DNA of 58,035 bases, counting the filler, from Sluysia triapertura (taxonomy: Eukaryota): assembly GCA_046118255.1 (NCBI GenBank). It is 4 parts of 4 records of this genome, joined end to end, with 100 filler letters (N's around TTAATTAATTAA, not from the genome) between each part and the next. Parts side by side here need not be neighbours in the genome. Positions count along the whole stretch, not along the records: positions 27,404 to 41,087 come from JBJNIA010025396.1; 3 more parts are not named here. The stretch is one strand, 5' to 3'. Made by a program: the position numbers and the translations under genes. This document shows, one piece after another, positions 1-58,035 of this stretch. A model generated the notes under the pieces. It had not been told where the DNA came from and searched no databases. It saw only the letters and a list, made by a program, of their open reading frames with translations. Every line of letters begins with the position of its first letter. The first letter of the stretch is position 1.

Positions 1-32
1 TATTATTATTATTATTATTATTATTATTTTTA

Positions 33-77
<45 letters not shown>
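1..77. repeat. (TAT)n microsatellite
   Basis: Direct inspection: near-perfect TAT run at the window start. Confidence 0.95.
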
Positions 78-688
78 GGTTCATTTACATTAATTACAAT
101 TTATTATTTTATTTTATTATTTGAATTATAATCATTATAATAATAATTATTATTATTCACTATTTGCGCTCTCAGCATTGACACTTTTTCAATTATTACG
201 CATTATTATCATTGCTGACGGTCACTACTAATCAAATTTTACGTTAAATCATGAATTTTATTGGCCATCCAATCATGGTACAATAGACACATTTTTCTCT
301 TAATAGTAAAGATAATAGAAATAAACAAAAAAACAAGCAAGCATTAATAATTGTTTAGGTAACTTTTCAAAATATTTATGCAATTGTTTTATCAACACTT
401 TCTAATACAAAGTTTCAATAAAACGATCAAACTGATAGTCGAAAACAATATACCTTCAACATCTGTTATATCGTTGAGCAACTTATGCAACTTACAATAT
501 TACATCAAAGATTACCTACAAGTATGACTACAGAAACACGAAAAGGATGACAGCATTCAAAGTTTATCAAATGATAATTCTATCGGTGCTATCCATAAAT
601 CTTTTTCAACAGATGATAACGTTATCAAGCAAAATAGCAATGATAGAAATGATAATACAATTATGAGTTCTTTACTAAATAATCGAGT

Positions 689-855
689 TTATTTTATTGG
701 GATCCTATCAAATTTCTATGGAAAAGAGTTACAAAAAGTGATTTTGAAGATAAATTTAAACTTCCAAAATTCGCATTATGTCAATTTCCAGTTACTTCAT
801 CAGGACATTGTATAAAACAGGCAATGTATGTCCATATGCCCATGGTTTCAACTAG
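689..855 (+). pseudogene. Frameshifted CCCH zinc-finger fragment (ZC3H7-like context)
   Basis: Manual translation gives LFYWDPIKFLWKRVTKSDFEDKFKLPKFALCQFPVTSSGHC, then after a frameshift GNVCPYAHG. This is a C-x-C-x-C-x3-H pattern with no intact ORF. Confidence 0.5.
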
Positions 856-1801
856 TTAGTTAGTAATGCAATCCGGCCATTACGCTTTAATATCAATAAT
901 TTCAATAAGGTAATATTTTATTCTGATAAACATTATATTATTTCTTATTTTTATGTACGTAATTACAATTTAATGACTTTATTTTTAGGACCTGATATAA
1001 TATGTCTTATAGCATGCTCGAGAAATAAAGGAAGAAATGTTTATATAACTTTTTGTCTTATTATTAATAAATACTTCGTAATCAAATTTGCGTTTTAAAG
1101 TTTTAATGAGATCTAATAACTTTTTCCTTATTAATGAAAATTTAATTCAAAATAAACAAGTTAAAAACAAAACAGCACCAAAAATGATTTTGTTAGGTTG
1201 TCATCACAGCTCTCTATAATCATTTAAAAATCTTTTAAAACTTTCAAATCACTTTATTATCCATCAAAGAAAATTCGCTTCTAAAAACAGAATAGATTGT
1301 TAATCGCCATTTTTGATTTAGCTGCAATTTTCATTAGTCATTTTATAATTTTAAGTGTTACAAATTTAAACATAACTCGCTTTGTTCCGCCATTTTGAAA
1401 TTTGGAGTTTCTAATTATTTTGGCTCAATTCAATCAGCAATTTAGCTATTTGTTCCAGCTTTCTTCTCGTTCCAGTTTTTGCAGTTCATGCAAGAGTAAA
1501 TCTTTTTATTTTGATTTTTATAATCAAAAGAGATTTAAAAGAGACTTAATAATTAAAACAGACTTAAATTTCAATTTTATTATTTTATTGTAATAACCCC
1601 ATTACACTAAGGGAAAAATTCAAACTTAAAATTTAAAGAAATTTGATTAAAGATCCCACCAAGATTTTAATCATAAAATAATTGTTTAATTTTTGTTTTT
1701 TAGTTTTTGTATAGAATTAATTTTTTAATTTTTTAATTAATAATTAATATTTTAATATACTCATTGGTTGAATTGTCTTTCATAAGATAAGATTATATAT
1801 A

Positions 1802-1945
1802 GGACCCTCTAACAGTTACTAAGTTAGAGACATATTGACGAGTAAATATAGTTACATTATTAACTTTAAGTTACAGGAACGCCAACTATACGGTGTTAGA
1901 CGTTTACTGTAAACGGACTCTGCTCAATTTTTTTTGCCGTAGGTT
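1802..1945 (+). repeat. Dispersed repeat end with GACCCTCT motif and covarying hairpin (copy A)
   Basis: GGACCCTCT at 1802; stem TTACAG(1871)/CTGTAA(1907) followed by CGGAC. Homologous to copies at 4.4, 15.0, 15.45, 21.6 and 32.8 kb. Confidence 0.7.
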
Positions 1946-2882
1946 TAAACTCTTAAAAAAAATTAACAATTTTATTTTGAGATTGCTGATATTAAATTGT
2001 GATTTTGTTATAATTTTATTATTTTATAATTATTTTATTATTATTTTATAATTAATTTATTATTATTTTATAATTATTTTATTATTTTTAATTTAATATT
2101 GAAACTTCAAATGAAAAATAAATTAAAAAATAATACTTAAATCAAAACAAAATCGGATGTTAATTTCCGCTAACAATGGTAAATATAGACGTACATTTTA
2201 AATAAAAATTGTCTAAAAACAAATATAATACTTGCAAAGTTGTGATAAGCCTTTGTTAAGAGTATTATAATTTAAATTCAAACTATGTTTAAATATTATC
2301 CTGCGATATGTGTCATAATTTCATATAAAATTTTCAAAGTAATATTCAAAAGAGAGAGTAAAAGTTTTAAGGCACATAGAAGCACTTAAATATCGTAATG
2401 ATGCATTTAATTAAGAAGTAAATAAAATATACCTAAACAATAATGCAAGAAACAAAAAGTGGAATTTCTAAAACTTATTTACTAGAAGAAAATGGCTTTG
2501 GACTAAATGAAAGCACCGCAATAATGAAAAAATAATGATAGGAAACACAAAACTAATATCCAACACATAACTATTAATTGAATAAATTAAATCAATGTTA
2601 TAGAAAAACGTTAACTAATACACATTATAAAAATAATGCTTATATTTTTAGCTTGTCATCACAACCCTTGAAAATCACTAAATTCAATACAAAAAATTTA
2701 AATACAAAAAAAAATTAAAAAATAAAATTTTAATACAAATAGATGAATATATATTTAGCTACTAATAAATCTAGTACTGATCACAATTATAATGTACAAC
2801 AAAACTTTTTGCAACGGCATTTCTTATTCACCTATAAACATTATTTACGATAATTTCGATTTGTATGATCTTAATTAATGCT

Positions 2883-3100
2883 TATGTAAATAAATTAAAG
2901 TTAATTCATGAAATCATCAATTCAACCATAATGAACGTCTACGTAAATAAAATAAAGCTCAATCAAAACTCATCAAGTCGACCAAAGGTAACATCTATCT
3001 AAACAAAATAAAACTCATTCATGAAATTATCTGGTCAATTAGAAATAAAGTTTATATTAATAAAGTAAGGTGCTTTAATGAAGTTATACTAGATTAGTTT
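2883..3100 (+). repeat. Degenerate 57-bp (19-codon) tandem repeat
   Basis: Units start at 2883, 2940, 2996 and 3053 and translate to YVNKLKLIHEII / YVNKIKL / YLNKIKLIHEII / YINKV. Confidence 0.7.
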
Positions 3101-4349
3101 TCTAAAAATTTATCCAAATTAGCAAGATTAATGTTCATGTTCATAAAGTTAACGAGTTCTATGAAGAATTGCAGTTTATAAACAACGTATATGTCCACGA
3201 AGAGAAAATTAAAACAGCCAACGTAATAGAAGAGTACCACCAAAGTGGAAAATTAACATAAGTCAATCAATCTATGTTTTACCGTTTCTATTTAGGATGC
3301 ATTTGCAAAAAATTGAAGTTTGGTACCAACTTGTACAGTTTCTATAATCAAGTAATTTCTTTTGATTCTATTATTAACATTTATTCTTTTTCTTTCATTT
3401 TTCATGATGACAGTTTCTCAATATGATTGGTGTCAATTATCGTTCACATTAAATTAGATTTTATTCATTATTTTTGTTTAATAATTTACAAAAATTTTAT
3501 TGAAAGATATTAATGAAATTTATTATTTTAATTGTAATTCCATAAAATTTAACTTTTCATTAAATAATCATGTATTAAATCATCCGTTTCGTATACATTA
3601 TTTGAAAAGAGGCGAGCTATTGATATAATCATCTTCATTATACCAAATTATTGTTCTAAGATTCGAGTTTTATTTTGTTCACTAAGGAGAAAATTTCTAT
3701 TGCTATTAATCGTTAGTTTGTATTAATTAATAGAACATTTTTAAATTCAAATAAACTACACGATAAAAATACTTTTATAAATTTGAGATAAGTTTTATTT
3801 ACTTTTATAAATTCTAAAGAGAATATTATTATTGGTTGTAATGATATTAATAAATTTATAATCCTCCTTTATAAGATATAAAAATAAAGTTTGTATATTA
3901 AATTTTCATATTGTTATTGAATAATAGTATTTTGTCTATTTATGGATAATTGAATTTTTTTATAAAATATAAAATGTGTACAACAAAAATAAAATTTGTG
4001 TTTTAAATTATTATTTATTTATTGAATTGTATTTGATTGTATTCATTAATTATATATTTACACATAATTGAATTTTATAAAATTGTAATAAATATTTAAT
4101 CAGTCTCGTTTTTCTTTCGTTTCGAAAAAACGACATTACAGCATATTTATGGTAAATCAAATTTTTATCCATAAAATTATTAACTACTTTGAAAAGAAAT
4201 AAATATCGGTACTAATTTTTGCCTTAAAGGATTGAATTTTATCTTTCCGGACACATATAGTTAATCAGATTACATCGTTACAATTTTTCAATAAAATAAT
4301 CAAATGCATAATAAGAGAAAATTATTTATATTGTTTGATTTCTCTATAA

Positions 4350-4480
4350 AAATCAGCAATTATAATTTTAAATAAATGGGTCCATCTGTATAATGCGGTT
4401 TACGTCTGAACGAGGACGCAATTACAGATATAGTGCTAAAATAAATTAAAGCTTTCTTATAAAAATCGAAGAGATGGTCA
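4350..4480 (-). repeat. Dispersed hairpin repeat (copy B)
   Basis: ATCTGTA(4384)/TACAGAT(4423) stem; GGGTCC at 4378; ATAAAAATCG..AGAGATGGTC matches copy E. Confidence 0.65.
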
Positions 4481-4760
4481 TTACTTTTCCTTTTAATCGC
4501 TATAAAATTATAAAAACCCTTTCTATTACTTTGGTACACTAGATTAGTTACACTTCTTATTTAATCTATGCAAATTTTAATTTAATGTATTATGTCAATC
4601 TACAATTATTAACTAATATACTTCTCGAAATATTTTAATATATTATGTCAATTTATAATTATTAACTTAATATACTTCTCTAAATATATATCTTAAAATA
4701 TTATCTCAGTAAAAGTCCTATGTTATTAATTTGTTCTTACTGGTTCAAAATATCTCCTAC

Positions 4761-4763
<3 letters not shown>

Positions 4764-4816
<53 letters not shown>
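4764..4816. repeat. (TTA)n microsatellite
   Basis: Direct inspection. Confidence 0.95.
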
Positions 4817-4828
4817 CCCAATGTATCT

Positions 4829-5632
4829 TGTAACTCAACAAAGAAAAACACACGAATACCAAAATTTTATTAAAGAAACGAGAATTTATCATTGTAGTAA
4901 ATAAAATAATATAAAGTAAATAATTTTAAAAATAAAGATTTATTTCTTTATTTATTTTAAAATTTAAAATTAATTAAGAGCTAGGTATAATACTTGGCGT
5001 ACACAAAACAAAATTTTAAGTAAGATATTAGAACAGAAAATTATTTTTGTGCAATCCTAACAATTATCAACTTACGTTAAACAATTGTTTCCAAAAAGAA
5101 TTAAGAAAAACCAAAGTTCTGAATCCAAGTTGGTTGTTTGAACACCAGTTCCAAATCGATAATTCCAAATTAATTTACTACCAAATTTATTCCACGTCGA
5201 TATTCGATAATTCCAAGCTAAATCGAACTTGTAACCAAATTTATTCCAAGTCAATATTCTCCGGCAAATCTCTTTTCCGTTGATAACCTTTTTGTGCGAG
5301 GCGCAAAAATAATTTCTTAGCTTTTATATGACTTTGATGACGGATATTTAATATTTATTTTATTACTTTATAAACATAAAAAATATACATAAAATTACAT
5401 AAAATTCCTTTATTCGGCTTATTATGAAATTGTATTTGAGTGATTAAAATTAGATATTAATTTTATAAAAATTGTTTATTTAAAAAAATATTAATTTTAT
5501 TTACAAAGAATTTCTATTAAAAATTATTTACAAAATTAGGTGTTAAGCAAAGATTTTATTTTATCAAAATTACAAAATTAAGTATTTTACAAAATTATTT
5601 ACAAAAATTACACAAAGATTTTTATTTTACAA
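4829..5632 (-). mobile_element. Possible solo LTR-like repeat with internal tandem units
   Basis: Begins TGTAAC and ends near TTTACA. Contains internal CCAAATTTATTCCA repeats (5140-5260) and a TATA-like CTTTTATAT, as seen in other LTR-like blocks. No second copy was found. Confidence 0.3.
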
Positions 5633-5861
5633 TATTTACTATCCTAAATTTAATTTCAAAAAGGTCCTTTTTGATCATATTTAAATTATTTGATATTGAC
5701 GAAAGATATATTCGATAATTATCTTTTAACCTCCAATATTTGCAATTTCTTTAAACGATGACATCTATGCATCAGCCCTTTAGTGTGTAAGCGGTGTCAT
5801 AGATGATTCACGAATATAAAGACAAATAAAATATATTAACGTTTCATTTAATTTTTATTTT

Positions 5862-6130
5862 TTATCTTTAAGAAACCGATCACATTAATTACATATTACT
5901 GCCTATTTTCATGTCTATTATTATTCATATGTTTATGACTTATTTAGAAGAGGGTGTTTATTGATAAGTAAAAAAGGTGAAGTTATTAATTTTACAAAAT
6001 TTTCTTTTATTATTGAAGTAATTCTTCTGAAGCACTTGAGTTAAGTGTTATTGGTTATGGATGACTTGGAAGTGTTATAATTAATGAATTAGTACATTGT
6101 AAAATAATTCCTCCTGAAAGTATTTATGTA
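5862..6130 (+). pseudogene. NOXRED1: NOXRED1-like N-terminal fragment (Rossmann GxGxxG) with stops and a frameshift
   Basis: LSLRNRSH*LHITAYFHVYYYSYVYDLFR followed by LELSVIGYG*LGSVIINELVHCKIIPPESIYV. This resembles the NOXRED1 pattern L.L..RS..L.I.A..H..FF ... VGIIGGGHLG....L.....IP.ES. Confidence 0.6.
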
Positions 6131-6137
6131 TTTATGT

Positions 6138-6371
6138 GATCCTAGTGATGATCGAGAACATCCTAAAATTCGTTTTCCATAAGAAAAAGTTTGTCCTAAA
6201 TGTTGGATTAATACAAATAATTCACCTGAAGATCAAGGAACTGTAATTCGTGAATGGATTACTTTTAATCATTCCACTCGAGAAGTATTGAATGAATCGT
6301 ATAGCCCTCATTTTTTTGATTCAAATCATACTGTGGGGTTACTTAATAATACAAGTGCCACGCGATTGTAG
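6138..6371 (+). pseudogene. QSOX: QSOX (sulfhydryl oxidase) C-terminal ERV-domain fragment
   Basis: DPSDDREHPKIRFP*EKVCPKCW...EW...VLNESYSP matches the QSOX motif SEDP.FPK.Q(W/F)P...C..C. Contains an in-frame stop. Confidence 0.65.
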
Positions 6372-6429
6372 AACGAATAACATATTTTGAATATTTTATA
6401 TTCATATTTCCTACGACCGGTATTGTTGT

Positions 6430-7050
6430 TTGGATTTAATAAACCAAAGCTTGAAGAAATTTTATTTCAGCTCAAATTTACTGGTAAACAACTGGATAAA
6501 TTTGCAAAGAAAGCTGAGAAAGATAAACTAGTTGAACAAAGTAAAGTGAAAAAGGCACTTTTACAAAAAATATCGAAGGTGCTAAAATTTATACAGAAAA
6601 TGCAATCCGAAAGTAAAATGAATGTCTTAATTATATGAGACTATCTTCAAAATTAGATGCAATTGTTTCTAGAATTCAAACAGCTATGACTATGCAACAA
6701 GTTACAAAAGGTCTTGGGAATGTTACCAAAGATCTTGAAAAAGCAATGGCTTCTATAGATTTAGAAAAAATAGATCGATTTATGTCAAAATTTGAAACTC
6801 AATTTGAGGATTTGTATGTGAGAGCATCAACGGTAGAAAATTCAATGGGAAATGCAGTGACGTTATCTGCTCCAGAAGATCAAGTTCAAGCCTAATTAAG
6901 CAAGTTGCAGATGAAAATGGATTACAAATTATGGATCAAGCGTCTGATTTACCGGTAAACCAAGGATCTTTGATTTCAGGTTCCGAACGTTCAGCAGTTA
7001 AAGATAATGAATTGGGTCGAAGATTGGCTGCTTTAAGAGACCAAGTACAA
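6430..7050 (+). pseudogene. CHMP1: CHMP1 (ESCRT-III, Did2) near-full-length intronless pseudogene
   Basis: [65 protein letters not shown]. Frameshifts near 6570 and 6893 and a TAA at ~6614. Confidence 0.9.
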
Positions 7051-7386
7051 TGCTTTATTATTTTTCAAATATATTAACCAAGAAACACAACCTTATTGAT
7101 AAAAGTATTATTTTTAATTAAAAATTTCAAAATACGTAACTACTCAGTGCATTATAATATATAATTATATTTTTACTAAAAGTAATAAATTGCTTGAAAA
7201 AATGACAAAAAATAATTCAGTGGTCAACATAATTCTGCATTGTTTCAATTTTAATAAACTCTTATTCGCAAAATGAAAACAATAAAATTTAATAATTTTA
7301 TGATCCTCCTTGTGTAATATTTAAAATAAATATAAAAATTCATTAATTGATAATTGATAAATTGTTGGATTAGTTATAAAATGATA

Positions 7387-8050
7387 ATGGGTTGCTGTAT
7401 TGGACGTTTAGCTTCATCAGTAATTTGTTGTTGTGCTAGTGCCACCTCAAGCATTTGTTATAAGTGCGGTGGTAATAATTGTATTTCATCAACAGTCACT
7501 CGACTCATTTATCTTATGATTTACCTAGTAATTTGCTCACTATCAATTTCATGTTTGCTTCGAGATTATAATGTAATATTACGAAAAATACCTTTATTAT
7601 GTAATTCAAACATAAGTGCAATATATCGTATTCATTTTTCTATGTTTGTATTTTTCATCATAATGTCAATGTTATTACTCCGAGTAAATTCGACATTTCG
7701 TAATAATATTCGTAATGCCTATTGGGTTACGAAATTTTCAATATTAATGTTGATAACAACACTATTATTTATTTTTATACCAAATGATTACTTTTCACCA
7801 ATTTTAACTATAATGAGTCAAATATGTGCAGTTGTATTTGTTATATTGGAATTAGTTTTATTGTTGGACACTATCAAATTTGAATGAGTTATGGTTTGAT
7901 TAATATACACTTTTGGTTTTATGTTATTGTTTGTCCATTATATTAGCAACAGTAACATTTATTTTGCACGGTATTAAAAAGATGCGTATATATTAGTAGT
8001 ATACTTTATGCATTATATTGAGTATAATGTCGATTTTATCAGCTCTAATT
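7387..8050 (+). pseudogene. SERINC: SERINC (serine incorporator/TDE) N-terminal fragment
   Basis: MGCCIG..ASSVICCC.SA...C, SSTVTRLIY, AIYRIHF, IRNAYWVTKF, LELVLLLD. Stop at 7885-7887, then a frameshifted remnant (LCIILSIMSIL) to ~8050; the C-terminal half is absent. Confidence 0.85.
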
Positions 8051-9939
8051 AGTGAAACTATGTCATCGTTATTAAAAGATATTCTGACGAAGATAGTAAC
8101 GGTTACATATATTATTATATTAAATAACTGTTTCTGTCTAAATATTTTCTATTGTTTTATAATAAAATTAAATTTTGTTGATTTGATTTTTAAATTTTTT
8201 TTAGGTCTTAACCCTATTTTGTTAATTATTTCGTTAAATTGTTTATCAGTTGTTATAAGGTTTAATATTTTATTAAGTTGTCTAATTCTAAATATAAAAA
8301 CGTTTAAAAGTTCAATTAAAAAGATTTTCATAAATTTGCTTAACGCTTCAATTAGAAAGTTTGGAATGTTAATAATAAAAATAAAAAGTCCTCCAAACTT
8401 ATAAATTATAATAATTGATTTTCTTTTGTCAATGCCCTATAAATAATAAATCTACACACATCATGTTTGTAAATCCTTTTTAAAAGGATTCAAAATACAA
8501 GTGACTAAATTACATAGTTTTAACTTTGTAAAATAAGCCATTTTGTAAAGTTTTTTCACTAGTTTAAAAAATGACTCAAATATATTATTTAATTTAAATT
8601 AAGTGAGGTTAGATTTGACAGAACTCCAATAGAACCCACATTGTAACCACACAAATGTCACAAATAAATGCATCATTTTAGAAAGTTATAAATATTCTGC
8701 CTTTATGCATTCGACCTCACTTTGCTACTTTTATATTCCACAATCCTGTGAGCGAGCCCTTAATTTTGTAAGACTCGGACCAGAAGCGATCATGGTCTTT
8801 CATTGTGGAACTACATATTTACTGAAATTAAATTTTAGATTGTTTATCATATTTATCAAATTTAGATATAAATGTAAGTAATATCATAGTCTTATTTCGA
8901 AATATCAACTTACCTTAAGTCAGTTGTCCTAGTTTTAAAGTACATTAAGTGTCATTTTCAACAATTTAGTAATATTAGTAGAATATAATTTAAATCTATA
9001 CATAACGTTGACAGAAGAACCGTTAATTAGGGGCATCATTCAAACGCTTCATTTCACATTGCTGCAAAAGAAGAATAACAATTTATTTATCTCCATATGT
9101 TTTGTAAGATTAGTTCGCTGCAAAATCATGTGTACAAACCATTCGGAAAGGAATATTTCAGAACAATTCTATAGTGGTTTTAAATTATAATGGTTTAAAA
9201 TAGACAACAGTTATATATTTAGCATTTATAAAATTTTTATGAATCACTAATATATTTTATGAATAAAAAATCGCCATTTGACAGTAGGATTGTTAATAAA
9301 ATTGTTTATGTATGCAGCGTATATAAATCATTATAAAAATCAGTATATAAATTCGAAAAGGTTAATTAGTTTCTTTACTTTTGTAAATTTGTATTATTAT
9401 AATGATTAGATTTTGTCATTTCGATTGGCACATTATTTGTCACTTTATGTGCTTTGGATGATTGAATGTAATGGTGTACATAAGGTTTTTAATTAACAAA
9501 TGGATTGGTAGAAAGAATAACATCAATATAACATAGAGAATCTTTACAAGGGCTATTGTAGAAGTGTCTTAAAGCGTAACGTATCATATAACAAACGAAT
9601 GAGTCAGTGACATCTGAATAATGAATAGAGTTAAAACGAGATTATAGGGAAGTTTGAAAATGACATAAATAAGATGGTAAATTAAGACGGATTTTCAATA
9701 AAGATGATAATGATAACCGTAATGTTTAAAATTTTGGTAAAAATGAAGTACCTTATGTGGCAAATGTACAAAAACAAATTTTATCTGATTATAAAATAAT
9801 TCATCATACAAAATATAAGTAAAAAATAATTTATTTTAGTTGTAGAATTTTTACAAAAGATGCTAACTTTAAACTTTTCAGCCTTAAGGACTATCAGACT
9901 AATTTTACAAAAATCTACAAAATTAAAGTAAATAACAAT

Positions 9940-11520
9940 TAATTTATTTTTCCATAAATATCAAAGGTATAAGCTTTTAAGCATATATATAGCTTGCTTT
10001 TCTTACAAAAGTGTATTAAACTAACAATGCTTTGAATTTTTTTCAAAGCTAATAAATACAAGTGATAGTTTGGAATAACTGTAAATAGTTCATAGAAATT
10101 ACAAATTTCTACATAAAAACTCATGAAGTTATTAAAATGGAAAAATGAATCGACCAGTTGATTTGATAGCATAATTATTGTTAGCCATGAATCTGCATAG
10201 TCTGAATTAATTGAAACAAGGTACCTTTAAACTAATTGTAAATTTATATCGACAAATTGAACAGCATAAAGATTTCTTATTCGGAATGTTGAATATCGTT
10301 CAGAAGTTCATAAATCTTGATATTTCTATACCTTCTGAAAAGAGTATGAAACACGTAATGTGGTAATTCTTGAATTAAATATATAAGCGATTTTCTCCAA
10401 ATTTTACAAGAGCGATAAATATGTAGATTATAAATTCTGACTATAGCATCATTTAATAAATCTGATTACAGGAATAGATCACGAGTCATTTTTCTAAAAT
10501 GCAAAATCATAAATATAGCTAACTTCCCAATAATTATTGATCGCGATTATTTATTTTATAAATTGTAATTTAGATATTTCACATCGAAATTCTGCATTAT
10601 CACAAACTAATTGCTTACGAACATTGGTTAAACTTTCTAAATTTGATTCCACAAATACGATTCTTTCTTGTTACTGGGGAGTCATTTTATCTGTGTAAGT
10701 TAAATCATTGTTGTCTTCAATAATAGCATTATGAAATACAGACTTTTGCGTAACCTTTTTAAGTTTAAACTTAAATCCAATAAAAATAAGCTTCTCAAAT
10801 GAAACACTTGATTCATTTCTGAATATAAAGTTTGTTCCAAGCAGTTAGATGGAATTTTTGAAGCATCGTTATTCTTTTGTTGCGTATTTTGCTACATTTT
10901 AATATTATTTTGCTTGCAGACATTTATTTCTGCATGTGCTGCATCAAATTTAACTTTCAAAATTAAAATTTTTTGTATCAATTTCATTTCTTAATTCATT
11001 AACTTCTTTCATCAATTTATCTGGATTTAGGACATTTTCAAGTACTGCTAATTCAAATTGACAAATACCATACTCAGCTGATAGTTTCATTAATAGGGAT
11101 TTTGCACTTTTCTTATACATTATAAAATTTGATGAAGAAAATGAGTCATATATTGTGTGGATTTCACATCATAACTTTTGATTTTATTTGATCTAATTGA
11201 ATTTTTGTAAGTTGATTTTGAAATTTCAGATTCATCAATTTCATGTGAATCGTTGTGTTGTTTTTTATTATCGTAATCTTTATCTTTTTCAAATCTTCTT
11301 CATCTAATGTGTGAAAATTTTGATTTGACATTGTAAGTTCATCATTAATAACTGTTTCTGGGCTGATATTGTAAAGTTGATGACGACTGGGGTTCTCAAA
11401 TAATACAATTAACAGAAGCTTCTGTTGATAAGGAAGATAACGTAATAATGGAAAATATCGTGACAAAAAAATTAGAGGAAGATAAAAAAGAAAAATACAA
11501 TAAAAATGATAATAATAAAA
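9940..11520 (-). mobile_element. Highly decayed Gypsy-type gag(-pro) remnant
   Basis: Broken frames give SSLSTEAS..I.EP, YN....VI...TMSNQNFHTLDEEDL (gag-like) and LYA...L...W (protease-region-like). Many stops. Confidence 0.4.
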
Positions 11521-12674
11521 CAATAAAAAACAGCTGTTACTATATCAATTTGCTAAAGTCATTAGCTCTTATTATTTAGCCAATGTTTTATATGAAGGTG
11601 AATTTTACATAGAAGAGAAATGGCAGAAGTATGAGTGAGAAGTATTATTGTTTTATAGGAAATGTGTGATAAAAGGCTTTATATTATGAAATATAGAGCT
11701 TCAAGCATCGTAGAGAATGCATTTCCTATATTATAGTTGATTGTTTACCTAATATGTAAAATTCTTTTGAGTAATTTCTATTTTACGTGGATGGATAACG
11801 TAACATGAAACTCTGAATTATTAGTTGAACCACTACATTTACGTAAATTATGGTAATAGTAAATTACTTAAATTATTTAATTTTCTATTGTATTTATTAA
11901 TTTCACTGCTTTTTGTTGACTTGTGCTTGTTTGTGCATGTTAGCATATATTTATTCATTTTCATTTTAATAAAGTAAATGGATTTTTTCATTATTCTGAC
12001 ATTGTCGTTTGATTCGTACTCTTTTTAAGATGAGCAATTCTTTATTTTTAATTCATATTTAGTAATTTATTTACAAATAATAAAAAAATAATAATATGAA
12101 TCCAAGATTGCATATTCCGCAAAAATGAATTTTTTTCTTTATGTTAAATGTTAAAATGTTAAAAAGCAAATTTAAATATCAAATATTGAATTATAAATAA
12201 TATAATAAGAAAAACCTCAAAAACGACATTTTGAATCAAAAACACATTTAAGTAAATTTACATCTAATAAGAAATGCTGATATTATTCAAAAAATAGTTA
12301 TTCGTAGAATTTGCCATTTGTAACAAACTCCATGATAATAAATTTATCCCCAAACACTTCTTCAGTGAAAATGTCAAAACTAAACTTACTCTTTTTAAAA
12401 AATATTTAAAAACTGTTCCATTTTCAGATTAGCAGAGAAATGTGTCTGCTTTTTAATACCGTAAAATATAAAATGTCGATTTCAGATGTGATAATAAATT
12501 TATAATTTTGCAAATGAAAGCTGCAAATTACAATTATAGTTAAAAAAAGAATAAAGAAATAAATAGTTAAATAAGCTATAATAATAAAAAATGATAATGT
12601 GAATTATGCATACAATAAATTTTTTCTCATTTCATGTCGCTTTATAAATATAAGTTCATTAAACACTTATTAAA

Positions 12675-12675
<1 letters not shown>

Positions 12676-12744
<69 letters not shown>
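12676..12744. repeat. (ACT)n microsatellite abutting an assembly gap
   Basis: Direct inspection. Confidence 0.95.
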
Positions 12745-12843
12745 NNNNNNNNNNNNNNNNNNNNNNNNNNNNNNNNNNNNNNNNNNNNTTAATTAATTAA
12801 NNNNNNNNNNNNNNNNNNNNNNNNNNNNNNNNNNNNNNNNNNN
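12745..12843. other. Assembly gap with artificial TTAATTAATTAA linker
   Basis: N-run flanking a palindromic 12-mer (12789-12800) that has stops in all six frames. The same 12-mer occurs in all three gaps. Confidence 0.95.
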
Positions 12844-12889
12844 NGTTAGAACCTTCATTTTTGGAAATATTTTTTATTCATTCTTAATT

Positions 12890-13000
12890 ATGTTAATATA
12901 AAAATGAATATTAGTTAATATTAAATTGAATAGTGGTTAAAATAAAAATGAATATTGGTTAATAAAAAAATGAATACAGATTAATATAAAAATGAATAAC
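12890..13000. repeat. ~22-bp minisatellite (TAATATAAAAATGAATATTGGT-like, ~5 units)
   Basis: Recurring AAAAATGAATA core at ~22-bp spacing. Confidence 0.75.
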
Positions 13001-14980
13001 CTTATATTAAATTTTAAAGCAACACCTTAATATGGGTTGCGTAATTATAAAATATAAAATAATTCATTAAGTTGAATAACAGTCTGTAAACTAAAGTTTT
13101 AAACTAAGTGTAAGTTTTAGAATCTCTATTAAGTATAAATATTAAATCCTAATAATACGTAGTATAAATCGTATATATTAGGCGAACCGACTCCTTAGAT
13201 ATTTTTTAAGTTGCGTCTTTAATAGAAACACTTGCACATTGTTTGAATAAGATTTTGTACCTTACTTGTTTGTTTAATTCATTAAAAAGTAAAAAGGACG
13301 GAATTGAGAAATAAGATTCTATTTCTAACATCAGAGACGAATAACAAACTCAATAAAAATGATATCTAAAGTGACAATTTATTAGGATCATAGAATCTAA
13401 ACTTGAAGATATTAATAATAGATTTTTTTAGCCTTTTACAAAAGCCTAAATTTTAAGACTTAAATTAAATCGACTCGTGAGACTGATTAAACCATATACT
13501 ATCAATATTCATAGCTAAAACACATATTATCATTATCTAAACTAACATAGAGACAGACTAAAACCAACGTATACTATCAGTTTTAAAGTTTTAAATTTTA
13601 CACATTACTAATAATTTAAAGTCACTGCCAAGTATAATGGTAAAAGTCGAGATGATTTTCAAGCTGCATTTCAACCCAATACACGTGAACCGGCTTTTTC
13701 GAGTTTCTACCTTTATATGTAACAGTACGATATTCCTGGAAGTTATTTAAATATGTTTTCCTTTGATTTTCAAATCTCTTTTTCCAATTATGAAACCATG
13801 AGTTGTTTTTATATTTTTATTGAGAAAATTAATAAAATTATAATTAAATTTTTTTATAGAGTCGTATAATATTTTAATGTTTCCAATATTTTTATATTTA
13901 CAATGATGCGTAAATTTTCTGTAATTGTTAAACTTTCAGTAAAAGTTATTCGTATTCTTAAATATAATCGTTTTGTTTTACGTTCATAACCGTGTAATAT
14001 CTTCCTTACATTATAAGGAGAGTAATCAAAACTTCGATGTAAGATCTGCAACGACGATTGACAATAACATTATCGAGTTTATAAGGACCTTAAGTATCAA
14101 CGATAAATCTTAATATTCAACAGTAAATGTTTCATTGACCATAATAATACTAAATTATAAGTCAGTAAAATCATCTTTTATTAAATTCTTTCAATCGATT
14201 ATATTTTGTTTAATTCTCATACCAAAACCAAAGTGACAAAAATGTTTTTGCTTTTCTGGTTTTAAAATTTTTATTCATCTTTGTTATTTTCTTCTATAAA
14301 TATTAATAAATATTTCACAACATATTGATTTAAAATTTTCTTTAGTATTGGAACATTAAACTCGAACTTATTCGAATCTCTGACAAGCTAGAGACGAATC
14401 CTCAGTAATCATTTAACCTTGAATTTTCGAATTACAGTTAAAATTCAAAGCATCATGACGATTTTATAATTAAAATAGAGTGAATAAGAATAAGCAAACG
14501 TTGAAATTGTTTAATATATTCGTTGAACATAAAATACTTAAAGTAATATTTAATATTAATAATTTTAAATAAAATTGTATCTAATGCTTGACTGAAATGT
14601 TTGATCGAATAAATGAATGTCTGAGAATACAAAATTCATATTTTGGAGGTACTCCGATGTTAATCGAATGTTTGAAAAAGGAAAATTGAGATCTAAATTT
14701 ATTAAGTTTCAACATTACGATTGATTATGTGAATAAAATCATTTTAAATTAAGATTATATAGGAATAATATGAAATCTAAATTTATAAACATTAAACTTC
14801 AATATTATGATTGATTTAGGTAAATAAAACATTTTAAATAATATGAAATCTAAAAATCCCCAAATGTTGATTATGATAATAAAAACACTTTTTGACTTAC
14901 ACTAGTTAATAGTAAAAGGAAAATATAAATCAAGTATAACATAAAAACACTTTTATAAGAAATTGGATAAACAAAATAAG

Positions 14981-15135
14981 GACCCTCTGACATACAAGAA
15001 ATCCATTAAATAAATCTTATTATTTCCAAGAGTATGGAAACTTTAATATGTAGAAATTTTTCTGTAGATACGTCCACTTTACGTTGTAAAACGTATGCTA
15101 CAGACGGACCCGAATTAAATTTATAATTGTTAGGT
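14981..15135 (+). repeat. Dispersed hairpin repeat (copy C)
   Basis: GACCCTCT at 14981; nested stem TCTGTAG-ATACGT...TTTAC-GTT-GTAAA-ACGTAT-G-CTACAGA (15061-15104), then CGGACCC. Confidence 0.75.
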
Positions 15136-15445
15136 AAAAAGAGAAAAAACCAACAGCTAGTATAGAGTTGTACTAAATAAATTGATAGTAAGGAATATAG
15201 TGAGAATAATTCCTATTAACGAATAAGAAAAAAAATGGGGTTTAACCTTAAAGAATTAATAAAGTTCCTAAGAAATTACTAGAGTTGTTTTATTAAAAAT
15301 TAAAGTGTATTAACTACGTTAAATTAATAATATTACATTGACGAAAAGTAAGTTAATCAATAAAAGATTAAATTATTGAGATAAATAGACGCGATATTTA
15401 TATTGCAATAACAAGAAAATAGATTAAGACGTAAAGAAGCTTACA

Positions 15446-15545
15446 GGCCCTCTAAAATAATAATAAAATCCTACAAGAACGTCGCGCTAAACATAAACAG
15501 TTTATTGTACGCGAACGTGATTATTATAATTTACTTTGCCAACTG
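15446..15545 (+). repeat. Dispersed hairpin repeat (copy D)
   Basis: GGCCCTCT at 15446; TACAA/TTGTA stem; downstream AATTTACTTTGCC as in copy F. Confidence 0.55.
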
Positions 15546-16968
15546 ATTCAACTGAATTATGTTCTCTAACTTCTTTAATTGTAAAAACGTTTTCAGCACT
15601 GTCACCTTGCTTAAATGTCATTTATTTATAAAGAAGTTCAATATATCCATTAAGAATCAAAACCTATTGAAACTAATTAAACACTAATCCAATTGTTAGG
15701 CTCTTCGTCGGTATGATGTAACTTCATCTGCATCAACTTATAACTCTTTCTTCTGTCCTTCCGACGACCATGGCTAACATTGTGACTGATTTCTTGTTCC
15801 GGTTTTATGTAAATAATTTCTTTTCATAGTTATAAAATCATCTTCTTCCGATGACACAAATGTTATATCCTTTTTCTAGTATTAGTCTTTTGTAATAAAA
15901 ACGACGAAGATAGTACGCAGAGTTTGAAAATGTTGTTCAGAGCGATGTCAATGTAAATTAATAAATATCAGCGAACTAACCATGGTACTAATGCGATTAA
16001 TGGTTATAGTTTATTTATATTCATAATTTTATTTTAGGTATTAAAATGTATTGAGGTCATGATACGGATGAAGTATGTGAGGTGGATTTGATGTAAATTT
16101 ATGAATAACTGGGACACCACAGTAAGGTTTAAGGATTTAAAACTATGATTGACTACACACTTTCATCTCTAACAATATCGAAATCATTCTCTGATATAAA
16201 AAAACATAAGTAAAATTGACATCGTGTATATTGCATAAAGTACGAATAACGTATAAATTCTATTAAGAAAAAAGAAATTAAAATCATAAGTTTGATACTA
16301 TTGAAAAGAATCAGAACCTAACATTGAAGTGATAGTGAACTATATTTAGTTTTATGAGTTTTAATTCATGTAAAGAATTATAATTATCGATTTTAATTAA
16401 TATATGAATATATATTGGGGACTAAATGTTCCTTACTAAACTAGAGATCAAAATATTATTGTAAAAATAATTATAATTATTGCTTAATTTACTAGCGCGA
16501 ATTTGGGACCTTAATGTCCCTTAAAACTAAACATTAACGCATTGTTATAAGAATGAAAATAATGACAAAATTCCATTTTTTAAATTAACACAGAAATTGT
16601 CTAAAATACCTAGAAAATAGTAATATAATTCATATGCAGCAATGTAGTGCAATTCTTAGTTACAAAACTAAACATTATAAGAAATAATGTTTATATTATA
16701 TAGTGTAACAATTGACTGATACAATTACAAATGTAAATGTATCATAAAAATAAACTAACTCTACAATACCTAGTGCAGAGAATAAATTGATCCGTTTATT
16801 AAGTTGAATTAATGTTCCGATGCGAAACAGTTTAAGTTCAATGGAATTTATCTTAACTATTTCTCTAGACTTATACAAATTTGAACAAGTATGAAATGCA
16901 GTAATAAACAATTGTTTAAAAATCCTAGCATGGCGTCCAGAAAAGTGCATTTTAAAAAACGAACGTAA

Positions 16969-17184
16969 TCGTGTAGGTTCAAAAAAATAAAACAATAAAT
17001 ATTTATACACTAAAAATTTAAATTCAAGAAATGCAACTCAGACATTTATAGCCGCATTTAATTATGTCAATATATAAACATTCGTGTGCATCTTCGATCA
17101 TGTAAATATAAAAATATCTGCATCGTGTAGGTTCAAAAAGATGAAACAATAAATGTTTATATACTAAAAGTTTAAATTCAAGAA
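16969..17184. repeat. ~60-bp direct duplication
   Basis: CGTGTAGGTTCAAAA...AAATTCAAGAA at ~16969 and ~17124. Confidence 0.8.
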
Positions 17185-18619
17185 CACTTTAAAACATTTA
17201 TGTCCGTTGTACTACTTCCTAACTTTAAAGCACGTATAATAATTGAGCACATCGAAATATTCAAAAAAACAAACTACATGTTCACGTCGTTAATACTTGA
17301 AATGGGAATATTACTAAAACTGATTCCAGTTAGATTCAATGTTGCTGCTTTACTGAATACTGATGCTAAGCCTGCTATAGAATCAGAAAACAAGGACAAA
17401 ACGCGACCAATGTTTATATAGTTGTTAAAAAATTTTATAAATTTAATTGCAATCTGCCTAAAAAATTTTTAAAATTTAAGCACTAAAGCAAAAAGCATAA
17501 CTTGCAGATTTTATCGTTTAATATAAGATCAATTCGAACACACTTTCAAATTATTGAATTAGAACATGATGATGTAGTTATAATCAAATAAATGTATAAA
17601 ATCTGGTTTTGTAAAACAGATTTTTAATAGTATTTTTGAACCATTGCAAATTTTACGGTTATTATTGTGAAACAAAGTCAACAAGAATCCACATCATAAA
17701 AGCGTTGACATAAACTAAGTTCAATGAGATGACGCATTTTAAATTACAAAAGCTTATAGACAAATAATTTCTAATTCCTCCTAAATTCAAAATCATAAAA
17801 AATTAGAATATTAATCTTTACAAATTTGATTTCAATTATCAATTATACTTACATTACTATTGAAGCAATCACACAATATTTTCACAATACCTTGTATGCC
17901 ATTATTAAATTCATATTCTTCGATATTACATTTTTCTACGGAAAAATTGACTTTAAACTAATTCTTACTACAAATAGATGAAATTTTCTTTGCACTTATA
18001 CTAGAATTTATAAATTCAACAATTAAATCTTTTACAGCTTCATTTTCTATAATATTAATTATTAAAATCAATGCCTCACCAATAATATCACAAAGTTTTA
18101 CAAATAAATTAATGTGATTTGACAATTTTTCATCTATATTTAACATATTAACATAAAATTAATAATGAGACTTTAATAATTAAACCAAAAGAAATGCTTA
18201 ATTCTATAATAAATGAAATCTAGTTGATGTTTATTAAATTTAGTTGTGCTTGGTTTTATGCTATATATAATAAATGTAAATAATTTTCCATACATTAATT
18301 AAACAAAATATTTTTTATTGTAAAAATTATAAAATGTAGTTTAAATTACATTTAATTTAAATATTCAGGAAGTTTTAGGACTAAAAACATTAACTTGAAC
18401 CCTAATATTAGTATTGGAAAGTATTGCTGCGTCTTTTATAATTTTGTTAAGCATACTAAATACATTTCGATGTCAAAGCGCAAAATCAAGCTAAAAATGA
18501 ACCGCACATGTGTTATCAAAAATCACAAAATTAAAATAGAAATAAATATCTTAAATGAAATTTCCATTACAGATCAAACAGTTAATTAGCACATATATAA
18601 AAGTTAAACAAAAATGATG

Positions 18620-18880
18620 GTGCAATCAAATCTTTGGAGTCCAAAAATTACATAATGACCATAAAGTAACTAATTGTAATCCTTTATATGAAAATTGTTA
18701 GAGCTCTTGAAAGTAATGGCGTAAAAATATTTTATTAAAAATAACATTATTTGTCAGATCTGAATCTGTAATTAAAGCAATAAAGAATTAAATTAATGGA
18801 CAAACTTTTTTTAAGATAATTTTATATCAAACTGGTATTTGTGGAAAAGCTATGCATTGAATAAAAGGTTATGTCATAGC
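18620..18880 (+). mobile_element. Possible RNase H remnant of a non-LTR retrotransposon
   Basis: Degenerate SD.ESVIKAIK and TGICG motifs resembling the SDS.S.L.AI and H.GI.GNE motifs of RNase H. Confidence 0.3.
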
Positions 18881-18910
18881 TTATCATTTATGTAAATATA
18901 AGAATTTTAC

Positions 18911-19848
18911 TGTTGAAAGTCGAGGCCGAAAACTATCAAATTAAAAGTTAATAACTAAATTCAAAATCTCGATATATTCGTTATATTATCACAAGATTAC
19001 AACTAGAATATAAATAAATTATTCTTTGTAACAATGACAATATAAATTACTATTTACAACAATGGCAATACGAATTACTCTTTATAAAAATATAAATTAT
19101 AATTTAAAGACAAATCACAACCAGGGGTGACACAACTTATTTAAATTTTATCACCCGTATTAATGCGAAATATTAACACTAAGAAAAATATTACTAACCA
19201 TTGTTCTAAAAAGAAAATGGTTTATTTTTATCAATTACTAAAGAAATAACTTTAGTTTCACGAATGAACTAAAGCTGTTTCCACAGAGTTGAAAAGTTAA
19301 TTCGATTTTTCTTTACTCCGGCTTTGCTTCCGTTTTAATTACAGAAATGCAACTGCTTATATAGCAATTAGTGAAATTAAAAATCAGAAATCGAACAAGT
19401 CGGAAATTAAAGCTGTCGATTTTCTTTTAGTTGCGGCAATAAGCCGACTAATTTCGCCGATTAAATTTCCGTCTGTGTTTAACATCATTCCAATTATCTA
19501 AAGATAATGGGATTTGTGGCAAACAATCCCCTTATCTTCTTAATATCACCTAATTAAAATTTAAAATCATTGTTACATTGCTTTTATAATAATAACGCAA
19601 TTGGTCAACTTAATTTATCAATAAAAATAATTAAATAATAAATTTATTTCTCACAGGAGTATTCTGCATTAATACGTTGTGCGTCAACCGCACGTTGCAC
19701 GTGAAGTTCAATAAAATATTTGAATTAGAATCTTTATAAGCATTAATTTGATATATACTTTATTAATACTTAGATATCGGAAAATATTTAACTTTAACTT
19801 TGAATTATAAAAATTAATTAAAATAACTAATTTTAAATTATTTTAACT
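18911..19848 (+). repeat. LTR-like repeat, copy 1
   Basis: High identity to 20036-20850 (e.g. TCAAAATCTCGATATATTCGTTATATTATCAC, GGCAATAAGCCGACTAAT, GATAATGGGATTTGTGG.AAACAATCCCCTTATC). Confidence 0.85.
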
Positions 19849-20035
19849 AAATTTTATGTTTAAAGGTTTTACTTTGATTACAAGGTTATTAGATACTTTA
19901 TAAACTTTATAATAGGCTCAAGATGTTTCATCTTCACCACTCTAACTCCATTTTCTACATTTTTAAGTTAATTATTAATGTATCAAATTTAATATCATTA
20001 ACCATGATTTTAAAACTTGAACATTTTAAAGGTTC

Positions 20036-20850
20036 TGTTGTGTCTTTTATTACTTTTATTTTCCCAGATTATTAAATTGGAACTCAACAACTAAATAAAC
20101 TCAAAATCTCGATATATTCGTTATATTATCACAAAACTACAACTAAAAGATATCTATTATAACAATACAAATTATTCTTTATAACAGTAAATTATTCTTT
20201 AAAGACAAATTATAACCAGGGGTGACACAACTTATTCAAACTTTAGCACCTATATCAATGCGAAATATAAACAGTAAGAAATATATCACTAAACCTTGTC
20301 CTAAAAAGAAAATAGATTATTTTAGTCAATTACTAAATAAATGACTTTGGTTTCACAGTTATCCACTGATGAACCAAAGCAGTGAAATTAGAAAATCAGA
20401 AATCGAACAAGACGGGAATTAAACCTTTCGGTTTTCTTTTAGTCGGCAATAAGCCGACTAATTTTGCCAATTAAATGTCGACAGCAATTTCGTCTTTGTT
20501 CAAATTTATTATCATTCCAATTATTTAAAGATAATGGGATTTGTGGAAAACAATCCCCTTATCTTCTTAATATCACCTAATTAAAATTTAAAATCATTGT
20601 TACATTGCTTTTATAATAACATAATTTGTCAATTTAATTTAACGATAAAATTAATGAAATAATAAATTTATTTCTCACATGAGTATTCCGCATTAATACA
20701 TTTGCGTCATTCGTACGTCAATAACATATTTGAATTGGTTTCTCTGTAAGCATTAATTTTATTATATACTTTATTAATACTGAGACATAGAAACATATTT
20801 AACTTTAATTTTAAATTATAAAAATTAATTAAAATAACTAATTTTAACAT
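20036..20850 (+). repeat. LTR-like repeat, copy 2 (starts TGTTGTGTC)
   Basis: Direct duplicate of copy 1. The shared start is confirmed by the inverted copy 3. Confidence 0.85.
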
Positions 20851-21584
20851 TATTTACGTTGGCGTGCTTCGCAATACTTAAAAAATTAATAAAACTCAAT
20901 ATTATACACTAAATCCAATATCGTTATATCATGAGCAAACATTTTTATTGAGTTCTCAAATTAAACAATTGTACTTTAATATTTTAACAAATAAAACCTC
21001 TTAATGGGTTATTGCTTTGTATTTCTCATTATTTTATATGCTTATCCTACCATTGCAGTTCATCATAATGCCTCATCTTAATTCTTTAACAATGTTGAAC
21101 TTATCCTTGATCTTTACCCTTACATCTATCCTTATCTTTCACCAATCACATCTATCATATTTTCCTAAATAGAGTGGTCAATCTTAAATCGACTGTATAA
21201 AGCTACTAAAATAAAATGAAAATAATATCAACGTAATTAAGACTCTCATCATCTTCAAAATTAGCTAAATAATATAATTAGCAAGGGCATTATTCTCTTT
21301 GTAATATATTTTAGTAATAATATGATAATAATAATAATAAATCAAATATTAATTTAATAATAATTCAAAAATACATAATGATGATAACACATAATAATAT
21401 TTTATGTCTAGGCTTAGAAGCCTTTTTGATTAAAATTGTTTAAAAAATATTTTCTGATTAGATAAAATATGAATTATGACGAAAAATAATTGATTATGGA
21501 TGACAGAATACTGCTAATGGAATTATAGTGCTGTTTTTTTACTTAACTCAAAATTTAATTTAATGAAAGTGCACGTGTTTTCTT

Positions 21585-21695
21585 TACTAACCTGATTACT
21601 TTCTAAAATTAATACGCCTATGAGTTACGATTTATAACTAATGTGACGCAATCGTAGGTTTTCCTTACATATAAAAATCGATAAGAGGGTCTGTA
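21585..21695 (-). repeat. Dispersed hairpin repeat (copy E)
   Basis: CCTATGA(21617)/TCGTAGG(21652) and TTACG/CGCAA stems; AGAGGGTC at 21684. Confidence 0.65.
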
Positions 21696-22217
21696 TGTTA
21701 AGAGTTTTCTTTTGATTATTTCTTTATTACAATTTCCTCTTTAAAAGAGAGATTAACTATGTAGGATTATATTGGATTTAGTTTTATATATATTAACTTC
21801 TTTATCTCCTGCCATTCTATAAATTACTTATTTAAATTACTCCTTAAACTTATTAATTAATGACTTAAACCTCTTTGTTTAATCTTAACTAAATTATTGA
21901 TTATTGAATACATTATTCTTTCTTAATCCGTCAACAATCATTCTTTTTCTTTTGCAACTTTATTTTACTTTGTTAATTATCTTTTTATTTTATAAATTAA
22001 TAATCTAAATTCTTTGTTTAATGTTCGTTAACTATTCTTTAAACTTTTAATTAATTAATAATCTAAATTTTTTAGTGTTCGTTCACTATTTTTTAAACAG
22101 CAAAAGAAGTAGAAAATTCCAAAGGTATATTACCACAATCAAATAAATAAAAAATATACAATTCCAATTATAAAACCAATAATTAAGTATATAACGATAT
22201 TATATTTAATTAATAAA

Positions 22218-22887
22218 TTGTGTTATTGATAGAATAGCTATATAAAAATGATATTAAATTTTAATTTAATGGTGTTGAGAAGATAAGGGGATTGTTTACC
22301 ACAAATTCCACTATTTTTAGATAATTAAAAAGATAATGAAATTGGACACAGGTGGAAATTAATGATGGAATTTAATTATTAAAATTTGTAGGCTTATCAC
22401 AGTCTTATCCGTCTTGTACAGTTTCTATTTGTCAATCCCTCAAATGATTGTTAACCTACTACATAAGCTGTTATATTTTTGCAGAAAAAACAGAAAAAAA
22501 CAAGGAAAAATAAAGAAGAAACTGAAAAAATCTGTGGAAAACTTGGAAAACTGAGGATTATTCTTCAACAGAAAACTAAAATATATATTAGGGATGAGTA
22601 ATTTGTTTTTGTATTTATTATTTTTAGTTTTTAATATTGGCGTCAACATTTACTGATTTTATTTAAGTTGTGATTTTTTAATATTTGTAGATTTATAACT
22701 TTAAAGCTGATAGTAAATTTATATATTGAAGACATTTTATTAAAAGAAAAATTAGTTTAATTTATACAATATAAGTGTGTTATTATAAAATAATTTTCAT
22801 TTTAAAGGAATATATCGAGATTCCGAATTTGTTTAGTTAATGGGTTGTAATTTGATAATTTAAAATGAAAGCATCAAAGACACAATA
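22218..22887 (-). repeat. LTR-like repeat, copy 3 (inverted, more diverged)
   Basis: AGATAAGGGGATTGTTTACCACAAATTCC and TATATCGAGATT are reverse complements of copy 1/2 motifs. Confidence 0.75.
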
Positions 22888-23459
22888 CCTACACTTTGAT
22901 AGAAATGGTTGTAAGTAAACCCGCTGAAAATCCTGTAGAGAATGGAAATATATACATGCTTGTTGAACATCAGGACTTATAAGATACATTATATTTTATT
23001 AGTCATACGAAGAGTGATTTACATGTTATTTGTTTTTGACAAAATTTTTTCGAATTAAATATTTAAAGTTATGAAAATTACGTAAATTTAGAAGTCTTTA
23101 TTTATTATGATTATTTAATAACATTAGATTCGATTTGTTATTATTTGATTCGGTTTGATCTTTAATTATTTTCAATACCTATTATCATCAACATAATCTC
23201 TAAATTTGGTATTGGTATTACATTTTATTTTTTTACTTACTTGGAACTCAATTGGGATCTTTATTGGATAAAATACAATTCATATGATAAAATGATAAGC
23301 TATTTGTTGTCTATAGAATGTAATATTATAATAATAATTAATAATTAATAATTAATAATAATTCATAATGATAATAATTACGATAATAATAAATAATAAA
23401 AATTAATAATAATAATTAATAATAATAATAATATTAATATTAATTTATGTTCTCATATC

Positions 23460-23790
23460 TACTGCAAAATAAGTACTCAAACGAGCTTAAAATAAATCAT
23501 TCACTATAATATTTCTGAAACAGAAAGAACTTTGGCTTTTTCTTAAATATTTCATAATCTTCCAGTAATTTGACATTCTCTGGTAGTACTGGTTGTATAT
23601 TTTTAAAATACAAACGATATTATTATTATGTCTCAATGAAATATTCATTATTTCTAAGAGGTAGTCAGGATTTCCGTTATGTAAGCATTTGTAAATTATT
23701 GTCATGATTTTGAATTCTACTCTTGAATATTGAGAATAAAACATATATGGATAACGCATCTGAATTATGAAAGAATATTTTACCAGATTT
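23460..23790 (-). mobile_element. LINE (CR1/L2-type) ORF2 C-terminal fragment
   Basis: RVEFKIMTIIYKCLHNGNPDYL matches the RI.FK....YK.L....P.YL motif typical of L2/CR1 ORF2 ends. A second copy lies at 33.0-33.3 kb. Confidence 0.7.
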
Positions 23791-24689
23791 AATTGTTGGG
23801 GCAAAAGGCCTAAAGTGCCATTTGGTAAAATTGACTATAATAAAATAAATTTGTTCGATCCCCAGTCAGTCCATTTTACGAAGTCTAACAACATAATCAA
23901 ATTAATATTTTAGAACATGATGATCTTTCTACAAATATCTATTATTTAAATGAATTATTTAACTCAGTTGGAAATAATGTTTCTTGCAGTGCTTGTAAAG
24001 TTGTCCAAATGTGTCAAAGATACAAAGCAGTTGAATCCATTATGAATAGTTATTTTAAATATAAAAATTTTAATAAAATTAAACAATAATTTTTAACAAA
24101 ATAAAATAGATTTTAATAATTATAAGAAAGTTAGTATGGTTATTTAAACATTTTAAATATTTTAGATAAAAATATGTTTAATAAAAGTTTAATTTTCATT
24201 TAATTAGTTTAATAAAAATTAATTTAGTTAATTGTTCAATAAAAGTATAATTATTTAATAATTTGTAAACTTCTAATCATATGATTCAAATCTTATATAT
24301 CTAAATGGCACAAAAACACAAATAAATTGCTAAAACGTACGAAGTTAATTGAGAAAGCTGTTTCTCTGAAAATTATATGAAATTTTAAAAGAAAGATGTT
24401 ACTGAAAAACGAAAAAACATTAGCGGATGATATATTTCGAGCAGTACATAATTTGAATTGTCACTACACATTATTTTCCTGTCTAAACTTTGCACCTTAC
24501 TTAAATAAAGTAATTATAATTTTTTATAATAATTTTTTTTATAATTTATAATTATAATTTTTAATTTTATAATTTTTTTTTCTTTTATAATTTTTTAGCT
24601 GACTTAAGTCAGTTATAAAATCAATTTTTAAATATATTGCACTACTTTATTTATTAATTAATTAATTTAATAATTTATTTATTTAATAT

Positions 24690-25370
24690 TGTTGATACCT
24701 TGTATATTTTATTGTTCTTTGATACTTTGTATTTTATGTTGGTATGAAAAAGATAAAAAAGACAAAATTCTTACAAACAAATTTCTGAAATAATAATATT
24801 ATTTTTCTAAAATAATAACAGTATTAATAACTGTTAATACTGTTAAAATAGAATGCTTTTCATTAAAATAATGTAGAAAAATATTTTTGTATAAAAGTAC
24901 CGGATATAATATTGTTTGACATAATATTGAAATAAAATATAATGCAAGAGGTAAAAATAAATAAGACATAAATAAATATGAATAGATTGAAATATCTGCG
25001 GACGATGGCGTTGTACCACTTGCGACGATCTGATATAAAAATGGCGATTGTACTGTCTTTGTAGTCGTTGTAAAATTTATTGCTTTGTGTCTTGTTTTAT
25101 ATCTAGTGTCTTGTGATTGTAATTATGGCTGTCTTGTCTTTATATAGCTATAAAGACATCTTTTTAATTTATTTCAATAAAACAAACTTCCTTCTGGAAG
25201 TTTCTTTTGTCATCTTTTTTTTATTTAGAATAGAAATAATTTTTATTTTAAAATAATTAATTTAATAAAATTTTATAATAAATAATTTTTATAATATTAT
25301 TATAAATTTTTAACAATTAAAAAATTTTAAAAATTTTAAAAATATACATAAAATTTTATACATTCTTACA
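24690..25370 (-). mobile_element. Solo LTR, same family as 31694-32524
   Basis: Begins TGTAAG on the minus strand at 25370. Shares CCAGAA..AGTTTGTTTTA, a TATA box and ACAATCACAAG with the 31.7 kb LTR. The left boundary is approximate. Confidence 0.55.
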
Positions 25371-26819
25371 CATTAATACAAAGGCGTAGCATTAGATTCA
25401 CGGGATTTTATGCTAGGTAACATTTTCCTTTAATATTAACATAACTTGGAATTAAATTAAGAATTCTTTTTTTATTGGCAGATGTGAAAATAGCAGATGC
25501 GATAATCAGGCAAACATTTTATATTTATTGACAAATTCCATACAGTATCATTCTTGCGATTACGCAAAGCAAGCAACAAACTCTACTTGATGACTAATTT
25601 TAACATATATTAGATCTAATTACTTTAATTTATCAAATAGTTTTCTATCCATTTAAATTCAAAATGATTATGGACATGAAAATGAAAAGCAGCAAAACCC
25701 TGCTAAGCAAAATGATTTTGAAAACATTTTCAAATATTGTAATTCTTATTTCAATTGAGCTGAGAATAATCGCGTAAAAACGATTTATCGATTTATAATC
25801 TTTTTTACAATTTAAAAAATAACTCTTTGATGTAATTATAATAAAAATTTAAAATTCAAAAATAAATCATATCCTTTAGTACTCTTTAAAGAAAATTATT
25901 TTATTATTATTATAATTTTATTTTATTTTATTCACATTATTTATCATATTATTACTCTTTATCTAAAGTAATCTTTTTTGTACACAGATAATGTTGTTTA
26001 CTAAACTTTAAGTTGAAAATAACAGAAAATTAAGAGTAATTTAGTAATATATTCCGTTTCTAAGTCATTTGATAATCAATTAAATATTTTTACTTGTTAT
26101 TTTTAATTGCTTCGACAATATCTATAATAAATGAAATAATATTTATTTTACTTCAAAATGTAATGATTTATATAATCGGAATCACAAAAAATGATGAAAT
26201 CATAATTTATGCTTTATTTTATTTTAGTTCACAGGGGACACTTCGTTTTGATTTATTATTGCTGATGATGGTGATATTCATTAATGTTTTTGTATAGTTT
26301 ATTATTTCATATTTTTAATTTGTTTTTAAAACAATATTAATAATAATAATTATAATAATTATGATAATAGTAATAATAATATAATAATAATGATAATAAT
26401 AATACTAATAATAAATATATTGTTTGTCATTCTAACGTAGTTTCAATTATGTTCTTATTTAAAGACTGATTGTTTTTAATACATTAATTTATTCTTCTAA
26501 TTTATTATGCGAATTATATTAACTATATTTTAATATAAAAATAAATGACTTTTTTATTATATATAATAAAAATAGAATATTTATAATCATTAATGATTTT
26601 GTATTAAATATTTATTAAAAAATGATTTCATATTTATTTATAATCTGAATAAATAATAAATTTGTAAGTTTTTTTAGTGCCAAAAGTTTTGTCTTGATGA
26701 TGAAACGAAAAAATCTATGAAATAAATATATACGTGAAATTAGATATTGAAATTAGATATTTTTAATGTACGATCCATTTCTATCAGTAATTTGTTTACT
26801 TCATATTTTTCAACACTTA

Positions 26820-27200
26820 AATGGAAGTCCGGAAGAATCAAAAAAGAAGTAGGAAAAGTTGCACTTTGACCAAAACATTTAGGTTATCAAATTCAAAAAA
26901 TCAAATGTAGGGCTTTCATACTCAAAGATATATGGCAACGAAATTTAAAATGCCTATTAGAGTCATAAACAAAATTCTAAAAAATAAATTGGATATTTTA
27001 AATGAGTTTAGAGTTGCAAAACGAATTTATAATAACTTCTGCACTTTAAAAATTGACATCTTATAGTGTACTGGTTGTTTGTTAAGAAAAAACACAAAAC
27101 TTCATTATATCTGGCGATATGATCAAGACTGTACCAGTAAGAAAAAAGGATATTTTCAAAGCTTCAAGTAGAGGCGTGAATGTCAGAAGATGACTTAGTA
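26820..27200 (+). mobile_element. Decayed Tc1/mariner transposase N-terminal remnant
   Basis: HTQRYMATKFKMPIRVINKILKNKL resembles the second HTH of Tc1/mariner transposases. Multiple stops. Confidence 0.3.
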
Positions 27201-27303
27201 GATGGAACATTAGTAAAATATTTCAAAAAATAAATAATACAGCATGTTTTTGTTTTATGAATAAATGCTTATTAGATTGTTCATTATTTTTTAACGAACA
27301 TAT

Positions 27304-27403
27304 NNNNNNNNNNNNNNNNNNNNNNNNNNNNNNNNNNNNNNNNNNNNTTAATTAATTAANNNNNNNNNNNNNNNNNNNNNNNNNNNNNNNNNNNNNNNNN
27401 NNN
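27304..27403. other. Assembly gap with artificial linker
   Basis: N-run with TTAATTAATTAA at 27348-27359. Confidence 0.95.
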
Positions 27404-29219
27404 ATAATCATTAATTTTATTTAAATATCATTATTATATTAAATATTAATTTAATGTCAAAATATTTTTGATATCTAAATTGTATTAAAAATAATTATAT
27501 TTTATATAATAAAAATTTATATTTAAAATATTTGGAAAACTATATATTTAAATATTTTGTTAAAATCAATCATTTCAAAATATTTATCCACCACATTGGA
27601 ATTATTTATTATAAATATCGTTGGAATTTACATTTAGATAACCCAAAAAATATCTTCGTCAGCTCTTGAAGATTCCATGTTGTTAGGTCACCGTACCTTT
27701 AGGAAGGGCCAAAATCGGACGTAAAATAATACAATTAATCGTTATACCTTAACGAATAGCTTAATTTGTAAACATTAAAATCAGAATTATAATATTAAGG
27801 AGAACAATTAAACCTAGTTCTCCTAAATACTATTATTATTGTATTTTAATTTTTGATTTTGTCTAAGGGTTTATTGTATATCGAACTATAATTTTTTTAT
27901 TTTTTAAGTTGAGTAGAATACTAAGACTACATTTAATTTTGATTTTCTATATTAAAATTCCTATAGTTTTACGCTATACCTTAAAGGCAAGCTCAAAGTT
28001 TAAACTAACTAAAATATTTTGATTTTTGTACGCTAGACCATAATCGGATAGCTCAAACTATTTCACAAAACTAGAGCATAATTGGCTATTTCTACCTATA
28101 AATTATCGAGACATTAATAGATTATTTGTTAGTAAGTGATGAATTAGTTTTGATTTAAGAGCACAAAATAAACAATCTTTGTAAGATTTGATCACTAACT
28201 CGTTTTGTTAAATCCTAATAGACCGTCTTCGATCAGATATAAGTCGTTTCTATTAGGCGAACTCGCCTTCAGAATTCATTCATTTTGTAAGTATAAGTTT
28301 AAACTTCTGGGTTAAAAAACAAGGTATTTTTCAATAAATTTTGTCTAAACTGTGTGATAGTACTTGATAATCAATTTTATTTCCGCCAAAACAATTACGA
28401 CGGATTGATATTATCTATCCAGATGTTTCTGATATTCTCGAGATTATAACCTATCCAAAAGACCTGACAATTCGAAATACAAAGGTACGCAGCAAATAGT
28501 AATATATACATTCACAATAATGGAGTTGCGTGATGATCGAGTCTTGTCAAATTGAGGAATATGTAAGGAAATATTTGTATTCATGAAGTGTGCATGACAA
28601 TTAAGTAAAAATGATTTACAAAAATAGGACTTATGGTCTGTTCTAATTGTTTTATTATAAAAATGACAAGTAGGCTTAATGCCTAGGATTAATTCGTTAA
28701 ATGAAAGGCAAAAAACAAAATAAAAACTTATTTTATCTATTTCACAACAAGTAAAACTTTATAATGGTTATAAATTATTAAACAATTACATACATATGAT
28801 GAACAGAATGTTTTTCGTTGACACGCAGTTTTAGCTTTGAACTGAACCTTTACAACCAATGTGTCTAATGTCATTTCAGAAGTGGAAGAACTAGTCATGG
28901 AATGTTTTCGAGGATGCATAAATGGAATTATATTTAAACATCCTTTAATGCCAATTGTGCGAGTGATTTGAGAGGAATGTTGCATGACTTCAATTACAGA
29001 AAGTTTTCGTATAGTGCAATACTCGTAGAGCTTAACGAGATTTTCATACTAGTTCTTGTTCCACTGGGTCTCTACTATGACTATAACTTTATAAAGGCAG
29101 ATTATTTGGCACTACGTTTAAATCAAATATATAAGGTACTAGACCATATATTGGCATATCTTTGGCTAAATGCTTAAGTTTAAAATATTTATCACGACTA
29201 AACATAATTAATGTCTCTG

Positions 29220-29600
29220 TAATTTAAATTAGTTAATTCAAAAATTAAATCAGTAGAGCATCTACCATTAGGTAGGTAGATGATTAATACATATACTAAA
29301 TCATGATCGGAACAGTCCTCAAATTGAAAAACGTTTCTCGGAAATAATTAACAGGTGCAGCCTCAGACTCTGTATGTCCGTATCACTGCGAAATCGGTGT
29401 TCATTATTAGACAATTTGAAACCAACATTAATTGTTACTGTAAACATAAAATTTAAATCAACCAACAACTTACTAAACTCTCATTCGATATCAAAATTAA
29501 GCTGTTCATCTCCTAAATACAAAGGAGTAATATTACATCCACCAAGCTGTAGTAAGCGTATATAGAAATTTTTGGCAATAAAACTACACTATTTATAACT
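29220..29600 (-). mobile_element. LINE APE-endonuclease C-terminal remnant
   Basis: Minus strand reads DCSDHDLVYVLI (SDH motif of APE endonucleases) at ~29290-29320. Confidence 0.45.
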
Positions 29601-30699
29601 GGAATTACTTAAACCAAATATTAAGAAATTATTGTTTAAAGATTTACTTTAGCATGATTTACATATTAAAACAAGTATTATTTTCTAACATTTTCATTAA
29701 TAAAAATAGTAAAGTAATAAAATAATAAAATAATAAGAATAGTAAAAATAACAAAAATGGTAAAAATTATAAAAATAATATATAGTATAAATAACACTGA
29801 AAGTGATGATAATGATGATATGAATGATAATCAGAGAGAAAAGAACTATGATATTGATATAAATGATTTTGGTATGAGGTTTAGAGTTTGTAGAGTATTA
29901 TTTGTAGTTTATGCTAATGTAGGATAGTAACAATGAAGTGAAATTTTATAATGTTAAGGATGACAAAATTATTATGGATAAGCGTGACACCATAGTTGAT
30001 ATTTTAACTTTTTTCCTTTATGCATTAGTTTCTTTTACTTAAATTATTTATTTTATCGTGTTTGACTTAATTAATTTCTATCAGAGAATTTTGTGCCATT
30101 TCATATTGTTAATCGCATTTAAATTATGCTTGTCACCGAGTTCTAGTTAAAAGTTATTTTTGAAATATGAATTCACCAATAATTTCTATTTAAGCAACAA
30201 CATAATCAAGTGACGTAATATACTTAGTGTTTTTAGAAAAGTCAATATAGTTAATTAATGTAAAAAAGTAATCTCATCGTAACAGCAGAGATTTGACTAG
30301 ATAATTAAATAAGAGTTTTCAAAGTCGCTAGATTGATCGAAAGGGTTCAGTCAGATAATCTTATTAGAAAACCACAAATTTAAAAATCACACTCAAACAT
30401 TTCAAAATTAAAAAAATAATAAGAATCATTAATAAAATGTGCCATATCTTGCTTTACATATTTTGTGATAAATTTTGATTATGTTTAATTAAGAGGTTTA
30501 GTTTGTCGATTTTAATAAGTACGGAAATCCATTATAATTTAGAGATAATTTTGTTTAAAGTGATCACATTGCAATTAAAAATATATTTCATACTTACTTT
30601 TATTAAATTCAATAAGTGTCTGGTAGTGTCTGAAAATATTAAAGACAATATTAGATTTTCAAAAAAAACAAATGAATAAAACTATTAAAAATGTTGTAT

Positions 30700-31660
30700 T
30701 TCTAATCAAAATAGTTACCATTCGATTAAATGACCTCTGATATCTAGTTTTCACTTAATTTACATCTATATCAAAATAGATTTGTTCTTTGGAGACCAAA
30801 ATGTCCGAATTTCTTTTCTTTCGTATAAAATTATAAATCTATTAATAGATAATAGATGGTGAAATGTCTGCAGAACTTGTCGAATGTAATAAAACTTTTA
30901 CCTGATATCCATTAAAGTTTTACGAGCCACTTCTGATACATATTTATGGGTGTTATTGTGTAATAAAATACCTTTCTAATTTACCAATCAGATAGTAAAA
31001 TTTGAAGTTTATCATTTGTAACTTTTGATAATGCTGAATATATTACCGAATTCATAAAGTTATACTAATGGCATATTTTCGATAGTAATAAAACTTATAA
31101 AAAAGCTTTTGTTTTGATAATATTAAAATTAAATTTAACATTTTAATGAAATTAATTTTATTCTTTGTAATAACTGATCACACAATGCTATATAAAATAA
31201 GCTAAAATTTTTGAAAATTTGTGTCAATAAGGTCGAATATCAATATAAATGTCAAATTAAAAAATTTTAGATGTCCAAATATCAAAGATTGATAACGTGA
31301 CCTAGAAATGATTAAAATTAAGAACGTACTTAGTAAGACTCGAATGGAAAAACAAAAATAGAAAATACGTTGGAGAATTAGCAATCCCCAATATTTAATA
31401 TTAATTGATTATTGTTGTCATTGTGATTATATCAATTGATGTTCATCTAGAAGCATCTTAATAACCTTAAATATTATCTGGACCGATCTAGAGTTTTAAT
31501 TTTATCTTCTCATCAAACAATTTTTTTTACCTAAATGTAGTCAAGTTTCCAAATCAAAACTGACTTTCAAGAGCAATTTTTATCTTTTCCATAAGACTTC
31601 TCTTCATAACAACTTGTCATAAGTTAGAAAACAATAAAACACATTGATTTGAGCAAAATT
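30700..31660 (-). mobile_element. Decayed, internally deleted Gypsy pol (RT-RNase H-integrase) remnant
   Basis: In Gypsy order on the minus strand: GIANSPTYF (~31362-31390, RT PFGL.NAP motif), FLGHVI (~31291-31310), QKWLVKL...ADIS (~30860-30940, RNase H end) and GHFGLQRT (~30785-30810, integrase zinc finger). Confidence 0.7.
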
Positions 31661-31693
31661 CCAAAAATAATTATATTTTTTATCATTTAAATC

Positions 31694-32524
31694 TGTAAGG
31701 TTGTAAATTAATATTTTAATTTATTTGTAAAAGTTGTAAAATTATCTATATTTTATTATTTATATTTTATTTTGTATTTTATGTTTTATGTAAAAATTGT
31801 GAAATTTATAAACATTAAAATTAAAAATATTTTTTAAAATTATAAAAATTATTATTTAAAATATTACAAATAATATTATATCAAAAATTATAAATCAAAT
31901 TTAATTATTTTAAATATAAAGAAAAAAGAAAACACCAGAAAAGTTTGTTTTAATTAACTAAACTTTTAATATGGTTTCTAACAGTATAAAAAGATAGTAA
32001 CAATCACAAGTAACAGACAAGTTAACACAAGAATCACCATCTTTGATCAAACAAATAAAGTACAAAGAAGTTATACACTTGATTTTTCACAAATATAATT
32101 TATGATACAAAGCCCCGGCTATACAAACTAAGTAATTAAAATATCACATTGATTCTACGATATCTACGAGAATAATAATCAAATTTTTTATTCCATCAAT
32201 TCCAATTTATGTTATAAAGTAATATTAAGTTAAAATATTTACTTAAAATACTTGATTTTCAGTTGGTCATTAAGGCCAATTATAAAATATTACTAAAATC
32301 TAAAATCATCATCTTTTCGTTGGTCCGTAAGGCCAATTATAAAATATAAATCCATTTGATCGAATCTTTGGGCTAGGCCAACTTATTTAAAATCATTCAT
32401 TATTATTATTGCTTATATTATTGTCTTGATAACTTGGAATTTATATATTTTGTTTTCTTTTTAACGAATTTCTATAATTTTAACGTTGTGATTTATTAAG
32501 GTTTAACGTAAAAGTTACAATACA
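31694..32524 (+). mobile_element. Solo LTR with 4-bp target-site duplication
   Basis: TGTAAG...ATACA termini flanked by AATC on both sides (31690-31693 and 32525-32528). Internal TATAAA; homologous to 24.7-25.4 kb. Confidence 0.7.
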
Positions 32525-32759
32525 AATCTATTACCAACATTAAACTACGAAAAACTTAAAGATACATTATTTTAGTAGTAAAGATACGTTGGTTACCATC
32601 ATTTAATGTGTGAACTAAAATAATCTTAACTTATTTTTTGACAATAGTGTTCGTGAATTAGACTTCGTTATAGTAATATTTAACAAATAATTGAATTTTA
32701 AAGACATTAGAGAAGCACGTTATTGCACGGATATCTTTACCGTTATTCTTAGACGTATT

Positions 32760-32845
32760 TTCACGTTACTTACAGATACACCACTGATAAGTCGTATACT
32801 GTAGGCGGACTCTAGATATTAATTTACTTTGCTGTTAGGTAAGTT
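32760..32845 (+). repeat. Dispersed hairpin repeat (copy F)
   Basis: CTTACAG(32769)/CTGTAGG(32799) stem, then CGGACTC, then AATTTACTTTGCTGTTAGGT. Confidence 0.7.
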
Positions 32846-33039
32846 TTAGAGTCAAAAGAAAACAGAAATACAGCATATCAAACAGAGCAGAAAATTTATT
32901 ATATTTTAGTAAAATACTTGAGGAACATCTAAACAGCAAGATTCAATAACAAATTTTCAACAATTATTTCGCCATCGTTTAAGAAAAGGTTAAATTAGAT
33001 AATTAATTTTATAGTGCTAAATCTATATATAACTCATTA

Positions 33040-33320
33040 CATTACTGAAATAGAAATAACGTTGCTTTTTTCTTAAATATTTCATAATATTCTCTTAGTT
33101 GTATATTTTTGAATCATAAACCATATACAACCTGGAACCTATCTTATTATCATTGCGGTTTCTGTATAAATTGTCATATTTTAAAGATTTTCATTTTAGT
33201 TTCCAAATTTTTTTTATTTCCAAGAGATATTCAGGACTTCCATAACGTAAAAATTAATGTCATGATTTTAAAATCTACTTTGCTTTCTTTCAGATTCAAA
33301 CTTAACTAATTCGATAATGG
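33040..33320 (-). mobile_element. LINE ORF2 C-terminal fragment, second copy
   Basis: Shares GTCATGATTTT..A.TCTACT and TTTCTTAAATATTTCATAAT with the 23.5 kb copy; reads VDFKIMT...GSPEYLLE. Confidence 0.65.
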
Positions 33321-34424
33321 TAATAGAATCTTTGCTATTTTCAATACTTTATTCTTTACTCGTCATTTACTACAACATATGCTATTTACTGAAAATTATG
33401 CTCAAAATTTTTAGAATTAAAACTTTACATATTATGTTTGGATTATAAAAGTAGTACAATATATTATTTAATATGTAATCTAAGTGATTTAAAATATTGT
33501 GAAGTTATGATCATAATAATAATTGAAATATTAATCGAAATAATATAATTTCAAATGGTGATAATAAATTCTAGGCGTAACCTCATGTTTACGTGTAAAA
33601 TATATTATTTATTTTTAGGGCAACACGCCCATATTGAAAACTAAATGTAAAAATAATACAAAGAGATTAAAGAGCTCGGATATTAAAATGAATTGTTTAA
33701 AAATTGCTTTTAAATTATTGTGTTTTTTCAGTCACTTCAGAGTGTAATTGTTGTGGCGGTTCAACTCATAAGGCCTCATTTCACTACTTACACACCACAT
33801 AATAAATCTATAACTCACAACAAATCTAACAAATCTAGTTTTAACCACACATTCTTAGAATAATCCTTTCTACATTCAATATCTCACAACCTTTACAAGC
33901 ACAGCGTCATTCAATGAAAAATTTCAATTTCAAACTATTCAACAGATCATCTAAAGACTCAAACATATTAAATTCAACTCATCTCTACATGTTTTTAGAT
34001 CATCAAATGATACCATTTTACTCAATACATTCACCAAATTCAAAACAAATGAGATTAAACTTAAAATCCAAAAGCTATACACAAAATGATTCAACAATGA
34101 AACAAAACACCTTTTAATCCATGAAACATTCAGCAAAACTGCGAATCTTAATCATATTCAGAGATCATCAGAGTTCTTTAGCCTTTCGAATCTTAATTTA
34201 CATTATCCAAATAAAATTTTATAGTTTTAAAGCATACACTATTATTTTCTAACTATAAGGCGAAATTTTAACGAAAATATTACTAGAAACTAAGAACTCA
34301 TTCAAACTTTTATAATGTGTAAAATCATAAAGTATATATAGCTATTTGCAAAGCAGAATTATCATCTGATAAAAGAGTTCGTTGAGTACATTCAAACATT
34401 TACACAATCTAAATAAGAATAAGA

Positions 34425-34427
34425 ATG

Positions 34428-34485
<58 letters not shown>
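34425..34485. repeat. (AAT)n microsatellite
   Basis: Direct inspection. Confidence 0.95.
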
Positions 34486-34559
34486 GTTAGTTTATTATGA
34501 ACCGGTTACGTAATAACGAATAGTTACTCTACGTCTAAACTCAATTATTGCATTATTAA

Positions 34560-35760
34560 CTCATTCGAATGATTACAGTTCAGTTAAAGCAGGAATTTAT
34601 GTCACATTTTATTGGTACAAATGTTGGATCAATTATTGGATCAGCGTATTTTAATCGTAACGATATAACACAGTTAGTAGACATGTATGATTACAAAAAT
34701 AAAAATTTTTAAAAAGAAAAATATGAATGACATTGAGTGACTTATTTTATGACCAATAGGTGCTCATTTAAATTGTTCATTTAATTCAAAGACGTCTTCT
34801 AATGTTGAAATATTAGCAGATGATCTAGCTAATACAGTTAAACTTTCATGATAATCAATCAAAACACGTGTTAAGCGATTACAGTACGTCAGAATTGCCA
34901 AATTATGGTTTATCGAATAAAGTGAACTCTAAAGGCAATAAAGGCGATGATACATTTCCCGAAACTATACCATGTAATTATCAAAAGGTTAAAATTCCTT
35001 CAAATCAAACAGAACAAATTATTCGTTCACGTTTGGAATCGATTGTAAATTAAAAAATACCACTACTTGAGGGTTATCAATAGTTAATTCATGTTATCCA
35101 TTGATTACTTTTGTTCCAATCAACAAATTATAGAACCAACATCTTCATTTCCATTAGAACCTGCTGAAATGGATACAGAGATACAAGGTATTAGCTATTC
35201 TAAGTAAGGAAGATAGAATTTACAAGACAATTAGAATTTAGAATTTGCAAGAAAATTATTAAGGAAAGATGACAAAAAGAAAGAAAAGATAATCCTAAAG
35301 AATTAATGACAATAAGTATAATTAATAATGCCCTGAATATTGCCATGGAACTTCCAGAAACTTCAATTGCAAAAGATATTATAGAATTACTTAAGTCAAA
35401 AGATTCTGCTAAACTCAAGTTGACTTATATATTTATGATAGAAAAATATTACCTAATGATTATATAAATGATTACGGTTATCCATCAATGAATGGAAACC
35501 ATGAGGAAGCATCAATGACTTCGCAGTTATAATGGCATATACTAAGCCTTCAGATGATTTACGAAAATAAGATGAATTAATAAACGATGATAAAGATATT
35601 GATTTAGATAGAACCCCACGTTCATTATTAAGAGAATTAATGGAAGATAATTATAATGATAATAATAATAAAGTTATAGACATTACTAATGATAATGATG
35701 ATTACACTGAAGAAAAACCTGACTACATAATAGACTTAAACAAAAATCAATAATAATCAA
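34560..35760 (+). mobile_element. Decayed relative of the gag-env element (gag remnant plus acidic linker)
   Basis: Gag-like VKQEFMSHFIG near 34585. Linker motifs LAILS..RKLLRK, LPNDYINDYGYP and EEKPDYIIDLNKNQ match LVILS..RKLLKK, IPTDFLNDYGYP and LEEPDYIVDLNKNP at 43.4-44.0 kb. Confidence 0.7.
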
Positions 35761-35959
35761 TAAATTGTTAATATATTATTTAGTCTATACACATATAATT
35801 GAAATCACAATATTATTTAGTCTGTTTATACACAACATAAAGTTCAAAGTCACCTACAATGAACATTGATTTACAATATCGACACTCTTAATTTGACAAT
35901 AACTGTTTCGCTACGAAAATCAAATAATATGTAATAATTTTTTATAAAATGAGTTAGAT

Positions 35960-36240
35960 ATGTTAATGTAAAATGTTAACTTTTGTCTTTTTATTTAAAT
36001 CTATATCAAATTCAAATGTCTGGATATTATTTTATATTCTAAAAAGTCCTTACTCTGTATTATTAATTCAAATCTCTTTATAAAATTTAAAGTTAAACTT
36101 TAATTAACATTATCACTTTATATTAAACTTAACTGGATCAGTATACTCGTCCTTGCTGTTCAGGATAGAAGTGCTTAATAATTTATTAATAATAGTTATA
36201 CGGTTATATCTTAATCATTATTCAACTATAATATTTTACA
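35960..36240 (+). repeat. Dispersed repeat (LTR-like); inverted copy at 54190-54470
   Basis: ATACTCGTCCT.GCTGTTCAGGATAGAAGTGCTT..TAATTTATTAATAATAGTTATACGGTTATA is shared in reverse complement. Confidence 0.8.
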
Positions 36241-37251
36241 AAATCGTTTTCTCAGTGGTACAACTCTCAAGTTAATTAAAATAAGACAACTAATTTTATT
36301 TAGAAACAATATAAATATGAAATTTTATAATATATAGAAACTTTAATTTTAACGTTAAGTTTATAAAAAAATTTTGGAGATTACTTACAATTAAAATCTG
36401 AATACAAATCGTTCGATTGAAATTGTTCTTCCAAATATTACTGTCGCAATATAGAGCTATTGTAATATTCAAAGCTTCTAATGAATGTTAAATTTTTTTC
36501 CTTTTATAGTAACTCCGTAATATAATCCAACATTAATATTATCACGTATTAATAAATTAAATCAATCCAATATAGTTCAAAATTACGTATTAATCAGTAA
36601 AATTAAATGAATTAAATCAATTCAATATAGTTCAAAATTATAACTACTAAATGAATTAAATCAATACTATAATAATTTTACTACGTACTTTAGTGATTTA
36701 ATATTGCATGTAATTTGTTATAATAACAATCACAATGAAATAATAATAGTAGTAATAGTAATAATAATAATCACAAATAATAATAATAGTGAAATAATAA
36801 TAATGAAATATTTTTTAATAAAATAATTTTGATTTTATTAAACATTTTAATGTTAAAAATAAAATATTGAATAAAAATATTACGAATATTAAGTTACAAA
36901 TATAAATTATGCCAAATTAGGAAAATGACAATGCTGTCGTATTATCTGGATGTCTCGGAGCAACAATCCGGTATTCAAATAAGTTCCATATCGGGATAGC
37001 CGATTCGCCATATACGTATTAGCGAGAAAGCATGACATATATTAATAAAATTCTTGTTATATTTCTGATTTAATACATGATAGGTGATATTTTTGAAGAA
37101 AAGGACTTATGTAACTTTGACAATTATTTTTTTGAAAAGAAAAATATGTAATGTAATAATCCTAATTTACAACTTAAATACAATTAATGTTAAAATTATT
37201 CTGTATACATTAAAAACATTCTCTATACATTTTAAATATATCTTTAATTTA

Positions 37252-38266
37252 CTATTTGGAATCGGCAATTAATTGTTGTTTAATGGCATCCGGAATTCGA
37301 TGCAAATAATCATCTATCCATCCAGAATTTGCAGTTGCCAGTACGCCTAATTTATTTGCATGATTGACATCAACATCATACTTTAATTTATTGCCACATA
37401 AATCTCTCAAATCACCACCAGATTCTGTTAAAATAGCTTCCGGTGCACAAGTATCCCATTTTTTACATCCTCGACTTGCAAACACATATGCATGACAACG
37501 ACCTTCAAGCAAAAGTAAAACTTTATGTCCACAACCACCAACTCGTATTATCTGTTAAATTTTTTATAATTTAAAATTAAATTACTTCTGTTGGTTTACA
37601 ATTATTCAAAGCTTCTTGAACTAATGACGTTGAATGACCACGTGTAGTAGTCATTATATTACAAGTTTCGTTTGGTGGATGCTGAGCTTCTTTAAAACGT
37701 TTACTTATATTGAATACACCCATTCCTCGCAATGCATAAACAGATCGACCTTCAGAATGATTAAATGGTGAATAAGGTTGATGTATGACGCCCCCAATTG
37801 CTTCTCCATTAACGGCTAAGCCAATTAAAACTGTAACATGATCCAAAAGACCCTATATTTTATAAATTATCAGAAATATGTTAAAACTTACTTGTGTATA
37901 TTCAGTGGTTCCATCTAATGGATCTACCCATACTACTACATCACTGAGTTTAATATTTTTAAGTGCGTCAGGGCAAGTAAAACTCAAAATACTATTATCA
38001 TCGGATAAATCAACTTCATTATTTTTGTTTAACCACTCATCAGACAAACTTTCTTCTCCAATTACAATAATACCTGGAAATTTTTTTTTCAATGAATTAA
38101 CAATGCAAGCTTGAGCTTTCCTATCTGCAAGTGTTTGCAAATCATTTATTCCTTTATCAACAATTCCTAGATTTCCACTAGACATAACCTGTCTAATTAT
38201 TGATCCTGCAGCATATGATATTTTTACAGATGATGATAATAACCTTAATATTAAAGGTCGATCCAT
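37252..38266 (-). CDS. BPNT1: 3'(2'),5'-bisphosphate nucleotidase 1; exons 38266-37892, 37852-37586, 37551-37252
   Basis: Motifs DLQTLADR, IGEE, VVWVDPLDGT.EYTQ|GLLDHVTVLIG, TTRGH, RVGGCGHKV, GCKKWDTCAPEAIL. GT-AG introns of 39 and 34 nt restore one open frame. Confidence 0.95.
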
Positions 38267-39729
38267 TTTATTTTCTATAATATAAAATAGTTAAAATATA
38301 AATTATACTTGAGCACTAACAACATTAAATAAAATCAAATGATATTACAAACCAGATAAAGTCATGACACCTACGCATTAATAAATATAAAAATGTATAA
38401 AATCTATATCAACTTTTGAATATAAAATTTTAAGGACAGTAAATTTTAAATAAAACTTTAAGTTGTTAAAACTATAAATTGAATTAAAATATATATCAAA
38501 TAACAATTAAGTAATGTTAATTTTAAAGTGCAAGCTAAAATTTTAGTTTTATTTCGTTTAAGTGTTATATTACTATTATGCATTTACATGTTTAAATTAC
38601 TGACATAAATTACACTTTAAATTGTTAACAAATAAATGTTTTTATTGCATTTTTTGAAAGTATAAATGAATCGTGTATTACTTTTTTTTATTAAAATAAG
38701 ACAGTAATTTTGCGTTATAGTTATGAGAATAAATTTTATTTCACCAAAATCATTATAACTACTCAAAATTAAAAAGCACTTTAAAGGAAGCCATGTTAAA
38801 AGTTGATAAAATAAATCAAAGATTTCAACTATAAATAACACAAAAGCATAATCAATATTAATTTATAAAAATCTTTCAAAATTTTATAAATAAGTAGATT
38901 TTGCTTTGTTATTTGAGCGTTAATAATAATGCCATTAAAATTAATAAATATGCATAACTGCAATAATTAAAAGTGAAAATACTCAGATAATAAAGCAACC
39001 AATTTTTGAAGCAAATTATATGTTGCCGGAAAACTATTTTAATATATAAATATAAACAAGAAATTATTATTTCAAATAATAATTTGCATAGTTTTAAAGT
39101 GGTGTTGCAAAATTTCTAATAGTAAAATTTCTCTTAAATTTGTGTATTTCCTGTATTAAAATTTTTGCTCAATTAATAATTATAATTTAAGACAAAAATA
39201 TTATAAAGTTATAAGTCCTACAGACAAAAATTACTATACATTTATTAATTACTTATGCATACTTGGAAATGAAATTCTTTAAATTTATTTGTTTTAATCA
39301 TGCAAGTTAATAAATAAATATTTCATGACGAAAATATTATTTCTTTATTCATATTTTTTAAAAATAATTTGGTATGTCTTTTAAATACAGTTATTTCTCG
39401 ATTAATTATACTTGCAATTTTGTGCAATAATCTGAACTCAAATATATAAACTAATATGAAAAGGAAATCAGTTTTTCTGAATTTCGTGTCTGAAAAGGTA
39501 AGGCGATTCTAAAATGAAAGAAAATAAGTACAAAATAAATTTCAATAAATAAATTCCATTATAATTTTTGAAGTTCAACTTATTTCGAAAGATGATTGTT
39601 TATTGTAAGATACAAGTATTATTTTAACTAGATTTCTAAAATAGATTCTGTCATCAAAACATTTTTATTTGCAAACCAAATAGCGTTAAGATATTTTTTA
39701 TTATATATCTTAATAGTTTTATATTTGTA

Positions 39730-41087
39730 TTTAGTTGACTAACACAGGCTTCAGACTGAATTCATGTTTAGTGTGTCTCAGTGAGTTGTTTGAACACTTC
39801 ACGACCGAGTTCGGGTGCTTCATTCTTTACTGAATAGATTTTAATAGCATTCCATTTCTTCGATGTTAAAGTTTGTTTAGGGTGTTTTCGAATTTAGGTA
39901 ATGATGCTAAATTATTATTATTTCTATTTGAAAATAACAATTTTAAAATCCCTAATATTATTTCTTTGTTTAGGTATATTATCGGTTTGAACCTAAAATA
40001 GCTATGAGATAATACTTTAATTTGACTTATTGAATTGTAAATTCTAACTCTTATTATTAGGTTACTGAGGGCAACATAAATTATCATATCTTTTTTGTTT
40101 CGAAAATTTTTGTCTTTATATAAACATTTATTAATTAAAGATTTATTGAACACAGAAACTAGTATTTATTGACATGTTATAAATTTTAAAAAGATCGTTA
40201 CTAAATTTTGGAATTACATGAACAATTCTATTATTTATCAATATCCTTCGCACTGCACCTGGAACATAATTTGATAATAAAGTCTGGTGTAGAGAATTCT
40301 TCATGATGTTCTGTAGGAATTTTTCAAACATAAATCCGCTTTTGACTGAATAGATTCTATTGATGTTGAGACATTTAGTTATTGGATAAATCTGCGACTC
40401 AATTTTGGATATCATTGCTATCGTATTTAAATGAGATACGTTGACGAGATTATTCTTATGATGAGACAAAAAATTCGAATTATCCGGTTCATTATTTTCT
40501 ATTTCTTCGCGAAAAATTAATTTGGAATCCCATCTCACACGGATTCTAATTGAAAACTCAAGTAAATCCCGTACAATTTTGGCATGATCATGATTAAAAG
40601 GCATAATAACTTCAGGTATTACTTCAAATAGCTCTAATAATTGAACGATGTATTTCGTAATTCTAAATAAATTATTGGGAATTTCGGATAAACAATCCGG
40701 TTGACATCTTCGATTTATCCGTGAATAATGATATCTTAGCGAGACCCACGGTGATTCATAAAGCCAAATATCGTTTAGCTTTAGTTCATTTTGTATTTGG
40801 ATTGATGAAGTATCATATACGTCTCATACATATTCTAGGATTGGTGAATTTAAATAAACTGTCACCTCTTGACACGGTTTAACCATTCTGTCCTCTTTAT
40901 ATTCTAAACACGGTTTCAGTTTAATGTTGAATCTAGACTCAGAGCTTACTATATTTACTGAATTGTTATCTCTTATATGAGCTTTTTCGATTTCTTCAAA
41001 AGTTACTTTTACTTGACAAGAAACATTACTTTGAACAGATGTTGGTAAAATTAACTGACATAAAGGTAAATTTGTAAAAGAGCTTTT
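39730..41087 (-). pseudogene. Unknown ~450 aa coding region downstream of env
   Basis: One frame runs from the gap edge (KSSFTNLPLCQLILPT...) with a single stop into ORF 40143-40604, then frameshifts into ORF 39866-40153 and beyond. No recognisable motif. Confidence 0.65.
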
Positions 41088-41187
41088 NNNNNNNNNNNNN
41101 NNNNNNNNNNNNNNNNNNNNNNNNNNNNNNNTTAATTAATTAANNNNNNNNNNNNNNNNNNNNNNNNNNNNNNNNNNNNNNNNNNNN
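41088..41187. other. Assembly gap with artificial linker (interrupts env after its TM helix)
   Basis: N-run with TTAATTAATTAA at 41132-41143. Confidence 0.95.
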
Positions 41188-42873
41188 ATATTATTAACGC
41201 TATTACTTTAATAATTATGTAAATACCAATTAATCCTGAGAAAGCTTGACCTAAAATTAGAAAATTACGCCAAATATGTTTTAATGTATTTTGTGCAGCT
41301 TTCTTGAAGTGATCCTGACCTAACAATAATTCGAAATTTATTCTTTTGTCTTTTTCTATTGTTGCTAACTTTGATCTTTTTATAGGGAACAATATTTCTC
41401 GCCATGCTGCTTGTATATTTTCATTTGTATACATATCTGAGTGAGGTATATTTTTCGTTGCCAAGAATTTCAATTTTCCCTTTAACTCTGTTAATCCTAT
41501 AATTTCTGGTACCTTAACTTGTGTTCTGTGTGGTAATGAAATCCATAAATTTTCATCTATTCTGTACTCCGGAGCCATTACATTCGAGCAATGCATCACC
41601 TTTGGTTTAATTTTATCACTAGGAAATATTACCCTTGTTACTGGTTCTAGACAAGTCTCTATTTTTCCGTATATTATTGGTAATTCATTTGTGCATTCAG
41701 TTGCTGGTCTTAGTTGGACTTCTACTTTCTTGCATTTGTAAGTGTATAACACTTCTCCCATTAATCTGCCAAATACACCTTCTTCTAATGGTAATAATGG
41801 TGCAACCAAATCAGGATTTGTTATGGCCACTGCTAGTTTTATGCGTAATATTTCTTTATTCAGTTGGCAGTCTCGAGCGATCATAATTTGATAAATTTGA
41901 TAAATCTATTCCCTTTTTGGCTTGTAATATTGTTTTCTCAGATAAGTAAATGCCTTGGTAATTAGTTTCTATGACTTATTTTCCGCATCTTATTATTGTT
42001 CCTTTTGATATGAAAATCAATCCGTCTTCTTCTCTACTGGCCATCATAATGGTAGGAGTTTCTATTTGCTCTAATGTTTTATGTTGTACTCGTTCCTTTT
42101 TATTTATTTCTTCAATTGGTAAATCATCATTATTCTGATAAACAAATCAGGATACTAAATTAAATTTTATTTGTTTTAAAAATATTAAAGGACACTTATC
42201 TAATTCGTATTAGAATGGATTCACCTGTATCGCAACTTGTTTGATCCATTCTACAAAATGATCTAGACATCATTGTTCCTTTTTCAATATCAAAACTTTC
42301 ATTGAAAGATTTCAAACTTACTACAAAAGTTTCTTGAGCTACAACATTGTGATATATTTTTCCTTCGTATTCTATAGATCCTTGTTCGCACGTTCCATCT
42401 GTTAATACATTTCCCGCAGTTCTAATGTTGTAGATAATTTTCTCATTATTTCTTACTCTTAGTTTGTCTCCTTTGACTAATCCTATGTATCCAGTTTCGA
42501 AAGCATCTCTACAATTATTCGGTAAAATTCTAAATGGTTTTAATACGTGTGGTAACTCTATTATCGATGAATGACTATGATGACCACAATACCATATTGC
42601 CACTGATCTTTTAACCATACATTCTCTAACCAGGGCTCTTATTAGATTTCCTTCTTGGTATACGCTGAAGACTTTAGTTTCTTTTATCTGATTTCTAGAT
42701 TCCGGGCAGTCTTCTGTATCCAATAATGAAAATTTTCTGCCAACTTGTGGTTGATTACATTCAAACGCCTTTATTGCACCAGATTTATTTATACTGAACA
42801 TAGCCAACAATATTATTAAGAAAAACGTATTGTTCGTTGAGTTTCTTAATCGTGGTATAGCTGTATTTGACAT
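41188..42873 (-). pseudogene. env: Envelope glycoprotein related to Chuviridae/jingchuviral G (class III fusion-protein lineage), disrupted
   Basis: Signal peptide FFLIILLAMF, then AFEC..(K)FSLLDTEDC, ECMVKRS..IWYCGHHSH, DGTCEQG, CDTGE, RCG..VIETN, DC.LNK......A.TNPD......G.FGRLMGEVLYTYKC..VEV.LR...ECTNELP, C....P.Y and a C-terminal TM GQAFSGLIGIYIIIK. Cysteine spacing matches chuviral glycoproteins. Contains frameshifts, stops and an internal deletion. Confidence 0.85.
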
Positions 42874-42943
42874 AATATGTTTCCGAATAAGTTTGTAAAT
42901 AAACTTGATGTTTCTTCGAATTTTTGATTCTCTTTTCCTTTAA

Positions 42944-44406
42944 TTATATTTCTCCATTCTCCTTGTTCTTCAGTCCATAACTTTGTTTTCTTATTAACGA
43001 ATTCTTATCCTTATTACATTGAAACAAGGTATACGCTAAAATTATTTTAAACCTTTCTCTATTTATCCCCTTACTAAGTTGTTTATTAATAATTGATTTA
43101 TATTGCCCATTTTCTATGAAATCGCTAACATCTTTTTCCATATATTTTTCTTCTAATTGTTTTATAAGTTTTACTATCGTATTTTTATAGTCCTTTAGTT
43201 TAGGTAACAATTTTTTATACTTACTGAAGTTTGTAAATGTATTAGATAAAAACGCATAAACTATGTTTTTGTATCCAATTCTAATAATTCTTCTGCATTT
43301 TCATCTAATATCTTTGTCAAATCTATAATAGTTCTTTTAACGGGATTAGTCGTTATTAGTACACCTTCTTCATTTTTTCTTGACCGACTGGGCCGTCTTT
43401 TAATTGTATTTGTTTTCGTGTCACTCATTTCAATACGTGGATTTTTATTAAGGTCCACTATATAATCAGGTTCTTCTAATGTGCCATTGTTTTTAGCTAT
43501 TTCATTATCGTTATTTTTTGTCATTTCATTACCATTTTCATCCATTGATTGTCTTAAGAATGACTGGGCATTTTCATTTACTTCATCCTCTGATATATAT
43601 ATTTTCAAATAAATTTTCGTATTCGACAATTTTATTAGTTTTATTAACAGCCTTTATTATTTTCTCGTGGTTTTCTAATGGATAACCATAATCGTTAAGA
43701 AAATCTGTCGGTATTAAATATCTATTAAATGTCTACATTCAAAATTGATGGGTTATTCGATTTTATTATGTTAATAATATCTTGAACCAAAGAGATTACA
43801 ATAATTCCATGAAAATATTGATAAGTCCATTTAGTGAGATGTTAATTTTCATTGACATTAGTGGATCTATTTTTCTTTCCATTAACGCATTCTTTTTTAA
43901 TAATTTTCTTGTTTTATATTGGTGAGGATTGTTAGCTTCGCTTAATATAACCAAACTCGGTTTGATGCTCTGCGCATTGAACATGTTAAGTCTAGATTCA
44001 AAATTTTATCCAAGTTTCTATCGATATCATCATCATTTTCTAATTTTGTAAGGAACGCCTTTGTTTTTTCAATCAATGATGGTTCGGGAGTGTCTATTTT
44101 TCTCTGGTTATCACGGTCAACTATTTGTTCTTCCTCTTCATTACCTAATATAATCATTGAATCTAAATCCTCAATTATATCATTAATTAAATCATCTTCA
44201 TTAATTGATTCCTCCGTTTGGGTGGTTAATTCTTCTTCGTTTATTATATTATTATCTTTTTCCCATCTACTAATAATTGCTTCGACCTTTTTCTTTTCTT
44301 CTATTTCCTGTGGGGTTAGTTTCTGTTGTTCCTTTACTACTTTCACTATTTTCTTTTTATCCTCATTTTCAAATTTTCCGAAAAAAGTAATTAATGAATG
44401 TTTCAT
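42944..44406 (-). pseudogene. Acidic/charged linker coding region between gag and env (unknown function)
   Basis: Abutting or overlapping ORFs 43942-44406, 43796-43984, 43261-43629 and 42944-43210. Glu/Asp/Asn-rich, with no DTG/DSG, YxDD or DDE motifs. Confidence 0.6.
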
Positions 44407-45693
44407 ATTCGTCTTCTTGTTCTATCTTTGTTTTTCTCCTTTCTTCATACATATCCATACTATCTAGCTTTGCTCTACGAAACTCGCGCAATATTTCTTC
44501 TTCTTCTTCATCTGTTAGTCTTCTTTGATATTTTTCATTACCAAAATCTCCGTAATCTTCATCGTAATTGCAATTGATTTGTCCTTTGTCTTCAAATTTT
44601 ACTCTTCTTGGAGAGTTTTGTCTGTTTTTATTAAAGTTTTGTTTGAAAGTTTCGGATTTCAATTTGTTGCAATTGCGAGCATAGTGTCTTGATTTATTAC
44701 AATGATGGCATATTAATTCTCCCTCAGTATTAGTTCTTGTTTTGTAATTGTTATAATTTGACCGGGATGGACTTTTGTTTCTATCGAAATTATTTCTTTG
44801 TCCATCTGGGAGACAGTCGTTGCTCGTAATCTCTGGAACCATTGTTCGAATAACTTCTGGCGAATCCTCTTTTAGTACTTCTTGCATTTTTATAATTTCT
44901 GTCTGAATTTTGATAACCTTTGCTTGAATTATGGTAATTTTTTCCTTGATTCTAATAATTATTCCTTGAATTATAGCTATTTAAACTTCTTTATTTTCAT
45001 GAGATTTATTTGTTTCAAAATCACTATCTTCGAAGTAATCTCTAGGTTTATTTTTAGGTGATTCACTTCTTAGACTAACAGTCTTAACCTTATCTATATA
45101 ATTTATATTACCTTTTCTTTGTCGTGATTTTTCGGTTTCTTTTTGTGATCTTTCAATACCCTTTAAAGTCTTTACTACTTCCTTAAACGGTTTATTATCT
45201 ATTAAACTTACAAATACTTGCAATTCTGGTCTTAAATCATTATTAAGTTTATCTATTAACATTGCTTCTTTCTTATCATTAGGTATTTTGGCTCTTACTA
45301 CTAAACATTTTAACGCGCATGCGAATTCGTAAACAGTTTCATCTTCTCTTTGTTTACTAGTATTTAACATTCTAAGATGATATTTACCTATGTCATCTAA
45401 AGCAATTTCTTCTGTTAATGCATTTAAAAATGTAGTTCAATCTTGTTTTTCTCTGTTTCAATTTCTTTGTATGTTTGAATAGCGATGCCTGTCAAGTAAT
45501 TTTGGATTCTTTTAATTTTATCTATTTCTGACCAGCCGTTGACCTCTGCAACGCAGTCATATTCATAAAGAAAATTACATAATTCTTCTTCATTTCCACT
45601 AAACTTACACATTTCTGGGAGAATAACTGCGGCTTTCATATTTACTGATAAATGCTTAATACAATCTCTTAAATCTTCTAATATTTGCTCCAT
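44369..45693 (-). pseudogene. gag: Gypsy-type Gag with CCHC zinc knuckle, frameshifted
   Basis: KFSGNEEEL..FL..YD..AE.NGWS...K...I..YL.G.A (capsid N-domain), KQREDETVYEFA..L..L (major-homology-like region), L.PELQ and CHHCNKSRHYARNC (C-x2-C-x4-H-x4-C). Confidence 0.9.
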
Positions 45694-45881
45694 ATTTGAT
45701 TTATTTTGCTTAGTTTTTCTAATTTTACTTATTTTAATATTTTGTTAAGAATTAACTCTGCGTAATCCGATTCTATTTTCCTTATCGTATAGATCAATCC
45801 TTAAAACTACAAAGATCCAACAATAAAATGAAATTCAACTAACTTAGTTTACTTAAAACTTATATTCAATGCTTCAAAGTG

Positions 45882-45899
45882 GTCCCAATTCGGGCGCCA
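45882..45899 (-). promoter_or_regulatory. Primer-binding site complementary to tRNA-Lys 3' end
   Basis: Minus strand TGGCGCCCGAATTGGGAC versus the canonical tRNA-Lys(UUU) PBS TGGCGCCCGAACAGGGAC (16/18), located 6 nt from the LTR end. Confidence 0.85.
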
Positions 45900-45905
45900 A
45901 ATAAT

Positions 45906-47094
45906 TGTTCACTTTCTAGCCTGGAACAATTATAAAAATTTACATTAAAATGAGTCCACCTGTATAACACGATTTATATTAGCCGGACGTGTTCACAGGG
46001 TTTAATCAACGTAAAATTTTGATGAATATGAGGGTCAATAGCTTTCCTAATTAAGTCTGCTATGAATAAAAATTTTGAGATTATTTTCTACAATATACTG
46101 ATTGGAATTATTTATATCGATTATATCTTTTACGTTTAGCTTCTTAATCCTATAAACGCCTTACTTCTATTTAATATGGCTTTTCGGTCGCTGAAACAAT
46201 TCAAATGTTCTCTAATACGATTTTATTAAATCAACTAATTCTACTCTAGCAATTGTAGCTTTATAATCTATTTCTTTTAAAAGATTTTAATAAACAAAAT
46301 TTTATTAATTAACAAACGAATATACAAAAGTATTTAACATAAAAGAACAAAATAAAACTATCAATAAATAATTATAATAAATGAATACACAATATAATGA
46401 GTTTGACCCAGGATTAATTCTTGGGTATTAAACGGAGTTAATTTTACGTAATGATTTTAATGCAGAGATTAACAATGCACCTACAAGAATTAGCTTGCTT
46501 ATGTTTGTAGATTGACTATTGAACGAATTCCGCAATATGATTCCCAATAAATACCACTTCCAATAATGAATGTCTTGATAGAATTTATAATGACAGCAAC
46601 CTCCAGATAATAATATTAATATTCCAGATAATAATATTCCAAAAATGAATATTCCTTGAATTATCCGCTTTACAATGTTTTTCCAAATGACTTTTCTATA
46701 TCATAAAAACGTTATTTATATACTGATTCCAATTATGTACTTTTCGTTTTATTTATTCTTAGTCGTCAATCACAAACAGGAATAAGCGTTATTCATAGAT
46801 CGTTTTATTATAAACATTTAAATTTCATAATTAACAGTTTAAAATAAACATTTAAGTTTCATAATTAACGATTTAAATCTCATAATTATTAATTAGTTTC
46901 CTAAAAATTTTTAATTTCATAATTAACAATTTAAATTTCATAATTAATTAATTTTCTAAATTTTTTAATACAAATATTATAATATGCATAATACTGTAAT
47001 AAAATGTGATATAATATTCAAAAATATTTATAATTGTTATATGCAACACAATAAAAACGCCATGTTCATAACACAAATAATATTTACAGGAACA
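45906..47094 (-). repeat. 5' LTR of the gag-env element
   Basis: Ends ...GAACA on the minus strand next to the PBS. A homologous copy starts at the same TGTTCA boundary at 57553. The distal end (46970-47094) is uncertain. Confidence 0.65.
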
Positions 47095-47169
47095 TTTTAA
47101 TATAATTTCAGATTTTTAAAAAATATGGTTTTTGAAAAAATGCCTTGGAACACATATATCCCTGCAGCG

Positions 47170-47400
47170 CTTTAAAAGCGAATACTTTTCGCACCAGTAA
47201 TTTCTGAACATTCTCTGGGATTTACATATCCGCGCAGCATTGAAGGTAAATATAATATAACATTACAGTTAGAAAAATTTTCAAAATTATTTATTGTGGT
47301 ATCGTATGAGGTACTTTTAATATGTTTATGTTTTAAAGATACAAGTGAATACAAAGAAATAAAAAAATCGTGAAGAATCAAGTATCAAAAATTCCTACTG
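47170..47400 (-). mobile_element. Possible hAT transposase dimerisation-domain remnant
   Basis: F.NFS....LYLP...RMFR resembles FP.L..LA..YL.IP..S..ER.FS. A TAGGGCTG/CAGCCCTA inverted pair lies nearby at 48117-48193. Confidence 0.3.
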
Positions 47401-48841
47401 CCAAAATAAAAGTTTTATTATTTATAAAATTCTAAAGTTAAATAGCCAATTTTAATTCTAAAAAATTTCTCGATTTAGCATATCAATAGCGATTAAATCT
47501 GTCGATGATGAAATTTTGGATAATATGCTTGAAAAAGATAGTTCAATTAATTTTAAACAAGAAATAATTACTGAGATATAGCAAAGAATTCCTTAAAGAC
47601 ATTGAAGTTCAACATAAGAATATTTTAAAACTGGACTAATATTTGCAACAGTAACGCTGTTAAAATTAAGACTATTAAAACTACTATGTAATAGTCCTAT
47701 GCTTTAAATAACGACTGATTTAATGATTTTGTATAAATGATGATTTTAAGAACCCAATATTTTACGAATTGTCAAAGAAGCTCCCGATTAATTTAGTTAA
47801 CGTGTTCAGCTTTAGAAAGTATAAATGCAGTTTAATTAACCGGCAATATTATATTTTGGAATAGATTTTCACACTGTTTTCTTTTAAATAAAAACAGCAG
47901 TTAACATAATGAGGTCATATCGCATAGTCCATCAAAGTATTAAAAACAATAACAAATATGACAAAATAGTTCCCATTAGTTAGTATGAATGTCACTATAA
48001 TTCAATTTAATTTATAGTGAATTCTATAATTTAATTTTTTTTGTATTTTTGAAATTCGTCAGATAATGGGTTAATAACCAAACCATACATGTTATTTGAA
48101 ATATTTGGGTTTAAATTAGGGCTGGAACTTTGAAAGATTTTCCTGAACCGCTGCACCTAGAAAAATTTTACCGCTGAACAGGGAACAGCCCTACTCAATA
48201 AATAAACTCCCACAGAATTATTTAACAATAATGTATTATTCAATTAAACATAATACAATAAAAACAAGAATGAAATTACAACATAACGTTATAAATTTCG
48301 ATGGCTTTTTAATAAAATAAAGGTATAACCAGATGTATATATTATACTAAATATGCATATTACGTACTATATACGAACAACTATTATTCCAAAATGAGAC
48401 ATGTTTTGTATTATAAAACATTGACTACTCAATTAGAAATTTATTGTAAATATTCTATAATTTTATTTCAAAAAATACTCCAGAAGGACAATGAAAATTC
48501 ATGATTTTTATAACCATTATATTGTCATTTATTTATTGATCATGTTCATAAGATAAAATCAGGTTCACATAAACCGGTGCAGAAAATTTATCCGACACAT
48601 GTATTTCAAAATTAATATCTAAATAAGAATTGTGTAACTATACAAATTAATATAATTACAGAAAAACAAGAAACAGATAGCTGCTTATATTAATTACGCC
48701 ACCTTTTGAATGACCAATGTAACTTTTAAGTTTTGTAAACAGTTTAAATAAAGCTTGATAAAAATTCCCCGAATTAAATATTATTATCTATGTAGCTAAT
48801 TACACTGAATAACTATTAAAATAAATAATTAAAAACCATAT

Positions 48842-49199
48842 TTATTTATTTTTATCCCATTCTTTCAAACCATCTGGTAAAGTTGTATCTTCTTCCATTG
48901 ATCCTGTCTCTTTCACAATATCTTCATAAGTCATTTTTTCACCAAATGGACGTTTTCCTAAAATTAGTTCGAGATCTTCTCGTTCCAATGTTTCCTTTTC
49001 AAGCAATTTTAAGGCCAATTTCGACACCAATTCTTTCTTTTCTGTCAACAATTTCATTGTTCGCTCGTATGCTTCATCAACAATTTGTTTGGCTTCTTCA
49101 TCAATCAGTCGAGACGTTTTTTCTGAAAAAAGTTTCACTGTTCCTTCTTTGAAACTCAAATACTGAGTTGTTTTACTTAGACCCATTTGTTTTATCTGA

Positions 49200-49261
<62 letters not shown>

Positions 49262-50763
49262 CATTGTTATTATCACTATTGGTGTTTAAATTACAAAATA
49301 TGTGCAGTCTCATTTTCTTTTGCAATTGAAAAATGTTCTTTTCCTCGAACAGTACATTAAATTAGTTGTCATCTCATATTGTTCATTCAAAATGCCTTTA
49401 GTTGTAATTGGCGTGCAATAAATATATTTTTTTATCACAGAAATTTTGAAAATACATTTTTTGCATTTTCAAAATTACAATGAAATCATAAAATAATTTT
49501 CCACTCTTAAAATGTCATTCATTTTAAAATAAAATTATAGCAAAAAGTGCATTTAAAAATATCTTAAATATTTCAAAATAAACATTTTAAAAAGCCTAAA
49601 AACAAATAAAGAACTTAAAGACTAGATTCGAATTTGCCACAGTGAATAGATTAAAGTACTAACGGTAATATCGAAAGAATAGGCATAAGTAAATTAATTG
49701 ACCAAATAAATTACCCACATTGTCAGGATAATTATAGAAAGAATTAGTTATAGAACAGTTAACCATTATTATTGTAACATAATGCGGGACAGAGAACGCC
49801 CAATGTGAAAGAAGCTCAGGTAAAATTTACCTATGACAACTGATTCTGATGAATGCACATGAATACAGTTTAGTACACAGAAACACACGAATAAGATATA
49901 ATTGAATATTACAATATTCATATGATATTATGAATTATCTAATTTGGCACATTTTTCGTTACATATAAATGCGGAACATGAGGCTTTTTAATCTGGGACA
50001 AATTGCAAAGTTCCTCAATAACAAAATATTGATAGATAATGCAATAAATGGCAGTTCTTTCTATAGAGAAAACATAACACAAATTGTATAAATAATGTGT
50101 GATTAAGTTTATTCTTATTTGACTATACTTACCAATTCTATTAATTTATTAATTTATTCTGTAAATTATCACTGGAATTATTCTTACCAACTATTTATGC
50201 AATATGAAAAATCAACATAAGCTCTTTTACCAGAAGCAGAGCAGAAGGAAATAAAAATGGAATAAGTAAAAGTATTAATTTGTATTCTCATTCAATAATT
50301 ATAATTTAAACGATTCTTAGTTTTAGAAGTATTTTCAACCTATGAAAAGCTATTTTTAAGTTAAAAAATTTGAAATAATTATCCAGGTTTAATTTAAAAT
50401 TTGTAGTTACTTCGAATTTTTTTAAATACACTCATAATAACCTACTTGATGATAAGCCATATCAGTAACCTTCTGTAGATCATCAAGAGCTCCAGAACTG
50501 TAACATTGAAAAAACATCCATTCTGATACTCGTCCCCCTAGTACCATACAAATTCGATCAATGAAAAACTGTTTATTAGTAATCCAAACATCACGAGGTT
50601 GATACAATGCAAAACCTAAAGCTTCACCGCGCGGAATAATACTTACTTTCATTAAAGGATCACAATGTTCCAAAAACCAACCAACCACAGCATGACCGGC
50701 TTCATGATGTGCAATAGTGTTTTTTTCTTTTGAACTTATTACTTTCTTACGCTCCATTCCAAC
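48842..50763 (-). CDS. AFG3L2: m-AAA protease AFG3-like protein 2, last two exons (50763-50446, 49195-48842); 5' exons outside the window
   Basis: HEAGH zinc motif, KVSIIPRG..LG.A.Y.P, LGGRVSE, SSGA.DDL.KVT and C-terminal LG.RPF.EK.TYE....TGS..EDT.LP.GLK.W. Canonical CAG|...|GTAGG and TTCAG| junctions are in frame. Confidence 0.92.
49199..49280. repeat. (ATT)n microsatellite directly at the AFG3L2 3' splice site
   Basis: Direct inspection. Reads (AAT)n-TTCAG on the transcript strand. Confidence 0.95.
49560..49900 (+). mobile_element. Possible Penelope-like 3' remnant with degenerate hammerhead core
   Basis: FKINILK...RFE....RLK-like GIY-YIG tail, followed by CTGATGA(49846)...GAAAC(49880). 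Confidence 0.3.
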
Positions 50764-50882
50764 CTGAAATTGTAAAATAATATTTGTAATTTTTACTTTT
50801 AAAATCGCTTTTACATCATGAGTAAGAATTGAAATTTAATTTATTATTTTAAGTTAAATTAATGCATTAATACCGGAAATGA

Positions 50883-51390
50883 ATCACATAAAAACATTTC
50901 TTACATACACAGAACACTAAATAAACTACTTAACTCATTCAAAAAACAAACCTAGTCATTGTACATAATTGTCATGAACTATAGTCATAATATATAATTA
51001 TTATGATTATTGTTATTATTGTCGCTATTATTATTGTTATCATAATTATTGCTACCATTATTGTCATTATAATAATCACAACAACAATCACCATGATCAC
51101 AGGTACATGTTAAAACAACGATGTTGATGATGTTATATTATAAGAATTATTATGACAACTGGATTTAAAATAACAATGACTATAACTCGTGATAATTATA
51201 TACAGTGGCTATGTTGATGATGTTATTATATGATAATCATATTATATAACAATAATCATAATAAATATTATATATTTTAATACGATAACTATAGTTCATG
51301 ACAATTATGTACAATGACTAGGTTTGTTTTTTGAATGAGTCAAGTAGTTTATTTAGTGTTCTGTGTATGTAATAAATGTTTTTATGTGAT
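50883..51390. repeat. Foldback/MITE-like long inverted repeat in the AFG3L2 intron
   Basis: Arms 50883-50985 and 51288-51390 are near-perfect reverse complements and extend inward through ATT-rich/AAT-rich sequence. Confidence 0.9.
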
Positions 51391-51584
51391 GAAGTGTAGA
51401 AATTTTGATATGATTTCCCTACACGAATAAAATAAATTATAAAGAAACTATGGAATAGTTATAGAATGGAATTAAAGCATTAAAACCATTGTAAAAGCCA
51501 GATTATCGTTAATTTATAAAGTGAAATTTTGATTTTAGTTATCCTATCATCGAGTAAGGACTTAAGGTCAAGTTTGGTTGATTT

Positions 51585-51660
51585 ATACATTATATTGTTA
51601 TAAATATATTGTTATACATTATATTGTTATAAATATATTGCTATACATTATATTGTTTTA
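51585..51660. repeat. 28-bp tandem repeat (TATACATTATATTGTTATAAATATATTG) x~2.5
   Basis: Direct inspection. Confidence 0.85.
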
Positions 51661-52029
51661 ATAAATGCTCTTGCGAATCAAATAACCCGTCTCCTTAGTT
51701 GGTAAAATTTGCCACTGTAACAAAATGCCTTAGAGTAGTATTTTTAATATAAATTAGAAAGAGGTTTCATATTTTTTTTCTATTAATAACTTCGCATTTA
51801 AATTTTGAAAATTTATCAAATACATAAATTCCTTGTAAATGCATTTTAATTTGTTTAAATTAACAAACAATTCGTTCCACTCATTTATAAATTCACATAT
51901 TACAACCTCGCTACGCACGATAAGATCTAAAACTCTGCGTTTTGAAAATATGATACGAAATAGTCAAATAATACAAGCAAATGCTTGAAGAGAGAAATGC
52001 TGAATCGAAACAACAAACTAAGAATATGT

Positions 52030-52170
52030 TAGATCACTAAACCTATATATCTAATACAATGCTCAAGTAACTTCTAAGAAGAAATTCGCATAAATATGTA
52101 TTCACAGATAACAATCACAGCGAAACCAGCAATTTAGATTTAGAAACAAAAAGCACTGAAAGTATGGATT
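52030..52170 (+). mobile_element. GIY-YIG endonuclease remnant (Penelope-like)
   Basis: IYLIQC (52045-52062)...KYV...RFRN matches the IY.I.C..C...Y(I/V)G.T...RF..H pattern. Frameshifted. Confidence 0.4.
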
Positions 52171-52668
52171 GTCATTTTTGAAGACATATTTCATACAATG
52201 CATGTGTGTGACTCTGTCCATCCTAACGAAGGTAATGTAAATTTTATACCTTATTTGGTAATTGAAGAAACTCCTGAAAGGAAAATGATATTATTTAAAG
52301 TTATATTAATTTTATCAGATAAAAGAGGTTCCAATATTTGAAATTTCATTTATTTACAGATTTAATAGATATATTTTCATGACGCAGATACTTTAGTAAC
52401 ACAAATAAGAGTTTGTTTCTTTCATTTCAAAAATCAACTTAATCTTTTGTCTTCATTAGCTACCATGGTTGTTAAATGACGACTTTACGTTTTATATTTT
52501 TTATTTATTGCAATATATTTTTAATAACGAAATTTCCTAGCACAATCATTACATTGGTATGTGTTGCGTACACAAAAAAATGTTTTTATAAGATTTGAGC
52601 TTGTTTGTAAGGTGATATACCAAGATAACTAAATACATGTCATGATTTTTAAATTTTGAAAAAAACCT

Positions 52669-52687
52669 CGTCTCCTTAATGGGTTAA
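52669..52687 (-). mobile_element. piggyBac-type terminal repeat end
   Basis: CGTCTCCTTAATGGG followed by TTAA (CCC terminus plus TTAA target). A related CGTCTCCTTAGTTGGTAA lies at ~51688. Confidence 0.4.
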
Positions 52688-54189
52688 AGTAATAATGTGT
52701 ATATTTAAAAATATTTTGAAATATATAATACATTGTAGATTTCTCGTATTTACTATTCACGCAGAAACGTTGGCATTAATGAAAATGTTTGTCATACTTT
52801 CAGTAATAAGTAACTAGTTTCAAATAATTTATCTATTCAGTAGCAATCAATAAAATTATTAAAAGAATTGTTCGATGCATGGGAATAATCGTTTACATAT
52901 TGTGTAAATTAAAAATTACGTATATTGATATATAGCATAAATCACGGATCATAATCGCGTTTGTCAATCTGAACCAGTAATGCATATGAAAATATCAGCA
53001 AATAAATATAAACATGCACTTCAAGTTAATATCAGATAAATCAAGCTGCCACTAAACTGTATCATATTATTATTATTATTGTAACCATAGTTTTCACTTA
53101 TTTAAAATTTTCTAAACATAGTATTTCATTTTCACATTCATTTATTTATCATTAAAAATAATATTTAATTTCATTTAAAATATTATTATTATTTCATTTA
53201 ATTTCAAATTCATTTCAAAAAAATTTTAATTGTAATTAAAATAATAAAAAATCATTTAAAATAAATTAATCAAAATCATTTTAAAAAATTTAATATAAAG
53301 GACAATACATATCATCTATTATTATATTATTATTTTATAATGTAAAAATTATCATTAGTATTATTGTTATTGTTATTATTATTATTTTAGAATGTAAAAA
53401 TTATTATTAGTATTGTTGTTATTATTATCATAAACAATACATGTAATACCAACACTCATTTACATTATGCATAGAATTAGATAGTGAAATAAATATTTCG
53501 AATTTAATTCGTACCTTATAATGTATAACTATTCTAAATACTATTAATGTTACTAATTAATTATCATTGTTAATTATTGTACATATTAGTAAAAGTCATT
53601 ATTATTGATAAATATCATTTATTGGTTTAATTTAAATTGTATAGAACTGATTACAATTTTGAACACATTTATTTAATTTCATTATTATTGATATTATTTT
53701 AATACGTTTATAATTTTTCGAATTGGTATAAAAGGAAATAAAAATATGCAAATAAATACAGTTTTTTTAAGTATCTAAGAAATAGAGAACGATTCGATTT
53801 GCAGTTATCTTACTCATTCTATTTATAAACTGGATCATTCGACTTGCAGTTGTACCAAGATATTATATCATCCTAACAATTCAATTTATTAATTGATCAG
53901 GTGATTCAATTTGGCAATTCAAGTGATCTTATTGCCTTTTATAATTTTTAATAACGATAAATAAAATGGTGTATATTATAACATTTTACATATATACTTG
54001 TTTTGTATTAATTGATCAATAAATTAATTAAATTGTTGTTTTATTTTTAATTAGTTACTTTGCCTTTTTGAGAGTGGGGCCCTAAAAAAGAAGGAAGAAA
54101 TATATAAGGTATATCAGTCAAGACAATAATAATAAATGGTAGTGATAAACGTAGAATTAAACAATTATAATAAGAAACTTAAACATTTA

Positions 54190-54470
54190 TATTACAGTCG
54201 AGTATAGATTAGAGTATAACCGTATAACTATTATTAATAAATTACCAAGCACTTCTATCCTGAACAGCGAGGACGAGTATAATAATTCATACCTCCAGTT
54301 AAAACTAATATAAAGTGATAATATTAATTGAAGTTCAGAATAACTATAAATTTTATAAAAGATTTGAATTAATAATATAGAGCAAGAATTTTTAGAGTAT
54401 AAAATAATATCCAGACTTATTTGAATTTGACATAGATTTAAAGCAAAAAGATGACGCATAAGATTTTTAA
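54190..54470 (-). repeat. Inverted copy of the 35960-36240 repeat
   Basis: AAGCACTTCTATCCTGAACAGCGAGGACGAGTAT and AAAATAATATCCAGAC are reverse complements of the 36 kb block. Confidence 0.8.
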
Positions 54471-55639
54471 AGAATTAGAAAAAGTCGAGACTAAATTTTA
54501 CATTAAGCAAACAAAAAATTATTACAAAAGATTTATCGTACGAGTTAGAGTTAAATTCTTCCAAGTATTTCTCATTTAAGCAGATCGTCATAAAAATCCT
54601 TTTCATTGTAACGATATTATTAATCGAACTAAAAGCGCTGCTAATTACGATTATTTCCACAGTAAACTTTGCTTTTTTCGAATTTTGATTTGGAATTTTC
54701 CAGTCAGTTCTTATTCTCTTTTCTCCTTCTGGCCTGGACAATATACAGGATAATATACATTAAATATATTTTTCAAGAACATGGGGCTCGCAAATCATAG
54801 AACAATTTAACAAAGGGTTAGCGTGAGACCCCTATAGTTCACGACTGTAATTACAAATGACGATTTTGACTTCTAATTAACTCTTAGGTAATATACTTAA
54901 TAAGATTGGCTGCAAACAAACATAAAGTATAAACGTCATTATGTGAATTAAAGATAATATAAAACCGTATTGTCATAGCTACACACATCATTTTGTTGTT
55001 AAATACATCTATTATTGTATATAAACATAAGTATAAATATAATTCACTTCAAACCCATTCATAAACATTTTATCCATCACATAATATCATCATATTGCAC
55101 TCGACTTACAAAATCCATATAATGGCATATGATTATTTATAAATTAATTATAGTTCTTCTTGTTGATATCGCCTCCTTCGCCTACCCTGGCAGCACGTCT
55201 GAAATTTTAATTTATCACGTATATATTGATATTTTAAAAATGTAAAAGCTTTTGAAGATAATGTACAAAAGAAAAGTGTATAATTTATGGATGCAATTCA
55301 TGTATAAAATTTGTTCATCTTGAGAGAAAAATGTATATGATTTATGCGTTGTAAAAATAAGTTTTAATTTTTAAAGATTTTGTTTAAATATGTTACTTTT
55401 TATTTATTCACGAGAATTTTGAAATCGATGAGTGTTTTATCAGTCGATCAAATTAACCTAAAGAATTCTACTACAAAATCTGCATAAACCACGGAAGATG
55501 TTAAATTTTACCGCGAGATGTCGGACATTCAAATTAGCATTGTTTTTGTATTTTTAAGAGTGTAAAGAGTTATGATGATAACAATCTAATAAGCACATTA
55601 TGTATGGGATTATGTATAGCTGTTCTTTCAGCATATATC

Positions 55640-55890
55640 AGTACTAGTACCACAACAACTACTACCAGTACTACTAGTACTACTACTAATACTAGTACTA
55701 GTACCACTACTACTATAAGTACTATTAGTACTACTACTCATACTACTAGTACTACTACTAATAGTACTGCAACTACTAGTACTACTAGTACTACTACTTC
55801 AACTAGCACTACTACTATTAGTACTGCAACTAATATTACTACTACTCCTAGTACTACTAGCACTACTATTATTACTACTCACTAACTAAC
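55640..55890. repeat. Degenerate (ACT)n/(AGT) microsatellite
   Basis: Direct inspection. Explains the Thr/Ser-rich ORF 55604-55885. Confidence 0.9.
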
Positions 55891-56139
55891 TAATAAAAAT
55901 AATAATAATAATAATAAAAAATCTTTTTCCAGCAATTTTATTTCATTTTTATCACCACTTTGTTGTCTTTAATTTCTTACTTGTTGTAGATGTTGTTTAT
56001 ATTAATTGCTTGAAAATAGAAATTTATTTTGATCTCGTTCATTTATGATGATTCGATCATCTCCGAATTATAATTTTAATAACAAAGTTAATCTTATTTG
56101 TTATCTATGACTTTTATGATAAAATTCATATATACTCAA

Positions 56140-56162
56140 AAATTAATAATAATAATAATAAT

Positions 56163-56207
<45 letters not shown>

Positions 56208-56208
56208 C
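56140..56208. repeat. (AAT)n microsatellite
   Basis: Direct inspection. Confidence 0.95.
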
Positions 56209-56239
56209 AAAAGTAATATTTATTCGATTATCTTGTGGT

Positions 56240-56800
56240 GGTCGAATACGCAAAACATTTATACGCTCAACACGTCTCAATTCTGACTTTACATCGTTTC
56301 TCTGACATCCGAAGTACATGTATCTTACATCATAATCAGACTGATTTTTCACAATTTAAGTTTTCAATGGTCCGACAACCGAAATATGCTCAAAAATATT
56401 CGTAATATTAGTAATATGTTTATTATTCAAATATGATAAGATTCAAAATCAACAAATGTATGACATTTCTTGTAAATCCTTGAATATCTAATAAGTAGTA
56501 TTTGTCTGATTGTATAATTTTTTTTGACACTTCTTTAATTTTTTATAAGAAAAACATTTTCAAATTTCTTTCAATCAAAAACGACAAAAACATTTCATTA
56601 GAGTGAAGAATTAATATTTTTCTTTGCACATTTAAGTTTGCTTTTCTTTTTTCATCTTATCTTTTGTAAATGATTAATCGAACAAATCCGATTCATCCGC
56701 AGTTATAAATCAAAGAAATTATTATTAAAAATACGAAAGAAGTTGCAGAAATTTTAGTATCAGATTCATTTAAAGGTGTTAGACGATTAGTTCTAAATAT
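56240..56800 (-). mobile_element. Decayed Tc1/Tc3-like transposase remnant
   Basis: VVFD*KKF (cf. VVFSDEKKF), KDLQEM and HISVVGPL..IVKNQSDY appear in the expected order. Many stops. Confidence 0.4.
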
Positions 56801-57552
56801 TTTACTTTTCTAATTTTTGTAACAGAAATCACATATCGTTATTATTGTTTATTTATTAACTAGTAGATCATTTCCTCCTTTCAAGTAAGTAAAAGATAAA
56901 ATTTTGGTGTCTATTTAAAATTTTTGCAAAATTAACGCTAGGATCATTCATGGATGAATTAAATCTTTACTACGTTAGATTAAATGAAATGAACCTTAGC
57001 CATTCTCACAGAATTTGGAGGACTTAAATCTACTTAAATCTATTTTTATGTACCGATTGTATTCAAAATTGTTTAAACGAATTAAACTTTTAAACATTAT
57101 GAACCAAAACAGGCTTATTGGTTTTGAAAACATTTAATAACGTTTTATTATAAAACAAGATAAAGATTAAAAGCATAAAAAACATACACCACTATGTCTA
57201 TTAATTCAGAAACTACAACATTCGATAGTAGCTTTTATCAATTTTATATCTTAAAACATATATCAGCTTTATTAATATGCTATTTAAAAATATTATACAT
57301 AAATATCAACGTTTATTAATCACCGTTGTAATTTCCGTTATCATTAATTTTATTAATTTCCATAATCATTATATTATTACTATTATTATCAATTATTAAT
57401 AATTAACAAAATATTTTATATGCCTTCAACGCCGGATAAATGGGCGACTTCCGGGGCGCCGATACTTTTGTAGATTTTATAAATTAAAATCGATCATTTA
57501 TTTCATGAGACATCGATTTTTTTAGCAAGCAATAAATGTTTTTCTTTAATAA

Positions 57553-58035
57553 TGTTCAAATTTTTTTTCTAAGGTTGAATCAATTATAAAAATAATTAAA
57601 TTTACGGGTTCGCCTGTGATACACGGTTTATATTATGTGAAAGACGTACTCACAGGGTTTTGGTGACAAGTGCTGCGCAAAAGAATTACTTATTACTTGA
57701 GTACAACTTATGAGTTGTTACTATGCTTACTGCTTTATTATATTTTGACAAATCTTAGCTTAATGAATTTTTTGAACTTTTGTAAAAGTACTTAATAGTT
57801 ATTCGATTCAAGTCTAAAATTTATCTATGAGATTATTTACTTAAAATTACAACTTTATAACTTATGAAACAAATATATTACTTAAAATTACGACTTTATA
57901 ACTAAAAACAAACTTCTGAAACAAATATATTGCAAGAAATTGGGTATAAGTATATGTAGAGTGCAAGAATAAAACTTAAGTAGTGAGTTCACCAACGTAT
58001 TGGGCTTACTAACTTAATGGCCAACCGTTGGATTT
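57553..58035 (-). repeat. Diverged LTR of the gag-env element family (runs off the window)
   Basis: TGTTCA..TTTCTA...CAATTATAAAAAT...CCTGT...CACG.TTTATATTA...GACGT..TCACAGGGTTT aligns with 45906-46005. Confidence 0.7.

Follow-up and report, generated by a model that had tools for sequence, protein, structure and literature searches.

A truncated spacer fragment from a gag-env-pol family of Ty3/gypsy elements in Sluysia triapertura

The linker fragment and its surroundings

The window, that is the whole stretch of 58,035 nucleotides of Sluysia triapertura DNA that was analysed, is divided by three N runs, and carries on two different contigs a sequence that lies between gag and env in a family of Ty3/gypsy elements, called hereafter linker or spacer. 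One copy belongs to a main element on the − strand (41189–45899), described in the next section, and the other is a fragment on the + strand at 35188–35748. Exons of host genes were also recognised: Serinc (7354–7887, + strand), the inositol monophosphatase family (37252–38290, − strand) and an AFG3/paraplegin-like M41 peptidase (48842–50835, − strand). Repeats in the window include a direct duplication of about 1 kb (19093–20856 and 22201–22351, 86–97% identity) with a third, inverted copy, a small dispersed repeat present in inverted orientation at 35986–36234 and 54189–54451 (83% identity), and a MITE-like structure at 50883–51390, in which 270 nt separate the two arms of a 119-nt inverted repeat.

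The fragment is an internal piece of spacer of subfamily B (one of two subfamilies defined below), broken in its frame and cut on both sides. It starts with the end of a helical region (35191–35261) carrying the motifs LAILS (35191–35205) and RKLL (35250–35261), continues with a predicted ubiquitin/SUMO-like domain spread over two frames (35285–35526; profile A3, 34 and 43 bits) that includes NDYGYP (35467–35484), and ends with an acidic stretch up to PDYIIDLNKN (35718–35747). The helices around LAILS and RKLL were seen in a low-confidence model of an open relative, and the fold evidence for the ubiquitin-like domain was likewise taken from open relatives. This domain is whole in the fragment, and the Bcl-2-like domain of the spacer lies beyond its end. 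The same order of motifs was found in the main element, as LVILS, RKLL, NDYGYP and PDYIVDLNKN on the − strand at 43954–43441. Six-frame translation of the window gave two occurrences each of NDYGYP and PDYIxDLNKN, against none in 30 shuffles. At the DNA level, fragment and main element shared 67% identity over 521 aligned columns (score 367, the best of 200 shuffles reaching 268). The original prediction, made from the sequence of the window, was right on these points: it had described three linker motifs collinear with those of the main element, here placed at 35191–35747 on the + strand, in a strongly diverged nucleotide sequence.

Both ends of the fragment are sharp. When compared to 29 subfamily-B loci, it showed 81–89% DNA identity (median 84%) in 30 alignments, of which 21 started at 35188–35190, two at 35167 and seven later; none extended beyond 35752, so that homology to the family ends directly after PDYIIDLNKN. 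The subfamily-B relatives run on as spacer at both ends of the equivalent segment. A genome search with the DNA of 34490–36000, in which 40 of 719 candidates were scored, gave non-self matches confined to approximately 35170–35750. The fragment consists of four frame segments, with stops and frame changes relative to its open relatives, and profile and query searches of its contig detected neither env nor pol downstream. It is therefore a dead scrap, truncated on two sides, which presumably does nothing now. Most of an old subfamily-B insertion was probably deleted, or else an internal piece of it was captured.

Upstream of the fragment, gag-like sequence had been proposed near 34.6 kb, which would have made the fragment a second copy of the gag-to-linker junction. 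Profiles were built from 46 capsid and 44 zinc-knuckle sequences of both subfamilies (14 and 9 of them from B). On 34490–35187 the capsid profile scored −0.8 bits and the knuckle profile 0.1 bits, values that base shuffling equalled or exceeded in 68 and 55 of 200 cases, respectively, compared with 173 and 152 bits on the gag of the main element. Their maximum over 32000–35187 was 1.8 bits, and no CCHC motif was present on the + strand within 32000–35200. In tblastn, four natural gag frames drawn from the two subfamilies gave no match at 34.6 kb, and the frame 34560–34799 (+ strand), with its stops read as X, matched only itself in the genome. Gag at this place was therefore rejected. The first part of the supposed gag stretch, 34560–34756, is unassigned single-copy DNA. 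From there to the fragment, 34757–35182 (+ strand) derives from a low-copy sequence unrelated to the family, whose Q/N-rich frame is decayed; this piece abuts the fragment and has DNA matches of 74–85% to three other loci (L081–L083). A genome search for this low-copy sequence returned seven matches among ten candidates, on a handful of contigs, and no Pfam family was found for its Q/N-rich frame. Since there is no gag at 34.6 kb, and family homology begins only at 35188–35190 in most alignments, the second copy has no gag-to-linker junction and is not an independent witness of it.

The main element and the gene order of its family

The main element, of subfamily A, has a primer-binding-site-like sequence at 45882–45899. 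It was the sole such match in the window, and 18 of 100 shuffles also yielded one; the same site occurs before gag, at a distance of about 200–300 nt, in other copies. Gag follows at 44570–45693, recognised by profiles and motif, with a capsid in two frames (45161–45693) and one CCHC knuckle (44669–44710). The Pfam families zf-CCHC and Retrotrans_gag were matched in its relatives, and a gag with both capsid and knuckle is found in the family as in the main copy, and is absent beside the fragment. The spacer contains a broken ubiquitin-like domain (43631–43873; profile A3, 56 bits) and, directly before env, a Bcl-2-like domain in two frames (42930–43279), located by profile mapping. Env itself is broken (41189–42873) and encodes a fusion glycoprotein of the mononegavirus/gB type (PF24664, E 8e-29 and 8e-42). 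It continues up to the contig end at 41188, where it is cut in its membrane region, and a run of N occupies 41088–41187.

Queries for pol gave no match in the whole window, and the segment 38500–41087, compared to all family loci, matched none of them, so that neither pol nor the 3′ end of the element was found across the gap. In the family loci, the median gap between the membrane region of env and the protease is 319 nt, which places the expected protease start some 0.3 kb beyond the end of the contig. Because env meets the contig end this short of the expected protease, a lack of pol in the main copy cannot be read from the present assembly.

On the far side of the gap, 39866–41087 (− strand) is a different multi-copy repeat with a decayed frame (103 matches, 76–88% DNA identity). 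One of its relatives has the start of a dynamin-family GTPase (PF00350, E 4e-9); it is perhaps a captured host gene inside another mobile element.

The gene order of the family was determined across the genome. The linker is present in high copy number, with at least 152 matches (150 of 1,313 candidates were scored). From 150 plus 40 linker matches, 113 contigs were picked for long open frames or downstream room, hence a non-random sample, and their long stretches were domain-mapped. DNA scores split these loci into 83 of subfamily A, that of the main element, and 30 of subfamily B, that of the fragment. Pol was never found upstream of the linker on the same strand (0 of 113 loci), and gag was present in 51 of the 61 loci having 2 kb upstream. 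Downstream of the linker, pol was found in 33 loci, always with env in between. Where 3 kb or more were available, in 56 loci, env was present in 42 and pol in 32 (for subfamily B, pol in 6 of 18). Wherever env was complete to its end, pol came next in 22 of 23 loci (19 of 20 for A, three of three for B), so pol was not absent from most complete copies. The 24 loci with room and no pol (12 of the 18 in B) broke off at many scattered points, 23 of them before the end of env. Gag, env and pol were found together in 18 loci (16 A, two B). In both subfamilies pol lies about 2.5 kb behind the linker, the first protease starting at a median distance of 2,470 nt. The order gag, spacer, env, pol is thus that of the family, in both subfamilies. 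Beside one truncated subfamily-B copy, an open frame of 1,448 residues with no clear Pfam family was noticed on the opposite strand (L060:977–5320).

Hence one half of the proposal that the pol-less layout is heritable stood: the succession of gag and linker, with no pol intervening, is supported as a trait of the family. The other half fell, since pol is present behind env in both subfamilies. The prediction had itself named two findings that would refute it, a 34.6 kb segment that is not gag and other linker-bearing copies that usually have pol adjacent, upstream or downstream of the linker, and both were made. Very probably, then, the fragment at 35188–35748 is the dead remnant of a Ty3/gypsy element from a family ordered gag, spacer, env, pol. 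As in the Burro elements discussed below, the spacer of this family likely comprises two domains, one ubiquitin-like and the other Bcl-2-like.

Within a gag-env-pol family, the main element at 41.2–45.9 kb might itself be non-autonomous, its pol having been deleted. Truncated copies are common, and the repeat found across the gap makes an interruption or a cut at that place possible. This we consider rather doubtful, because env reaches the last base of its contig, the size of the gap is not fixed, and only one of the 23 comparable loci lacks pol.

A further question is whether gag, env and pol form one reading frame, or lie in separate frames, so that frameshift, readthrough or splicing would be needed to express pol or env. 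Nine junctions, from capsid to the second protease (see below), were inspected for copies that are in frame and free of stops, which gave successively 10/37, 6/38, 14/50, 46/91, 42/95, 6/67, 4/25, 3/19 and 2/10. Each junction was therefore open in 2 to 46 copies, although no single contig contained the whole element, and for subfamily B three of the nine were seen open. At the long junctions frame 0 was only the plurality, or tied (env to protease 10/25, Bcl-2-like domain to env 28/67, integrase to second protease 3/10). Such frame offsets in many copies would suit separate frames, but offsets of +1 and +2 were of similar frequency, as expected from decay, every junction was open in at least two copies, and a single frame is given for the Burro element in PMC6431247; separate frames are accordingly unlikely.

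Homologues were searched with an open frame running from the linker end into env, which gave 209 matches among 1.84 billion representatives. Twelve of these were scanned: eight had env followed by a protease or a whole pol in one protein, and in three env was preceded by a match to a gag knuckle or to a capsid family. Judging from these frames, a single polyprotein from gag to pol is likely. Its size can be estimated at about 3,100–3,300 residues, as a sum of spacings taken from different copies. The same lineage includes an env-pol polyprotein labelled as a Flavobacteriaceae MAG protein (HBK71150.1); animal DNA was probably binned there with bacterial sequence.

Two other readings bear on the fragment rather than on the frames. 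The 560-base piece and the Q/N-rich sequence could together be a chimeric, once functional gene that had acquired a ubiquitin-like domain, in keeping with the whole domain in the piece, its sharp 5′ end and the adjoining frame remnant on the same strand; this is very improbable, as both halves have stops and frame changes, the junction is present in none of the three other low-copy loci, and no intact version was found. Least credible of all is a heritable pol-less gag-linker(-env) family, mobilised in trans and represented by a second gag-bearing copy at 34.6 kb: the window has no pol, no locus has pol between gag and linker, and 24 of 56 loci with room lack it, but there is no gag at 34.6 kb, full-env loci nearly always have pol in both subfamilies, the pol-lacking ones end at many different points, and the main copy stops at a contig end. 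Non-autonomous LTR derivatives without pol, such as LARD/TRIM-type and gag-only elements, do exist. The window taken alone resembles them in having gag without pol; the family differs in having pol, and the parts missing from individual copies end at scattered points. Had the first reading held, the family would be a heritable enveloped element devoid of pol; it does not hold, and the fragment is unremarkable debris of a gag-env-pol family.

Conservation and predicted domains of the spacer

Selection on the linker was estimated by pairwise Nei-Gojobori comparison. Median dN/dS of the linker core was 0.22 within A, 0.35 within B and 0.40–0.41 between A and B, compared with 0.07–0.31 for capsid, env, RT and integrase, these medians being taken over non-independent pairs, with saturated pairs dropped (for example, 52 of 110 A–B pairs in RT), and mixing selection on active lineages with later decay. 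Amino-acid identity between A and B was 38% for the linker versus 54–77% for the same four proteins. The linker is coding and under purifying selection, which agrees with the earlier suggestion that it is conserved at the protein level, yet it is the least conserved part of the element.

The stretch bearing NDYGYP is likely a ubiquitin-like domain, as predicted from a model of open relatives. The core of the model is confident (pLDDT 92–95) and has the order strand-strand-helix-strand, the last strand of the fold being absent from the model. Four concordant tests, each weak individually, lead to this reading. In Foldseek, 48 of the 49 matches listed were ubiquitin-fold chains as judged by title and length, with a best E of 0.05 in a PDB that is rich in ubiquitin; VIA gave a best Z of 5.0 (rmsd 3.2, 66 aligned); PF11976 was matched in four of 35 members (best E 0.005); and the best PDB matches of the sequence profile were ubiquitin variants (E 0.26).

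For the helical domain directly before env, sequence profiles point to a likely Bcl-2-like domain. A 22-row profile (A2), of which eight rows are distant homologues selected partly by a W..GGW motif, matched Bcl-xL in the PDB with an E of 2.3e-5, and the best 60 of 108 matches were all of the Bcl-2 family. A single sequence from the genome itself gave E 0.007 with Pfam and 0.33 with the PDB, and Pfam Bcl-2 was matched below the cut-off in eight of 15 proteins.

The spacer as a whole gave a poor model (pLDDT 43.6), whose fold searches returned no E below 0.001 and a best Z of 5.7, and nothing was found with a whole-spacer profile in the PDB. A word-seeded search for linker homologues found none among 1,702 and 5,692 candidates; with the linker profile, a single distant protein was recovered from the env-bearing matches. 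After PDYIxDLNKN comes a basic GRP motif that we take to resemble an AT-hook (Pfam E 8, in one homologue).

Relation to known elements, and the two proteases

A natural frame of 1,661 residues contains, according to Pfam, the C-terminus of env, protease, RT, RNase H, integrase and a second protease, and the order protease, RT, RNase H, integrase was found in other loci as well. The RT is of the Ty3/gypsy type, its best PDB match being the Ty3 RT (E 1e-89; the next, 4e-53). Between protease and RT, a spacer of a size suitable for a dUTPase exists, and a single-sequence PDB search gave no dUTPase.

This arrangement is close to that published for the planarian Burro/GYPSM1 elements, with a Gag bearing CCHC knuckles, a Ubi2/SUMO-like domain (PF11976), a BCL-2-like domain and a mononegavirus-like Env followed by PR-RT-RH-IN, env being in frame between gag and pol within a single frame (PMC6431247, where Jurka 2007 and Grohme 2018 are cited for these elements). 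The order Gag, ubiquitin/SUMO-like, Bcl-2-like, Env, Pol is common to both, including the position of the first domain between gag and BCL-2, with weak individual scores here, and that of the second directly before env; the likeness is to the published description of Burro. In contrast to the description in PMC6431247, the present family has an estimated length well short of the 4,873–5,140 residues of Burro, a single CCHC knuckle instead of two or three, and no MATH, BIR or ankyrin cargo in Pfam scans of its open frames. As the giant ORF of about 5,000 residues and its cargo are not found, it is a compact relative and not Burro proper.

GAG-ENV-POL errantiviruses with an env of the HSV/gB type are also known from Platyhelminthes, Nematoda and Bryozoa, and include Smed_errantivirus_1–6 (PMC13524379). 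They share with the present family a Ty3/gypsy pol, a gB-type env (PF24664) and its place before pol, as seen here in all pol-bearing loci. The pattern of cysteines and motifs in env resembles, by eye, that of the six Smed rows in supplement 2 of that paper. Those elements were selected as intact, whereas the copies observed here are decayed, and Bcl, ubiquitin and SUMO do not occur in the main text of PMC13524379. By its likeness to these and to the Burro elements, the host is probably a planarian or a relation of planarians. The Gag-SUMO-like-Bcl-2-Env-Pol plan is already published, and the present family is a further, compact example of it. With two old subfamilies, and purifying selection on the cargo, it supports the published, untested idea that such elements act on host apoptosis and ubiquitination.

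Such an element may have worked as follows. Transcription would start from an LTR, a tRNA would prime at the site before gag, and one polyprotein would be made. The signal peptide of env could serve as an internal signal, leaving Gag and spacer in the cytosol and Env in the ER lumen; past the membrane anchor, protease, RT, RNase H and integrase would be back in the cytosol. Signal peptidase and the protease or proteases of the element would then process the polyprotein and release Pol. The Bcl-2-like domain would be held at the membrane, likely damping host cell death, and the ubiquitin-like domain may act as a docking module for the host ubiquitin/SUMO machinery.

Of 18 loci with integrase, 10 (seven A, three B; for instance L026:2402–7384) have the second aspartic protease 95–160 nt further on, and it is 32% identical to the first. 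Distant homologues have two to four protease stretches instead. A protease in this position is not mentioned in the Burro section of PMC6431247, and a thin search of the literature found no report of one. We tentatively propose that the family combines a minimal Burro plan, with only the ubiquitin-like and Bcl-2-like cargo, with an undescribed, catalytically complete second aspartic protease that became fixed downstream of integrase in the two old subfamilies alike. Two diverged proteases might then cut one membrane-threaded polyprotein, and a C-terminal extension would be released by the second of them.

Paired LTRs were not seen within any one locus, contigs being short, and the window contains no tRNA gene. 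A primer-binding site starting with TGG is conserved about 190–340 nt before the capsid match in 16 loci of both subfamilies. The primer-binding-site-like sequences before gag differ between A and B, which suggests a switch of the priming tRNA. Finally, a 100-base match was detected between the flank preceding this site in two copies and the flank following pol in a third.
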